This document shows positions 1-64,000 of a DNA stretch of 64,000 nt, piece after piece. Each line of letters starts with the position of its first letter. Position 1 is the stretch's first letter. The DNA comes from Trueperaceae bacterium (lineage in GTDB: Bacteria > Deinococcota > Deinococci > Deinococcales > Trueperaceae). A model generated the notes under the pieces. That model saw only the letters and a program-made list of their open reading frames with translations, made no database searches and was not told where the DNA came from. Position numbers and translations under genes: made by a program. The stretch covers positions 3,328,001 through 3,392,000 of the forward strand of contig OZ243913.1 in assembly GCA_965213705.1 (NCBI GenBank), written 5' to 3'.

Positions 1-65
1 CGCACGGCCGGACGCGCTAAAAAACCTGTAAGAAATTTGTGTGACGCCCCGAGTAAACTCAGCCT

Positions 66-512
66 ATGGAGTTAAACGTCACGCAAGACATCATCGTAGC
101 GACTGAGAAGGAAAACGTCCTCCTCGAGATGCTCCTCTCGACCGAACACCACAACCTCGTGTTGCTGTCCAAGGGCCAAGACGTCTTCGCGTACCTGCGC
201 GCGAACACGCCCGCGCTGCTGCTTGTCGACGCCCACCTGCCCGACGTCGGCGGTATTACGATTTGCAGCCGCATGAAAAAGGTGGCCCGACTGCGCGACC
301 TGCCTTTGGTCTTGCTCGTTTCCGCCAGAGACACGGCGAGTTTGAAGGCGGCCGAGCTGTGTCGTCCCGACGCCCTCATCACCAAACCGCTCGGCGGCAA
401 AGACGTTCGCGCCACTGTCACGCGCCTGCTCGGCAAAAAAGACTTGAGAGAGGGCCGGCTCGACCTGAACAGGGCGGTTGACCGAGTAGGCGGCTCGAGG
501 CACTTTTCCTAA
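66..512 (+). CDS. Single-domain response regulator (receiver, CheY-like)
   Basis: LLLVDAHLPDVGG phospho-Asp motif, LVLLVSA, ITKP Lys-Pro; no output domain. Confidence 0.85.
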   Translation: MELNVTQDIIVATEKENVLLEMLLSTEHHNLVLLSKGQDVFAYLRANTPALLLVDAHLPDVGGITICSRMKKVARLRDLPLVLLVSARDTASLKAAELCRPDALITKPLGGKDVRATVTRLLGKKDLREGRLDLNRAVDRVGGSRHFS

Positions 513-571
513 CTTTTGAACGAGCCTGCCCACCCCAAACACGGGCGCCGTCAACCGGTTGCGTGGGTACC

Positions 572-631
572 GACTTTTAGACCGCTAAATTTTAGACTGC
601 TGACTTTTAGACTGCTGACTTTTAGACTGCC
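572..631. repeat. 15-bp tandem repeat (gacttttagactgct) x4
   Basis: Units start at 572, 587, 602 and 617, with 0-2 mismatches to consensus. Confidence 0.9.
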
Positions 632-805
632 GACCTTGGAGCCCGCTGAACTTCAGGCTGTGACCGAGGACCTCGGGAGCCTCTTGTCGAGAAGCTCTTT
701 CCCACTCCCCGCCACGCCGGCTTCTGCGGCGTTTGCAAACGCTGGGTTTTGCAAACACTGGGTTTAAAGGCGGATTTTTAGTGCTATGGTGATAGGGCTG
801 AGGCT

Positions 806-1330
806 ATGGACCTATCTTTAGATACCCTCAATTCGCTTTCACCCGGCGCTTTTCAGACTGCGCTCGGCGGCGTTTTCGAGCACTCGCCCTGGGTAGTGGA
901 GACGGTTGACGACCAGCGGCCTTTTGCGAGCTGGGACGCCCTGCACGCCGCGCTGGTGAGGGCCGTAGCCGAGGCCGCGCCGGAACAGCAACTCGCCCTC
1001 ATCCGCGCCCACCCGGACTTGGCGGGCAAAGCGGCGCTCTCAGGCGAGGTGACGGAAGCCTCCAAAGAAGAACAAAGCGGGGCGGGCTTGAACCGTCTGA
1101 GCGAGGACGAATACCGGCGCTTTCACAAGCTCAACACAACTTACCGAGAGCGGTTCGGCTTTCCTTTTATTTTAGCCGTCAGAAACCATGACAAAAGCAG
1201 CATCCTCGAGTCCTTTGAGCAGCGTCTGACCAACAGCCCAGAGCAGGAAAAAAACCGCGCCCTCGCCGAAATCGCCAAAATCGCGCGCTTTCGCCTGGCG
1301 GCGCTCTCAGGAGACGCGCATGATGATTGA
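806..1330 (+). CDS. uraD: OHCU decarboxylase
   Basis: VFEHSPW, IRAHPDLAG, SKEEQSGAGL, YRERFGFPFILAV motifs; operon context. Confidence 0.95.
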   Translation: MDLSLDTLNSLSPGAFQTALGGVFEHSPWVVETVDDQRPFASWDALHAALVRAVAEAAPEQQLALIRAHPDLAGKAALSGEVTEASKEEQSGAGLNRLSEDEYRRFHKLNTTYRERFGFPFILAVRNHDKSSILESFEQRLTNSPEQEKNRALAEIAKIARFRLAALSGDAHDD

Positions 1331-2237
1331 GTCGATAAGCTACGGCAAGAGCAACGTCACCGTGTACCGCACCAACGCCGCGCCGCTCGTCGGCCTGAGC
1401 CCACTGCCCGAGTCGAACTTCACCGGGCGCAGCAACGTGTTGTTCGCCAACGACGTGGACGTGCTCGTCCTCGGCGACAACTTCAAACCCGCCTACACCG
1501 AGGGTGACAACAGCGACGTGGTGGCGACCGACAGCATGAAAAACTTCATTTTGAAAAAGGGGCTCGAGTTCGGCGGCAGCACCCTAGAAGGTCTGTTACA
1601 CTTTCTGGGCCGCGAGTTCTTGCAGCGCTACCCGCACATGGAGGCGCTGCAGGTGTCCGGCACCGAGGTTCCCTTCGAGGCCGCCACCGTGCCGCAAGAC
1701 GGCGCGTTCGTCAAAAGCGAAACCCTCTTCTACCCCACCGACGCCGATAGGGGTTACGCCGAGGTGCACCTGGAACGTGCCGGCGAAGACAGCGTCGTCA
1801 CCAATCACCGGGCGGGGCGGCTCGGCTTCAAACTCGTCAAGGTGACGGGCAGCTCGTTTTACAGCTTCGTGCGCGACGAGCACACGACCCTGCCCGAGCG
1901 CACCGACCGGGCGCTCTACGTCTACGCCGACTGTTGGTGGCGTTACCGAGACGCTGCGAACATGATTGCTGACGACAACAGGCACTTCGTCGCCTCCGAG
2001 CAGGTCCGCGACGTTGTAAGAAGCGTGTTCCACAGTTTCAACAGCAAGTCCATCCAACACCTGTTTCACGAGATGGGCGAGCGCGTGTTGCAGCGCTTCC
2101 CACAGCTGAGTGAACTGACCTTTCAAGGCCAAAATCGCACCTGGGACGTGATGTTTGAAGACACTGACCCTACCACTAAAACGATGTGCGACCCGCGCCC
2201 GCCCTACGGCGTCATCGGCCTGACGCTGACGCAGTAA
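1323..2237 (+). CDS. pucL: Urate oxidase (uricase)
   Basis: [26 protein letters not shown] motifs; alternative ATG at 1320. Confidence 0.95.
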
Positions 2238-2572
2238 TGGGCCGCCTCAGCACGCACGTCTTGGACACCGCCCACGGCAAGCCCGCCGCGGGCCTCGCCA
2301 TCGACCTCTACTACCTGGGCGGCGAGTCGCGGCAACACTTGGCGAGTTTCATGACCAACGCCGACGGCCGCACCGACGCGCCCCTGCTCGAAGCCCAGGA
2401 CATGGTGACGGGCGTATTCGAGCTGGTATTTCACGTAGGCGAGTATTTCGGGCTCGAGCCCAGGTTTTTAGACCAGGTGCCGGTACGCTTCGGCATCACC
2501 GACGCCAGCGCGAACTACCACGTGCCGCTCCTCGTGTCGCCTTATGCATACAGCACCTACCGGGGCAGCTAG
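2237..2572 (+). CDS. uraH: 5-hydroxyisourate hydrolase (transthyretin-like)
   Basis: STHVLDT, TNADGR, YHVPLL, C-terminal YRGS; ATG overlaps the uricase stop (TAATG). Confidence 0.95.
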
Positions 2573-2583
2573 CCGGGACAGCT

Positions 2584-3828
2584 ATGACGCAATCCGACAA
2601 AGTCACGCAGTCAGACAAAGTCAAAAAGTTAGCCGAGGAAATTCTCACGCGCTGCGACGCCCTCGCCGAGTTCAGTGAGGACGAAGGCGCGCTCACGCGT
2701 ACTTTTTTGAGTGAACCCGCGCACGGCGCGCTGGCAGCGGTGCGCGGTTGGATGGAGGAAACGGGCATGAGCGTGCGCCTCGACGCGGTCGGCAACATCG
2801 TCGGGCGGTGTGAGGCTGCAAACGAAAACGCTCTCGTCCTGCTCGTCGGCTCCCACCTCGACACGGTACGCGACGCCGGGCGCTACGACGGGATTCTCGG
2901 CGTGCTCTTGGGTATTGCCGCCGCCCAAGCACTGCGGGACGACGCTCTCCCCTTTCACTTAGACGTCGTCGGCTTTTCGGAAGAGGAAGGTGTGCGCTTC
3001 GGCGTGCCGTTTTTGGGGAGTAGGGCGGTGACGGGGACGTTTGAGGAAGGGATGGCAGGGTTGCGCGACGTGGACGGCGTGAGCGTTCGGGAAGCTATTT
3101 CAAACTTCGGTTTGAATCCTGAAAAAATCCCCGAAGCGGCCTACGAGCCCGCAAAACTGCTCGGCTTTGTCGAAGTCCACATCGAACAGGGGCCCCACCT
3201 GGCGGCACTCGATAAACCACTCGGCGTGGTGAGCGCGGTGGCGGGCTCCACGCGTGCCCGCGTCACGTTCACAGGTCAAGCGGGGCACGCAGGCACCACG
3301 CCGATGGCGCTGCGGCGCGACGCGCTCGTCGGGGCGGCACTGTTCGTGCTCGAGACTGAACGTTACGCCAAAAGCGTCCCCGGCCTGGTGGCGACGGTCG
3401 GCCAACTTGCGGCGAGCCCCGGCGCTGTCAACGTCATTCCCGGTACGACTGTTTTAAGTCTGGACGTGCGCCACGCGCAAGACGAAGTGAGGCTCGAGGC
3501 TGTGGCGGCGTTGACAGCGAAAACAGCCGAGATAGCGGGGGCTCGAGACCTCAGCACGGATTGGCAAACCTTGCTTGACCAAGCCGCCGTGCCGCTGGAC
3601 CCTGACTTTCAAAACAGACTTAAAGAGGCTGCCGGGGCAGACGCACCCCTCATGCCGAGCGGCGCGGGCCACGACGCGATGGTGATGGCGCCTTTTACCC
3701 CTTCAGCCCTGCTGTTCGTCCGCTCACCCAACGGAATCAGCCACAACCCGGCGGAGACGGTGCTGGTGGAAGACGTGGCGGCGGCGCTCGAGGCACTCGT
3801 AACCTTCACCCGAGGGCTCCGTGCTTGA
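2584..3828 (+). CDS. allC: Allantoate amidohydrolase (M20 Zn hydrolase)
   Basis: GSHLDTV, GRYDG, EEEGVRF, EVHIEQG, GHAGTTPM, SGAGHDA, GISHNPAE. Confidence 0.9.
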   Translation: MTQSDKVTQSDKVKKLAEEILTRCDALAEFSEDEGALTRTFLSEPAHGALAAVRGWMEETGMSVRLDAVGNIVGRCEAANENALVLLVGSHLDTVRDAGRYDGILGVLLGIAAAQALRDDALPFHLDVVGFSEEEGVRFGVPFLGSRAVTGTFEEGMAGLRDVDGVSVREAISNFGLNPEKIPEAAYEPAKLLGFVEVHIEQGPHLAALDKPLGVVSAVAGSTRARVTFTGQAGHAGTTPMALRRDALVGAALFVLETERYAKSVPGLVATVGQLAASPGAVNVIPGTTVLSLDVRHAQDEVRLEAVAALTAKTAEIAGARDLSTDWQTLLDQAAVPLDPDFQNRLKEAAGADAPLMPSGAGHDAMVMAPFTPSALLFVRSPNGISHNPAETVLVEDVAAALEALVTFTRGLRA

Positions 3829-5167
3829 CCTCGTTATCCGCGGCGGCACGCTCGTTACCCCGAAGCGGGTTTTTCGGGCGGATGTGGCGCTCCTCGGCGG
3901 CAAAATCGTTGCGGTCGAAGATGAAATTCTCGAGGCGGCAGAAACGCTGGACGCGACCGGCCTGCACCTTTTTCCCGGCATCCTCGACACGCACGTTCAC
4001 TTCAACGAACCCGGCCGTGTTTCTTGGGAGGGGATTGCGAGCGGCAGCGCGGCCTTAGCCGCGGGCGGCGGCACGCTCTACGCCGACATGCCGCTCAACT
4101 CCGACCCACCGCTGCTGCGCGCCGCCGACTTCGCGGCCAAACGGCGCGCGGCGGAAGCCTCTTCCCACACCGACTTCGCATTCTGGGGCGGCTTAACGCC
4201 GGACAACGTCGAGCACCTGCCCGAACTGGCCGAGTGCGGCGTCGTCGGTTTCAAGGCGTTCATGACCCGCAGCGGCATTCCCGAATTCAAGGCGGCCGAC
4301 GACCTCACGCTGTACCGGGGGATGAGTATGGCGGCGCTTCTCGGCCTCCCCGTCGCCGTCCACGCCGAGAGCGAAAATTTGACGAGCGCCTTGACTCGAG
4401 AACTCCGTGCGAGCGGCGGCACGCTGCCGCGCGACTACCTCTTATCCCGGCCCATCATCGCCGAAACCGAGGCCGTGGGCCGCGCGCTACTGTTCGCGCA
4501 GGAAACCGGCTGCGACCTGCATTTCGTCCACTTAAGCAGCGCTCGAGCGGTCGCCCTCGTCACCGAAGCGCGGCTGCGCGGCGTCCGCGCGACCTGCGAA
4601 ACCTGCCCTCACTACCTGCACTTTACCGACGAGGACTTAGAGCGTTTGGGCACGGTTTTGAAGTGCGCGCCGCCCCTGCGCAGCGACGACGAGCGCCACG
4701 CCCTGTGGCAAGCCCTGTTGCGCGGCGAAATCGACCTCGTCGCCAGCGACCACTCGCCGTCCGACCCCGTGTTGAAAGAGCGCGAAGACTTTTTCGAGGT
4801 CTGGGGTGGGATTTCCGGCGTGCAGTCGACCCTGAACGTGCTGCTGAGCCACCGCGCCGAGCAAGGCTTGCCGCTGCAAAAGGTGGCCACTCTGACCTCT
4901 GCAAATCCCGCCGAACGCTTCCGCTTGCCGCACAAGGGGCGGCTCGAGCCCGGTTACGACGCCGACTTGTGCTTGGTCGACCTGGACGCTACCTTTACGC
5001 TTCAAAAAGACGACCTCTTTTACAAACACAAGACGAGCCCCTACCTCGGCCAGCGTTTCAGCGGCCGCGTCGTCAGAACCCTGCTGCGCGGTCGAACGAT
5101 TTTTCGAGATGGCAAACTTTCCGAGCCGGGCGGTCGCCTCGTTCGGCCGGACACTCTGCTACCCTAG
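3821..5167 (+). CDS. allB: Allantoinase
   Basis: DTHVHFNEPG, DMPLNS, GFKAF, ETCPHYL, KCAPPLR, SDHSP. Confidence 0.93.
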   Translation: MLDLVIRGGTLVTPKRVFRADVALLGGKIVAVEDEILEAAETLDATGLHLFPGILDTHVHFNEPGRVSWEGIASGSAALAAGGGTLYADMPLNSDPPLLRAADFAAKRRAAEASSHTDFAFWGGLTPDNVEHLPELAECGVVGFKAFMTRSGIPEFKAADDLTLYRGMSMAALLGLPVAVHAESENLTSALTRELRASGGTLPRDYLLSRPIIAETEAVGRALLFAQETGCDLHFVHLSSARAVALVTEARLRGVRATCETCPHYLHFTDEDLERLGTVLKCAPPLRSDDERHALWQALLRGEIDLVASDHSPSDPVLKEREDFFEVWGGISGVQSTLNVLLSHRAEQGLPLQKVATLTSANPAERFRLPHKGRLEPGYDADLCLVDLDATFTLQKDDLFYKHKTSPYLGQRFSGRVVRTLLRGRTIFRDGKLSEPGGRLVRPDTLLP

Positions 5168-5170
5168 CTC

Positions 5171-5941
5171 ATGACCCACTCCCTGCTCACCCAGTTCGGC
5201 CAAACCCGCAGCCGCGTCACCGCTCGACACGCCCTTATCGCGCCGGACGGACACGTCCCGACCGCCCTGCCGGGTTGGAAAAACGCCCGCGGCGTCGTCC
5301 TCATCTCGCCGCAGATGGGCGCGCGCTTCACGCAGTATTTCGCCCTGCTCGAGACGACCGGCGAAGGCACCCCGCCGCTGCCGGGCGTGGAGCGGTTCGT
5401 GTTCGTCCTTTCGGGCGGCGTGACCGTCCAGACCGAGGCCGACACCTTCAATCTCGAGGCCCGCGGCTACGCCTTTTTTCCCGCCGGGGAACCGCACGTC
5501 ATCACAGCAACTTCAGAAACGCGGCTGAACGTGCTCGAGCGCCGCTTTATCCCGTCGGAAACCGACGAGCCCTTGCCCATCATCGTCGGCAACGAAACCG
5601 AGGTTGGGGGCGAGCCGTTTTTAGGCGACGCGAACGTGACCGTTAAAATGTTCTTGCCCGACGACCCACGCTTCGACCTGGCGGTGAACACCATGAACTT
5701 CAAACCCGGCGCGACCTTGCCCTTTGCCGAAACGCACTTCATGGAGCACGGCCTGCTGATGCTTTCCGGCGGCGGCGTGTACCGCCTGAACGACGACTGG
5801 TATCCGGTGCAAGCGGGCGACGCGCTGTGGCTGGGGCCGTACTGCCCGCAGTGGTTCGGCGCGCTCGGGACAGAAGTCTCGTCTTACCTGCTCTACAAAG
5901 AAACGAACCGAGACGTGTTCGCGTTTGAGAAGGAAAGTTAG
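5171..5941 (+). CDS. allE: (S)-ureidoglycine aminohydrolase (bicupin)
   Basis: ETHFMEHGL, CPQWF, YLLYK motifs; last gene of the purine catabolic operon. Confidence 0.9.
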   Translation: MTHSLLTQFGQTRSRVTARHALIAPDGHVPTALPGWKNARGVVLISPQMGARFTQYFALLETTGEGTPPLPGVERFVFVLSGGVTVQTEADTFNLEARGYAFFPAGEPHVITATSETRLNVLERRFIPSETDEPLPIIVGNETEVGGEPFLGDANVTVKMFLPDDPRFDLAVNTMNFKPGATLPFAETHFMEHGLLMLSGGGVYRLNDDWYPVQAGDALWLGPYCPQWFGALGTEVSSYLLYKETNRDVFAFEKES

Positions 5942-6116
5942 CGGTAAAAACAGCAGCCGTGCGCACAGGGGTTAAAGCCTTTTGTGTTTACGACCCTGCG
6001 CTCGGCAGCTGGCTCAACGTGTGGAAAAGTTACGACCTGTGGCACGCACAGTAGAGGCTCGACTTGTCCGAGGTGCGGACGGTTTGACCGGCAAGTGTTT
6101 AGCTAAAAACACGGCC

Positions 6117-6476
6117 CTAGAAGGGATAGTCCCAGCCTTCCCACTCAGCAAAACCGTGAATCTTTCTGGCGATTGCTAAAAAATCATTCTCGTTAAATCT
6201 TTCAACTAGCTTGTTTATGTAAGCAGAAATTTGACTGAAGTCGTACTTAGGAACAATAAGCGTATTAGCACCAGAGACAAAACTATCTTTCTCGAGACGT
6301 TTCTCAATCCAAGCCGGAGTACAAACGAAAAGAGCAAAGCGGTCTCCGTAGTCTTCACCTTTGAATGAGAGAAAGAAATGCACGCCGAGCCCAAAATTTG
6401 CAGCTTGTTCTGGCTCGTATGTTTCAAAGTGGTCAGTCCAAGGGCTATAAATGGAAGTTATCTTCGCGATTGGCAC
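6117..6476 (-). CDS. Imm8-like polymorphic-toxin immunity protein (orphan, low GC)
   Basis: YEPE..NF, GDRF..FVCTPAW, LIV..YD, C-terminal WE..DY pattern; GAGGAG RBS upstream; AT-rich relative to flanks. Confidence 0.75.
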   Translation of the reverse strand: MPIAKITSIYSPWTDHFETYEPEQAANFGLGVHFFLSFKGEDYGDRFALFVCTPAWIEKRLEKDSFVSGANTLIVPKYDFSQISAYINKLVERFNENDFLAIARKIHGFAEWEGWDYPF

Positions 6477-6502
6477 AGTGACTCCTCATAATCGCGCCGT
6501 CC

Positions 6503-7759
6503 TCAATCCCCCGCCGTCAGCGCCGACGCGTCCAGCGCGCGCAACTCCTGAAAGCGGAAGGCGAAACTGAGGGCGGTTAGGGCGACCAGCGCCGCCAGCC
6601 CGAAGGTGAGGCGAAACCCGAGCAGTCCGACGAGACCCCCCGCCAGAATCGGCGCGAAGCTCGGCAGGGACAGCAGGCTGTTGGCGGTGCCCACGTAAAG
6701 GGGCCGTTCGCTCTCGGGCGACACGGCGTAGAGGAGGTTCCAGGCGGCGATGCCCATGCCGGCCTGCCCCGCCGCCGAGAGCATGAAGACCGCGGCGAAC
6801 AGTTGCCAACTGGGCAGCAGCAACGCCGAGACCGAGGCGGCCAGCAGGAGCATGATGCTGATTTGCAAGACGTCGACGTTGTGCCCGCGGTCGGCCGGGC
6901 GGCGAAACAGCAAGTTGGCGGTAATCGAGGCCGAGGTTGACAGAATTACGAACAGACCGAGCGAGGTCGTGGGGGCGTCTAGGTTTCGGAGGGCATATAC
7001 GGCGTAGAACGGGTCGGCAAGTAACGCCAGCAGCGCCAGGAAACGCACGCGCATGTAGCGGCGAAAACTGGGGTCGCCCTGCAACAAGCTCGGAATTTGC
7101 CCGACGAGTTTGCGAAACGGCTGTTTGGTCGCGGGCTTTCCGGCGGGTTCGCGGATGAGCGAAAAGGCAAGGTTGGCCGCGCCGTAAAGGGCCGCGCCGA
7201 ACACAAAAATAATGCCGAAGTTGCGGGGAAAAGCTACGTCCGTCGCTAAAAAGTGGCGCAGCAACAGTCCGGCCAGCAGCGCGAGCGCCCCGCCGATGGT
7301 GTTGCGGAGCGCCCAGAAGGTGCCCAACCGGTAGTGCGGCACGACCTTCGCGGTCACGTCGGCGAAGGGGATGCCCGAGATGCCGCCCGCAATTGACACC
7401 GTCCCGATGGTTGCCAACACCATCAACATCAGAAAGCCGGGTCGGTCGGGGAACGCGAAAATGGCCGCGACCATCAGGGTGTAAGCGGTGATTCGCACGA
7501 GCGAGGTGCGGCGGTACCAGGGCAGCTTGAACGGCTCGTGCGCCAAACGGCTCGCGACGAACAGTTGGGGCAAAAACCAGGCCCCGACCTTTAGGGCCGG
7601 GATAAGTCCGATGACCACGGCGGGCGCGCCGAGCGTCGCCAAAAAGGGGGCCATGACTAAGTTGCTGTGAAAAAAGGCGTCCGCTCCGTTGACGAACACG
7701 CCGTTGTAGACGCCGAGCCAAAAGTTACGGTTGGGTTCGCCGAGGCCTTTGGCTTGCAT
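6503..7759 (-). CDS. MFS transporter
   Basis: About 12 hydrophobic segments; ERPLYVG MFS-type motif; start placed at MQAKG. Confidence 0.8.
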   Translation of the reverse strand: MQAKGLGEPNRNFWLGVYNGVFVNGADAFFHSNLVMAPFLATLGAPAVVIGLIPALKVGAWFLPQLFVASRLAHEPFKLPWYRRTSLVRITAYTLMVAAIFAFPDRPGFLMLMVLATIGTVSIAGGISGIPFADVTAKVVPHYRLGTFWALRNTIGGALALLAGLLLRHFLATDVAFPRNFGIIFVFGAALYGAANLAFSLIREPAGKPATKQPFRKLVGQIPSLLQGDPSFRRYMRVRFLALLALLADPFYAVYALRNLDAPTTSLGLFVILSTSASITANLLFRRPADRGHNVDVLQISIMLLLAASVSALLLPSWQLFAAVFMLSAAGQAGMGIAAWNLLYAVSPESERPLYVGTANSLLSLPSFAPILAGGLVGLLGFRLTFGLAALVALTALSFAFRFQELRALDASALTAGD

Positions 7760-7914
7760 AGGCGCTATCCTACACCCAAAACGCAAATGTCAGGGCGTAG
7801 TTTTTCGCTCAGGTTTTCGTCTTCTCTTTTAGGGGAAGTGTTCAAAGGGCGAAGGGGTAGAAGGAACGCGGGCACCAACCGACGTTTTGGAGCTGTTCGC
7901 TATAAGCTCGAGCC

Positions 7915-8931
7915 CTACCCCTGCGGACGGCCCTCGTTGTTCCGCCGCGCCGCCCGGTCGGAGAGCGTCGTCAGCAGCGACGGCGCGAACCCGGAGCGGC
8001 TTTCCCAGCCCGTTTGTAGGGTGTCTCCGTCTACAGGATTCTCGCCCGGCAGCAGACGGGTCGTGAGTTTCAAAAGCTGCGCGGTGAGTTCGGGAAAAAG
8101 GGCGTTTGCCCCCGCCGCTAACTTGCCTTGAACGCCGGTGACGAGCTGCGCCCGCCCGTTGCGGCAAGCCTCGACGATGTCCCGTGCCGCCCTTGAAGCG
8201 CTCATCGACACGCCCGGCAGCGAGTCGGACACGGCGAACCAGACGAGTTCTCGTTCGTGCTGGCCTTTGAGCTGCACGTTGAGGTACGAACCCGTGCGAA
8301 TAAGCCAGGGACAGACCGTCGTCACGGTGATGTTGTCGCGGGCGAGTTCCGCCCGCATTCCGTCGGACAGGCCGACGAGCGCGAACTTGCTCGCCGAGTA
8401 GGGAACCAGGTGCGGCACCGCCACCTTGCCGCCGATAGAGGCGATGTTGACGATGCGCCCGCCGCCCTGCGCTTGCATGTGCGGGACGGTCTCGAGCATT
8501 GTGTAGAGCGGTCCCCAAAAATGTACGTTCATCGCGTTCTCAAAGTCTTGCTCAGCCATGTGCGCGACCGGACCCGCCTGGATGATGCCGGCGTTGTTCA
8601 CGAGTACGTCGATAGTGCCGAAGTAGGAGAGGGCACCCATCACCGCTTCTTTGACTTGCTCCCGCTCCCGCACGTCGCAGGGGATGGTGAGAACATCGGC
8701 TCTGTACCGTGACCGCAGTCCGGCAGCAGCGCGGTTGAGTTCAGTTTCGTCCCTTGCCACCAACGTCAAACGTGCGCCCTCGGCGGCGAACCGCCGCGCC
8801 AGCAACAGGCCCAAGCCCTTCGAGCCGCCCGTGATGAGGACGGACTTGTCCTTAAAGCTTTTGCGCCCTGAGAAAGCCCAGGCCAGGGCGGCACCCGCCA
8901 CCCCGGCCAAGAGGACTTCGCGCTTTTGCAC
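7915..8931 (-). CDS. SDR family oxidoreductase
   Basis: TGGSKGLG, NNAG, YSASK. Confidence 0.92.
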   Translation of the reverse strand: MQKREVLLAGVAGAALAWAFSGRKSFKDKSVLITGGSKGLGLLLARRFAAEGARLTLVARDETELNRAAAGLRSRYRADVLTIPCDVREREQVKEAVMGALSYFGTIDVLVNNAGIIQAGPVAHMAEQDFENAMNVHFWGPLYTMLETVPHMQAQGGGRIVNIASIGGKVAVPHLVPYSASKFALVGLSDGMRAELARDNITVTTVCPWLIRTGSYLNVQLKGQHERELVWFAVSDSLPGVSMSASRAARDIVEACRNGRAQLVTGVQGKLAAGANALFPELTAQLLKLTTRLLPGENPVDGDTLQTGWESRSGFAPSLLTTLSDRAARRNNEGRPQG

Positions 8932-8934
8932 GGT

Positions 8935-10104
8935 TTAAGGCGTCAGGACGACCTTGACACAGTCGTCCTCTTTGTTTTTGAAGATGTCGTAGCCTTGCGG
9001 GGCGTCCTCGAGCTTCAGGCGGTGGGTGATAATCGCCGCGGGGTCGACACTGCCGTCGACGATTTTCTCGAGCAGCGGCTGCAGGTAGCGGTGGACGTGG
9101 GTTTGGCCCATCTTCCAGGTGAGGCCTTTATTAAAAGCCGCGCCCATCGGGATTTTGTCGATAATGCCGCCGTAAACACCCGCCACCGACAGGGTACCGC
9201 CCTTGCGGCAGGCCATGATGGCCTCGCGGAGCGCGTGGGGTCGGCCGGTCTCCAAGCGCACCGACTGCTTGACCTTGTCGTACACGCCCGCCACGCCCAT
9301 GCCGTGCGCTTCCATCCCGACGGCGTCAATGCACACGTCCGGGCCACGACCGCCGGTCATCTCGTTCAGGGTCTCGAGGACGCTTTTCTCCTCGTAGTTG
9401 ATGGTCTCGGCTTTACCGTAGGTCGCGGCCATGCTGAGGCGTTCGGGAAAACGGTCGATAGCGATGACGCGCTCCGCGCCGAGCAGCCAGGCGCTCTGAA
9501 TCGCGAACTGTCCGACCGGCCCGCAGCCCCACACCGCGACGACCTCGCCGCCCTGCAAGTCGGCCTGGTCGGCGGCCTGGTAACCCGTCGGGAAGATGTC
9601 GGTGAGGAACAGAACTTGCTCGTCGCTCAGGTGGTCGGGAACCTTGAACGGCCCCACGTCGGCGAACGGCACCCGCACGTACTCGGCTTGCCCGCCCGCG
9701 TAACCGCCCATGATGTGCGAGTAGCCGAAAATTCCCGCCGGCGAATGCCCGAAAAACGCCTCGGCGATGCCCGCCTTGGGGTTGCTGTTGTCGCAGAGCG
9801 ACCACAGGTCGTGTCCGCAGAAAAAGCAACTCCCGCAGGCGATGGGAAACGGCACCACCACGCGGTCGCCGACTTGTAAATTCTTGACCTCCGGCCCGGT
9901 TTCGACGACCTCGCCCATAAACTCGTGGCCCAGGATGTCGCCCTTTTCCATCATCGGAATATAACCGTCGTACAGGTGCAGGTCCGAGCCGCAAATCGCG
10001 GTCGAGGTCACCTTGATAACGGCGTCGTGCGGGTTCAGGATTTCCGGGTCGGGAACTGTTTCGACCCGAACGTCGTTGGTGCCGTACCAGCAAAGTGCTT
10101 TCAT
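8935..10104 (-). CDS. Zn-dependent alcohol/formaldehyde dehydrogenase-like (MDR family)
   Basis: ICGSDLH, GHEFMG, CGSCFFC..C, GCGPVG; GAGGGG RBS before MKALCW. Confidence 0.92.
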
Positions 10105-10150
10105 GGTCCCCCCTCGAGGTGGTTTTAAGTTTGACTTACAGGATGTGAGA

Positions 10151-10247
10151 GAAAGTACCGAGTACCGAGTGAAAAGTAAAAAGGAGAAAGTGAAAGTCAA
10201 AAGCTTTTACGCCCCTGCTCCCCTTCTCCCCTACCCCCTACTCTTTT
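10151..10247. repeat. Heptamer-like intergenic repeats (agtaccg / aaagtga) followed by a pyrimidine-rich tract
   Basis: agtaccgagtaccgagtgaaaagta; an 18-nt reverse-complement copy is present at about 33389. Confidence 0.65.
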
Positions 10248-10250
10248 GGC

Positions 10251-10988
10251 CTAGCCCGCCCGGCCTGAGGTTTGGCCGTCGACGGTGGCGACCTCACCGG
10301 TTTCCATACGCTGTTTGAACTTGCGCAGGTCTTCGCCGACTTGTTGGTTGGGCTCTTCGCCGAACAGCTTGGCGACCGCCGCGCCGACCGGACCCAAGGG
10401 CGGGTGGTAGGTCAGCGAGACTTTGAGTTCGGTGCCGCGCCCACCGGGGGCGTCCCTGAATTCGACGTAACCCTCGTTGGGAACCGTTGCGCCCTCGAGC
10501 GACCGCCAGGCGATGCGCTCGTTTTTCTGGTCGTAGACCAGTTCGGCGTCCCATTCGATAGAAGTGTTGACCGGACCCTTGGCGACCCAGTGCGAGCGGT
10601 CACCCTCTAAGTTTTCGACCGACTTGAGGTGGCTCATCACGTGGGGTAGGTTTTCAAAGTCGCGCCAGTAGTCGTACAACTCCGAAGCAGGTTTGTCGAT
10701 GGTGACGCTTTCAACAACGTCGACGCCGCCACTGCGCTCTTCTTTGCCAAATCTTTGGCGCTGCGGCTTGGCGGTGAAGCCTTGGTAAACCACGTAAGCG
10801 CCCGCGAGCGCAAACAGCGAGCCCGCCACGACGGCCGTCCAGTTGGTCTTGTTCCGGTGGTAAGCGAGTTCGTCCTCTTCGATGTAGTCGTACAGGTCGT
10901 AGTCAGTTCGGTTGTAGTCGGTTCGGTCGTTCGTTGCGTAGTCCACACCGTAGTAAGCGGTGCGCCCTCGAATCGTCGTCTCGTCCAT
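10251..10988 (-). CDS. SRPBCC (cyclase/dehydrase-like) family protein
   Basis: LYDYWRDFENLPHVM, SHWVAKGP, WDAE, IAWRS, APGGRGTE, DLRKFKQ.METGE. Confidence 0.9.
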   Translation of the reverse strand: MDETTIRGRTAYYGVDYATNDRTDYNRTDYDLYDYIEEDELAYHRNKTNWTAVVAGSLFALAGAYVVYQGFTAKPQRQRFGKEERSGGVDVVESVTIDKPASELYDYWRDFENLPHVMSHLKSVENLEGDRSHWVAKGPVNTSIEWDAELVYDQKNERIAWRSLEGATVPNEGYVEFRDAPGGRGTELKVSLTYHPPLGPVGAAVAKLFGEEPNQQVGEDLRKFKQRMETGEVATVDGQTSGRAG

Positions 10989-11101
10989 GAGCCTCTCCTT
11001 TTCTTGCGACCTACAGGGTCACTACCGCCATTATGAAACCCCGGTCACGGTTCAAACCGTATCGCTGACCGTGTTGTCACGCCGCTCCAAACGTTATACC
11101 C

Positions 11102-11121
11102 CCTCACAATTGTTTTGTAAG
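11102..11121. promoter_or_regulatory. Candidate operator CCTCACAA-N3-TTTTGTAAG
   Basis: Imperfect palindrome in a divergent promoter region; 17/20 identical copy at 31979-31998. Confidence 0.45.
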
Positions 11122-11177
11122 GTGGGGCGTAGGGTTGCAAAGGCGTCGAGTTTTGTTGAGAGCGGGGGTTTCAAAAC

Positions 11178-11888
11178 GTGGCTATCAAAGGTCTTATTTT
11201 AGATGTAGACGGCACCCTGGTCGACAGCAACGCCTTTCACGCTCGAGCCTGGCAACAAGCGATGGCCGAAGCGGGTTTTATGGTCGGGCTGGAGCAAATC
11301 AAAACCCTCATCGGCATGAAAGGCAGCCTGCTGTTGCCAAAGGCCGTAGGGGTCGAGGCGGACAGCGACACGGGAAAACGCGTCGACGCGCGCCGCGCGG
11401 AACTTTTTAAAAAGCGCTATTTGCCCCAAGTCAGGGCGTTTCCCCGAACCGAAGAACTTCTTGCCCGTCTTCACGACGACGGCGTACAGATGGTGGTGGC
11501 GAGTTCGTCGGAGGACGAGGTTTCAGAACCCTTGCTGAAGCGGGCCGGGGCCAAGTCAATTGTCGAAGGCAAGACCTCCGCCGAGGACGCCGAACACTCC
11601 AAACCCGCGCCGGACATCGTCGAAGCCGCCCTTGAAAAGTTCGACTATCCCAGAGCCGAGATTTTGATGCTTGGCGACACGCCTTACGACGTCGAGGCGG
11701 CCACCCGTGCGGGCGTGGGCTGCGTCGCGCTGCGCTGCGGCGGCTGGGACGACGCGAGTCTGAGCGAGGCCGTGGCGATTTACGACAGTCCGGCGGACCT
11801 GCTCGAGCACCTGGACACCTCGCCGCTGGCGCAGAAGAACGGCGCAGAAGAACGAACAACCCGTGCAAACCGACGGTCGTTGACCTGA
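11178..11888 (+). CDS. HAD family hydrolase
   Basis: DVDGTLVDS, ASSS, KPAPD, GDTPYD. Confidence 0.92.
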   Translation: MAIKGLILDVDGTLVDSNAFHARAWQQAMAEAGFMVGLEQIKTLIGMKGSLLLPKAVGVEADSDTGKRVDARRAELFKKRYLPQVRAFPRTEELLARLHDDGVQMVVASSSEDEVSEPLLKRAGAKSIVEGKTSAEDAEHSKPAPDIVEAALEKFDYPRAEILMLGDTPYDVEAATRAGVGCVALRCGGWDDASLSEAVAIYDSPADLLEHLDTSPLAQKNGAEERTTRANRRSLT

Positions 11889-12107
11889 GTAGACCTTGCA
11901 AAAATCCAACTGGACAGCGGTAGTGACCGGTCGTGTCGTTGCTCAGTTGATACTTATCAAGAAAAGTCTAGTACCCCCGTTCACAAAGAGGTTTTCGCCC
12001 CACCTTCGCCACGCCGGGAAACACGCTTTTGCTTTTCAACAAGGTCAATCTTGACCGAAATGTCGACCAAAGCTTGACAACAAAACTCAAACTCGACCGG
12101 GAGGTGT

Positions 12108-12893
12108 TTAGCTGCTCGCGCTCGTGTAGTTCGCCACCGCGTAGCGCCAGAACAGGCGGCTCAGCCCGAACAGCGCGCTCGCCATGACCACGCTGCCGAG
12201 TACAGCCCCCGGCGTGAGCCGCCCGACCGCCGCCGAGGCGGGCACGGTCGTGATAAAGGCAATCGGCACGACGAAAGTCAAAAAAAAGCGCGCCCAAACA
12301 GGAAACGCCGTGACCGGAAAACGCCCGGCGGTAAAAAACGCATAGAACAGTTCGCTGACGTTGGCGACCTTGACGAGCCAAAACGCCGTCGTCGTGAGCA
12401 TCAACCAAATCGCGTAAACGATTACCGCGCCGCAAAACAGCAGGCCCGTCGCCAGCAGCACGGTGACGAGGTTGAGCTGTCCCGCCTGCGCCATACCGTA
12501 GCCGATAAGTCCGAAAGCGAGCAGCAGTTGCGGCACCATCCACACGCTCAAAAATCGGGCCGACACCATAAACTGCGCGCTGATGGGTTTGAGCAGAAAG
12601 AAGTCCATGTTGCCGGTGCGAACGTATTCGGGCAACTTGTTCAGGTTGGGATACATAAAGATGTCGATAAGCGCCTCTAAGACCATAAACACGCCGTACA
12701 GCGTCAGCGCCTCGCCGAAGCTCCAGCCGCCGACCGAGTCGGCGTTTGCAAACATCGCGTACAACACGAGCAAACCCGTCGCGGTGGTGATGAGCGAGTT
12801 GAAAATGTTGAGGACGAAGTTGCCGCGGTACTCGAGTTCGAGTTGCAGCGAGTTGGCGGTAAAAATGCGCATGAGTTTGAAATAGCGTCTCAC
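12108..12893 (-). CDS. ABC-2 type permease
   Basis: LEYRGNF, GGWS, RTGNMDFFLLKP, RFP motifs; hydrophobic; GTG overlaps the upstream gene stop. Confidence 0.88.
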   Translation of the reverse strand: MRRYFKLMRIFTANSLQLELEYRGNFVLNIFNSLITTATGLLVLYAMFANADSVGGWSFGEALTLYGVFMVLEALIDIFMYPNLNKLPEYVRTGNMDFFLLKPISAQFMVSARFLSVWMVPQLLLAFGLIGYGMAQAGQLNLVTVLLATGLLFCGAVIVYAIWLMLTTTAFWLVKVANVSELFYAFFTAGRFPVTAFPVWARFFLTFVVPIAFITTVPASAAVGRLTPGAVLGSVVMASALFGLSRLFWRYAVANYTSASS

Positions 12894-13744
12894 GCGCCCA
12901 CCGCCCCGTAGCGCTTCAGCCCTTGCCGCCACAGCAGCAGGCGCAAGCCCGCAAACGCTAAAACCCACACACCCTGCGCCGCCACCCCGCGCCACAGTTC
13001 AGCGCCCGCAACCTTGCCGAGCAAAACCTGCACCGGAAAGTCAATCATGTATGGAAACGGCGTGTAGGCGATGGCCGCGCGCACCGCGTCCGGGAACAGC
13101 TCGAGCGGGATGAGCGCGCCGCTCAGACCGATGTAAAGCGCGAAGTAGGTTTGCTCCAGGCCCAACACCTGGTCAAACCAGAACGTCAACAGCCCGAAGC
13201 TGTACTGCTGGTTGAAGCGAATCGCCCAGGCCCCGGCCAACGTGAACATAAAAATGAGGAGGTTTACTGGACTCAGGTCCAAGCGCGCCCCCGCCCACCA
13301 CAGTCCGAGCGCGACCGGCACCAGCACCACGGGAACGCGCAGCGTTTTTTCGGCCAAGTTGCCGACCACGTGCTCCCAGTACGGGTCGAGCGGGCGCAGC
13401 AGTTTGGGCGACAGCTCGCCCAGGCGGATTTCCCGGTCCAAGTCCCACAACACCCACACCACCGTCGCCTGCCGCACCAGAAACACGGTCAAAAAGTAGG
13501 CCGCGAAGTCCGGCGCGGTGTAACCGCCTACGGGGCCGTCCTCGGCCAACCCTATCCAAATCAGCATCATGATGAGAGGCAGCGAACCCGAGACTATCCA
13601 GACAAACATTTCCGCGCGGTACTCGGTAAGGAGCGCAAAGGCGCGGCCGAACAGGGCGGCCGCTCTTTTGAACGTCCAGTACAGGTTACTCCGCAAGGGC
13701 GGCCGCTTTCTCGGCGGGGGTTCGAGCTTGAAGGTCTTTCTCAC
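12890..13744 (-). CDS. ABC-2 type permease
   Basis: EYRAE, IRLGELSPKLLRP, SGALIPLELFP. Confidence 0.88.
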   Translation of the reverse strand: MRKTFKLEPPPRKRPPLRSNLYWTFKRAAALFGRAFALLTEYRAEMFVWIVSGSLPLIMMLIWIGLAEDGPVGGYTAPDFAAYFLTVFLVRQATVVWVLWDLDREIRLGELSPKLLRPLDPYWEHVVGNLAEKTLRVPVVLVPVALGLWWAGARLDLSPVNLLIFMFTLAGAWAIRFNQQYSFGLLTFWFDQVLGLEQTYFALYIGLSGALIPLELFPDAVRAAIAYTPFPYMIDFPVQVLLGKVAGAELWRGVAAQGVWVLAFAGLRLLLWRQGLKRYGAVGA

Positions 13745-14717
13745 CCTCTCGAGCCTCGTTGAACAGGTGCCCGATGACCTCTTCGATGGGCACTTCTTCG
13801 ATGCTGATGTCGGCGACCGGCAACTCGCCCAGCAGCCGGGCGGCGACGCGGGTCAAACTGCGGCGCGGCGCGAGCAGTTCGGCCTGGAGGCCGTCGCAGC
13901 GGCGAACCTCACCGTAAGGAGCAAGCTGCTCGGGCGTTTGCGCCTCGCTGAAGGCCAGCTTAAGCACTTTGCTGGGCGAGCGCGTCTCGACCAAGTTTTG
14001 CAAGTCGCCGTCGAACACAATTCGGCCCCGGTCGATAACGATAATCCGTTTGGCGAGCGCGGTCACGTCGGCCATGTAGTGACTGGTCAACATCACGGTC
14101 GCGCCGTGGCGGAGGTTGTAAGCGGCGACGAAGTCGCGGACGCTCTCTTGCATGTTGACGTCCAACCCGATGGTCGGCTCGTCCAAAAACAGGACTTGCG
14201 GCTGGTGCAGCAGCGCCGCGGCGAGTTCGCACTTCATGCGCTCGCCCAGCGACAGTTTGCGCACCTGTTTGTTTAACAGTCCGTCCAAACTCAGCATTTC
14301 GGTGAGTTCGGCGAGGCGCGTTTTGTAAACGTCGTCGGGAATCTTGTAAACAGCCGCGTTGACCAAAAACGAGTCGAGGGCGGCCAAGTCCCAACTGAGC
14401 TGCTGCTTTTGGCCCATCACGAGCGTGATGGTTTTGAGAAACTCGGCCTGACGGCGTTTGGGCTCGAGCCCCGCCACCCGCACCTCCCCCGCGCTCGGGT
14501 GGAGCAGGCCGGACAGCATCTTCAGCGTCGTCGTCTTGCCCGCGCCGTTCGCCCCCAAAAACCCGACGACTTCGCCTGGGGCAATGTCGAAGGAGACCTC
14601 GTCTACCGCTTTCACAGTCTTAAAGTCGCGCTTGAAGAACGCGTTCAAGCTGCCCCGAAAGCCCGCCTCTTTTTCATGAACCCGGTAGTGCTTGCTCAGT
14701 TTGCCGACGTGAATCAT
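13686..14717 (-). CDS. ABC transporter ATP-binding protein
   Basis: GANGAGKTT, LSLGERMK, LFLDEPT, SH switch. Confidence 0.95.
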   Translation of the reverse strand: MIHVGKLSKHYRVHEKEAGFRGSLNAFFKRDFKTVKAVDEVSFDIAPGEVVGFLGANGAGKTTTLKMLSGLLHPSAGEVRVAGLEPKRRQAEFLKTITLVMGQKQQLSWDLAALDSFLVNAAVYKIPDDVYKTRLAELTEMLSLDGLLNKQVRKLSLGERMKCELAAALLHQPQVLFLDEPTIGLDVNMQESVRDFVAAYNLRHGATVMLTSHYMADVTALAKRIIVIDRGRIVFDGDLQNLVETRSPSKVLKLAFSEAQTPEQLAPYGEVRRCDGLQAELLAPRRSLTRVAARLLGELPVADISIEEVPIEEVIGHLFNEAREGEKDLQARTPAEKAAALAE

Positions 14718-14841
14718 GCAAAGGGCAGTATACGACCCCGCAGGCGATTAAAAAAAGAGGCTCGAGCCCGCCCTCCACTTAGACAAGAAAAAAGCAAGGG
14801 AGCCGAAAAGCGCTCTCCCCTGCCCTCACTATTTTTGAACT

Positions 14842-15495
14842 TTAGGCCGCGACCAAACCTTTCAGCTTGTCGTACGCCGCCTCGGCCCGCTGTTTGACGA
14901 CGCTGTAGTCTTTGGAGCGGCCCGCCATCATCACGTGCATGTTCATGTGCCGGTCTACATCGCCGAAAATCGAATTGAGGACTTCGACCTCTTCGCGGCT
15001 GCGTAAGCTAGCGTCGTCGCGGAACATCGCCGGGTAGATGTACTCGAACTGCTGGTCGCTGATGACGCCGGACAGGTACTGCTCGAGCACGTCCAGGTAA
15101 GGTTTTAGGTCGCTGCGGACGGTCGGCGTCGTTTTAGTGGTTGCACCGTCGGCTTGAGGCACTTGGGCAAAACCCGCGTCGAGCGTCTGCGGGTTGATGT
15201 CCCAGTTGTCGAGGTCGTACACGGCCTCGCCGTCCTTGAACAAAATCACCTGCGGCGACTCGTGGCGGATGCCGGTCATCTCACTCACGAGGTTGCTGGC
15301 AGGCCGCGCCTCGACCACGCGGATGATGCCGACCATCATGTCTTCGCGCGGCTCCAACTTCTCTTGCAAAAAGCCGAAGCCCTGCATCGTTTTGTGGCAG
15401 GTGCCCGCTTTGAAAATGACGCTCGTTGGGTACTTGTCCAAAAACTGGTTGAGGTCTTCGGGGCTTGTTAGGTTAACGACTCGGTCTCTAAACAT
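14842..15495 (-). CDS. brxC: Monothiol bacilliredoxin BrxC/YtxJ family (AbxC-type) with helical C-terminal domain
   Basis: FKAGTCHKT active site, IRHESPQVILFKDG; C-terminal part resembles the colicin D immunity-like family. Confidence 0.85.
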   Translation of the reverse strand: MFRDRVVNLTSPEDLNQFLDKYPTSVIFKAGTCHKTMQGFGFLQEKLEPREDMMVGIIRVVEARPASNLVSEMTGIRHESPQVILFKDGEAVYDLDNWDINPQTLDAGFAQVPQADGATTKTTPTVRSDLKPYLDVLEQYLSGVISDQQFEYIYPAMFRDDASLRSREEVEVLNSIFGDVDRHMNMHVMMAGRSKDYSVVKQRAEAAYDKLKGLVAA

Positions 15496-15636
15496 GGTGA
15501 CTCCTTCGGAACTAGCTATAAAAAACCTACTACCTCAAAACATAGTATAAGGCGCGGCCTGAGATGCTAGTCCTGTTCGTGACAAAGGAGCGCTGCTGAA
15601 AGGTCGGCTCGAGGCGAGGGTGCTCGAGGCGGAAAA

Positions 15637-15755
15637 GTTTAACGTCTAAGCTCAGCCGCCGTGGGCGGCAGTTCGTTTCAAAGCAGCACGGAGACGCCAA
15701 TGCCGCAAATGAGCAAAACTGCCAAGCCCACGGTCGGCTGCAGCGGGTGTTATGC
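15637..15755 (-). mobile_element. attC integron cassette recombination site (119 bp)
   Basis: Minus strand GCATAAC...GTTAAAC; arms ctgcagccgaccgtgggc-ttggcagtt and aactgccgcccacggcggctgag pair with extrahelical bases; gene stop lies inside R''. Confidence 0.85.
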
Positions 15756-16046
15756 CGCGCTTTCATCGTATCGTCCTCGCCCAAGCGAGAAAAGAACAAA
15801 GTCCGTCGTTGCTGCTACGAGAGAGTCATGCACTATGAGGTGCTGGTATGCTTTGTCATACCAGCCAACCCGAAAAGAACCATCCCGTTCCTCTATGAAG
15901 GTGTTGGGACTACTCCGCTTGTCATAGGAGAAATGCAATAGGCGTTTGCATTCCTCAGGGTGGCTACGGAAGTAGGCAGCGATTTCTTCCGCAGAAAGCG
16001 ATGCCGCGTCAATCTCCAAGGGCGGTAGGTAAGTCGGATGGGGCAT
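15750..16046 (-). CDS. Hypothetical protein carried in an integron-type cassette (98 aa)
   Basis: ORF fills the space between two attC sites; stop TAA is within GCATAAC. Confidence 0.7.
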   Translation of the reverse strand: MPHPTYLPPLEIDAASLSAEEIAAYFRSHPEECKRLLHFSYDKRSSPNTFIEERDGSFRVGWYDKAYQHLIVHDSLVAATTDFVLFSLGRGRYDESAA

Positions 16047-16062
16047 AGTTAAGCACCGCACG

Positions 16063-16176
16063 GCATAACGGCCTAAGCTCAGGGGTTCGGACGTGTTGAA
16101 GATGCAAGTCATGCTCTAAATCTGCGCTAGATTTTCGGCAGGGCGAATCCGAATCCTTTGCAGCGCCTAGTTATGC
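16063..16176 (-). mobile_element. attC integron cassette recombination site (114 bp)
   Basis: Minus strand GCATAAC taggcgctgcaaaggattcgga...tccgaacccctgagcttaggcc GTTATGC; complementary R boxes, bulged base in L''. Confidence 0.85.
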
Positions 16177-16350
16177 ACGACCTGACGTAACAACTGCAAG
16201 CTGAGGCAGTGGTTTTGAAACGAGTCTCGTTTTCAAGTCGCTTTGAGTTTCAAGCGCACGCTGGTAAAGCGTTGACAGGTCGTGATTAGCTTCTTTCTCG
16301 AGTTCAAGCCGCGCTTCACGAACTTCTTCGACAACTACATCTTCCCACAT
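16171..16350 (-). CDS. Small protein typical of genes downstream of PIN-domain toxins (putative antitoxin), 59 aa
   Basis: MWEDVVVEEVREAR..L...NHDL pattern; GGAGGT RBS; stop lies in attC R''. Confidence 0.65.
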   Translation of the reverse strand: MWEDVVVEEVREARLELEKEANHDLSTLYQRALETQSDLKTRLVSKPLPQLAVVTSGRA

Positions 16351-16352
16351 AC

Positions 16353-16436
16353 TTACACCTCCATGAGTTCTTGTGGTGTACACAGAACCGGCGTGTGAAC
16401 GTTTAAGTCCTGGTTAAGTGCTTGCACCAGAGGGCG
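16353..16436 (-). pseudogene. C-terminal 27-aa remnant of a PIN-domain (VapC-like) toxin
   Basis: Manual translation RPLVQALNQDLNVHTPVLCTPQELMEV*; the P.lCTP.EL ending is typical of this family; in-frame stop directly upstream. Confidence 0.65.
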
Positions 16437-16449
16437 TTAACAGAAATAC

Positions 16450-16507
16450 TAGCCTGAGTGCTGAAATCTTGATGGGTGTATTTGCAAGATTTGATACTTG
16501 CTGGCTA
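16450..16507 (-). terminator. Hairpin downstream of the tRNA-like RNA
   Basis: tagcc/ggcta and aaatcttg/caagattt stems followed by tatttctgtt on the minus strand. Confidence 0.4.
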
Positions 16508-16514
16508 AGTGAGG

Positions 16515-16629
16515 TGAGGAAGGCAGGATTCGAACCTGCGACATGCTTCTCGTTACGCTCTCTGAGAAAACATGCAACCGTCGCTCTGTTTGGAGTTGAC
16601 AGCTACCTTCTCCGCTCAGTCACTTCCTC
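16515..16629 (-). ncRNA. Irregular tRNA-like RNA (115 nt): canonical acceptor, D and T arms, 15-nt anticodon loop, very long variable arm
   Basis: GAGGAAG/CTTCCTC acceptor plus A73; D arm ACTGAGCGGAGAAGGT; T arm GCAGG-TTCGAAT-CCTGC; stem GCTGTC/GACGGT; V arm GCATGTTTTCTC/GAGAAGCATGT. Confidence 0.75.
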
Positions 16630-16741
16630 ATTCTTGACGAATAGCCTACAAATTAATCACTTTGGCGCGGCGTGAAAAGTCCGCTGGACGAAGTGTAAAT
16701 TAAGTCTCACGTAACAAGCCTTTCTTCTTGGGCAATTCGCT

Positions 16742-17992
16742 TTAGTTCACCATCTTCGTGCGCCGCGACTGGAAGTCTTGTAGCACGTACTGCCCGATGG
16801 TGTGCGGCGTGGTGAAGTAGGCTTTGCCCCGCGTCATCTGCGAGACGCGCTGCACAAAGGCGATGAGTTCGGGGTCCCTCGCCAGCATAAACGTGTTGAT
16901 TTGAATGCCCTGGCGGCGGCAAGCGCCGACCTCGCGCAGGGTTTCGCCCAAGACCATCGGGTCGAGGCCGTAGGCGTTTTTGTAAACGCGCCCGTTCGGC
17001 AGGGTGATGGCGGACGGTTTGCCGTCGGTAATCATCACGATTTGCTTCATGTCTTTGTTCTGCCGCTTGAGGATTTTTTGGGCCAGTCGCAAACCCTCGG
17101 CGGTGTTCGTGTGGTACGGCCCGACCTGGGCTTGAGCGAGCTTCGCCAGAGGGATTTCCTCGGCGCTGTTATGAAATAAAACGAACTTGATAACGTCGCC
17201 GCGGTACTGGGTGTGAATCATGTGGGCGAGTGCCAGCGCGACCTGTTTGGCCGGGGTGAAGCGGTCCTCGCCGTAAAGAATCATCGAGTGCGAGCAGTCG
17301 AGCATGACCACCGTCGCCGCCGACGAGTGATATTCGGACTGCATCACTTGCAAGTCGCCGTAGTCGAGTTGGAGTTTGCCGTCTTCAAGCCCGTGCTTGG
17401 CGGCGTTTTTAAAGGTCTCGCCCATGTCGATGTTCATGGTGTCGCCGAACTCGTAGGGTTTGGACTCGGAAATCGCCTCGACGCCGGTCGTTTGAAACTT
17501 GGTGTCGTGCGCGCCGATGGAGCTTTTGCCCGCGCCGCCGAGCACCTCTTTCAGGGTGCGGTAGCCCAAAAAGTCGATGGCCTTGTTGGTGAGTTCGAAC
17601 TTCACCTGGCCGGGGTCGCGGTCGGGGCCTTGGCCGCCCTGACCGGGCGCGTTGGGGTCGCCCGGTTCGTCGCCGCCCTGGGGTTTGAGGTAACCCTCTT
17701 GCTCGAGCCGCTGCGCGAGTTCTTTGACCATCTCGCCGAGCTTCGAGTCCATCCAGTTTTCGGCGTTCATCGCCTGTTCGATGGTCTGCTCATTCACAAG
17801 CTCGTTGTTGATGAGCGCCTCGGCGATGGCGTCGTAGAGGTCTTGCATGGTTTGCTGGTAGTTCGGGTCGGGGTCCCAGGGGTTGCGCTGGAAGCCGGAC
17901 TCGAGCAGGCGGTCCTGAATCATCTTCATCAGGTCGGCCATGTCGAGGTCGTCCAGGGTCGCCTCGTATTTGCTGTAGCGGGTGGCGGGCAT
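16742..17992 (-). CDS. VWA domain-containing protein
   Basis: MIDAS motif [20 protein letters not shown]. Confidence 0.9.
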
Positions 17993-18020
17993 TACGAATC
18001 CAGCCTCCTTAGGTTCATCC

Positions 18021-19496
18021 TTAGTTCCAGCGGCGGCGCGTGCCGGCCTGGCTCAGGTCGGGCTCGGCCGCGCTGTAGCCGCGCTCTTCGCTCCGGGCGA
18101 CCTGTTTGCGCGCGTAAAGGCCCTCGAGCACGAACTCCGCGGCGACGGCCAAGTCGTCCCGGCCCGTTCCTTCGGCGATGTTCCGCGCGGCGTCGATGAG
18201 GCCGGGAACGCGCGCGAACACTTCGGGCAACTGCTCGGTCTGCAAGCTGTCGGGCACTTTTAGGGTGTTGTCCGAATCGAAGTACTCGGTGATGGAACTC
18301 GTCTCCAGGTTCACCCCGCGGCGGCCGAACACCTGGCCCACGGCGCGGCGGACGATGTCGGTGGCGACCGCTTCGCCGCCCTTGAGTTCGCCTTCGTACT
18401 CCAACTCCAACTTGCCCGTGACCGATGAGAGGCCCGCGTACAGGTCGGTGGTGCGAGCAACCGGCGTTTTTTCGCCCAAGGTGTAGGCGCGGCGCTCGGC
18501 GTTGCTCACCACGTTTTCCATGAGGCTGATGGGCAGGCGCTGCGACACGCCGGAGTGTTTGTCGACGCGGGAGTCGTCCCTTGCTTGAAACGCGACCTCT
18601 TCGACCATCTCGGCGATGAAGGACGGCACCTTCACCTCGCCCTCGCGCAGCACCCACGCTTCTTGCGAGGTAATTGCCATGCCCTCTTCGACGGTGGCGG
18701 GGTAGTGCGTGCGAATCTCCGAGCCGACCCGGTCTTTCAACGGCGTGATGATTTTGCCCCGTGCGGTGTAGTCCTCGGGGTTGGCGCTGAAGACGAGCAT
18801 CACGTCCAGCGGCAAGCGGATGGGGTAACCCTTAATCTGCACGTCGCCCTCTTGCATGATGTTGAACAGGCCGACCTGCACCTTGCCGGACAGGTCGGGC
18901 AGTTCGTTCATGGCGAAGATGCCGCGGTTGGCGCGCGGCAAAAGTCCGTAGTGGACGCTACGTGGGTCGCCGAGCTGGATGCCCAAACGCGCCGCCTTGA
19001 TGGGGTCGATGTCGCCGATGATGTCGGCGACGGTCACGTCGGGCGTGGCGAGCTTTTCGACGTAGCGAGCCTCGCGCGGCATCCACTCCACGGGCGCGGC
19101 GTCGCCGCATTCGGCGACCATTTCCTGACCTTCGACGCTCACCGGGTTGAAGGGGTCGTCGTTGAGTTCGCTGCCGGCCAAGACCGGAATCTCTTCGTCC
19201 AACAAAGAGGTGAGTTGCCGCAGGATGCGCGTTTTGGCCTGGCCGCGCAAGCCCAGCAAAATAAAGTTGTGGCGGCTCAGCACCGCGTTGACGATTCTGG
19301 GCGTGACCGACTCTTCGTAGCCGACGATGCCGGGAAATACGGGTTTGTTGTCTTTCAAGCGGGCAATCAGGTTGCTGCGCAGTTCGTCCTTGACGCTGCG
19401 CCCCGCTTTGGCGGCCCAGTCGGTACCGCGCAGTTCGCCTAAAGTTTTGGGGTTCACGAGCGCTTGCCTTGGGGTATAAATTTCTTCATGCCTCAT
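18021..19496 (-). CDS. AAA+ ATPase, magnesium chelatase/MoxR-like
   Basis: GLRGQAKT Walker [23 protein letters not shown]; paired with the VWA gene. Confidence 0.88.
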
Positions 19497-19842
19497 GGTA
19501 GCACCGGCTTGAAAAGCACTGTGTGTCGGGGTCTTGCATTCTCAGGTTTATGGGGGCGGGCTCGAGCACTTTAAACCCGTTAAACCCGAACCAAAAGTTT
19601 GGCCCCGTGTGGGGGACACGGGACCGTCAGAGAGGAGATGGTGGAGGGGATTACCCTCACTCAAGGCCGCCGCGTGGCTAACCTTGAAAACAAGTTTACG
19701 CGGAAGACTCTTACAAAAAACTTACAAACGGGTAGCTTGGGTCACGAGGGGATTGAGGCATAAGTCACACGCCTTGACGCCTCTCCCCCACTTCCTCGGC
19801 TGGGCCCACTTTCTCAGCTGGACGAGGTGATAGCTTGGCACC

Positions 19843-21126
19843 ATGCCCACCATCCAGTCCGCAGAACTTTTAAGCGTCGGCACCGAACTCCTGCTCGGCG
19901 AAATCGTCGACACGAACAGCGCCTATTTGGCCGCCGACTTGTCAAAGCGCGGCGTCGACGTTTACTGGTCGCAGCGCGTGGGCGACAATTTGGCCCGCGT
20001 TCAGCACGCGGTTCGTCAGGGTTTAAGCCGCAGCGACCTGCTCGTCATGTGCGGCGGTTTGGGACCGACCGACGACGACCTGAGCCGCGAGGCGGTGGCT
20101 GGGGTCTTGGGCGAGACGCCTTATGTGGACGAGGGGTTAGAGCGCGACCTGCGCGAGCGCTTTGCCCGCTTCGCCCGCACCATGCCCGAAAAAAACCTCA
20201 AACAAGCCTGGCTCATCCCCTCGGCGGAAACCCTGCCCAACCCGCGCGGCACCGCGCCGGGCTGGCTGGTGCGCACACAGGTCGAAGGCAAAGAAAAAAC
20301 CATCGTGCTGTTGCCGGGGCCGCCGCGCGAGCTGACCCGGATGTGGGAGGTCGAGGCGGTAAGTCGGCTCGAGCTGCCCACCGCCGTCCTCTACACGCGC
20401 ATGTTCAAAACCTTCGGACTAGGCGAGTCGGCGGTAGCCGAAACGCTGGCTGAGTTGACCGCAAGCGCCAACCCGAGCGTGGCGACGTACGCCAAACGCG
20501 ACGGCGTCCACGTGCGCGTGGCGGCGAAGGGCGCGACGTTCAAAGAGGCCGAAGAAACCGCCCGGCCCGTCGTTGACCGGGTAGCCAGCCTGCTCGGCAG
20601 GGCTGTGTGGGGGGTGGACGAGGACGAACTCGAGCGGCGAATCTTAGAACGTTTGAACGCGCTCAACCTGACCCTCGCTACGGCCGAAACCTGTACCGGT
20701 GGACGTCTCAGCGAACGTTTGAGTGCGGCGTCGCCAAACACCCCGTCGCCAAACGCCCCGTCCCCAAACGCCGTAGCGACCGAGAAGGCGGGTTACCGGG
20801 GCGGCGTGGTAGCATACTCCATGCAAGCCGTAAGCGCCTTCGACCTCTTCAACACCGACCAAATCCGCGGAGCCGTGACCGAACAAACGGTTCTGCGTTT
20901 AGCCAAAGGCGTCGCTACGAAACTACACACCCACCTCGGGTTAGCCACTGCTACGACGGTAAAGGAGAACCATCAAGAAGAACCGGACACGTTTGTCGCC
21001 ATCTACAGTTCCGAACGGGAAACCGCACGAAAGCTCAACCTTCCCACCACGGAACGCGACTGGTTTAGCGAGAGGGCCAGCTACGCTGCGCTCTTCTTGT
21101 TGTGGTCTTTTTTGACCGAACGGTAG
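19843..21126 (+). CDS. cinA: CinA competence/damage-inducible protein (MoCF domain + degenerate PncC domain)
   Basis: VGTELLLG, GGLGPTDDD, PGPPRE, GESA; directly upstream of recA. Confidence 0.9.
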   Translation: MPTIQSAELLSVGTELLLGEIVDTNSAYLAADLSKRGVDVYWSQRVGDNLARVQHAVRQGLSRSDLLVMCGGLGPTDDDLSREAVAGVLGETPYVDEGLERDLRERFARFARTMPEKNLKQAWLIPSAETLPNPRGTAPGWLVRTQVEGKEKTIVLLPGPPRELTRMWEVEAVSRLELPTAVLYTRMFKTFGLGESAVAETLAELTASANPSVATYAKRDGVHVRVAAKGATFKEAEETARPVVDRVASLLGRAVWGVDEDELERRILERLNALNLTLATAETCTGGRLSERLSAASPNTPSPNAPSPNAVATEKAGYRGGVVAYSMQAVSAFDLFNTDQIRGAVTEQTVLRLAKGVATKLHTHLGLATATTVKENHQEEPDTFVAIYSSERETARKLNLPTTERDWFSERASYAALFLLWSFLTER

Positions 21127-21162
21127 TGCCTCACCCTTAACTCAGGGACACGGAGGCAAAAC

Positions 21163-22221
21163 ATGGATGAACAGCGTAAGAAGACGTTGGACTCGGCCCT
21201 CTTGCAAATAGAGAAGCAGTTCGGCAAGGGCGCGGTGATGCGTCTGGGAGACGAAACCGGGCGTTTGGAACAGGGCGTCATCTCCACCGGCTCGATGTCG
21301 GTGGACCTGGCTTTGGGCGTAGGCGGCTTGCCCAGGGGTAGAGTGGTCGAAATCTACGGCCCCGAATCCGGCGGCAAGACCACGCTCTCCTTGCACGTCG
21401 TCGCCGAAGCGCAACGCGTGGGCGGGGTGGCGGCTTTTATCGACGCCGAACACGCGCTCGACCCGAGTTACGCCAAAGCCATCGGCGTCGACGTCGACAA
21501 CTTGCTCGTCTCGCAACCCGACACCGGCGAACAAGCCTTGGAGATAACCGAACTGCTGGTTCGGTCGGGCGCGGTCGACATCATCGTCATCGACAGCGTC
21601 GCAGCACTGGTACCGAGAGCCGAAATCGAAGGCGAGATGGGCGACTCGCACGTCGGCTTGCAAGCCAGACTGATGAGCCAAGCTTTACGCAAACTCACCG
21701 GCATCTTGTCCAAGAGCCACACGACGGCCATCTTCATCAACCAAATCAGGGAGAAAATCGGCGTGATGTACGGCAACCCCGAGACCACGCCGGGCGGCCG
21801 GGCGCTTAAGTTCTACGCCTCGGTGCGTATGGAAGTGCGCCGCAAGGGCGACGTGAAGTCGGGCGCGGACAAGGTGGGCAACTTAACCCGCGTGAAAGTC
21901 ACCAAGAACAAAGTGGCCCCGCCCTTCAAAGAGGCCGAGGTCGAGATTATGTTCGGCCGCGGCATCGACAAGCTGGGCGACCTCATCACGGTAGCGACAG
22001 ACCTGGACGTGGTCAACAAGTCGGGCTCGTGGTACGGCTATAACGAACAGCGCTTAGGTCAGGGCAAAGAGAAAGCCGCCCAGTACCTGCAGGATAACCC
22101 TGAGCTTATCGAGGAGATAAAGCAAAGAGTTGTGGCTGTCCTCAAGGGCGAGCCGGATAAGGTTAAGGGTAAGGCGAGTGGCGATGAAACTGGCGACAAT
22201 GGGGACATGGGTGAGGAATGA
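21163..22221 (+). CDS. recA: Recombinase RecA
   Basis: [35 protein letters not shown]. Confidence 0.99.
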
Positions 22222-23888
22222 CCGCGTTCATCCTGATCCTGGACCTGCTTCTTGGTTTGGTCATAGGGGCGGCGGTTACCTTCGTGCTGAAGGGGCGGCA
22301 CGACCAGGAGGTGCTGCAGCAGGCTGAAGCGAAAGCCGCGCAAACCAGGGCCCAAGCCGACGCCGAAGCCCAGCGCATCGTCGGCGCGGCCGAGACTGAA
22401 AAACGTCGTCTCGTCGAAGCCGAGCGCGCCCGCTTGGAGACCGAGTCCGAGCGGGCCCGCAGCGGCCTCGAGTTGGAACTCGCCCGCGCCCGCCAAGTGT
22501 TCGAACAAGAGTTCGTCCGCACCCGGCAAGACATCGAGCGCGAGCGCGTTTTCGTGGAGGGTGCCCGCGACGAAATCAAACGCGACCGCGAAAAAGTCGA
22601 ACAGGTCGAGGACCGGCTCAACCGCCGCGGCGAACAGCAAGACGCGCGGGCGCTCCGCTTGGACGACGTCGAAGAGCGTTTGAACGAGCGCACCGAGGCC
22701 GTTAAGGCTCGAGAGGACGAGTTGGGCACCAAAGCTGCCGAAATCGAGACGCGCCTCTTTGAAGTCGCGCAACTCAGCCGCGAGGCGGCGACCGAACTCA
22801 TCTTGGAGCGCCTGGACCAGGAGTTGGAGCGCGAAAAAGCGGCGCGGATTCGCGCCGAACTCGAAAAAGCCGACGCCGAGGCGAAGCGCAAGTCGTTCAA
22901 CATCATCGCGCAGGCCATCCAGCGCAGCGCCTCGGAAGTCTCGGCGGCCATCAGCGTCTCGGTGGTGCCGATTCCGTCCGACGCCATGAAGGGCCGAATC
23001 ATCGGCCGCGAGGGGCGCAACATCCGCGCCTTCGAGGCGATTACCGGTGTTGACCTCATCATCGACGACACGCCCGAGGCGGTGCTGCTGTCTTCGTTCA
23101 ACCCGATTCGCCGCGAGGTCGCCAAGCTGGCCTTGCTCGAACTCGTCGCCGACGGGCGCATCCACCCGTCACGCATCGAAGAGGTCGTGCAAAAAGCGCA
23201 GGGCGACATGCAAAGTTATATCCGCGAACGGGGCGAGGAAGCCGCGTTGGAAGCCAACGTGGTCGGCCTCAAGCCGGGGCTGCTGCAACTCTTGGGCCGG
23301 ATGCACTTTCGCACCTCCTACGGTCAAAACGTCCTCAAACACTCGGTCCAGGTCGCGCACATGACCGGCATTATCGCCGCCGAACTCGGCTTGGACGAAA
23401 CCCTAGCGCGCCGCGCCGGGCTGCTCCACGACATCGGCAAGTCCATCGACCGCGAAATCGAAGGAACCCACACCGAAATCGGCGCGAACTTAGGCAAGCG
23501 CTTCGGCGAACCGCTAGAAGTCGTCGACGCCATCGCCCACCACCACGAAGTCGAACTGTCCGAAACCTTGTTTCCGGTCATCGTGCAAGCCGCCGACGCG
23601 ATTTCGGCGGCGCGGCCGGGCGCGCGGCGCGAAACTTTGGAAAGCTACTTAAAGAGGCTCGAGGCCCTCGAGACCATCGCCACCAGTTTCCCCGGCGTCG
23701 AAAAGTCCTTCGCTATCCAGGCGGGCCGCGAAATCCGCATTATCGTCCAGCCGGACAAGGTCGACGACGCCTCGGCAGTTTTGTTAGCCAGAGACGTCGC
23801 CAACCGCATCGAGCGGGACATGGAGTATCCCGGCCAGGTGCAAGTCACCGTCGTGCGCGAGTCGCGGGCAGTCGAGTACGCGCGCTAG
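22218..23888 (+). CDS. rny: Ribonuclease Y
   Basis: N-terminal TM segment, coiled coil, KH domain ([13 protein letters not shown]), HD domain (LLHDIGK). Confidence 0.97.
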
Positions 23889-23933
23889 CCGCTGACAACA
23901 CTTTCGCTAAAGAGCGCACTTTTTCAGCGCGTC

Positions 23934-23962
23934 GCAGGGGCGGGTTTTAAACCCGCCCCTAC
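23934..23962. repeat. REP-like palindrome / terminator downstream of rny
   Basis: gcaggggcgggttttaaacccgcccctac; reads GTAG-GGGCGGGTTT on the minus strand. Confidence 0.6.
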
Positions 23963-24220
23963 CTCACATGGCTTATACCCCACCTGGATTAAGCCGCTGG
24001 TTGAGAGCACAGGGTCCGTCTGACCGAGGAATCTCAAACGCGGGCTCGAGCAGCCGGGGAAAGAGAGGTTTTTCTCCGCCCTCGACTGTTCTTTCACCCA
24101 CCTCACCGGTTTCAAACTGGTGTATAGTGGCGTTCGGCATTTACGGGTCACCTGCTACGCCAGCTCGTCCAGGTCTAACAATCCCAAAACCAAAAGCTTC
24201 TCGCTATGTGTGGAGGCGGC

Positions 24221-25981
24221 GTGCGACAAACGTTTAGAGACTTGTACGGCTACATAAAGCGCTACCCCGGACCCTTTTTAATAGGCATCGTCGCACTTTT
24301 ATTCTCGAGCTACTTCGCCACCCTCGCCCCGGTCATCATCGGCAACGCCATCGACGCCTTTAAAAACGGCACCGTGACCACTTCAAGCGTGTGGCGTTAC
24401 GTCGGCGCGCTGGTCGGGGTGACAGCTATCGCGGCCACGTCGATGATCGTCGTGCGCCGCACGATGCTGAACGCGAGTTGGGAAATCCAGTTCGACATTC
24501 GCCACGACCTCTTCGAGCGTTTTACCTTTTTAGACGCCAACTACTACGACAACCACCGCGTCGGCGACCTCATGGCGCGGCTCACCTCCGACTTGAGCGC
24601 GGTGCGGATGATGGTCGGGGTGGGCATTTTCCAGGGTATCAACACGCTGCTGACCCTGTTCTTCACGCTCTACCGCATGGCGAACTTAAACGGCCGCCTG
24701 ACGCTCTTCACGCTGATTATCGTGCCCTTTATCGCGCTCAGCTTTTTCTTGCTGCTGCGACTCATCCACAAACGCTACGAGCGGGTGCAAGAGCAGTTCG
24801 GCGACGTGTCGGCGATGGCGCAGGAGAACTTCAGCGGCATTCGCGTGGTCAAGGGCTTCGGCATCGAAGAGCGCGAGGTGCAGTCGTTCGGCCGGCTGAA
24901 CGACGAGTTCATCCGCCGCAACCTGTCTTTGGTCAAGGTCGACGGGCCGTTGTTTCCGCTCATGGAACTGCTGTTCGGCATCACCATCTCGGCGCTGCTG
25001 CTCTTGGGCGGGCGCGCGGTACTGCTCGGCGACGTGTTTACGGTCGGTGAGTTCGCCTCGTTCGTCCTGCTGTTTATGGGCATCGAGTGGCCGATTATCG
25101 CCTTCGGCTGGATTGGCAGCGTGTTGCAGCGCGGCGTGACCTCGTGGGGTCGGTTGCGCGAGGTGTTCGACGAGCAACCCCACGTCAAGGACGGCCCGCA
25201 GACCGACTTTTCCCTGCGCAGCGTCAAAGGGAGTATCGAATTTCGCAACGTGAGCTTGAAGTTCGAAGACTTTGTGGCGCTCGACGACGTGTCGTTCAAG
25301 ATTGCCCAGGGCGAGCGCGTCGGCCTGACCGGGCGCACCGGCTCGGGCAAAACGATGATTGTGAACTTGGTGGCGCGGCTGCTCGAGCCCACCGCGGGCG
25401 AAATCTTTATCGACGGGATTGATATAAAGAAGTACCCGCTCGAGGTCTTGCGCCGCTACATCGGCATCGTGCCGCAGGAGCCGTTTTTGTTCTCCGACAC
25501 GATTGCCGAGAACATCGCCTTCGGCATCCCCGAAGACGACAGCGAGGCGCGGCTGAAGCGCATCAAAGAAGTCGCTCAGTTGGTGCAACTCGACGGCGAC
25601 ATCGAAGACTTCCCCGACAAGTACGAAACCTCGCTCGGCGAGCGCGGCGTGACGCTCTCGGGCGGGCAGCGGCAGCGCACCGCGATGGCGCGGGCCATCA
25701 TCCGCGACCCGGCCATCCTCATTTTGGACGACGCGCTGAGCGCGGTCGATACGCAAACCGAAGCGCTGATTTTGGAAGGCTTGGAGGGCGTCGCCAGGGG
25801 CCGCACGACGCTGATCGTCGCCCACCGCATAAGCGCCTTTCAAAACGCCGACCGGGTGCTCGTTTTAGAAGACGGCCGCATCGTCGAACAGGGCACGCAC
25901 GACCAGCTCGTCAAGCTCGACGGCTGGTACGCCGACATGGACAGACGGCAGCAGTTAGAGGCCGACTTGGAGGCCGCGTAG
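24221..25981 (+). CDS. ABC exporter, fused TMD-NBD (heterodimer subunit A)
   Basis: GRTGSGKT, LSGGQRQR, degenerate Walker B LDDALS; GGAGG RBS before GTG. Confidence 0.93.
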   Translation: MRQTFRDLYGYIKRYPGPFLIGIVALLFSSYFATLAPVIIGNAIDAFKNGTVTTSSVWRYVGALVGVTAIAATSMIVVRRTMLNASWEIQFDIRHDLFERFTFLDANYYDNHRVGDLMARLTSDLSAVRMMVGVGIFQGINTLLTLFFTLYRMANLNGRLTLFTLIIVPFIALSFFLLLRLIHKRYERVQEQFGDVSAMAQENFSGIRVVKGFGIEEREVQSFGRLNDEFIRRNLSLVKVDGPLFPLMELLFGITISALLLLGGRAVLLGDVFTVGEFASFVLLFMGIEWPIIAFGWIGSVLQRGVTSWGRLREVFDEQPHVKDGPQTDFSLRSVKGSIEFRNVSLKFEDFVALDDVSFKIAQGERVGLTGRTGSGKTMIVNLVARLLEPTAGEIFIDGIDIKKYPLEVLRRYIGIVPQEPFLFSDTIAENIAFGIPEDDSEARLKRIKEVAQLVQLDGDIEDFPDKYETSLGERGVTLSGGQRQRTAMARAIIRDPAILILDDALSAVDTQTEALILEGLEGVARGRTTLIVAHRISAFQNADRVLVLEDGRIVEQGTHDQLVKLDGWYADMDRRQQLEADLEAA

Positions 25982-27960
25982 TGGCAGACTCGCAAGCCAA
26001 CCCCGAACCCGTCAAGCGCGGCCTGACCGACATGTCGGGCGAAAACTACGATGTCAACGAGGCCAAGGCGCGGCACGCCGCCGGGCGGCGCAAACACTCG
26101 CGCGACATCCGCGACGAGGGCAACTACACCGAAGACGGCGAACTGTTCAAAAAAGCCTTCGACTGGCAGGTGACGCGGCGGTTGCTGCGCTACTTCACGC
26201 CGTACCGGCCACAGCTCGTCTCGGGAATTTTTCTGTTGTTGGTCTCGAGCGCCCTCAGCCCGGCGTTTCCCTACCTCATCCGGCTCGTCATCGACCGCTA
26301 CATCAACCCACAGGCCGCACCCTACCTCACGCTCGACATCGACGCGCGTTTGCAGGGTTTGCTGACCATCGTCTTCATCTACGTCGGGCTGAAAGTCGTG
26401 AGCTTTTGTCTGCGCTACGGCTACACTTACCTCGTCGCCTGGATAGGCCAGCACGTCATTTACGACCTGCGCAAAGAGATTTTCAGCAAGATTCAGCGGA
26501 TGCACATGGGCTTTTTCGACCGCACCCCGGTCGGCCGACTCATGACCCGAATCACCACCGACGTCGACGCGATTCAGACGATGATGACCGACGGCGTGGT
26601 CGGGCTCATCGCCGACATCGGGATTATCACGGGTTTGATCGTGTACATGCTCATCATCAACTGGCAGCTCGCCCTCGTGACCTTGACCGTAATGCCCATA
26701 CTGTTCTTCACCCTGAACGCGCTGCGGTTGCGCATCCGCGACGCCTACCGCACGGTGCGGCTGCGCACCTCGCGCTCGAACGCTTACCTGGCCGAAAACT
26801 TAACCGGCATGAAAACGGTACAAATTTTCAACCGCGAATCCAGAAACGCTCGAGGCTTTGACGAAATCAACTTGGGGCTGCTTGACGCCTACATCGAGCA
26901 GATCCGCTGGTTCAGCCTGTTTTACCCGAGCGTGCAAATCGTCGGCTCGCTGGCGCTGGCGGCGATTCTCTACTACGGCGCGTTTCAACTCGGCGGCGTC
27001 CCCGCCGGTGAGGGCGCGATTACCGTCGGCGTGCTGTTCGCGTTTATCCAGTACGCGCAAATGTTTTTCCGACCCCTCCAGGATTTGAGTGACAAGTACA
27101 ACATCATGCAGGCGGCGATGGCCTCGTCGGAGCGCATTTTCGGCCTGCTCGACACCTCCGAGCAAATCGCCAACCGCCCCGACCCGCTGAGCTTCGAGAC
27201 GAAGTTCCGCGGCGAGGTGCAGTTCGACCACGTCTGGTTCGCCTACCAAAACGAGGAATGGGTGCTGCGCGACCTGGACTTCACCATCAAACCCGGTGAG
27301 AGCGTCGCCTTTGTCGGCCACACGGGCGCGGGCAAGACGACCGTCATCAGCCTCGTGAGTCGTTTTTACGACGTGCAGAAGGGCGCGGTGCGAATCGACG
27401 GCAAAGACGTCCGCGACTACGACCAGACCGACCTGCGGCGGCACGTCGGCATCGTCTTACAGGACCCGTTTTTGTTCAGCGGCACGGTGCTGAGCAACAT
27501 CACCCTGAACGACGAGACCATCACGCGGGAGCAGGTCGTCGAGGCGGCCAAGTTCGTCAACGCGCACCGCTTTATCGAGCGTCTACCCGAGGGCTACGAC
27601 ACCCCGGTGCGCGAGCGGGGCGCGGGTTTTTCGACGGGGCAGAAACAGCTTTTGGCCTTCGCTCGAGCCCTCGTCCAGAACCCGGACATCCTCCTCGTGC
27701 TCGACGAAGCCACCGCCAACGTCGACACCGAGACCGAAGAACTCATCCAGGACGCCCTCGAGAAACTCATGCAGGGCCGCACCAGCATCATCATCGCGCA
27801 CCGGCTCTCGACCATCCAGGACGCCGACCGAATTATGGTGATGCGCAAGGGCAAACTCATCGAGTCGGGTAGCCACTTCGAACTGTTGGAGCAGGACGGC
27901 TATTACCGGAAGTTGTACGAGTTGCAATACCAGGAGCGGCCGGGGGCGGCGGGGGGTTAG
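25981..27960 (+). CDS. ABC exporter, fused TMD-NBD (heterodimer subunit B)
   Basis: GHTGAGKT, FSTGQKQ, LDEATA, AHRLSTI. Confidence 0.93.
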   Translation: MADSQANPEPVKRGLTDMSGENYDVNEAKARHAAGRRKHSRDIRDEGNYTEDGELFKKAFDWQVTRRLLRYFTPYRPQLVSGIFLLLVSSALSPAFPYLIRLVIDRYINPQAAPYLTLDIDARLQGLLTIVFIYVGLKVVSFCLRYGYTYLVAWIGQHVIYDLRKEIFSKIQRMHMGFFDRTPVGRLMTRITTDVDAIQTMMTDGVVGLIADIGIITGLIVYMLIINWQLALVTLTVMPILFFTLNALRLRIRDAYRTVRLRTSRSNAYLAENLTGMKTVQIFNRESRNARGFDEINLGLLDAYIEQIRWFSLFYPSVQIVGSLALAAILYYGAFQLGGVPAGEGAITVGVLFAFIQYAQMFFRPLQDLSDKYNIMQAAMASSERIFGLLDTSEQIANRPDPLSFETKFRGEVQFDHVWFAYQNEEWVLRDLDFTIKPGESVAFVGHTGAGKTTVISLVSRFYDVQKGAVRIDGKDVRDYDQTDLRRHVGIVLQDPFLFSGTVLSNITLNDETITREQVVEAAKFVNAHRFIERLPEGYDTPVRERGAGFSTGQKQLLAFARALVQNPDILLVLDEATANVDTETEELIQDALEKLMQGRTSIIIAHRLSTIQDADRIMVMRKGKLIESGSHFELLEQDGYYRKLYELQYQERPGAAGG

Positions 27961-27970
27961 GGCTCGAGCC

Positions 27971-28825
27971 TCAGGGCCAAGGACGTACCCAAACCCCCTT
28001 CTCGTCTCGAACACAGCCCCAAGCTGCTAATTTTCGCTCGGCTTCGCAGGCCAACCACTCTCCGAACCCTTTGACGAACCCTTCCGTAGCATCGCCCAGA
28101 ACCGGGTTGACGGCTAGCTCGAGCGCCCGGTACATCTCGGCTGCTTTGCCTGGATAGTGCTTGGCAAAACTTTCGTAGCACAAATACAGGTCTCGAGTAA
28201 ACCGCTGTTCTTCGACCATGACGAGTTCCATGCCTAATCTCAAGAAACGCCGCATCATCCAGTTGATGAATTCCGGTTTGTCCGCTTCGGGTTCTGCGGG
28301 GTACTCGGACAAAAAGGTCTCGAGGTGAGACCGGAAGTATTTTGTTTGAAAGGCCATGTCGGGGCCGGGTTTGTACGGCGCGATTTCGTTAGCCACGTCC
28401 TCGCCGTAAACGCAGGCCGCTTCCGTCTTGAGGATGAGCGCGTAAGGGTTTTCCCTGTTCTGCGCCTCCTCGAAGGTTTCCAAACCGACTTCGACGCCCG
28501 TCACGAACGAAAAATCCTCACGGACGGTCTTCTCGAGCGCTTCGGCCCAAGCCTTGACGGCTTCGTAAGAAAGCTCTTGCCCACAACCGGGCTTCAGCAC
28601 GGCAAAACTGTCGATGTCGGACGTACCTTCGACGGCCAAACCCTTGGCGATGGAACCGCGGACGTAGACGCTGTGAATGGTTTCAGGCCACTGCTCGAGG
28701 TACGCCTTTTTGACCTCCTCGACCGCCGCCCGCCACGGGCCGGTGACGTTGGCGGCGTCGGCGCGGCTTTGCAAAAAGCCCTGCTCGTCCGTTTCCAGGT
28801 AGTTGCCGATGCGTTTGATTTCCAT
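27971..28825 (-). CDS. Nucleotidyltransferase domain protein
   Basis: SVYVRGS...SDID Pol-beta-type motif; AGGAG RBS before MEIKR. Confidence 0.8.
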   Translation of the reverse strand: MEIKRIGNYLETDEQGFLQSRADAANVTGPWRAAVEEVKKAYLEQWPETIHSVYVRGSIAKGLAVEGTSDIDSFAVLKPGCGQELSYEAVKAWAEALEKTVREDFSFVTGVEVGLETFEEAQNRENPYALILKTEAACVYGEDVANEIAPYKPGPDMAFQTKYFRSHLETFLSEYPAEPEADKPEFINWMMRRFLRLGMELVMVEEQRFTRDLYLCYESFAKHYPGKAAEMYRALELAVNPVLGDATEGFVKGFGEWLACEAERKLAAWGCVRDEKGVWVRPWP

Positions 28826-28837
28826 GTGGGTCACTCC

Positions 28838-29404
28838 TTAAGTCGAGAAGTCACTCAACCCCGCCTTTGCGTAAATTTGCCGGTGGCTCAACTCAGTGTC
28901 CACGCAAGGGACGGGCACAGCGTCACCTGCTGCGAAACTACGCTCTTCCCAGCCGTCCTGGGTGCGGTAGTGGCCGACCACCCGGACACTGAGGCTGTCG
29001 ACAAGCAGGTAGACAGAGAGGGTTTCAATACTCTGATAAAAAAGCTGCTTTTCGTGTAAGTCTTTCCTGGCGGTCGAACCACTCAGCACTTCGACAACGA
29101 CGCACGGGTTGTCCTGATGGTCCAAAGTCAGGTCGTTGTCACAGACCACCATCACGTCGGGGTAATAGTAGACGGTTGCCGAAGCCCTGACTTTCATGTC
29201 GCTGGCGTAAACCACGCAGTCGCGGTTTTCCAGGGCGTTCCCAAAGGCGCGGGCAATGTTTAGAGCGATGATGTTGTGCGCCGGGGTCGAACCCGCCATC
29301 GCGTAAACATAACCGTTCACGTACTCATGGCGGACATCGGCATCTTTTTCGCCTTCCAAGTAGTCTTCGACGCTGATGCGTTCAAAAGCTTTCGAGGCGT
29401 ACAT
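28838..29404 (-). CDS. Uma2 family endonuclease-fold protein
   Basis: RHEYVNG.VYAMAG, YYPDVMV, VEVLSGST...D..EK. Confidence 0.92.
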   Translation of the reverse strand: MYASKAFERISVEDYLEGEKDADVRHEYVNGYVYAMAGSTPAHNIIALNIARAFGNALENRDCVVYASDMKVRASATVYYYPDVMVVCDNDLTLDHQDNPCVVVEVLSGSTARKDLHEKQLFYQSIETLSVYLLVDSLSVRVVGHYRTQDGWEERSFAAGDAVPVPCVDTELSHRQIYAKAGLSDFST

Positions 29405-29449
29405 GAGGACAGTTTAGCAGAGCCATGTGGCTCGAGCGGTCCAGCAGAC

Positions 29450-30268
29450 CTAAGCCATCCCCGCAAACAAGTCGTCCACCGGCATCCCCGGAAACGACCC
29501 GCGCAGGCCGCCCAACGTAAACGTTTCTCGAGCGAACAGACTTTGCCACACGTCTTTTTCGGTGCCGTCATTCATACTCGCGAACGACGACTGCGGGCCA
29601 GTCTGTGAACGGTGCGCTTTTATGGCGGCCTCTTTTTGCGCGGCGTAAGGCGTCACGTCGAGTACCGCGGCGAACGACTCGTCCGAGACGCCGTAAAGGT
29701 CGGCGTCGAGTTCGGAGAGCGGTGAGTTTTCGCGCATCGCTTGCATGTCGCGCATTTGCTCCGACGCCATCGCGTTGTAAAACAGGCGCTGCGGCGCTGG
29801 GGTCGTCACGCCGCCCGCCGACCAAAAGGCGGCAGTCGCGGCGCGGTGGACTTTGACGTGGTCGATGTGACCGTAAATCCCGTGCGGGTCGAAAGTGATG
29901 ATGATGTCCGGTTTGAGGTCGGCAATGTGGCCGAGAAGGGTCTGCTCGACGGCGAACTCGTCCACGTTCATCAGGGCTTTGGGGTCGTCATAACGGGTGC
30001 GCTCATGGCGGCCCGAATCGTGGTAGTCGAGAAAAATCGGCGCGTTGATGCCCAAAGCCTCGCAGGCCGCGCGTAGTTCGGCTTCGCGCAGCTTGCCTTT
30101 GTCGCTGTCCGCGGCAATGGTTGGGTCGGTGATTTTGCCGGACTCGCCGCGGTTGGCGCAAATCAGGGAAACTTGCGCGCCTTCGGCGGCGTAGCGAGCT
30201 AAGGTGCCGCCGGTGCCGAAAGCTTCGTCGTCGGGGTGGGCGTAGATAGCTAGGAGTCGTCTGGGCAT
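29450..30268 (-). CDS. PIG-L/LmbE family deacetylase (MshB/Mca/Bca-like)
   Basis: AHPDDE, GESG, YGHIDH, AHRSQ. Confidence 0.9.
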   Translation of the reverse strand: MPRRLLAIYAHPDDEAFGTGGTLARYAAEGAQVSLICANRGESGKITDPTIAADSDKGKLREAELRAACEALGINAPIFLDYHDSGRHERTRYDDPKALMNVDEFAVEQTLLGHIADLKPDIIITFDPHGIYGHIDHVKVHRAATAAFWSAGGVTTPAPQRLFYNAMASEQMRDMQAMRENSPLSELDADLYGVSDESFAAVLDVTPYAAQKEAAIKAHRSQTGPQSSFASMNDGTEKDVWQSLFARETFTLGGLRGSFPGMPVDDLFAGMA

Positions 30269-30436
30269 AGCGTCACTCTAACCCCGGCGACCCGGCTTTT
30301 GAGAAACGCCGCACTCAGTCGGTTTTGGAGATGCTCGTCCTCGAGCCTCCAAACACCTTTGACCTCGCGGCAAACCTCACGGCTGCAAAATCTTATTCTC
30401 GCGTCTTCGACTGGCTTCGACTCACCCAAGCTCGCG

Positions 30437-30955
30437 TCAATCGCCGTTCACCGTCACCCGGTAAACAAAGGGGGCCTCTTGGCCTGGCTCGAACGGCGTA
30501 AGCAGGGTCCAGCGCACCACGCTGTAGTCGCTCGGCGCGGCGGGCTGGCGGGCACCGGCGACGGTTTTGAACAGGGGCGCGTCGCCGTCGCCGAAGGTTT
30601 CACCGTCGACCGAAAATTCGGTGAGGACATCGTCGCTAGTCGGCGTGGCCGAATTAGCGACGTAGGTGGTACCGTCCGGCACCGGGCCGGTCACCACGAC
30701 GGTGCCGGGCGGCAGGGTGGTGTCGCCGTCGTTGTTGGCAAACAGCCGGTACTCGACCGTTTGGCCGGGGCGGGCGGTGGCGGCCTCCTGGAACGTTTCG
30801 TTGCCGCCCACCCTGCTGACGATGAAAATTTCCAAACTGACCGACACCGGGTTGGCGTTGGGGTCAGCGTTTTGGTCGGCCTCGGCTTGCGCCCACGCGG
30901 CTGCGGGGGCGAGAAGCGCGAGCAGACAAACTAGGGTTTTGAAGGTTCTGAGCAT
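30437..30955 (-). CDS. Exported beta-rich protein (DUF11-like)
   Basis: Signal peptide (AWA-QA), ARPGQTVEY, PVPDGTTYVANSA, YRVTVN; AGGAG RBS. Confidence 0.7.
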   Translation of the reverse strand: MLRTFKTLVCLLALLAPAAAWAQAEADQNADPNANPVSVSLEIFIVSRVGGNETFQEAATARPGQTVEYRLFANNDGDTTLPPGTVVVTGPVPDGTTYVANSATPTSDDVLTEFSVDGETFGDGDAPLFKTVAGARQPAAPSDYSVVRWTLLTPFEPGQEAPFVYRVTVNGD

Positions 30956-31041
30956 GGTTCTCCTTTTAGCGAGCATAGCAAGCCTCGATTTGAAGGTGTT
31001 CAGGGTTGCATGAAGTCCAGCTTGAGTTGAGGCTCGAGGCC

Positions 31042-31827
31042 TCAGGACTTGTGCTCGAGCACCCGGTCGACAAATGCTTTCATGATCGCAAACACCTCGT
31101 CCCGCTGTTCGAAGTGCGGCGCGTGGGCGCACCCCGGCAACAGCCGCGCGTCGCAGGGGCCGCCGGTCTGGGTGGCGATGGCCTCGACCTGCTTGGCCGT
31201 ACCGTACTGGTCGTCCGCGCCTTGCAGCACGAGGAGCGGCACGCGGACGTCGGGGAGAAAAGTCTCCAAGTTCCAGGTGCGAAAGTCCTCGGACAGCCAG
31301 GTGTCGTTCCAGCCCCAAAACGCCACGTCGACGTGGTCGTGGTATTTCGCCAGGCGGGCGCGCAAGTCGCCTTGTAGGTACTGCTCGCGCACCTTGCGGA
31401 TAGACGTTATGGTGACCTGTTCGGTGAACACGTGCGCCGCCTCGGTGACGACGCCGCGCAACCCCGGCGCAGTCGTGCCTCCCGCGTAAACCAGGGCGAT
31501 GGAGCCGCCGTCCGAGTGCCCGACGAGCACGTGGTCCCGTATCTCCAGCTTGGACAGCATTTGGGGCAACACGTTTAAAGCCTCGTGGTGAAGATAGTGG
31601 GCGGTGCGCGGCAGCTCGCACGGGTCGGAACGTCCGTAACCCGCACGGCTGTAAAGAAGTGCGCCGCAGCCCGTCGCCGCGGCGAGGCTTGCGGGAAAGT
31701 CGCGCCACAGTTCCGCACAGCCCAGACCCTCGTGCAAAAACACCAGCGTCGGGGCGTCTTGGGGTGGGGGGCCGTGCCAAAGGTACTCGAGCCGCTGGCC
31801 GTCCAAGGTCACGTTCAGTTCTGTCAA
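31042..31827 (-). CDS. Alpha/beta hydrolase
   Basis: LHEGLG, GHSDGG nucleophile elbow, QGADDQYG, HAPH; start approximate. Confidence 0.9.
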   Translation of the reverse strand: MTELNVTLDGQRLEYLWHGPPPQDAPTLVFLHEGLGCAELWRDFPASLAAATGCGALLYSRAGYGRSDPCELPRTAHYLHHEALNVLPQMLSKLEIRDHVLVGHSDGGSIALVYAGGTTAPGLRGVVTEAAHVFTEQVTITSIRKVREQYLQGDLRARLAKYHDHVDVAFWGWNDTWLSEDFRTWNLETFLPDVRVPLLVLQGADDQYGTAKQVEAIATQTGGPCDARLLPGCAHAPHFEQRDEVFAIMKAFVDRVLEHKS

Positions 31828-31978
31828 AGTCGTCGCTCTCTCACAAGTTTGCAGCCCGTGACGTCGTTTCCGCAAGCAAGGCGCTCGAACGACCTACTCG
31901 TAAACCCGTACTCATAAACCAAAGATACTACAAGAAACCCGTTTTCGGAAAAAGTGGGAACGCAAAAAGCCACCCACA

Positions 31979-31998
31979 CCTCACAAGAGTTTTGTAAG
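31979..31998. promoter_or_regulatory. Candidate operator CCTCACAA-N3-TTTTGTAAG (second copy)
   Basis: Matches 11102-11121; about 60 bp upstream of the DUF805 gene. Confidence 0.45.
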
Positions 31999-32058
31999 AC
32001 CGACGGCCCTAAACTGAACACCAGGCACTCGTGCCAGGTCGAGCACAAGGAGTTTTAC

Positions 32059-32439
32059 GTGGGATCGTTACTTTCTACCCGGGGACGCATGAGCCGTGCC
32101 GGTTACTTTTGGAAAGGGCTGGCGGCGACCGCTTTGCTTTACGCGGGCGTCTTTTTGTCTTTCCTACTCACTTCCGGAGCCGCCGAGAGCGACGCGCCCC
32201 TGTCCCTTTGGGTCATACTCGGCATTTCCACCCTTTACGGCGGTGTCAACACGGTCAAGCGGCTGCACGACCTCGGCAGACCCGGCTGGCACTACTGGCT
32301 CGGGTACATTCCCCTTTACAACTTTTATCTGGGCATCATTTTGACGTTCAGGGCGGGTACGCCGGGCGCGAACGCCTACGGTGACAACCCGGTGACAAAG
32401 CCGTCGCGGGTCACCCGAGCCGGAGTCGGTCTCAGGTAG
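32059..32439 (+). CDS. DUF805 inner membrane protein
   Basis: GRMSR..YF, VKRLHDLGRPGW, GTPGANAYG.NP; AAGGAG RBS. Confidence 0.88.
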   Translation: MGSLLSTRGRMSRAGYFWKGLAATALLYAGVFLSFLLTSGAAESDAPLSLWVILGISTLYGGVNTVKRLHDLGRPGWHYWLGYIPLYNFYLGIILTFRAGTPGANAYGDNPVTKPSRVTRAGVGLR

Positions 32440-32510
32440 CCCCCTGCAGGGCGGCGGGCGGAAGGTTTGAAGTCTGCCCGGCGGGTCGGTTCGCGCTTAC
32501 CCGGCACTTG

Positions 32511-33293
32511 TTACTCGTCGTCCGCCCAAGCGGGTGCGCGTTTCTCCAGAAACGCGGCGACGCCCTCTTTTAGGTCGTCCGTGGTGCGGGACAAAGCGTT
32601 GAGGTTCGTGGCGTAGCTCAGCCCCTCGTCTAGGCCCAAGCTCGGGACCACAGCGAGTAGGCGCTTGGTCAGCGCGAGCGAAACCGGGGAGTTGGCCTTT
32701 AGGGTTTGGGCGAGTCCTAGGGCTCGGGGCAACACCTCGTTGAGGGGCCGCACCTCGTTGACGAGACCCATGTTGAGCGCTTCTTGCGCCGTGACCAACC
32801 GCGCCGAGAGCAGCAGGTCGCGCGCCGCCTTCTCGCCCGTCTGCCGCACCAAAAAAACGCCGACCAGCGCCGCCACAAAGCCGACGCGCGCCTCGGTATA
32901 GCCGAGCTTGGCCGCGTCGCTGATGACGGTGAGGTCGCAGACCGAGGCCAGGCCCGCACCGCCGGCCAGCGCGTGGCCGTTCACCGCGGCGATGACCGGC
33001 TTGGGAAACGTGTAAACGAGCTTGAACAGCGCGGCCAACGCCGCCGAGTCCGCCAAGTTCTCCTCGCTCGACTTGGCGCTCAGCGTGCCGAGTTCGCCCA
33101 AGTCCAACCCTGAACAAAAAACTTTTCCCGCGCCCGTGAGCACGACGGCGCGCACCCCCTCATCGTCTTTGGCCGCCTCGAACGCCCCTTGCAGCGCCGC
33201 CCGCAGCTCCAGACTCAGGGCGTTGCGCACCTCGGGCCGGTTGAGTGTGAGCGTCATGACGGCGTCGCGGGTGTCGGTAAGGAGGACGGGCAT
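32511..33293 (-). CDS. Enoyl-CoA hydratase family (methylglutaconyl-CoA hydratase-like)
   Basis: LNRPEVRNAL, FCSGLDL, GHALAGGAGL, YTEARVG. Confidence 0.9.
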   Translation of the reverse strand: MPVLLTDTRDAVMTLTLNRPEVRNALSLELRAALQGAFEAAKDDEGVRAVVLTGAGKVFCSGLDLGELGTLSAKSSEENLADSAALAALFKLVYTFPKPVIAAVNGHALAGGAGLASVCDLTVISDAAKLGYTEARVGFVAALVGVFLVRQTGEKAARDLLLSARLVTAQEALNMGLVNEVRPLNEVLPRALGLAQTLKANSPVSLALTKRLLAVVPSLGLDEGLSYATNLNALSRTTDDLKEGVAAFLEKRAPAWADDE

Positions 33294-33380
33294 GGGGTCG
33301 GAGTCGAGTCTACACGATGAGGAAGGTTGAGAACGGAAAACCGTTCGGAACTCAACGAAAACGAGCAGCCGGACAGGTTT

Positions 33381-33432
33381 TCTACTCGGTACTTTTCACT
33401 CGGTACTTGGCACTTTCTACTCGATACTTTCC
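33381..33432. repeat. Heptamer tandem repeats (tactcgg / tactttt / cactcgg ...)
   Basis: tctactcggtacttttcactcggtacttggcactttctactcgatactttcc; 7-bp period. Confidence 0.75.
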
Positions 33433-33500
33433 CCCTACTTCCACACAGCCTGAACGTTCAAACCGGCGTGAAGACCGGCGCAGCTTGGTACACTGCTGTC

Positions 33501-34916
33501 ATGCTCGAGCCCGTCATTGGTTTGGAAGTCCACCTCGCCCTGAAAACGAACACGAAGCTGTTTTGCGCGTGTCCGGCGGACAGCTTCGGCCTCGGACCCA
33601 ACGTGAGTACCTGCCCGGTCTGTCTGGGTTTGCCCGGCAGTTTGCCGGTCGTCAACCGCGAGGCGCTTCACAAGGCCGTCATGCTGAGCCTCGCGTTGCA
33701 CTGCGAGGTGCCCACGCTCACCCAGTTTCACCGCAAAAACTATTACTACCCCGACGCGCCCAAGAACTACCAAATCAGCCAGCTCGATAAGCCCGTGGGT
33801 GAGCGCGGCTACGTGGACTTGGGGCCGGGCCGCCGCATCGGCGTCACGCGCTGTCATGTCGAGGAGGACGCGGGCCGGCTCGTCCACCCGAGTTACGCAA
33901 GCCACAGCCTCGTCGACCTCAACCGGGCGGGCGCGCCGCTGCTCGAACTCGTCACCGAGCCGGACCTGCGCACGCCCGAAGAAGCGCGGGCTTTTTTGGT
34001 CAAGGTGCGCGCGGTCGCCCAGGCGCTGGGCGTGTCCGACGCCAACCCCGAAGAGGGCAAGATGCGCGCCGACGTCAACGTGTCGCTGCGGCGGCCGGGC
34101 GAGGGTTTGGGCACCAAGGTCGAGGTCAAAAACCTCAACTCGTTCAAAAGCGTGCAGCGGGCGCTCGAGTTCGAAATTAAACGTCAGACGCGCCTTTTAG
34201 AAGACGGCGGCGCGGTCGTGCAGAGCACGCTCGGTTGGGACGACGGCGGCCAAAAGACCTACCTTATGCGCACCAAAGAGGGCTCCGCCGACTACCGTTA
34301 CCTGCCCGACCCCGACCTGCCGCCCATGATGATAGGCGTGGACTGGTTGGCGGCGGTGCAGGCCGCCACCCCGGAACTGCCCGAGGCCAAGCTGGCACGC
34401 TACGCAGGTGCGGGCGTCCGCGCCTACGACGCCGAAATCGTCGCCTACGACGTGGCTTTGAGTGGGTTTTTCGACGAAACTTTGGCGCTCTACGACGGCG
34501 ACCCGCAAGGAGTCGCCAACTGGCTGAACGGCGACGTGACCGGCTACTTGAACGCGCGCGGCCTGGACTTGGGCGCGTCGAAGCTCACGCCGCGACACCT
34601 CGCCGAACTCGTCGGACTCGTCGACGACGGTACCCTGTCGGGCAAAAGCGCCAAAGACATCTTGCCCGACGTGATGGCGGGGACTGCGCCGAAAACGCTC
34701 GTCGAGGAGCGCGGCCTGAGCCAGATTTCCGACGCGGGCGCACTGGAGAGTTTGGTCGAAGCCGTGCTGAGCGCCCACCCCGACCTCGTGGCGCGGGTGC
34801 AGGCCAACCCGAAAGCCGTCAACGCCCTGCTCGGCCAAGTCATGAAAGAGAGCCGCGGCCAAGCCAACCCCGAGGCGGTGCGGGCGCTGTTGGGACGCAA
34901 GCTCGAGCGTGTTTGA
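33501..34916 (+). CDS. gatB: Asp/Glu-tRNA amidotransferase subunit B
   Basis: VIGLEVH, RKNYYYPD, EEDAG, DLNRAG.PLLE, VEVKNLNS, DYRYLPDPDL. Confidence 0.97.
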   Translation: MLEPVIGLEVHLALKTNTKLFCACPADSFGLGPNVSTCPVCLGLPGSLPVVNREALHKAVMLSLALHCEVPTLTQFHRKNYYYPDAPKNYQISQLDKPVGERGYVDLGPGRRIGVTRCHVEEDAGRLVHPSYASHSLVDLNRAGAPLLELVTEPDLRTPEEARAFLVKVRAVAQALGVSDANPEEGKMRADVNVSLRRPGEGLGTKVEVKNLNSFKSVQRALEFEIKRQTRLLEDGGAVVQSTLGWDDGGQKTYLMRTKEGSADYRYLPDPDLPPMMIGVDWLAAVQAATPELPEAKLARYAGAGVRAYDAEIVAYDVALSGFFDETLALYDGDPQGVANWLNGDVTGYLNARGLDLGASKLTPRHLAELVGLVDDGTLSGKSAKDILPDVMAGTAPKTLVEERGLSQISDAGALESLVEAVLSAHPDLVARVQANPKAVNALLGQVMKESRGQANPEAVRALLGRKLERV

Positions 34917-35163
34917 ACCAACGCGTTCCCAAGGCTGTTTGAAAGCGCCACAGGACCGGCGACGTGCCGGTTGGTGTGGTGCCGGTTGGTGACAGCTGAT
35001 ACGGCACCGGCACGTTTTAGCAAGTATGGTAAATTTCTCTGAGCACCGGGTCGCGCCGACAGCTTGCTGTAGCCACCGACGAGGTCAACCCGCCCGCCGT
35101 CTTCAGCGGCTGAAACGCGACCTCGACGCCGCCAGAGTCGACCATCTCGAGGGGGAACCGTGC

Positions 35164-35946
35164 GTGGACTTATCCGTCATCATTCCCGCCTTTAACGAGG
35201 CGGACACCCTGGCAAAAACCGTTGCCAGGGTGGCAGCACTTTTTGCCACGACACCGGGTGTTGAAATCATCATCGTCAACGACGGCAGTTCTGACGCAAC
35301 CTTGAGCGAGGCCGGCGGCGTCACCGCGGTCTACGCTAACTGCCGGGTCGTGTCCTACGCCGCCAACCGGGGCAAGGGCTACGCCCTGCGCCGCGGCTTT
35401 GCAGAGGCGCAGGGCCGACTCGTCGCCTTTATCGACGCCGACGGAGAAATCGACCCCAGCGCCCTGTTCGCTCTGCTGGACCACCAAAAGGCGGCCGAGG
35501 TCAGCGTGGTCGTCGGCAAACGCGCCGTGCGGGGCGTGCGCCCCGGCTACCGGCAAATCATGACCCACACGGTTCGCTTGGTCGGCGGCCGCTTGTTCAA
35601 ACTGCCGGTAGGCGATTCTCAAGCGGGCGTCAAGCTGTTCGTCAAAAGCGACGTCGCCGACTTGGTCGCTCACTGCCGCGAAGCCGGCTACCTGTTCGAC
35701 CTAGAACTGCTCGCCCTGGCCCACTTCCGGGGCTTGCCCATCCACGAAATTCCGGTCGAGGTGACGATTTTGCGCACGAGCCGCATCACCTTGGCAACCG
35801 GCGTCAGGTCGCTCGGCCAGATGGTGAGGCTCGTGCTGAGCCGAGACCGCCTAGCCCGCTACGCCGCGCCGCCCGAAACCCAGACCGCGCCCTTGGCAAC
35901 TTCGCTGTTGTCGCTCACCCTGGGCCGAGAGTCGCTGGGCGAGTGA
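35164..35946 (+). CDS. GT2 glycosyltransferase (polyprenol-phosphate glycosyl synthase-like)
   Basis: SVIIPAFNE, NDGSSD, NRGKG, FIDADG, DSQAGVK, FDLELL. Confidence 0.88.
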   Translation: MDLSVIIPAFNEADTLAKTVARVAALFATTPGVEIIIVNDGSSDATLSEAGGVTAVYANCRVVSYAANRGKGYALRRGFAEAQGRLVAFIDADGEIDPSALFALLDHQKAAEVSVVVGKRAVRGVRPGYRQIMTHTVRLVGGRLFKLPVGDSQAGVKLFVKSDVADLVAHCREAGYLFDLELLALAHFRGLPIHEIPVEVTILRTSRITLATGVRSLGQMVRLVLSRDRLARYAAPPETQTAPLATSLLSLTLGRESLGE

Positions 35947-36794
35947 TGGCCGCCCGACACGTTTCCGTCGTGGTGCCGACCAAAAACGCCGAACGTACCC
36001 TGGCACGCTGCTTGGCGTCCCTACAGCGCCAAACCGTGCCTCCGCTCGAGGTGATAGTGGTGGACAACTTCAGCACCGACGCGACGGTGGCGATAGCCGA
36101 ACGCTGCGGAACTAGGGTCTACCGGCACGGTTCCGAGCGCAGCGAACAGCGCAACTGCGGGACTAGGCTAGCTCGGGGGGACTGTGTCCTCTTCGTCGAC
36201 GCCGACATGTACTTGCAACCGGGTGCCGTGGCGGCGAGCGCACGCGCCCTGCTGGACCACGACGCGGTCGTCCTGCCCGAAGCGTCGTTCGGCGCAGGGT
36301 TTTGGGCGCGCTGCAGGGCGCTCGAGCGGCGCTGCTACGTGGGCTCGAGCCTTGAAGCGGCCAGGGGCTTTCGGCGGGAGGTGCTGACGCATTTGGGCGG
36401 CTACGACGAAAACCTGTTCGCCTTTGAAGACTGGGACCTGCACAACCGCTGCGCCGCGGCGGGTTACCGCGTCGGCCGCGCCGGGTCCGGCCAAATCCTT
36501 GTCACTCACGACGAGGGCTTGTTGAGTTTGGGGCAAAGCGCGCGCAAAAAACACTACTACGGCGGTGCGCTGCAACGCTACGCTGCCAAGCACCCACACC
36601 TGGCAAGGCAGCAAACCGGGGCGTTGCCACGCCTGAAGTTGCTGCTGCGCCACTGGCCTCTGTTGGCCCGCCATCCCCTACTCACCGCCGGGGTTATTGT
36701 GTTGAAAGCGGTCGAGGGGTCGGCCGGAAGGGTCGCCGCCCGAAGCCGCGCTCTACGGGGCGCACGGCACAGCCCAAAGGAGGCTGACGCATGA
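35943..36794 (+). CDS. GT2 glycosyltransferase
   Basis: VVVPTKN, VVDNFSTD, FVDAD, GGYDE, EDWDL. Confidence 0.88.
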   Translation: MMAARHVSVVVPTKNAERTLARCLASLQRQTVPPLEVIVVDNFSTDATVAIAERCGTRVYRHGSERSEQRNCGTRLARGDCVLFVDADMYLQPGAVAASARALLDHDAVVLPEASFGAGFWARCRALERRCYVGSSLEAARGFRREVLTHLGGYDENLFAFEDWDLHNRCAAAGYRVGRAGSGQILVTHDEGLLSLGQSARKKHYYGGALQRYAAKHPHLARQQTGALPRLKLLLRHWPLLARHPLLTAGVIVLKAVEGSAGRVAARSRALRGARHSPKEADA

Positions 36795-37438
36795 CGAAAC
36801 GTTTGGCTGGTTTGCTGTTGACGAGCGTGCTGTGGGGGACGTCGGCCGCCCAGCAAGTGTCGCCGTCCACACCGCTCATCCCCGTACCCGACGTTTCGGC
36901 CGAGGTACCCACCGTGTTGTCAGGCAACATCCCCGACTTAGCCACGGCCCCGCCTGTCACGATTGCCGCTATTCTACGGTTGGCAAACCTGGGCGCTTAC
37001 CCCTTTGCCGAAGGCTTTTTGGCCCAACCGAACGAGCCGGCGACCCAGGCCGACCTGGCCTTTGTCCTCGTCAACTTGTTCGCGCCCACCGTCAACGGCG
37101 AGTTTCCCGTTCCCGCCGAGACAGCCCTCGTTTACCTGGAAAGCCGGTTGGCAGCGGACGGCGACCCAGAAAGCCTGACGACGGAGACCCCAACAGAAGA
37201 AACCCTGGCGGCTGTCGGCGAGGCCGGCGTCGTGACGGGCGAAGGAGCGTTGCAAGCCCTGGTCGCCGTGTCACAACTCTCCTTAGAGGCCGAGGTGGCG
37301 GTGCGCTTCGCCCTTACCGAACAGTTTCCGGCGTTCGGCGCGGGCAACTTCGACACTGTGCTGACGCGGGCAGCGCTGGCCCTGTTCGGTTCTCTGGCGC
37401 TCGACGCCATGGAAACCCAGAGCCAACCCGGCGGTTGA
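36791..37438 (+). CDS. Exported acidic protein, possibly with SLH-like motifs
   Basis: Signal peptide (TSAA-QQ); PNEPATQADLAFVL and VLTRAALA resemble SLH TRAE motifs; translationally coupled to the GT2 gene. Confidence 0.6.
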   Translation: MTKRLAGLLLTSVLWGTSAAQQVSPSTPLIPVPDVSAEVPTVLSGNIPDLATAPPVTIAAILRLANLGAYPFAEGFLAQPNEPATQADLAFVLVNLFAPTVNGEFPVPAETALVYLESRLAADGDPESLTTETPTEETLAAVGEAGVVTGEGALQALVAVSQLSLEAEVAVRFALTEQFPAFGAGNFDTVLTRAALALFGSLALDAMETQSQPGG

Positions 37439-37460
37439 GCGGGGCGCGCGGTGAAAACCC

Positions 37461-38711
37461 GTGAAAGCGTCGTCCCTCAAGGGCTCGAGCGGACCTGCCG
37501 GGTTTCTGTCTACAGTTTTGCCGCCGGACTCTCGAGCCGGGTTTTTTCTACTCCTCGCCGCGGGGCTGGCGAGCGCCCTCACCCTCGGTTTTACCGTGGT
37601 CGCGGCGCGCCTGCTCGAGCCCGTTCACTACAGCGCGTTTATGGCCCTGTTCGGACTTTGGTCGCTCTTAAGCGTACCGACCACTACCTTGCAACTCGTG
37701 GCGGCGCGCCATTTGGCGCGGCCGGGCGGCCTAGCGACGGGTTTCCGGCGGCAGATGACGAGGTGGCTGGGCGTTACGCTCGTCGTCGTTTCGCTGCCCG
37801 TAGTGGCGCTGGTGTGGTTTGCCGCTGAAGGTCTCGGGCTGACGCAGACGGTCGCCGTGAGCGTCGCTTTGCAAGCTTTGTGGCTTGGCACGGCGGTCGC
37901 TTGGCTGCGCGGGCGGGCGCAAGCCCAAGAAAGCTTTGTACGGTTCGGGCTTTCCGACGCGGTTGCCGCCACGCTGCGACTCGGCACCTTGGGCCTGCTG
38001 CTTGGTTTTACCCAGTTTTCGTATCAGTGGGGACTGTTCGTCAGCTTGGGTTTGGGCAGTTTGGCAACTTTCGCCGTGTTGCCGCCCAAGGCGTTGACTA
38101 GAGACGCCGCCCCGCTTGAGGTGCGAACACTGGCGGCTTCAGCCGGGTCCGCGTTTCTCGTCACCCTCGCCCTGGGCGTCCTGACCAACCTGGACCTGCT
38201 GTGGGCGCGCTACGCGCTGGACGGCCCGCAAGCGGGTTTTTTCGCAGCCGGCACCCTGGCAAGTCGGCCGTTCATCCTGCTCGGCGCGGTCGCCGGGACC
38301 GTCATGCTGCCCAAAGTGGCTAGCGGCGCGACCCATCACGCCGAGCTGCTGAAAACGGCGCTGTTTTTGCTGGCCGGCGGCCTCGTTCTCGCCGCGGCGG
38401 CGCACCTGTTCGCCGCGCCGCTCGTCACGCTTTTTTTCGGCGAAACGTACCGGGCGGCCGTTCACACGGCGCGGGCGGCCGCCTGGGGCGGCGCGCTGGT
38501 CGCCCCGGTCGTCATGCTGGCGAACGCTCGCCTAGGGCTCGGACGTTCTTTTGCGGCTGCCGGGTTCGCCCTGTTTACCGTTGCACAGGTCGCGGCTGTT
38601 TTTGCTTTGGCACTTTTTGCTTTAGCACCCAGCGGCCCTCTCTATTGGGTCGTCTGCGGCGTCCTGAGTACGGCCTACCTCGCGCTCAGCCTGCTTCGCA
38701 GCTACCGCTGA
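37461..38711 (+). CDS. Oligosaccharide flippase (Wzx/MOP-like)
   Basis: About 12 TM segments, ARLL...YS, NLDLLWAR, AGFF, VMLPKV. Confidence 0.78.
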   Translation: MKASSLKGSSGPAGFLSTVLPPDSRAGFFLLLAAGLASALTLGFTVVAARLLEPVHYSAFMALFGLWSLLSVPTTTLQLVAARHLARPGGLATGFRRQMTRWLGVTLVVVSLPVVALVWFAAEGLGLTQTVAVSVALQALWLGTAVAWLRGRAQAQESFVRFGLSDAVAATLRLGTLGLLLGFTQFSYQWGLFVSLGLGSLATFAVLPPKALTRDAAPLEVRTLAASAGSAFLVTLALGVLTNLDLLWARYALDGPQAGFFAAGTLASRPFILLGAVAGTVMLPKVASGATHHAELLKTALFLLAGGLVLAAAAHLFAAPLVTLFFGETYRAAVHTARAAAWGGALVAPVVMLANARLGLGRSFAAAGFALFTVAQVAAVFALALFALAPSGPLYWVVCGVLSTAYLALSLLRSYR

Positions 38712-41700
38712 ATGCGCGCCGAAATGCGCCTTGCACGCTGGCTCCGGGTCGGTCCCTACTTGGCGACCGCCGCCATCCTCACCTTTTTGTGGCGGCCCGT
38801 CTTGTTTGCCGGCGAGCTTATCGAGTCGGGCGACCTGCTCACCCCCCTCACCATGCGGGCGTTGCGGCGGATGTTCTGGCCGTTTTGGAACCGCACCTTA
38901 GAGTTCCCCAACGTAGAGACCCTTGACCGGCTCGCCTGGATGGCCCCCTTTTTACTGCTGCCGAGCCCACTGCTGGCCCAAAACCTGATGTTTGCCGCGG
39001 CCCTGCTGGGGGCGGGCGTGTCGATGTTGTACGCCGCCAAGCGGCTGGGCGCGACGACCCTGCTCGCCGTGTTCGCCGCGGTGCTGTTCGCCTACAACCC
39101 GTTTGTGGCGGTGCGTTTGCAGCATTACTTCCAGTTGCCCGGTTACGCGGTGTTGCCCGCGGTCGTCGCCCTGTGGTTGAAACCCTACCCGCGCCGGACG
39201 CCTTTTGTCCTGGCGCTTCTCCTCACGCTCGGCTCGAGTACGCCCCACTACACGGTGTACTTGTGGTCGCTCGGCGCACTATGGCTCGTTTTTTACTTCA
39301 GCCCGGCGGCGTTGAAACGTTTTGCGGCGACATTGGGTTTGTACGTGCTGTTCAACCTTTACTGGCTGGTGCCGACCGCTGCATTCACAGGCGCAGCCGA
39401 CCTGGTGCCGAGCCGGCCGACCTGGGAACTGCTCGAGCTGTTTTCACGCCACGCCACACCCGCCGCGGTCGCCCGTTTGCAGGGCTACTGGTGGCCGCTC
39501 GCGGACACCCCCGTGGCCCCCGTTACGGCCTGGCTCGGCCTTGGCTTGCTGGCGGCGGCGCTGCTCGCTCTCGCCCGGCCGGGGCGCGACCGGTTGTTTC
39601 TGGCGACGGGCGCGCTGGTGTACGGCCTCGTCGCGCTGGGCACGAACATTCCTTTTCTCGCTGCGTTTTTGAGCTTGGAGAGCCCCGTAGCCGACCGGCT
39701 CGGCTGGCTGTTTCGCGACCCCGCCAAGGCGGTCGGGCCGCTGGCCGCCCTGCTTTTCTTGCTCGCGGCGGTAGGGTTGCGCGGAGGCCCGCGGCACATC
39801 GCCAAAAAATTGCACGCCCTTGCCGGGGCGCTGAGCCTCGGTTTGTTGGCCGCGTACGGGGTGTTCGCGTTTCAGGTGACCGGCCCCTACCTCCGCGCGG
39901 TTTACCAACCCCACGCGCCGCCCGCGGCCTTCTCACAGGCCAACGAGTGGCTGGAGGGCAAAGACGGACGCGTTTTATGGGTGCCGCAGTACTACGGGGC
40001 CACCACGTTTTGGAACGGCGACAACCTCACCCCGGAGTTTCCGACCCACAGTTCGGCGCTGCCGGTGTTGGGGCCGTACGGGTACGACGGACGCTCGGTG
40101 GTGAGCTATTTGAGCTTGTACTTCGGCGTCCTGCTGCGCAAAACGGACGCCGACCTGAGTAAAGTTCTGCGGGCCTGGGGCACGCGCTGGCTCGTGCATC
40201 ACCGCGACCTGCCGCCCTACCGCTTGCAACCCGAAAGCGCTTTTGACAACCAGGTCGAGCTGTTGCAGCCGAGTTTGGCGAGTCAAGACCTCAGAGAGGC
40301 CGCTACCTTCTCACCCCTGAGCATTTACGACGCGGGCGCGCCTGTGGGGGCCTACCTGCCGGGCCGGGTCTCGGTCACCGACAACCCCGTGGCCGCCCTC
40401 GTCACCCTGTCGAACTGGCCCGCGTACGCGCCCGAACGCTGGTCGTTTGTCGAAGCGCCGCACGTGGGCGTGCAAAACGTTACTTTGGCTCCCGGCGGCG
40501 ACGCGCGCGTCGTGCTGGCAGCCGGCTACCCGCTCGACTTGGCTCGAGCTACGGTGCGTTACGACCCCGAGCGCAACTGGTCGAGGCTCGGCGAGACGAC
40601 CCTCGGGTGGTGGCCCAACGCCCTCACGGTCGGTTTGCCCGCCGACGAGCGCGTCACGCTGCTCATGACCCGCGCGCCGGGTGCCCAGGTCGAGGTGCCC
40701 TTGAACGCTCCAGCGGGCGCTTACCGTCTTCTCGTCCGGGTATACAAAGGGCCGGAGGCCGGCGCGGTGCGGTTGGGGCTGGGGACGAACACCTACACCG
40801 TAGAGCTTTTCGCCCCGTCGCTCCGCAGCACCTGGCTCGACCTGGGCGAGTTGGACTTGGGCGCGTTAAATCCAGCCCTGACCCTGACCAACCTGGAGGG
40901 GTTCAACGTCCTGGCAGAGGTGAAACTCGTCCCGGTCGCCGCCTGGAAGGCGGCCGAAACCGCCCTGGCCGATTTGGGGCAAACCTGGCTTTGGCCCTCG
41001 AGCACGCTCTGTCGCGACCTGCGCCCGAGCGAGGCCGCGCCCGTGACGGTTTCAGCCGGGGAGCGCGACCTGCCTTTTGCACAAACGTTCGCGGGTGCAG
41101 GCTTGTGGAACGACTACCAAACGGTCACGCTGGAAGTGTACGGCGACGGGCAGGACCGACCGGTCGAGCTGTGGACGCAGGTCGAGGACACCTGGCTTTT
41201 TTTGGGCGACACGCGTACCTGGTGGCGGGGTTGGCGGACGGTTCACCTACCGGTGAGGGCGCAGGACTTCGTGTTCGTCGCCAGCGGCAGCTTTGCGTCC
41301 GCCGACAACCTCAAGTTTGTCACCCCCGAAAGCGGTGGGGGTGCGGCTCTGCGGGTGCGCGAAGTGCGTTTGGCCTCGAGCCCGAGCTGCTCGTTGCAGT
41401 TCAGTTCAGGCCGCGCGGGCGCGGCGACGCTGAGCTTGTCGGCCGAGCGGCCCGTCAGCCTCACGGTAAACGGGCAAGCCGTGAACGTGCGCAGTGAGGC
41501 ACCCGCGCAAGTCGACTTGCGCGCCGGTACGAACGCGTTGGAGATTGCGCTCGCCGACGTCGGAAGTGTGCGGGGCGTCGTCGTGACGACCGGCAGCGCG
41601 ACTTTCGGCGCGCCGGGAACGGCGCTGGCCGAGACCGCGGTCGGCACCGAGGTCGCTTGCGGCGACACCTGGCGACTGGCAGTCGCCACGCCGCTATACC

Positions 41701-41927
41701 TACCTGGCCTGCCCGGCATTTTGAAAAGAGCCCAGCTCGCCGCAGCACCGGTCAACTACCTGCGGGCGGGCTATTGGGTACCCCCCGGCGCGTGCGGCGA
41801 GCTGCGTGTTCGCAACACCTGGGCGCTGCTGGGGGAGGTCAGCTTGCTCGCCAGCGTCACGACGCTGGCGGTGGCGGGCTGGACTTTTTTGGGACGGCGG
41901 CGCGTCGGCGCGGGCGGAACCGAGTGA
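38712..41927 (+). CDS. Large GT-C-fold membrane protein (AftD/DUF3367-like) with extracellular carbohydrate-binding-like domains
   Basis: About 12 N-terminal TM segments with LFAYNPF, RLQGYW, LFRDPAK, GRVLWVP; beta-rich C-terminal domains; C-terminal TM plus RRR. Confidence 0.68.
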   Translation: MRAEMRLARWLRVGPYLATAAILTFLWRPVLFAGELIESGDLLTPLTMRALRRMFWPFWNRTLEFPNVETLDRLAWMAPFLLLPSPLLAQNLMFAAALLGAGVSMLYAAKRLGATTLLAVFAAVLFAYNPFVAVRLQHYFQLPGYAVLPAVVALWLKPYPRRTPFVLALLLTLGSSTPHYTVYLWSLGALWLVFYFSPAALKRFAATLGLYVLFNLYWLVPTAAFTGAADLVPSRPTWELLELFSRHATPAAVARLQGYWWPLADTPVAPVTAWLGLGLLAAALLALARPGRDRLFLATGALVYGLVALGTNIPFLAAFLSLESPVADRLGWLFRDPAKAVGPLAALLFLLAAVGLRGGPRHIAKKLHALAGALSLGLLAAYGVFAFQVTGPYLRAVYQPHAPPAAFSQANEWLEGKDGRVLWVPQYYGATTFWNGDNLTPEFPTHSSALPVLGPYGYDGRSVVSYLSLYFGVLLRKTDADLSKVLRAWGTRWLVHHRDLPPYRLQPESAFDNQVELLQPSLASQDLREAATFSPLSIYDAGAPVGAYLPGRVSVTDNPVAALVTLSNWPAYAPERWSFVEAPHVGVQNVTLAPGGDARVVLAAGYPLDLARATVRYDPERNWSRLGETTLGWWPNALTVGLPADERVTLLMTRAPGAQVEVPLNAPAGAYRLLVRVYKGPEAGAVRLGLGTNTYTVELFAPSLRSTWLDLGELDLGALNPALTLTNLEGFNVLAEVKLVPVAAWKAAETALADLGQTWLWPSSTLCRDLRPSEAAPVTVSAGERDLPFAQTFAGAGLWNDYQTVTLEVYGDGQDRPVELWTQVEDTWLFLGDTRTWWRGWRTVHLPVRAQDFVFVASGSFASADNLKFVTPESGGGAALRVREVRLASSPSCSLQFSSGRAGAATLSLSAERPVSLTVNGQAVNVRSEAPAQVDLRAGTNALEIALADVGSVRGVVVTTGSATFGAPGTALAETAVGTEVACGDTWRLAVATPLYLPGLPGILKRAQLAAAPVNYLRAGYWVPPGACGELRVRNTWALLGEVSLLASVTTLAVAGWTFLGRRRVGAGGTE

Positions 41928-43045
41928 GCGGTTCCGCCCGGCACATCGTAATGGTGAGCTGGAAAGACGTTTCTCACCCCAAGCGGGGCGGAGCCGAAAC
42001 CTATACCCTGACGGTGCTCCACGGCTTGCGGCAGCAGGGTTATAGGGTTACCTGGCTCGTGCCCGCGGTACAGGGTTTGCCGGCGGGAGAGGTGACCTCC
42101 GGCGGCGTTCGGATTGTGCGGGGCGGCGGCACCTTTACGCACCTCTTACACAGCTGGCGCTACCTGCTCGCAAACCGAAACGCCGTCGACCTCGTCATCG
42201 ACCAAGTCAACGCTTACCCGATGCTGACCTGTCTGGTCGTGCCGCCGCGCAAAGGGATGGTGCTCCTTCACCAACTCAGCCGTGAGGTGTGGTTTTACGA
42301 ACTGCCCCGCCCGCTGGCCCGGGTCGGCTACCACCTCGAGCCGCTACTGTTGCGGCTCTACCGGCGCTGGCCTGCGGTAACCGTGTCGCAGAGCAGCGCC
42401 GCGGACTTGCGCGGCCTCGGCTTCAAAAACGTCACGGTCGTCGAAAACGCCCTGCCTTTTCCGCTGCCGCCGCAACGAACGCGAACCCGGCCCGAACCGC
42501 CTCACTTCGTCGGCCTGGGCCGACTGGTCAGGATGAAGCGTTTTGAAGACTTGCTCGAGGCTTTTACCGAAGTCAGGCGGACCCTGCCGAGCGCAAAACT
42601 CACGATTATCGGCCGCGGGGGCAGCGCTTACGCCGCAGAGCTTGCGCAAAAAGTGCGGGCCACGGACGGCGCTACGCTGCTTAAAGACGCCCCCGAAAAC
42701 CTTAAACACGAAACGCTCGCCGCGGCCACGGCGGTAGTCGCCACCTCGGTGCGCGAAGGCTGGGGGCTTATGGTGACCGAGGGCCACGCTTACGGCACGC
42801 CGTCGGTCGCCTACCGGTTGCCCGGCCTGCAAGACTCGACACGGGACGGTGTCGACGGGCTGCTCTGCTCCCCCCACCCGCAAGCTTTGGCCGGAACGAT
42901 GCTGGCGCTGCACGAAAACTCGGCGCGGTGGGAAGCGTTCAGCCGTGCGGCGTACAGCCGCGTCGCAGAGTTGACAACCGCACGCCAAACACGCGAGTTT
43001 GGCGAACTCGTCGCTCGACTCCTCGAACACCGCCCCGCCGTGTGA
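41924..43045 (+). CDS. GT4 glycosyltransferase (Rv0225-like)
   Basis: WKDVSHPKRGGAE, VSQSS, GRLVRMK, EGWGLMVTE. Confidence 0.88.
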   Translation: MSGSARHIVMVSWKDVSHPKRGGAETYTLTVLHGLRQQGYRVTWLVPAVQGLPAGEVTSGGVRIVRGGGTFTHLLHSWRYLLANRNAVDLVIDQVNAYPMLTCLVVPPRKGMVLLHQLSREVWFYELPRPLARVGYHLEPLLLRLYRRWPAVTVSQSSAADLRGLGFKNVTVVENALPFPLPPQRTRTRPEPPHFVGLGRLVRMKRFEDLLEAFTEVRRTLPSAKLTIIGRGGSAYAAELAQKVRATDGATLLKDAPENLKHETLAAATAVVATSVREGWGLMVTEGHAYGTPSVAYRLPGLQDSTRDGVDGLLCSPHPQALAGTMLALHENSARWEAFSRAAYSRVAELTTARQTREFGELVARLLEHRPAV

Positions 43046-43159
43046 GAGCGCCCCGCCGTTTGAGCAGAGTCGAAGGTGTTGCTTGAGACGTATTAAGGCA
43101 GACAACCGCCCAGCTCACGACTTAGGTGGGTCCGCAAGGGCCGGCTCGAGCGTTCGACC

Positions 43160-43354
43160 TCAGTAAAACAGCCGAAAGTAGCCGAGGGAAAACAGCAAAG
43201 AACCCAGCGTGATAAACCCGAAACCCAGAAAGGTGTAGATGGCGGTTTTGCTGATGCCCTTGCCCGCCTGAGCCCGAAAGCGGAACGCCTGTCCGAACAT
43301 ACCGAAGCCGGACAGGACAAAAATGAGGCCTATCGTGAACACGAACCAGTCCAT
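43160..43354 (-). CDS. Small two-TM membrane protein
   Basis: 64 aa, two hydrophobic helices with a basic loop. Confidence 0.55.
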   Translation of the reverse strand: MDWFVFTIGLIFVLSGFGMFGQAFRFRAQAGKGISKTAIYTFLGFGFITLGSLLFSLGYFRLFY

Positions 43355-43611
43355 ACAGCTACCCTACCAGAAAAGTGCCGAAATTGTTTGAAAGCTGGCG
43401 CGCAAGTTTTCAATCACGCTCCACCCAACGCCCGAGTCCGCCGGGTCGTCACGGCGTTCCGTTCACGCACCGTCCGTCTTTGATGCCACCGGGCCGACGC
43501 TTTTGCTCAGCCGGAAACGGTGGGCGTACCCGAGAAGCGTTCCCAAGCTTTTTGCTCCAGAGTTGGAAAAACTCGTCGAGTATAGGAGTAGATGAGGACT
43601 AGAGCCCCCGC

Positions 43612-44517
43612 CTACAGCAGCGCCGTTTTCAGGTAATGCACCCACAACCCCTGGTACCAGCCGTAGCTTTCGGCCAGCTTGGCCGCATCGCCGCGGCTGA
43701 TGCTGAGGCCGCCCGTGTAGGCGCGCGACACGCCCTCCAGCAGCCAAGTATCTGTCCACGGGCTCCGCTCGTAGCGCCCCAAACCGCGCAGCATAACGTA
43801 CTGCACCGACCAGTCGCCCAGGCCCGGAAACGTCTTGACACGGCTGTAAACCTCGTCGTAGGGCGCAGTCCGCAAAAACGTCTCGTCCTCGGCCAGCAGC
43901 GCCCTTGCCAAGGGCAACAGTCTTTCGGTCTTGCGGGTGTTGTTCGTCGCGGCCAAAACGAGCGGGGGCGCGTCCGGGTCGAGAAAGGCTGACGGCTCGG
44001 GAAAAACTGTGTAGGTTTCACCGTCCATACTCAGCGCAGAACCCAAAGTCTCGCTCAGCGCCGCCATCGTTTTGAACGCGAAGCTGTTGGGCGTCCGCTG
44101 GGTGACGAGCGCCCAGCACAAGCAGGTGAACAGCGTCGGGAACTTGACCTGGTGGTAGCCGTAGAGCTGCTCCAACACGGGCCGAAACGCGTCGTCCCGG
44201 CGAGCATGGGCGTAGAACGGCGTCAGGTCGTCGTCCAAGCCGAGGTACCACCGCAGGTGCTCGAGCACCCTCTCGACCCGTTTCTTACGAAGCGCGTCCG
44301 GCGCGGTAAGAACGGCGCGGAGTTCGGGACGCTCCACCGTGCCCGTAGAGCTGAGTTCGACGAGCACCGGGCCGTCGCCCACCCGAAAAGCTTGAGTGAG
44401 GCTGTTCGCCCCCACTCGTTTGTAAACGCCGTCGGCCTGAAAACGCGCCAGCACCGCCAGCGTGCGGGCAAAGTCAAAGGGCGGCGTCGGCGTCAGCGTC
44501 CGGGTAACTGTGTTCAT
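43612..44517 (-). CDS. DNA-3-methyladenine glycosylase (AlkA-like, HhH-GPD)
   Basis: PPFDF, FPEP, HhH motif FPGLGDWS, P.TD catalytic Asp. Confidence 0.82.
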   Translation of the reverse strand: MNTVTRTLTPTPPFDFARTLAVLARFQADGVYKRVGANSLTQAFRVGDGPVLVELSSTGTVERPELRAVLTAPDALRKKRVERVLEHLRWYLGLDDDLTPFYAHARRDDAFRPVLEQLYGYHQVKFPTLFTCLCWALVTQRTPNSFAFKTMAALSETLGSALSMDGETYTVFPEPSAFLDPDAPPLVLAATNNTRKTERLLPLARALLAEDETFLRTAPYDEVYSRVKTFPGLGDWSVQYVMLRGLGRYERSPWTDTWLLEGVSRAYTGGLSISRGDAAKLAESYGWYQGLWVHYLKTALL

Positions 44518-44588
44518 AAGCCCCACACCTGCCTCATCACGACCGGAGATGTCGAAGTCGTTCTCGCGGTTGAATTCTAACGCTGCTT

Positions 44589-45185
44589 TCAGTTCAACTC
44601 GTCGAGCGTGAGCAAAAAACTGGGCACGTAGGTCTCGAGAAACACCTTTACCTCGGGGGACTCGAGCCGCGCCAACTCGGTTCGAATCGCTTTTTCGGCC
44701 TGGACGAACTCGCCGTTGCCGGTTTTGAGTTCTTCCAAACATTTTAGGTAAGCGCAAATTTTGTCGGCGGCGCGCACCAACGCCCAGGCCGCCTCGTCGG
44801 CACCGTCGGGGAAAAAGAGGGTTTGGTAAGTCGGGCGCAGCGCCTCGGGCAGCATGTCGAGCAGTTTTTCCTTGGCGACGACTTCGATGTCACGGTAAGC
44901 CTGTTTGATTTGCGGGTTGAAATACTTGATGGGTGTGGCGAGGTCGCCGGTAATCACCTCGCTCGAGTCGTGAAACAGCGCCAGCGTCGCGGCCCGTTCG
45001 GGGTTGACCGCGCCGCCGAAGTGGGTGTTTTCGATGACAGCCAGCGCGTGCGCGATCATGGCGACTTGCAGACTGTGCTCCATGATGTTTTCAGTTTCGG
45101 TGTTGCGCATGAGGCCCCAGCGGTCGATAAACTTCATGCGGGCCAAGTAGGCGAAAAAGTGGCTGGGTTCGTTCGTAGCTTTCAC
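44589..45185 (-). CDS. yfbR: 5'-deoxynucleotidase (HD domain)
   Basis: SHFFAYLARMKFIDRWGLMRN, EHSLQVA, FHDSSE, DLATPIKY, ADKICAYLKC; start approximate. Confidence 0.9.
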   Translation of the reverse strand: MKATNEPSHFFAYLARMKFIDRWGLMRNTETENIMEHSLQVAMIAHALAVIENTHFGGAVNPERAATLALFHDSSEVITGDLATPIKYFNPQIKQAYRDIEVVAKEKLLDMLPEALRPTYQTLFFPDGADEAAWALVRAADKICAYLKCLEELKTGNGEFVQAEKAIRTELARLESPEVKVFLETYVPSFLLTLDELN

Positions 45186-45210
45186 AAAAAGCCAGCCTAA
45201 CATCCCGGGT

Positions 45211-46002
45211 CTAACCCCGGGTCTCCCGAGCTTGCGCCCGCGTCCTCGCCACGCCGCGCAGCACGAACACGTAACCGACCACGCCGATGAGCGCGAACGA
45301 AAACCACTGCAGCGCGTAGCCCAGGTGCGGCCCGTCGCCGAACTCGGGCGGTTTGAGGGGCAAGGGCAACTCGCTGGTTTGCGCGGGCGACTGCGCGGTC
45401 AACTCGACGTAGAGGGGCAACAGGGTGTAGGGCAGCTGCTGTTCTAAACGGTCCGTGTCGACGTAAGCGGTGATGGCGAGTTTGCCCGGCGGGTCGCGCG
45501 GGGTGAGGCCTGAGCCCAGGCCCGTCGGCCGCTTTTGCTCGGGTTGCACCACGCCGGTAAGCCTGACTTCACCCTCCGGCGGCAGCGCAGCGTGGACGGG
45601 CGGCGTCTCCAGGTCGAAGGGCACCCAGCCGCGCTCGACCAGTACGGCTTCCTTGTTACTCAAAACCAGCGGCGTCAGCACGAAGTAGCCGGGTTGCCCG
45701 TCGTAGTCGCCGCCGCCGCGCAGCAAGACCTCGTGGGCAGGGTCGTAGCGGCCGGTCACGGTGACGGGGCGGTAAGCGCTGCTCCGGAGGTCGCTCGGCG
45801 GGGCGTCGGGCCGGGTTTCGGCAAGCAACTTGTCGAGGGGTTCGGGCTCCAGCGCCAGACGCGTCTCGAGCAGGGCGTTTTGCTCCTTGCGCTGCTCGAG
45901 CCTGTGCAACTGCCAAACTCCGAAGTTGACAAACAACACCGCTAACGCCACACCTAAACCGTGCAACACCAACCAGCGGGGTTTGAGTAAAAAGCGGTAC
46001 AT
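45211..46002 (-). CDS. SURF1 family cytochrome oxidase assembly protein
   Basis: GVWQLHR, GYFVLTPL, VERGWVP, HLGYALQWF. Confidence 0.92.
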   Translation of the reverse strand: MYRFLLKPRWLVLHGLGVALAVLFVNFGVWQLHRLEQRKEQNALLETRLALEPEPLDKLLAETRPDAPPSDLRSSAYRPVTVTGRYDPAHEVLLRGGGDYDGQPGYFVLTPLVLSNKEAVLVERGWVPFDLETPPVHAALPPEGEVRLTGVVQPEQKRPTGLGSGLTPRDPPGKLAITAYVDTDRLEQQLPYTLLPLYVELTAQSPAQTSELPLPLKPPEFGDGPHLGYALQWFSFALIGVVGYVFVLRGVARTRAQARETRG

Positions 46003-46135
46003 GAGAAGGCCAGTAGGCGGTGGCTAGCAGCTTACATTCCTACGAGCTACTAGCCACCGGCTACAAACCCCCACAACACCGTTTGAACGAAACACAACTC
46101 GCACTCACCCGCATTACGACCACCTCAAGGCCACC

Positions 46136-47041
46136 TTAAACGAAGAAGGCCCTATCGAGCGACATCACCAGAAAAAGCAGCGCTAAGTAGAGCATCGAGT
46201 ACTTATACAGCGGCAGCGCCGCCTTTTTGTCGATACTCCGGCCCGCTCGAACAACCTGATAAAGCTGCCCCACCCGCAGCGCCAGCAACAGGTTGAGGCC
46301 CAACGCCGCGACGAAGTAGACCACGCTGAACTCGTCCAGAAAAAACGGCGTGAGGGTCAAGACGATGGTGAGGACTGCGTACATCACCATCTGCAACACG
46401 GTCGCGCGCTCGCCGATGACGACCGGGGCCATCGGCACACCGACCGCCCGGTAGTCGTCCTTGATCATCAGTGCCAGCGCCCAAAAGTGAACCGGCGTCC
46501 ACACGAAAATGACCGCGAACAAACCCCAAGCGAGCAGGCTCAACTCGCCCGTCACCGCCGCCCAGCCGACCAGCGGCGGAATCGCGCCGGCCGCGCCGCC
46601 GATGACGATGTTTTGCCAGGTGGTGCGCTTGAGCCACATCGTGTAGATAAGCACGTAAAAGGCGATGCCCGCCCACGACAACAGCGCCGCCAGCACGTTC
46701 GAAACAGCCGTAATGATAAGAAACGAACCCACCGTCAGGCTTATGGCGAAGAGCAGCGCGTTTTTGACCGGAATCACCGCGGTGACGGTCGGCCGCTGGG
46801 CGGTGCGCTTCATGCGCAGGTCGATGTCGCGGTCGTAAACCATGTTGTAGACGCCCGCCGCGCCCGCCGACATGTAGCCGCCCAGCAGCACTCCCAACAG
46901 CGGTAGCAGGCCCGGAAACCCCCTGGCGGCAACAAACATGGCTCCCACCGTGGTCAGGAGCAGCAGGCTGATGACTTTGGGCTTGGTCAGCGTGAGGTAG
47001 TCGCGCCAAGTGGCTTTGGGGGTGGCGGCGACGCTGGTCAT
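46136..47041 (-). CDS. ctaB: Heme o synthase (protoheme IX farnesyltransferase)
   Basis: [43 protein letters not shown]. Confidence 0.95.
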
Positions 47042-48018
47042 TCGGTCGCTTTCCGGTACGGGGTGGCTCGAGCCGCCCGCGGCGCGGCCGCGTAGCCGAG
47101 CGTGTAGGCGCTGAGCGCGGTGAGTAAAGCGAAGGCCAACACGGCGGTTCCTAAGTGCAGCAGTTGCAGCGCGACGGGCGCCAAGAAAGCTAGGTTCAGG
47201 GTGCCGATGGCGAGCTGGGCTAGGTAAACGCCGAACAACACTTGGGCCAACCGCCCGGCCTCCGGTACGGGTTTGAGCAAACGGCTCAGCCCCAACGCCA
47301 AAAACAAGTAGATTCCCACCGCCACCGCAATGACCGGGTGCAACAAACGAAGCCGGATGAGGATGTTGGAAGCCGGGTCGAAGTCGGCGGCCAGCCCCGC
47401 GCGCAAACTCTCCGACGGAAACATGGTGTTGCCGAGCGCGGCGACGCCGCCCGAGAACATCAACACCAACATGCCGACCAGGCCGACCAACAACACCGTC
47501 GCCACCCCGCCTTGGTGCGCTATACGCAGCGGCCACGGCGCTCTCGAACGGGCGTACACCACCGTAAGGGTCAGCGTGCCGACGAGGAGGAGCGAGTTAA
47601 CTAGGTGGGTCGCGACCATCACCCCTCGAGCCGTGGACGCGGTTTCACCGGTAAGCCCGAGCAGCACCGTAGCCGCGCCCAGCAAGGCCTCGACAATCAA
47701 GAACACGAACGCGGCCGTGGCGAAGACAAACAAACCCGGCTGCGCCCTGCGCGCCCGGAAGGCCCGCACCAACAGCCAAACCCCCAGCGTGAGGACAGCA
47801 AACGACAGCAACCGGTGCGAGAACTCCACGAGCGTTTCGACGCCCGCGCCCAGCGGGACGATGGTGCCGTTGCAAGTCGGCCAGTGACTGCCGCAGCCCG
47901 CGCCCGCGCCGGTCGCCCGAACGAAGGCACCTTGGAGAATAACCACGGTGTTGCCGAGGAGCGCCGCCCACGCCAACCGCCCCAGCGGCACCCCGAAAAA
48001 CCAACCTGTGAGCTTCAC
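47038..48018 (-). CDS. ctaA: Heme A synthase (COX15/CtaA)
   Basis: [18 protein letters not shown], additional conserved His residues; adjacent to ctaB. Confidence 0.88.
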
Positions 48019-48335
48019 CCTGCCACCTTCTTTTCTTGTCAGCTCGTTTCTTCGCCCTTTTCTCACACGTCTCAACTCCACAGTATAGCCGCTAAAACCC
48101 CGCGGAAACCGAGGACAATTGTCCTTCAGCACAGGTTTTGGGCCTGTCGTGGCCGCCGCGCCGAGCGCGCACGCGCGGCTCGAGCCGAGTTTAACCGGTA
48201 AGCTGGCGGCTTCAGTGTGACCCACGGCAGGAACCCCCGACGCGTCGTTGTCGGTTTGCCATTAGTCGGTGTGCTGTTATCGGTGTGTCGTTGTCGGCTC
48301 GCCCCCTGCCCGCGCCGCCCGTTAAGATAGCCCCT

Positions 48336-49025
48336 ATGCGCGTTTTAGCTGTTTTTGCCCACCCGGACGACGAGCTGAGCTGTCTCGGCACCCTGAAAAA
48401 ACACGCCGAGCGCGGCGACGACACGATGTTGGTTTGGACCACGCACGGCGAGTTGGCAAGCCAGTTCGTCGCGGAAAGCGAGGCCGAGGTGCGCCGAATT
48501 CGGCTCGAGCACGGCGCTTGGGTCGCCAAGAAAGTCGGCGCTCGTTACCACTTTTTCGACATGGGCGACTCGCGTATGACCGGCTCGAGGGCCGAGGCCT
48601 TGCAAGTCGCCCGCCTCTACTCCGAGTTCAAACCCGACGCCGTCCTGACCTGGAGCGACGACCACCCGCACCCCGACCACCGCATGACGGCCAAAATCGC
48701 CTTCGACGCGGTTACCCTGGCGCGCATCCCCAAAATCTTGAGCGAACAAAGCCCGGAGACCTTAGCACCTCACCGCGACGCGGTCAGGTTTTTTCAGTAC
48801 CCGTCGTCGGCTTTCAACCGCCCGGTCGTTCACGTCGACATCAGCGAGCACATCGACACGGTTACGGAAATTTTTGAGTTTTACCAAGGTTTTTACGGCT
48901 GGAAGTACACGCCCGAGCAGTTTCGCCAGGGTCGGGCCGCGCTCGGCCGAGACAGCGGCGTCGACTACGCCGAAAAGTTCCAGCGCCGCAGCGCCGTCAC
49001 GCCCGCCGTGGACTACCTGGTTTAA
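48336..49025 (+). CDS. PIG-L family deacetylase (BshB1-like)
   Basis: AHPDDE, TTHGE, HPDH; -10-like TAAGAT just upstream of ATG suggests a leaderless transcript. Confidence 0.85.
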   Translation: MRVLAVFAHPDDELSCLGTLKKHAERGDDTMLVWTTHGELASQFVAESEAEVRRIRLEHGAWVAKKVGARYHFFDMGDSRMTGSRAEALQVARLYSEFKPDAVLTWSDDHPHPDHRMTAKIAFDAVTLARIPKILSEQSPETLAPHRDAVRFFQYPSSAFNRPVVHVDISEHIDTVTEIFEFYQGFYGWKYTPEQFRQGRAALGRDSGVDYAEKFQRRSAVTPAVDYLV

Positions 49026-49084
49026 GACCGCTTGGTTTAAAACCATCTGGTTTAAGACCGCCGGTTTAGGACTACCTGGTTTAA
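49011..49084. repeat. 15-bp tandem repeat of the gene 3' end (gactacctggtttaa) x5
   Basis: Units start at 49011, 49026, 49041, 49056 (14 bp) and 49070; first and last are identical. Confidence 0.9.
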
Positions 49085-49345
49085 ACGTCAGGTCTGAACG
49101 TTACAGCGGGGCTGGTTTGGGTGGGTCCGGCTCGAGCGGGGTTTGTGAGCCGGCTTTTGGGGGTGACACACGGCGCTCTCACAGTCCTTAGTCATGATTG
49201 GTTAGAGTAAAGCGTAAACGCTCGCCGGGCGTGTTTGTTAAACTGAGGTGTTTGTCGCACCGGCACGCTCCAGCGGCACACACGCTGTCAACGCCGCAAA
49301 ACACGTTTGGCTTTGAACCGGGTCGACCCAGCATCGGAGGATATT

Positions 49346-50431
49346 TTGATAGCACGCGTAAGCTTACTTTTGGTTCTCGGTCTGTCGCTCGCCCACGCCC
49401 AAGAGGCCGGGTCGGTCACCGACTATGTTCAAAACGGCAACCTCAACTACGCGCGGGGCGACTGTCAGTTTGCGCAGTACTTTTTTCAAGAGGCCTTAAA
49501 GCTCGAGCCCAGCAACCTAGACGCCGCGCTCGGCAAGGGCAAGGCGCTGGTGTGTCAAGGCGCGTACGACGCCGGCATCACCGAGTTTGAAAACGTCTTG
49601 AACGCCAGCCCCAACAACGTAGCGGCGCGCGTCCAACTGGCACAAGCCTACCAAAAGCAGTACGACAGCGACCGCCAGCGCTACGGCAGCCGCCTCGACG
49701 ACGCCCTCAACCTCGTCCAAACGACCGAACTGCTTGGCGCGGACAACGCCGAACTGCTCAACGTCAAGGGCGTGGTTTTGGCCCAACTCGGCGATACGGC
49801 GGGCGCTAGAGAAGCCCTGGAGCGCGCCATCACCCTCTACAGCAACATGAGCGCCGAGGACCAAGCGATTACTCAAATCAACCTGGGCAAGGTGTACTTG
49901 CAGTTGGACGAGCGCGAGTCCGCCTTACAAGCCTTCAAACGGGCGGTGGCCCTCAATCCGGCGAGCGCGTCGGCGCACAACAACGTCGGGGCGACCTACT
50001 TCGCCCTGGGCGACTGCGACCAGGGCATTTACGAACTGTCGCAAGCCGTCAACCTGAACCCAAGTTCGCTCGACGCGACGTTCAACCTGGGCCGCGCCAA
50101 GTTCGACTGCGGTCAGGTCGACAGTTCCATTCCCCACTTCGAGGCGGCGCTCAACTTGCAAGGCAACTTAAACATCCCCCAGCTCTACACTTACTTGTCT
50201 CGAGCCTACGCCAGCGTGGGCCGCTACGACGACGCGGTGCTGCGCGCGCAACAAGGCGCGCTGTTGCCGCCCAACTCCGCCGAGGCTTACTTTTACTTGG
50301 GCCAAGCTTTCGAAGCGCGCGGCGGGGCGAACGACGTCAACAACGCCTGCGACGCTTACCAAACGGCACTCGACTTGGAACCGACGTACCAACCCGCCCT
50401 GGACGCTGCCGCCGCTTGCACGACAAACTAA
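49346..50431 (+). CDS. Exported tetratricopeptide repeat protein
   Basis: Signal peptide AHA-QE, multiple TPR consensus repeats; GGAGG RBS before TTG. Confidence 0.88.
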   Translation: MIARVSLLLVLGLSLAHAQEAGSVTDYVQNGNLNYARGDCQFAQYFFQEALKLEPSNLDAALGKGKALVCQGAYDAGITEFENVLNASPNNVAARVQLAQAYQKQYDSDRQRYGSRLDDALNLVQTTELLGADNAELLNVKGVVLAQLGDTAGAREALERAITLYSNMSAEDQAITQINLGKVYLQLDERESALQAFKRAVALNPASASAHNNVGATYFALGDCDQGIYELSQAVNLNPSSLDATFNLGRAKFDCGQVDSSIPHFEAALNLQGNLNIPQLYTYLSRAYASVGRYDDAVLRAQQGALLPPNSAEAYFYLGQAFEARGGANDVNNACDAYQTALDLEPTYQPALDAAAACTTN

Positions 50432-50448
50432 CACTTTGCTGAATCAGC

Positions 50449-50479
50449 AAAAAAGGCCCCAGGACTCGGGGCCTTTTTT
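50449..50479. terminator. Bidirectional intrinsic terminator
   Basis: aaaaaaggcccc-aggactc-ggggcctttttt between convergent genes. Confidence 0.9.
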
Positions 50480-50683
50480 CTAGGGATTTAAGAATACCCA
50501 TAACACCGAAATGATTTTGTCATGTCATAGTTTGAGTTTAAGACAACACGCCCCGCGCGGGTTTGTTGACGTCACGACATCAATAAATCACTTTGGTATG
50601 AGGTGCAAGTTTAAAAGCATCGGGTTCACGATACTCGAGCCAGTGCCCCGTTTCAAGCTGTTGCCTCTACCTCGAGCCTGTCT

Positions 50684-51529
50684 CTAAGCTTTTTCATTGT
50701 ACTCGTAAAAGCCCCGCCCCGACTTGCGCCCCAACCGCCCCGCCTCGACGAGTTTGCGCAGCGTCTGCGGCGGCCGGAAACGCTCACCCAGGGCCTCGGT
50801 CATCGACTCCGTGATGAGGAGCATCGTGTCGAGCCCGACGTAGTCGGCCAGTTCCAGCGGTCCCATCGGGTGGTTGAGACCGAGCTTGACGGCGGTGTCT
50901 AAGTCGCGCGCTTCGGCGACGCCTTCTTCCAACATCCGCATCGACTCGGTGAGCAGCGCCGCCAGCGCCCGCGTCGTCACGAAGCCCTGGCGGTCGTTGA
51001 CCACCACGGTCGTTTTGCCGCACGCCCTGGCGACCTCTTCGGTCGTTTGCAGGGTCTGGTGAGAGGTTTGCAGCGCCCGCACGATTTCGACGAGGGCCAT
51101 GCGCTCGGGCGGGTTGAACCAGTGCATCCCGATGACTTGTTCGGGCCGCGTCGTCACCCCGGCGAGTGCCGTGACCGACAGCTCGCTCGTGTTCGTCGCC
51201 AAGACCGCGTGCGCCGGAGTAAGGCGGTCGAGTTGCTGAAACAAACTACGTTTCAGCTCGAGCTTTTCCGGTACGGCTTCGATGACGAAGTCCGCGGTTT
51301 CAGCCGCCGCCGCGAGGTCGGTCGTGGTGGTCAGCTTGGCGGCGACCGTGGCCTCGTCGCTGCGCTTGAGGACGCGGGCGTGCGCCTTGTCCAAACTCGC
51401 CTGGTACGGGTCGTAAAGCCGCACATTAAAACCGCTCACAAGGCACAGCGCGGCAATCCCGCCGCCCATCGTGCCCGCGCCCATCACGGCAACCGTTTCA
51501 ACCTTGGGGTCAAGCTTCGTTTCGCTCAT
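50684..51529 (-). CDS. 3-hydroxyacyl (butyryl)-CoA dehydrogenase
   Basis: GAGTMG, IEAVPE, ATNTS, GMHWFNP, HPMGPLEL, GRKSGRGFY. Confidence 0.93.
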   Translation of the reverse strand: MSETKLDPKVETVAVMGAGTMGGGIAALCLVSGFNVRLYDPYQASLDKAHARVLKRSDEATVAAKLTTTTDLAAAAETADFVIEAVPEKLELKRSLFQQLDRLTPAHAVLATNTSELSVTALAGVTTRPEQVIGMHWFNPPERMALVEIVRALQTSHQTLQTTEEVARACGKTTVVVNDRQGFVTTRALAALLTESMRMLEEGVAEARDLDTAVKLGLNHPMGPLELADYVGLDTMLLITESMTEALGERFRPPQTLRKLVEAGRLGRKSGRGFYEYNEKA

Positions 51530-51532
51530 AGC

Positions 51533-51594
51533 TGACAGTCTACAGGGTTGACAGCTTACCGGATTGACAGTCTACAGGGTTGACAGCTTACCGG
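51533..51594. repeat. 16-bp-period tandem repeat (32-bp duplication)
   Basis: tgacagtctacagggttgacagcttaccgg at 51533 and 51565. Confidence 0.9.
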
Positions 51595-51794
51595 TTACCG
51601 CTCGGCCTGTCGCCGTTGCTGCAAAAGCTTGTTACGGAAGAGTTCGTCGGAAAACCGCGCGGGGGCGAGGACAACCGATTTTGACAATAAACGTGAACGA
51701 ATTTGGCAGAGGTTTTCCGGCCCTTACCGGAATCCGTGTTCGCTTCGTCTCGCTCCGCCCTGGTCGACTTTGAAAGAGGCAACCGGAAAGGGTG

Positions 51795-52526
51795 TCAGAC
51801 GAGGTAGATTTCGAAGCGCGTCGTTTTACCCGGCAGCGTGGCGCTCGGTTTGACGCCCAAAAAGCCGGCCTTCGCCGGACGTTTGACGACCACGCGGCGT
51901 TTGGCGACTCCGAGGGCCGTCTCAAAAAGAGCGTCAGCGTCCGAGTCGTCGCCCACCAGGTCCCGGAAAAACCGCATACTTTTCCGCTTGGCCGCCGTCT
52001 TATTCGTCTCGGGGTACATCGGGTCGAGGTAAACCGTGTCGGGGCGTTCGGCAGGGTCCAGGTTCAGCAGGACGTCGCGAGCCTCCCCCCAGACCAGGGT
52101 CATGCGGGCGGCAGCCTCGGCGGTGGCGGGGTCGTCCGCGGCGCGGCGCAAACCGTCTGCGAGCAGCGCCGCGACAACGCCTGAGCGTTCCACCAGCGTG
52201 ACCCGGCACCCTTCGGCGGCCAGCACGAAAGCGTCGCCGCCCAAACCCGCGGTGGCGTCCAGGACGGTCGGCCGGAACGAACTCCTCACGCCGACGGCTC
52301 GAGCCACGGCCTCGCGTTTGCCGTGACGGCGGCCCAACGCCGAAAAGTCCACGTAGACCGGCCCGGTTCGCGACGCGGTCTCGCGCAGCTCGAGGCGTTC
52401 GGGCGTTGCAACGAGTAGGTAGTCGGCATCCTCCCCGACTACAAGCGGCACCTGCAACATCCGCGCCAGCTCGGCGGCGACCGTTTCGTCTCCACCCACG
52501 TTGCTTATCCCGATGCTCGCCGTCAC
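51795..52526 (-). CDS. rsmJ: RsmJ/YhiQ-like 16S rRNA methyltransferase
   Basis: VYVDF, LDATAGLGGD, VYLDPMYP, RVVVKRP, GKTTRF. Confidence 0.85.
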   Translation of the reverse strand: MTASIGISNVGGDETVAAELARMLQVPLVVGEDADYLLVATPERLELRETASRTGPVYVDFSALGRRHGKREAVARAVGVRSSFRPTVLDATAGLGGDAFVLAAEGCRVTLVERSGVVAALLADGLRRAADDPATAEAAARMTLVWGEARDVLLNLDPAERPDTVYLDPMYPETNKTAAKRKSMRFFRDLVGDDSDADALFETALGVAKRRVVVKRPAKAGFLGVKPSATLPGKTTRFEIYLV

Positions 52527-52691
52527 GTTTCTATCGTACTCGGACCGGGCAACGCCTCTCGTTCAAACGGCGTGTGAAAAAGTGATGGTAAAGCTACGGA
52601 TAATAAGCTAGTATAAAAAGCGGCTTACGCTTGTTAAGAAGCACATCCTACTCGCCTTAGACACGAAGGCAAAACCAACCAGGAGGCAACG

Positions 52692-54008
52692 ATGAGTAAC
52701 CGGACTTTGGCTGAACGCCGCGCTGCGGCCGTCGCGCCGGCGGCCTACAGCGTCCACCCGTTCTACCCCGAGCGCGCCGCGGGCTCGTACGTGTGGGACG
52801 CCGACGGCAAAAAGTACCTCGACTGGTCGGTCGGGATTGCCGTGATGAACGTCGGGCACTCGCACCCGAAAGTGCTGGAGGCCGTGAAAAAACAGGTCGA
52901 CACCTTCCAACACCTCTGTTTCGCGGTCGGCATGAACGAGACCTACATCGAGTTATCCGAAAAGCTCAACGAAATCGCGCCGGGCTCGTCGCCAAAAAAG
53001 ACCTTCCTCATCAACTCCGGGGCCGAGGCGGTCGAGAACGCGGTGAAAATCGCTCGAGCCTACACGGGTCGTCAGGGCATCGTCAGTTTCACCCACGCTT
53101 TCCACGGCCGCACCCACATGGCGCTGTCGTTGACCGGCAAGTCCGACCCCTACAAGGCGGGCTTTGCGCCGCGCGCCGCCGAGGTCTACCGGGCCTACTA
53201 CCCCTACTGCTACCGCTGCCCGTACGGCGGCCCCAAAGACGGCGCGTGCTGCCAGAGTGACTTGGCACAACTCAAAGACCTCGTCAAGACGACCATTGGC
53301 GAGCGTGAGGTGGCGGCTTTCATTGTGGAGCCCGTCGCCGGGGAGGGCGGGTTCATCCCCGCGCCGGAAAGCTTCTTGAGAAGCCTGCGCGCTTACTGCA
53401 CCGAAATCGGCGCGCTCTGGATAGACGACGAGGTGCAAGCGGGCATCGGCCGCACCGGTGCGTGGTGGGCGGTCGACCACTACGACCTGGAGCCCGACCT
53501 AGTTTGCTCGGCCAAGGCGCTGTCGTCGGGCTTTCCGCTTTCGGCGGTCGTCGGCAAGGCCGAGGTCATGGACGAAATTGCCCCCGGCATGTTGGGCTCG
53601 ACCTTTGGCGGCAACCCGGTGAGCTGCGCCGCCGCGCTCGCGACCCTGAACGTCGTCGAGGAAGAGGGTCTGTTGGAACGCGCCCAAAACTTAGGCGCAG
53701 TGCTGCAAGACCGGCTCGGCCAACTGCAAAACCAGTTTGAACAGGTCGGCGACGTGCGCGGCCTGGGCGCGATGGTGGGCATCGAGTTCGTCAACGAAGG
53801 TAGCAAAACCCCGAACAAAGCGGCGGTCGAGGCAGTGACCGCTCACGCTCGAGAAGCCGGCCTCATCTTGCTGCCGACCGGCACCTATAGCAACGTGATT
53901 CGCCTGTTGCCACCCCTCAACATGAGCGACGCGGCGTTGGAAGAAGGCTTGGAAAAACTCACCACCGCCATAAAAAGCGTGCTCGAGCCCGTGACGGCGG
54001 TCGCTTGA
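52692..54008 (+). CDS. gabT: 4-aminobutyrate aminotransferase (class III PLP)
   Basis: NSGAEAVENAVKIAR, FHGRT, EPVAGEGG, DEVQAG.GRTG, AK PLP lysine. Confidence 0.88.
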   Translation: MSNRTLAERRAAAVAPAAYSVHPFYPERAAGSYVWDADGKKYLDWSVGIAVMNVGHSHPKVLEAVKKQVDTFQHLCFAVGMNETYIELSEKLNEIAPGSSPKKTFLINSGAEAVENAVKIARAYTGRQGIVSFTHAFHGRTHMALSLTGKSDPYKAGFAPRAAEVYRAYYPYCYRCPYGGPKDGACCQSDLAQLKDLVKTTIGEREVAAFIVEPVAGEGGFIPAPESFLRSLRAYCTEIGALWIDDEVQAGIGRTGAWWAVDHYDLEPDLVCSAKALSSGFPLSAVVGKAEVMDEIAPGMLGSTFGGNPVSCAAALATLNVVEEEGLLERAQNLGAVLQDRLGQLQNQFEQVGDVRGLGAMVGIEFVNEGSKTPNKAAVEAVTAHAREAGLILLPTGTYSNVIRLLPPLNMSDAALEEGLEKLTTAIKSVLEPVTAVA

Positions 54009-54029
54009 GGTTCCGCCGCCTTTTGTAGC

Positions 54030-54212
54030 GCGTGCCGTCCAGGGTGACGAGGTTCAGCGTCGGCTGAGATTCCGGGCAGGTCGTGAGGTCATGGGCTCAA
54101 GCCACCGCCAAGCTGAGCACGGCTTGGTGCGGCTCACGCGGGACCTAACAGTTCGTCCCCACGCTCGCTCGAGCAAGCAACAGTCGCCCCTGACGCTGAG
54201 CTTTCGGCACGC
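54030..54212. ncRNA. Candidate structured RNA: long imperfect hairpin of about 183 nt
   Basis: Nested stems gcgtgccg/cggcacgc, aggttcagcgtcgg/ctgacgctgagctt, aggtc-gtgag/ctcac-gacct, ccaagctg/cggcttgg. Confidence 0.4.
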
Positions 54213-54230
54213 TTTTGTCAGCAACTACCC

Positions 54231-54259
54231 TTGGCAGACAGGGAACGGCCTGGTATACT
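54231..54259 (+). promoter_or_regulatory. Sigma70-type promoter of tRNA-Trp
   Basis: TTGGCA-17 bp-TATACT. Confidence 0.75.
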
Positions 54260-54273
54260 TCTAAAGCGTTTAC

Positions 54274-54349
<76 letters not shown>

Positions 54350-54381
54350 GGAGAAACACCGTCTCTGACGGAACAAATAAG

Positions 54382-54413
54382 AACGCGGTGAAATTTAAAT
54401 CTCACCGCGTTTT
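54382..54413 (+). terminator. Hairpin/terminator after tRNA-Trp
   Basis: aacgcggtga-aatttaaatc-tcaccgcgtt followed by a T-rich tract. Confidence 0.7.
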
Positions 54414-54438
54414 CTTGTTTGTGCGCCTATAGTGTGAT

Positions 54439-55002
54439 AGGTTCGCCGCCGAAGCAGCAAGGGACCGGGACTTGGAAGCGTTGTGGCAGTTGACCGAAGC
54501 CCACCTGACCCTGCACGGCTCGGCGGGCTCGAGAGTGTCCAGCAACACCCTGACGAGTTACCGAAGGTACGTGTTCCACCTTATCGACACGTGGTCGGGT
54601 GAGGCGCTGCTGCGACCCTCAAGAAATGCCGGGGTACTTTGGGTCCGGGAACTCGAAGCCGCGTTTAAGCCCGCCACCGTCCGGGTAAAGCTGGCCGCGG
54701 CTCGCGCCCTCTACGCCGCCCTGCGCTGGAGCGGTGCTACCACGTTTGACCCCTTTGCCGATGTCAAACCCGGCCGCGACCTCACCCCGGCCTGGGAAAA
54801 GCGGCAGGCTTACACCCTGAACGAAATCGAATGGCTGACTCGGGTGGCTGAAGGCTATACCTTATCTACAGTTCTTTTAGGAGCCCACGCCGGTTTGCGT
54901 GTCAGTGAAATGACCTCGTTACGTTGGGAAGACATCCGGCTGAGTGAGAAGAAGTTGACGGTCAGGAAAAGTGACCTGTTGTTTTTACGACCGCAGGCGT
55001 AG
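54439..55002 (+). pseudogene. Truncated tyrosine recombinase/integrase
   Basis: AARDRDLEALW..TEAHL, SNTLTSY, PATVRVKLAA, HAGLRVSEM...L.W.DI; breaks off at LTVRK, lacking the GK, HxLRH and Tyr boxes. Confidence 0.85.
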
Positions 55003-55009
55003 CCAGGGT

Positions 55010-56320
55010 CTACTGGCCTTGCACAAGCCGTGGAAGCCAAAGGGCTATGTCAGGAAAAAGGGCAACTAGAACAAGGGCGACGACCTGCAGACCGATAAAA
55101 GGCCACTGGGCTGCAAGAATTTCATTCAAACTGATCTCGGGCGGTGCAACGCCTTTTAGATAAAAACAAGCCGGCCCAAAGGGTGGCGACAGGTAAGAAA
55201 TTTGCATGGCGAGGTTGAACAGGATGCCGAACCAAACAGCGTCGTAGCCGAGCGCCAGCACGGTGGGCAGAAAAATCGGCATCGTCAAAAACAGAATGCC
55301 TATCCAGTCGATAAAGAACCCCAGAAATATAAACACGCATAACATGATGACGATGATGACGACTGGGTTGCTCGAGACCCCCGTCAGCAAACCTTTAGCA
55401 AAGGCGATGCCGCCTATAGCGTTGTAAACCCCGATGAGTGCATTCGTGCCGAACACGAGCCACAAGACAACACCGCAGGTTTTAAAAGTCTGCGCAAGCG
55501 CGTCGCGCAGCATCCGCCACGAAAAAGCGCCGCGTAAGACCGCGGCCAGCAGCGAGCCGACCACGCCGAGCGCAGCGGCCTCGGATACCGAAGCGAGCCC
55601 CAAGTAAATCGACCCGAGCACTGAGAAAGCTACCAGCAGCGGCAGGGCCACGCCCCTGAGCGCACGCAGTTTGTCAGCAAAAGGCACGTCTATATCGGCC
55701 ACGGGTGCCAATGCAGGGTTGAGGTTGACGCGCGTGAGAATATAGAGCATGTAGAGCGCCGCCAACAGCAACCCCGGCAAAATCGTTGCCAAAAACAGGG
55801 CGCTAATAGACACCTGTGCGGTCAGGCCATAGAAGATGAGGATAATCGAGGGTGGAATCATGGTGCCGAGCGAGCCGCCCGCCGTGATGGTGCCGATGGC
55901 GAGCTTGCGGTCGTAGCCGAGCCTTAGCATCTGCGGCAGCGCCACCAGCCCCAGCAGCACGATTTCCCCGCCGATGATGCCGGTCGTCGCGCCCAAGAAC
56001 ACCGCCACGACCGTGGTGATAAGGGCCACTCCGCCCCGCAAACGACCTGCCCAAACGTTGAAAGCGTCATACAAATCTTTGGCGACGCCGGAACGCTCGA
56101 GCACCGACGCCATAAGTACGAACATGGGCACCGCCACGAGCGAGAACGACTCCAACAGGTCGACCGTGCGGCTGCCCATGACGAAGAGCGCGTTGGGACC
56201 AAACTCGCTCAGGGTGACGACGACCGCTATCGAACCCGCCACAAAGGCGAGCGGCACCCCCAGCGTGAGGAGCGTGACGAGAGTGCCCACGATAAGTAAG
56301 GAGATGGTCGCGATGTCGAT
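55010..56320 (-). CDS. dctM: TRAP transporter large permease
   Basis: AVPMFVLM, GGSLGTMIPPS, SYLSPPFG; the apparent start codon is ATC (first canonical start is GTG at 56290). Confidence 0.9.
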   Translation of the reverse strand: MDIATISLLIVGTLVTLLTLGVPLAFVAGSIAVVVTLSEFGPNALFVMGSRTVDLLESFSLVAVPMFVLMASVLERSGVAKDLYDAFNVWAGRLRGGVALITTVVAVFLGATTGIIGGEIVLLGLVALPQMLRLGYDRKLAIGTITAGGSLGTMIPPSIILIFYGLTAQVSISALFLATILPGLLLAALYMLYILTRVNLNPALAPVADIDVPFADKLRALRGVALPLLVAFSVLGSIYLGLASVSEAAALGVVGSLLAAVLRGAFSWRMLRDALAQTFKTCGVVLWLVFGTNALIGVYNAIGGIAFAKGLLTGVSSNPVVIIVIMLCVFIFLGFFIDWIGILFLTMPIFLPTVLALGYDAVWFGILFNLAMQISYLSPPFGPACFYLKGVAPPEISLNEILAAQWPFIGLQVVALVLVALFPDIALWLPRLVQGQ

Positions 56321-56323
56321 AGG

Positions 56324-56902
56324 TTAGGTCCTCGGTTTCTGCTTCGGTGTAGGCTTCGGTCTCCGCTGAAAGAGCAGCACAAATTGCAGCACGACCACAA
56401 GCAAAAAAAGCGCCGAGCCGAGGCAGAGCGACAAGTTGATAAACCCTGGAATCGGCGGGTTCCAGTACGAGCCGGAACGTTCGGGCGTCCAGGTGCCGTC
56501 GGCGGCGAACTTAAAAAGTGAGCGCTGCGTCATGCGCGCCGTGGCGAAGGTTAAGCCGGACAAGTACACCACCGCGACAAAAGTGCTGAGGATGTCGGAC
56601 AACCACAAACCGCGCGCCCCGAACCTGTCGGTGAGGACGGTAATGCGCATGTGCGAGCGGTCGGCCATACAGTAGGCCCCGCCGAAGATGAACGCGAAGC
56701 CTCCCAAGGCCACGGTCGACTCGTGTGCCCAAAAGGTCGGCGCGTTGAACACGTAACGAGCGACCACCTCGTAGGTAATCATCGCCATCATCACGACGAA
56801 CAGCCACGAAATGAGGTTGCCTAAGCGGACGACGAAAGCCTCGAGCCCCGTCGGAGTCTCGAGCGGCACTTCGTGAGGAGGTGGAACTGACGGCTCTGAC
56901 AT
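56324..56902 (-). CDS. dctQ: TRAP transporter small permease
   Basis: YEVVARYVFNAPTFWAHE, GGAY, HMRI; four TM segments. Confidence 0.9.
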   Translation of the reverse strand: MSEPSVPPPHEVPLETPTGLEAFVVRLGNLISWLFVVMMAMITYEVVARYVFNAPTFWAHESTVALGGFAFIFGGAYCMADRSHMRITVLTDRFGARGLWLSDILSTFVAVVYLSGLTFATARMTQRSLFKFAADGTWTPERSGSYWNPPIPGFINLSLCLGSALFLLVVVLQFVLLFQRRPKPTPKQKPRT

Positions 56903-56980
56903 CTGCTTTGGCTTATCCTCCGAGCTTTGCAAACGGTTTAAAATCACGACCTTGAACTGCCGACGACCGAAGCCCGACTC

Positions 56981-57018
56981 TTTTCTGCCCCACTTTTCTT
57001 TCGAAGTGGGGCAGAAAA
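56981..57018 (-). terminator. Intra-operon hairpin after dctP
   Basis: ttttctgccccactt...aagtggggcagaaaa, perfect 15-bp stem. Confidence 0.75.
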
Positions 57019-57025
57019 TCACCTG

Positions 57026-58030
57026 TTAGTTGAGTCCTTCCAAGTACGCCCTATAGCTGTCGATGATCGCTTTTGTTTCGGGACTCTTTTGCGACCAATC
57101 GTCCCAAATTTCGAACACGAGGTTTCTCAGGGTTTCTTTGTCCGCGTCGCCGAACTCGATAAAGGTCACGCCGAGGTCGTCTTCGGCGAGTTGAATGGCC
57201 GCCGCGTCGTCGGCTTGCAGGCGCTCGGCCAGGGTCGCGGACATGTCGGCGACGGCTTGCTCAAAGGCGGTTTGCGCTTCGGGTGAAAGGGCGTCCCATT
57301 TCGCCTTGGACACGCTCACCTCGGTGATGGCGGACGAGTGGTTGGCGGCAATTGAATACTTGGCCGCGTTGTGCAGCCCGATGGCGACGTTGAGGCTGGG
57401 GCTGGCGATGTCCGCGCCGTCGACCACGCCCGTCTCGAGCGCGTTCACGGTTTCGGACACGGGCAAGTTGACGATGGTCGCGCCCGCGCGGGTCAGCAGG
57501 TCGCCGACCAATCCTTCGGGCGAGCGGATTTTGTAGCCTTGAAAGTCGGCAATCGAATTCACGGCTTTGGTCGAGGGAATTTGCTCGACGGGCCAGTAGA
57601 CGAGACCGACGAGGTGCAGGCCGTACGCGTCGTAAAGGCTCCGGGCCAGCTCGAGCCCGCCCCCGTCGCTAAACCAGCCGTCGCGCTCTTCCAGGGTCGG
57701 GAACGCGGCGAGCGTGTCGCCCAGTACGGCGAACGCCGGGTCTTTGCCCGCGAAGTAGCTCGGCGCGGTGTATTCGCCGTCCAAAAGACCGTTCTCGATC
57801 GCGTCGAGCGTTTCGGTCACGCCGACGACCGCGCCGCCCGGCAAGACTTCGATGTCGACCTCGCCGTCGGTCGCCTCCCGCAGCGCGTCGGCCATCTCTT
57901 GAAACGCAATCGTGGTAGTGGCGTTTTCACCCAAAAAGGTCTGCATCCTGAACCTTTCAGCCTGGGCGCTGCCGAACAGCAGGAAAGCGGTGGTCGCGAT
58001 AAGTAGGGCTCGAGCGAGTATAGGTTTCAT
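57026..58030 (-). CDS. dctP: TRAP substrate-binding protein
   Basis: Signal peptide, TDGEVDIE, YFAGKDPAF, G.KIRSP, ALETGVVDG. Confidence 0.9.
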   Translation of the reverse strand: MKPILARALLIATTAFLLFGSAQAERFRMQTFLGENATTTIAFQEMADALREATDGEVDIEVLPGGAVVGVTETLDAIENGLLDGEYTAPSYFAGKDPAFAVLGDTLAAFPTLEERDGWFSDGGGLELARSLYDAYGLHLVGLVYWPVEQIPSTKAVNSIADFQGYKIRSPEGLVGDLLTRAGATIVNLPVSETVNALETGVVDGADIASPSLNVAIGLHNAAKYSIAANHSSAITEVSVSKAKWDALSPEAQTAFEQAVADMSATLAERLQADDAAAIQLAEDDLGVTFIEFGDADKETLRNLVFEIWDDWSQKSPETKAIIDSYRAYLEGLN

Positions 58031-58087
58031 CGTTTCTCCTTGTCTAAACGGTATAGGGCTTGGATTGGAGACCGGAATATATCAAGC

Positions 58088-58891
58088 TCACGAGTCAGGT
58101 TTCACCTCCGAATTTGTTGCGTACAGCCCTTGCTGCAGCTCGCGCAAACCGCTGAGCCACAAAGAAATGTCGGTGCTCACCGCCACGCACTGCGCGCCTT
58201 TTTCTACGAGCGCGTGCGCGTGCACAGCGTTCCAGGCGAAGTTGGCAACGGGAACGCCGCGAGCTTTTGCCGCGGCGTGAACCTTTTGCCTCGCTCCTTC
58301 GACCTCGTCGTCCGCGTCGAAAGGATTCGCTTTGCCGAGCGCCACGCCCAGGTCGAAGTGGCCGAACCACACCATGCCAACGCCCTCGACATCCAAAATT
58401 GTGTCGATATTGTCGACGCCTGCTGGGTCTTCGATAAGGGGGCCGATAAGAGGAACGGGCTGAGCAGGGTCGAAATAGTCGTGCCAAGGACGCACACCGT
58501 AGCGGGCCGCCCGAGTGACGGGGGCCGCGCCGCGGCGGCCCAGCGGGGGCCAGGCGGCCGCCGACACCGCCTTTTTCATGTCCTCAGCACTTTTAACATG
58601 GGGCACGACGACGCCCTGCGCGCCTAAGTCGAGGGCGGTGCCTATTTGCCCGAAGTCGTTGCTGCGGACCCGCACCCACGGCGTCACGCCGCCCGCGTCG
58701 GCGGCGCGTAAAAGGTGCTCGAGCCCCGGCCCGAAAGGCGCGGTCGCCGAGTGCTCGCAGTCGATGACCACGAAGTCGAACCCCAACATGCCGAGCATCT
58801 CGACGAACACGGGCGAGTCGGCCAGCGCAAAGGTGCCGAATAGCCGCTTGCCCGCTTTTAGTCTTGTGTGCAAGTCGGGTGCGGGATTCAA
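58088..58891 (-). CDS. HpcH/HpaI aldolase family protein
   Basis: GFDFVVIDCEH, LDLGAQG..VPHV, PPLGRRG, IED, G.FDL. Confidence 0.9.
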   Translation of the reverse strand: MNPAPDLHTRLKAGKRLFGTFALADSPVFVEMLGMLGFDFVVIDCEHSATAPFGPGLEHLLRAADAGGVTPWVRVRSNDFGQIGTALDLGAQGVVVPHVKSAEDMKKAVSAAAWPPLGRRGAAPVTRAARYGVRPWHDYFDPAQPVPLIGPLIEDPAGVDNIDTILDVEGVGMVWFGHFDLGVALGKANPFDADDEVEGARQKVHAAAKARGVPVANFAWNAVHAHALVEKGAQCVAVSTDISLWLSGLRELQQGLYATNSEVKPDS

Positions 58892-59802
58892 GGCACGCTC
58901 CGGCTCGGCAAGTCGGGGCGCGCGCGCAGGCCGAGAAGCTCGCGTGTCTGAGCGGGCGTGGCAATCTCGCGGCCGAGAAGCCGGGCGAGGTCGACCACCT
59001 TGCGAACCAAGTCGCCGTTGTGGGGGGTTCCGAAGCGTTCATAGGGCGCGTCACCCAAGCCTATGGCGACGTGCCCGCCCAGCGTGATGGCCCAGGCGGC
59101 TACCGGCAGCACGTCGCCATTCCAGGACAAGACGAGCCACGGCTCGCCCGCGGGTATGGCCGCCACCAGTGCTTGCAAGGCGTGGATCTCGCTCGGCGTG
59201 CCGCTCGGCATGGTTTCGCCGGAAAAGACAAACTCCCACAAGGGCGCTTTATGTAACAAGCCCATCTCCTGAAAACAGCGGGCCGTCCGTACTTGGCCTA
59301 AGTCCCAGCAGACCGCGGTGACGAAGACATCGTGCGCCTTGAAGACCTCCAACACGCTTTTTAGGTTTGCGCGGCTGTTTCTGTAGACACGGTCGGTCGT
59401 CTCAAACCGTTTTGTCTGCGGGTTCCAAAAGTCCACGTTGAGCGAGCCGAAGTCCACCGGGGCCAACTCGACCTTGAGGCGCAAGTCGTCGTTGACGGCC
59501 AAGACGTGTTTGACCCGCTCGCTTATGTCCTCCTGAGTGATGTAGCCGAGCGTCGGGTGAATCAGCAGGTCGGTCTGCTCACGAATGCCCGTGATGACGT
59601 CTAAGTAGAGTTCAACATCGTTTTGCGGCTCGCCCGTTTGGGGGTTGCGCCCGTGCCAATGAAAAACCGACGCGCCCGCTTCCCAGGCGCGCACCGCCTC
59701 GCGGACGATTTCATCGGGGCCGTAGGGGAGGTTGGGGTTTCCGTTGCGGTACGCGGTTTCGTTGCAGCGGCATTCGATGATGAGGGGATTTGCCGCGTTC
59801 AT
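58888..59802 (-). CDS. Beta-keto acid cleavage enzyme (BKACE/DUF849)
   Basis: NPNLPYGPDEI, EAGASVFHWHGR, GSLN, GGHVAIGLGD, EIATP. Confidence 0.88.
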   Translation of the reverse strand: MNAANPLIIECRCNETAYRNGNPNLPYGPDEIVREAVRAWEAGASVFHWHGRNPQTGEPQNDVELYLDVITGIREQTDLLIHPTLGYITQEDISERVKHVLAVNDDLRLKVELAPVDFGSLNVDFWNPQTKRFETTDRVYRNSRANLKSVLEVFKAHDVFVTAVCWDLGQVRTARCFQEMGLLHKAPLWEFVFSGETMPSGTPSEIHALQALVAAIPAGEPWLVLSWNGDVLPVAAWAITLGGHVAIGLGDAPYERFGTPHNGDLVRKVVDLARLLGREIATPAQTRELLGLRARPDLPSRSVP

Positions 59803-61784
59803 AAAAGCTCCTTGGCGGCGGCGACGATGTCGCGCCAGCCCGGAATGCTGGCGCGCTCCAAGTCGCTTTGGTAGGGCATGGGGTGATGCGGCGCGCCGAG
59901 GCGTTTGATGGGTTTTTCAAGCTCGTCGAAGGCCTGCTCGCCGATGAGCGCCGCCATTTCCGCCCCGATGCCCATAAACGTGACCGCCTCGTGAATGATA
60001 ACCACGCGTCCGGTCTTTTTCGCCGACGCGACCAAGGTGTCGGTGTCGAGTGGATAGAGGCTGCGCGGGTCGATAACCTCGGCGCTGACCCCTACACGCT
60101 CGAGCTGTTTGGCCGCCGTGACGGCCTGCTTGACCATCGCTTGGGTGGCAATAAGGGTAACGTCCGTACCAGCGCGAACTGTGTTGGCCTTGCCAATTTG
60201 GAGGTAGTAGGGCGCTTCGGGCACCGCGGCCTTGTCGAACAGCAGCGACTTGCTCTCGATGAAGACCACCGGGTTGTCGTCGCGGATGGCGGCGAGCAGC
60301 AAACCCTTGGCGTCGTAGGCGTTCGACGGGGCCAACACGACGAGCCCCGGCACGTGCGCGAACCAGGCTTCCAAATTCTGCGAGTGCTGCGCCGCCAACC
60401 TCACCCCGCCCCCGCCCGGGCCCCGCACCACGAGCGGCACGGTCGGGGTGCCGCCGAACATGAAGCGCATCTTGGCCGCTTGGTTAACGAGCGCGTCCAT
60501 CGCCAGGGTGACAAAATCAAAAATTTGAATCTCCACAACCGGCCTGAGCCCGGTGAGGGCCGCGCCCACCGCGAGCCCCACGAAGCCGAGTTCGGAAATC
60601 GGCGTGTCGCGCACGCGGGCGTCGCCAAACGCGTCATGCAGGCCTTCAGTCGCGCGAAAAATTCCGCCCATGCGGATGTCCTCGCCGATGACGACCACGT
60701 CGTCGTCCACCGCCATCGCCTGGTGCAGCGCCTCGCTGACGGCTTCGGACATGTAGAGTTTGCGTTCACCAGAAGCAGGTTCGCTTTCAGCTGTTTTGAA
60801 AGGTGCGTAGACTGAGGAAAGTAGGTCCTCGGCTCGAGCGTCTTCACTTTCTCGGGCGAACAGCACCGCCGCCTCAACCTCGGCCGCGACTTCTTCGCAT
60901 AAGCGCTCGAGCGCTTCGTCCTCCACCCCCGCTTCTTGTAGGGAGGTTGCAAAACGCGCTACCGGGTCGCGGGCGACCCAGGCTTCTCTCGAGCCGTCCT
61001 CAAAGGCGGGCAGGTTGGCGCGCAGCGAGTGCTGCATCTGCCGGTAAGTCAGGGCTTCGATAAATGCCGGGCCGTGACCCGAGCGCGCGGCTTCTGCAAA
61101 GCGGGCAACTGCGTCCCGCACGGCGAACACGTCGTTGCCGTCGACCACTTCGCTCGGCATGTCGTAGGCCGCGGCGCGCGCGGCGACGCTTTCCAGCGGG
61201 CGGCTGTCACGCCAGCTTGTGGTGAGCGCGAACTGGTTGTTTTCGCACAAAAACAGAACTGGCAGCTTCCACACGGCGGCCAGGTTCATGGCTTCGTGGG
61301 TCACGCCCTCACCCGCGGCCCCGTCGCCAAATACCGCCACCGCGACGCGGTCCTCGCCCTTGTTGAGCGCCCGCAGCGCCGCGCCGCAGGCCAGCGGCAG
61401 CCCCGCGCCCACTACACCGTTACACCCCAAAATGTTGAGGGATAAGTCGGCGATGTGCATTGAGCCGCCCAGGCCGCGGCAGTAACCCGTGCGCTTGCCC
61501 ATGAGTTCGGCCATCATCTTGTTGACGTCGCCGCCCTTGGCGATGACGTGTCCGTGGGAGCGGTGGTGTCCGGCCAGGTAGTCGTCAGGACGTAAGGCGC
61601 TCCCCAACCCGACCGCGACGGCTTCTTGTCCCACACAACTGTGCGCGGTGCCTTTGATGTCGCCGGCTGCGAACAGCTCGGCGGCGCGCTCCTCGAAGCG
61701 CCGGATGAGGAGGAGTTGCCGGTACAGCCCCAGCAGAGTTTCTTGTGACGCTGCCAGGTCCGTGGCGACCGTATCCACCGCCAC
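59799..61784 (-). CDS. Fused E1 alpha/beta TPP-dependent 2-oxoacid/acetoin dehydrogenase
   Basis: GQEA, HRSHGH, GGSMH, FGDGA...ENN in the alpha half; GEDI, DTPISE, AQHSQ in the beta half; start placed after GAGGA. Confidence 0.92.
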   Translation of the reverse strand: MAVDTVATDLAASQETLLGLYRQLLLIRRFEERAAELFAAGDIKGTAHSCVGQEAVAVGLGSALRPDDYLAGHHRSHGHVIAKGGDVNKMMAELMGKRTGYCRGLGGSMHIADLSLNILGCNGVVGAGLPLACGAALRALNKGEDRVAVAVFGDGAAGEGVTHEAMNLAAVWKLPVLFLCENNQFALTTSWRDSRPLESVAARAAAYDMPSEVVDGNDVFAVRDAVARFAEAARSGHGPAFIEALTYRQMQHSLRANLPAFEDGSREAWVARDPVARFATSLQEAGVEDEALERLCEEVAAEVEAAVLFARESEDARAEDLLSSVYAPFKTAESEPASGERKLYMSEAVSEALHQAMAVDDDVVVIGEDIRMGGIFRATEGLHDAFGDARVRDTPISELGFVGLAVGAALTGLRPVVEIQIFDFVTLAMDALVNQAAKMRFMFGGTPTVPLVVRGPGGGGVRLAAQHSQNLEAWFAHVPGLVVLAPSNAYDAKGLLLAAIRDDNPVVFIESKSLLFDKAAVPEAPYYLQIGKANTVRAGTDVTLIATQAMVKQAVTAAKQLERVGVSAEVIDPRSLYPLDTDTLVASAKKTGRVVIIHEAVTFMGIGAEMAALIGEQAFDELEKPIKRLGAPHHPMPYQSDLERASIPGWRDIVAAAKELL

Positions 61785-61785
61785 C

Positions 61786-62211
61786 CTAATCCTCTTTCCC
61801 AGCACCCGCGCCTGCACCCGCGTAAGCCGTGCATTTGATTTCTACCAAAATGCCGGGCATCGAAAAGCCGCTGACGGCAAAACCTGTCCAGGTCGGATAA
61901 CGGTTCACAAAATAGCGGTCCTTAACTTCCATAAACAGAGCCAGGTCGTTCATGTCTTTTGCAAAGTAGGTTTCGAGTCCGACGACATCGTCGAACTCCA
62001 ATCCAGCCGCTCGGAGAACCTTGCCTACGTTTTCGAAGGCTTGCGAAAACTGCGCAGCGGGGTCTGCGACGACGTTCAAGTTTTCGTCTCGACCCACCTG
62101 TCCGGAAACAAACAGAAAATCGCCCGCGCGAATGCCGGGCGCGTAGCGATAGCGCTCGAAAATGTTCTCCATACCCGCTGGTACGATGACTTGACGGTTT
62201 TCCTGCTTCAC
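61786..62211 (-). CDS. RidA family protein
   Basis: YAPG, LFVSGQVG, AFEN...L..AG, YPTWT, LVEI. Confidence 0.88.
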   Translation of the reverse strand: MKQENRQVIVPAGMENIFERYRYAPGIRAGDFLFVSGQVGRDENLNVVADPAAQFSQAFENVGKVLRAAGLEFDDVVGLETYFAKDMNDLALFMEVKDRYFVNRYPTWTGFAVSGFSMPGILVEIKCTAYAGAGAGAGKED

Positions 62212-62340
62212 TTCGGCTCCCTCACTCAACTTGAGCAAACAGCGTCCAGCGTTGCCTTTGCATGACCCACAGCGCTGCATACTTCTTTGTCAGCACCGCC
62301 TCAAACTTTAGATGCTGCCGACTCTAGCACAGAACTTCAC

Positions 62341-62355
62341 GATTGTCCAACAATC
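62341..62355. promoter_or_regulatory. Putative GntR/FadR operator
   Basis: GATTGT-CCA-ACAATC inverted repeat in the divergent region between the operon and gntR. Confidence 0.65.
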
Positions 62356-62397
62356 CTACGATTGACATAGTGAAGCTGGCCTCTGTATCTTTGGGGG

Positions 62398-63084
62398 GTG
62401 ACCACCAGAGTAGCGAAAGTCAAAAAGACATCGTTGACTGAGCTAGTTGTAACCAATCTCAGGACCTCCATCGTCAGTGGAGCGTTGCCACCAGGAACGC
62501 ACTTGGCCGAAGCCCAGCTAACAAAGCAACTAGGTGTGAGTCGCGGCTCATTGCGTGAGGCTTTCGTGCAGCTCGAGGCCCAGGGACTCGTCGAGTCCTA
62601 TCCAGGTCGCGGTTCGTTTGTGACCGAACTTTTCGAAGACGACATCAGCGAAATCTACGCGCTCAGGCTCGTGCTGGAAAAAGAGGCAGTTCGTTTGTTC
62701 ACTCACCGGGCGAGCCCGGCAGAGGTAGCTACGCTGAAAAACTTGAGCGAAGACATGGTGGCGGCTGACATGGTTAAGGACACCGCGACCATCGTGCAGC
62801 TTAATCTCGAGTATCACAACCTTGTTTGGAAGGCTGCTGGCAACCAACGTCTATACGACCTGTTGCGGACGCTTTACGGGCAAGTTCAACTTTACTTAGC
62901 GTCGGCAATGCAGTTGCAATCGCAGGAAAAACGTTCACAAACGCTTCAGGAACACCGGGATTTGGTGGCGGCGGTGGCAGCGACCGAAACTGATAAGGCT
63001 GTAGCCATCATGCAGGTTCACCTTGAAGAAGCCGAGCGGCTTGTCAAATTATTTTTGTTGCAAAGTGGTCAACACGTCTCGTAA
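62398..63084 (+). CDS. GntR family transcriptional regulator (FCD domain)
   Basis: LPPG.HL.E..L...LGVSRGSLREA, PGRG, AGNQRL, EH. Confidence 0.93.
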   Translation: MTTRVAKVKKTSLTELVVTNLRTSIVSGALPPGTHLAEAQLTKQLGVSRGSLREAFVQLEAQGLVESYPGRGSFVTELFEDDISEIYALRLVLEKEAVRLFTHRASPAEVATLKNLSEDMVAADMVKDTATIVQLNLEYHNLVWKAAGNQRLYDLLRTLYGQVQLYLASAMQLQSQEKRSQTLQEHRDLVAAVAATETDKAVAIMQVHLEEAERLVKLFLLQSGQHVS

Positions 63085-63158
63085 CGGAAGCTACCCAGCC
63101 GAAATTTCGACCTTCGGCCCCTCAAGGCCCGTTGACCGGACGTGACGGTTCAGGTTGC

Positions 63159-63588
63159 TCACAAGCCCGTGGGTTCAGTCAAAAGGGTCTCGCTGCGCCC
63201 CCGCCTCCAGAAAGGCGCGACCACCCTGCCCTTTCGACGCGCGCGCAGAATCAGGAAAGACCCGGCCGTCAAACAGACGAGCGTAGCCACCACCGAGGCT
63301 TCCATCCCGAAAGCGCCACCCGAAAGAAGCGCAGGGCCTGTCAGCTCACCCTGTAAAAGCCCGTCGAAGGCGAAGCCGGAAATGGGACTGCCGAAGATGC
63401 CGCCTTGGGTAAAATTCCAAGCCACGTGAAGGCCGACGGCAAACCACAAACGCCGGGTGAGCATGTACACCGTAGCCAACAAAACGCCCGCCTCGAGCGC
63501 GATGGCTAGCGCGCCGACCAGGGTCGCGTTGGGATTGCCTAAGTGTGCAACCCCAAAAAACAACGCCGATAACAGCAGGGCCAGCCAA
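63159..63588 (-). pseudogene. CPBP (CAAX protease/Abi) membrane protein, 5' end lost
   Basis: FFGVAHLGNP, GLHVAWNF, GGAFGMEAS; N-terminal half with the EExxxR motif is replaced by IS1 sequence. Confidence 0.8.
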
Positions 63589-63589
63589 C

Positions 63590-63957
63590 AAAAGCCGAGA
63601 CGACACTGCCGCTTAGGGCTACGCTCGTTGTTCCCAACAGCCCCAAAGCGGTGCAACTCGAACTCGACGAGCTGTGGTCGTTTGTGGGTCGTAAAGACAA
63701 CAAACGGTGGATTTGGTTGGCGCTCCGTAAACAGACTCGGCAGGTCGTCGCTTGTGTCATAGGTGGCCGTGGGGTTGTGCTACTTGCTGCAAACTGTGGG
63801 ACAACATCCCTGAGGCTTATAAACAAGGCATCTTGTTCAGTGACTTCTGGGAGGCTTACGAGCTAGTTCTCCCTGACGAACAACACCAAGCCGTCGGCAA
63901 AGATTCAGGTCTGAGCGCTCACGTTGAACGCTTCAACAACACCATCCGCCAGCGGAC
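63590..63957 (+). mobile_element. IS1-family transposase remnant (frameshifted)
   Basis: ELDELWSFVGRKDNKRWIWLA, then a frame change near 63780 to SDFWEAY...HVERFNNTIRQR; similarity stops after RQR. Confidence 0.88.
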
Positions 63958-64000
63958 AGGCCCGGAAGGTGCCGTTTTGTCCAGGACAACGACTGGCTCG

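Follow-up and report, generated by a model that had tools for sequence, protein, structure and literature searches.

A serine-type tRNA-like RNA gene in a cassette array of a Trueperaceae genome, with relatives in integron cassettes

The RNA gene and the patch that holds it

The window analysed here is a stretch of 64,000 nt from a Trueperaceae genome (assembly GCA_965213705.1, contig OZ243913.1, positions 3,328,001 to 3,392,000) whose host belongs to the same order as Deinococcus. Between a gene for a VWA-domain protein and a BrxC-like gene we found a 1.1-kb patch carrying a tRNA-like RNA gene of 115 nt, a truncated PIN-domain toxin gene with its small partner, and a hypothetical gene whose 98-aa product has no Pfam or NCBIfam family (its nearest Atlas clusters are unnamed, score 0.90) (Table 1). 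Since the patch has two attC-like sites and no integron integrase was found in the host genome (no TIGR02249 match above the cut-off), we regard it as an integrase-less (CALIN-type) cassette array.

Table 1. Features of the cassette patch in the window, and tRNA mimics of Deinococcus
Feature	Position	Strand	Basis or comparison
tRNA-like RNA gene, 115 nt, serine-type core, 7/5 acceptor/T branch	16515..16629	-	Rfam RF00005
D arm: A10-U25, C11-G24, U12-G23, G15, G18G19; serine-type layout	16605..16620	-	host class II tRNAs
Extended anticodon arm, 27 nt	16577..16603	-	prediction and alignment of four copies
Variable arm, 35 nt: 11 bp, one bulge, 12-nt loop	16541..16575	-	
T arm, GCAGG-UUCGAAU-CCUGC	16523..16539	-	
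Leader, 35 nt, common to metagenome copies	16630..16664	-	
Downstream imperfect hairpin (inner 8-bp stem 16492-16464)	16448..16508	-	
PIN-domain toxin gene, 3' remnant, 25 codons and stop	16353..16430	-	alignment to intact 157-aa gene in sister species G001 (L243)
59-aa PIN partner, intact	16171..16350	-	95% identical in G001
attC-like site 1, R'' GCATAAC, R' GTTATGC	16063..16176	-	
98-aa hypothetical gene cassette	15750..16046	-	
attC-like site 2, right end of variable patch	15637..15755	-	
Deinococcus mimics	L163:1489-1614, L164:1489-1615, L165, L167:1488-1614, L166:1489-1616		

The sister species G001 rejoins the window sequence at attC-like site 2, the last attC end. At the same intergenic site (window 16741-15637; C7:321914-323350, L027, in G001) it has different cassette cargo, which we take to be a HicB-like fragment and a small toxin-antitoxin-like pair, so that this is a hot spot without an integrase. 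An earlier note on this DNA had placed the RNA beside a PIN toxin-antitoxin module. The 59-aa partner, likely the antitoxin, is indeed intact, and it also follows the PIN genes at L243, L244, L246 and L247, but the PIN gene itself is down to 25 of its 157 codons: the first 130 or so are missing, homology begins at 16430, and the match to PF01850 is weak and below the cut-off. G001 carries the intact 157-aa PIN gene with its 59-aa partner as an attC-bounded cassette at another locus, without the RNA, and no match to the RNA was found in that genome by BLAST, by pattern or with the covariance model R1 described below. Because the PIN gene is truncated here and its intact cassette in G001 lacks the RNA, comparison of the two sequences suggests that RNA and PIN remnant were likely joined by a deletion in the window genome. 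The copy in the window has lost both cassette boundaries: the nine bases with which the cassettes of the metagenome copies X3 and X5 start (see below) are replaced, and the downstream attC is either absent or truncated where the PIN remnant joins. The assembly is backed here by one 421-nt contig from the likely source sequencing run. The flanks of the RNA gave no match better than E 0.2 in five relatives.

The RNA begins 112 nt after a gene on the same strand, with no terminator called between them. In the metagenome copies described below its leader follows the cassette start GTTATAT, a boundary that is lost in the window; the leader may hold a weak promoter, and a promoter scan called none in it. 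The downstream hairpin, described before as terminator-like, has an AU-rich 8-bp stem without a U run and was not called as a terminator; the first 25 nt or so of this region resemble the trailer of one metagenome copy, X5. The surroundings, also called AT-rich, are so only mildly (46-50% GC vs 61%).

The RNA itself can largely be read from the sequence. A perfect 7-bp acceptor (GAGGAAG/CTTCCTC) is followed by discriminator A73 and then CCU (16514-16512) rather than an encoded CCA, and the class II D arm, the perfect T arm and the variable-arm hairpin of about 35 nt are all as the note had them. With G18G19, U54U55C56 and A58 the molecule has the acceptor, D and T arms of a canonical tRNA, but not the 5-bp anticodon stem, 7-nt loop and U33 of one that decodes: its anticodon arm is a stem of 5-6 bp followed by an internal loop, a 3-bp helix and a 6-nt apical loop, and position 33 is A or G in all four full copies known to us. 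The match to Rfam RF00005 scores 39.0 bits (gathering cut-off 29 bits; E 1.1e-4 over the window), leaving 53 nt in the middle of the RNA unaligned, and the D-loop-to-T-arm frame with so wide a spacer is found a single time in the 4.25-Mb genome; the cloverleaf is thus real. RF00005 was the only family listed up to E 10, in a listing that omits one lower-scoring overlapping clan match. ARAGORN, on the other hand, did not call the RNA as a tRNA. A TROVE/Ro60 gene, whose absence had been noted for the window, was not found in the host genome either (0 matches in a genome 98% complete; the control matches in D. radiodurans).

The host already has four tRNA-Ser and five tRNA-Leu genes as well as genes for tRNA-Tyr and tRNA-Trp, and the 115-nt RNA is therefore an extra. 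Compared with the host class II tRNAs its core is of the serine type (G15, G18G19, G15-C48, and a variable arm paired right up to C48 without an unpaired base), and it departs from the host tRNA-Ser by having A2-U71 and A73 and by not encoding CCA. Among the identity elements of tRNA-Ser, the long variable arm in serine orientation and G1-C72 are present, while G2-C71 and G73 are absent (A2-U71, A73). No parent tRNA with the same acceptor was found in the host genome, nor was a duplicate of the 3' end of the RNA (best other match, 19/21 nt). Outside the window, ARAGORN identifies two standard tmRNA genes in the host genome (C1:2604421-2604788 and 4112539-4112901), each encoding its own tag peptide, and it calls a doubtful permuted tmRNA as well.

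The anticodon arm contains the heptamer CTCCAAA, identical to the loop of the host tRNA-Trp; some anticodon heptamer of the host turns up in 1.8% of shuffled loops (p about 0.02). The identity pointed out in the note thus holds, but not the open 15-nt loop in which it was placed: inside that loop CUC pairs with GAG (predicted pair probability 0.98) and this inner helix covaries among the relatives, so that half of the heptamer is buried in pairs and its U does not occupy position 33. An intron was considered and rejected, as a 7-nt loop around CUCCAAA would form only if 3 nt were lost from one flank and 7 nt from the opposite one. We also rejected an 8-bp acceptor, since the -1/73 pair is not kept in the close copies (change at 16630). 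The nearest-neighbour model prefers an alternative pairing of the D and variable arms, with the cloverleaf 3.9 kcal/mol above the minimum, a probability of 0.01 for the D stem and 0.03-0.06 for the variable stem, and z = -1.72. As predicted elements, the D and variable arms have comparative support only, and energy alone does not favour them.

Close copies and distant relatives

Three sequencing runs from three studies (macroalgae, sediment and biofilm according to their records) contain one contig each with a copy 90-95% alike. The aligned span (16512-16664 or 16660) corresponds to the RNA and its 35-nt leader. Inside the RNA, the listed changes in all three copies are restricted to positions 64, 68, 73, 74 and 77, with none in positions 1-63; all five are in the distal part of the variable arm (Fisher p 6e-4 to 9e-4), although each copy has a further 5-7 differences that could not be placed; these lie no more than about 28 nt from the ends of the alignment and leave the T arm and the 3' side of the acceptor unchecked. 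Four of the five positions belong to the loop of the variable arm; the fifth change, at 64, eliminates or displaces the bulge, as judged by hand. The 27-nt anticodon arm, CUCCAAA included, has no listed change in any of the three. Detection of these copies relied on 31-mers in common, a method biased towards a conserved block; their depth is 2-5, and they have most of their changes in common.

More distant relatives came from a scan of a genome collection with a tighter pattern, which gave five loci, two of them in the family: L209 (Rhodothermales) and L208 (Balneolaceae). Recall was incomplete, as the scan recovered two of five fitting Deinococcus loci; one unpublished genome (G033) enters the tallies only. 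At the acceptor and T-stem positions not fixed by the pattern, L209 has the same acceptor and the same start of the T stem as the window RNA (10/10) and L208 agrees at 8/10, against a median of 3 among the 72 other long Ser-core RNAs listed. Both share with the window RNA an arm plan (a 5-bp stem, C and a purine facing a purine, and a short helix) seen in 5 of the 73 sequences listed. A covariance model built from these three copies, R1, found a fourth, L266 in genome G470, at 102.5 bits, compared with at most 63.4 for ordinary 91-nt tRNAs (151 genomes). L266 has a mismatch in the T stem and is the ortholog of L208 (Balneolaceae); both are chromosomal and begin 6 nt after the stop codon of iscA on the same strand, and no attC was seen beside either.

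When the four full copies are aligned, 95.7% of the cells are paired (slid controls, 39-53%). Two-sided changes occur in 10 of the 29 pairs, four of them in the extended anticodon arm, and none of 500 shuffles reached this level; the sample is four sequences, two of them orthologs, and hence holds few independent events. With a leave-one-out model, R2, the window copy ranked first among the non-training matches at 60.9 bits, 1.7 bits above an ordinary 89-nt class II tRNA (59.2) and 5 bits above the next mimic. The acceptor, the D/T elbow bases, the long variable arm and the lengthened anticodon arm are kept across the copies, with an invariant D arm, the 7/5 acceptor/T branch and A2-U71 in all four, and G15-C48 in place of the leucine A15-U48. 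The apical loop (4, 6, 6 and 9 nt) and the discriminator (A, U, C and U) vary, G73 is absent throughout, and L209 encodes U73-CCA.

The family signature was found in 1 of 331 Deinococcota and 3 of 401 Bacteroidota genomes and had no matches in viral contigs. None of L208, L209 and L266 reaches an Rfam cut-off. BLAST of the RNA against 61 relatives, phages and plasmids returned T-arm matches only, as did L209 as the query; exact D-loop and acceptor patterns in viral contigs (10, 1, 21, 3, 6 and 0 matches) yielded no family member, and a metagenome scan for the RNA gave 16 matches, none with an intact acceptor. Relaxed patterns in 161 and 201 genomes recovered only the seed and missed G470 with its T-stem mismatch. 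With R1, neither 127 other genomes of the host family nor 49 others of the L209 family yielded a member, and one screen of sequencing runs had no holder of the RNA among the matches listed. No description of these RNAs was found in a search of open-access literature that covered main texts. The window RNA thus belongs to a small, rare and apparently undescribed RNA family.

The central idea of the earlier note is supported: compensatory changes among the homologs and close-copy changes at the tip of the variable arm point to a maintained, non-translating mimic instead of a randomly decayed tRNA. We consider it very probable that the RNA is real and maintained. The proposed link to the adjacent PIN module is not supported, given the PIN remnant, the G001 PIN cassette without the RNA, and the lack of PIN genes at L209, L208 and L266.

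Integron cargo and a wider class of mimics

At L209 the RNA is the sole content between two attC sites, the upstream R' (GTTCTGC) being the exact complement of the downstream R'' (GCAGAAC). Between the R boxes there are about 50 nt of leader, the RNA and about 9 nt, and an N-terminal fragment of IntI lies upstream on the opposite strand (E 2e-21). Two of the metagenome copies, X3 and X5, have the right end of an attC just upstream of the leader, in X3 of the same style as the host's own attC. Both have GTTATATCG as their start, and their sequences diverge immediately before it, as expected at an IntI crossover. In total, three of the seven known copies have a cassette boundary, one (the window) lies in a broken array, one is on a contig too short to tell, and two are chromosomal. 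We conclude with considerable confidence that the RNA moves as an integron cassette, the main point and one that the earlier note had missed. Cassettes without an ORF but with promoter activity, and the cassette RNA sRNA-Xcc1, have been described (PMC8876359, PMC6557892); the word tRNA is absent from the text of these two papers and of bioRxiv 2023.11.21.568050, and no paper on an integron with a tRNA-like RNA and attC was found in the literature search.

The family is one member of a wider class of long Ser-core RNAs lacking an anticodon. A generic pattern (a serine-type D loop, 52-82 nt, and a T loop) had at least 120 matches in viral contigs; among the 120 listed, the acceptor, D and T stems are all intact in 74. 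A normal 7-nt loop with U33 is present in only 4 of the 73 distinct intact-stem sequences listed, viral and bacterial. As far as can be judged from sequence, such RNAs are common in phages. The viral ones listed score at most 63.7 bits with R1, and none is in the family of the window RNA. Within the viral set (L043-L162), one sub-family has a conserved UGA...GAUA after the D arm (L054, L076, L082, L102 and L116) and another a GGAAGG acceptor (L047, L066, L104 and L122).

Another Ser-core mimic is found in 5 of 364 genomes of the Deinococcus family (Table 1). Its anticodon arm is a rod of roughly 60 nt with compensatory changes; four of the five copies adjoin an aconitase gene, and L163 and L166 reach no Rfam cut-off. 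With so much longer an anticodon arm and 40-54 bits with R1, these loci were excluded as family members. Other irregular forms occur as well. L210:2994-3113 (Methyloceanibacter) is a Ser-core RNA whose anticodon arm (loop UUUAGGU) is of normal size and whose variable region is branched and very long, and L002 has at about 1490-1600 (G002:C77) an irregular tRNA-like sequence in an AT-rich tRNA cluster, missed by ARAGORN. At L193, L196, L199, L200 and L207 a repeated element of about 100 nt terminates with a T arm and a 3' end like that of a tRNA; one metagenome contig carries three copies, and no intact acceptor was seen in the register used.

Possible function and comparison with known systems

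In the reading that we prefer, a serine-tRNA-shaped RNA gene rides an integrase-less cassette array in the window and its relatives stand at the start of integron cassettes. The RNA would be transcribed and then trimmed by the tRNA-processing enzymes of the host, with RNase P cleavage and 3' processing with CCA repair both predicted; since a 7-bp acceptor ranks among the main determinants for RNase P (PMC4201824), the transcript is likely to be processed into a stable RNA. The product would be unable to decode and would have little or no charging, and would most plausibly serve as bait for proteins that grip the acceptor end, the elbow or the long variable arm, candidate targets being tRNA-attacking toxins or phage-defence effectors. 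We are nearly certain that the RNA does not decode, since the varying apical loop, variable-arm tip and discriminator exclude decoding and argue against a single amino-acid identity, and a kept shape with an unkept loop and discriminator fits recognition by shape. An origin from tRNA-Ser is inferred. A decoy seems preferable because the cassette arrays here are full of toxin-antitoxin genes and because toxins that read the acceptor end are known, some with a preference for tRNA-Ser (PMC11541572, PMC11245113); no toxin or defence gene recurs beside the copies. This function in toxin or phage conflict is put forward tentatively, as is the best overall explanation that we can offer, namely a processed, cassette-borne serine-type RNA whose anticodon arm has no anticodon loop and which is a putative decoy.

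The main rival to a decoy is a cis-acting cassette that punctuates or promotes transcription: RNase P and a 3' nuclease, attracted by the tRNA shape, would cut the long transcript of the array or of iscA, and the cassette, with or without a promoter of its own, would reset the stability and expression of its neighbours, the released RNA being a by-product. The two Balneolaceae copies right behind iscA fit this, and so does the window copy with its same-strand upstream gene and no terminator called. RNase P-type cleavage requires only the acceptor and the T arm, and these determinants leave unexplained both the unchanged 27-nt anticodon arm of the close copies and the internal loop and covarying inner helix shared across phyla. 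We therefore hold punctuation to be unlikely, even if ORF-less cassettes with promoter activity exist (PMC8876359, PMC6557892) and a 7-bp acceptor is one of the main features that RNase P reads (PMC4201824). Less probable is a charged mimic like the allo-tRNAs, onto which SerRS or LeuRS, enzymes that ignore the anticodon, would load an amino acid and which would tie up EF-Tu or the amino acid, or be mildly toxic. Serine identity resides mainly in the long variable arm, here without an unpaired base, A73 is the key leucine element (PMC9976931), L209 encodes CCA, and some irregular tRNAs near toxin-antitoxin systems are charged but unused, or toxic (PMC5389517). However, G2-C71 is conserved in most bacterial tRNA-Ser and the leucine pair is A15-U48 (PMC9976931), while all four copies have A2-U71, none has G73, the pair at 15-48 is G-C, and the discriminators differ.

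A functionless tRNA-Ser pseudogene hitchhiking on mobile DNA would explain why the family is so rare and patchy, the narrow R2 margin, the broken array around the window copy and the T-stem mismatch of L266. It is nevertheless improbable in the face of helices intact through compensatory changes across two phyla, close-copy changes confined to a loop, a cassette at L209 holding nothing but the RNA, and a host without a parent tRNA with such an acceptor. The canonical T arm, together with the 3' side of the acceptor, could in principle be a spare landing pad for tRNA-targeting integrases, and the pseudo-tRNA tRNA-Other does flank a genomic island (PMC3399842); we consider this very improbable here, as the genome has no duplicated 3' end, conservation covers the 5' half, and no integrase or island lies beside any copy except IntI. 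Equally improbable is an RNA devoted to the adjacent PIN toxin, as its decoy, antitoxin or substrate, with CUCCAAA as the bait. Apart from physical adjacency, it has in its favour the match of the heptamer to the host tRNA-Trp and its lack of change in the three close copies, but the heptamer is predicted to be half paired, the distant copies have neither PIN nor heptamer, and what is adjacent is a 25-codon remnant of a gene whose intact cassette in G001 travels without the RNA.

If the reading as a decoy cassette is true, this would be the first tRNA-shaped integron cassette and would offer a handle on the large class of anticodon-less tRNA mimics in phages. The usual view of cassettes without an ORF is that they are empty or serve as promoters, and the window gene escapes tRNA finders, which suggests that RNA cargo in integrons is overlooked. 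The compact attC-RNA-attC unit is in effect a ready-made natural expression module that makes the function of a mimic testable. The broader proposal, that integrons carry a protein-free cassette making a tRNA decoy that passes between phyla via attC and is sometimes domesticated on the chromosome, is rather doubtful.

Among known systems, tmRNA has a tRNA-like domain with a G3-U70 pair and no D stem; the window RNA has G3-C70 and a D stem, and the tmRNA genes of the host are located elsewhere. tRNA-Sec has an 8/5 branch and a UCA anticodon, as opposed to a 7/5 branch, no UCA loop and a best Rfam match to RF00005. With canonical tRNA-Ser (RF00005) the window RNA shares the 7/5 branch, the D-arm layout, G15-C48 and a stacked long variable arm without an unpaired base; it differs in its 27-nt anticodon arm, 35-nt variable arm, A2-U71, A73 and absence of CCA, and in being accessory and mobile. 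YrlA and other Y RNAs (RF02553; PMC4201824) likewise mimic the D and T arms and the elbow, and one is cut by RNase P and gains CCA, yet YrlA as described there is permuted, with T before D, has a Ro60-binding stem and lies near rsr, whereas the window RNA keeps the tRNA order, has no YrlA match up to E 10 and comes from a host without a TROVE match. Allo-tRNAs and irregular polycistronic tRNAs (Mukai et al., PMC5389517) resemble it in their serine-like long variable arm, mobile context and proximity to toxin-antitoxin genes, some being inactive in translation. Allo-tRNAs have 8/4 or 9/3 branches with anticodons, unlike the 7/5 window RNA without one, and the main passages on irregular tRNAs do not mention integron cassettes; Figures S5-S6 of that work show further irregular 7/5 forms, which may be related to the window RNA and bear on its novelty.

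The ORF-less cassettes, sRNA-Xcc1 included, are also attC-bounded and carry an RNA or a promoter, but those described in the main text of PMC8876359 and PMC6557892 include no tRNA-shaped cassette like that of L209. tRNA-Other of Bacillus cereus is a non-translating tRNA-like element tied to mobile DNA; as described (PMC3399842), it is set apart from the cassette-borne window RNA by flanking an island within a longer regulatory RNA. The T4 RNAs C and D (PMC9697503) are phage tRNA-like RNAs from the broad Ser/Leu-core class with odd anticodon arms. By analogy, the window RNA would work most like these last two, the non-translating tRNA look-alikes tRNA-Other or T4 RNA C/D; a non-decoding tRNA mimic is a kind of RNA already known, and what is new here is its vehicle, the integron cassette.
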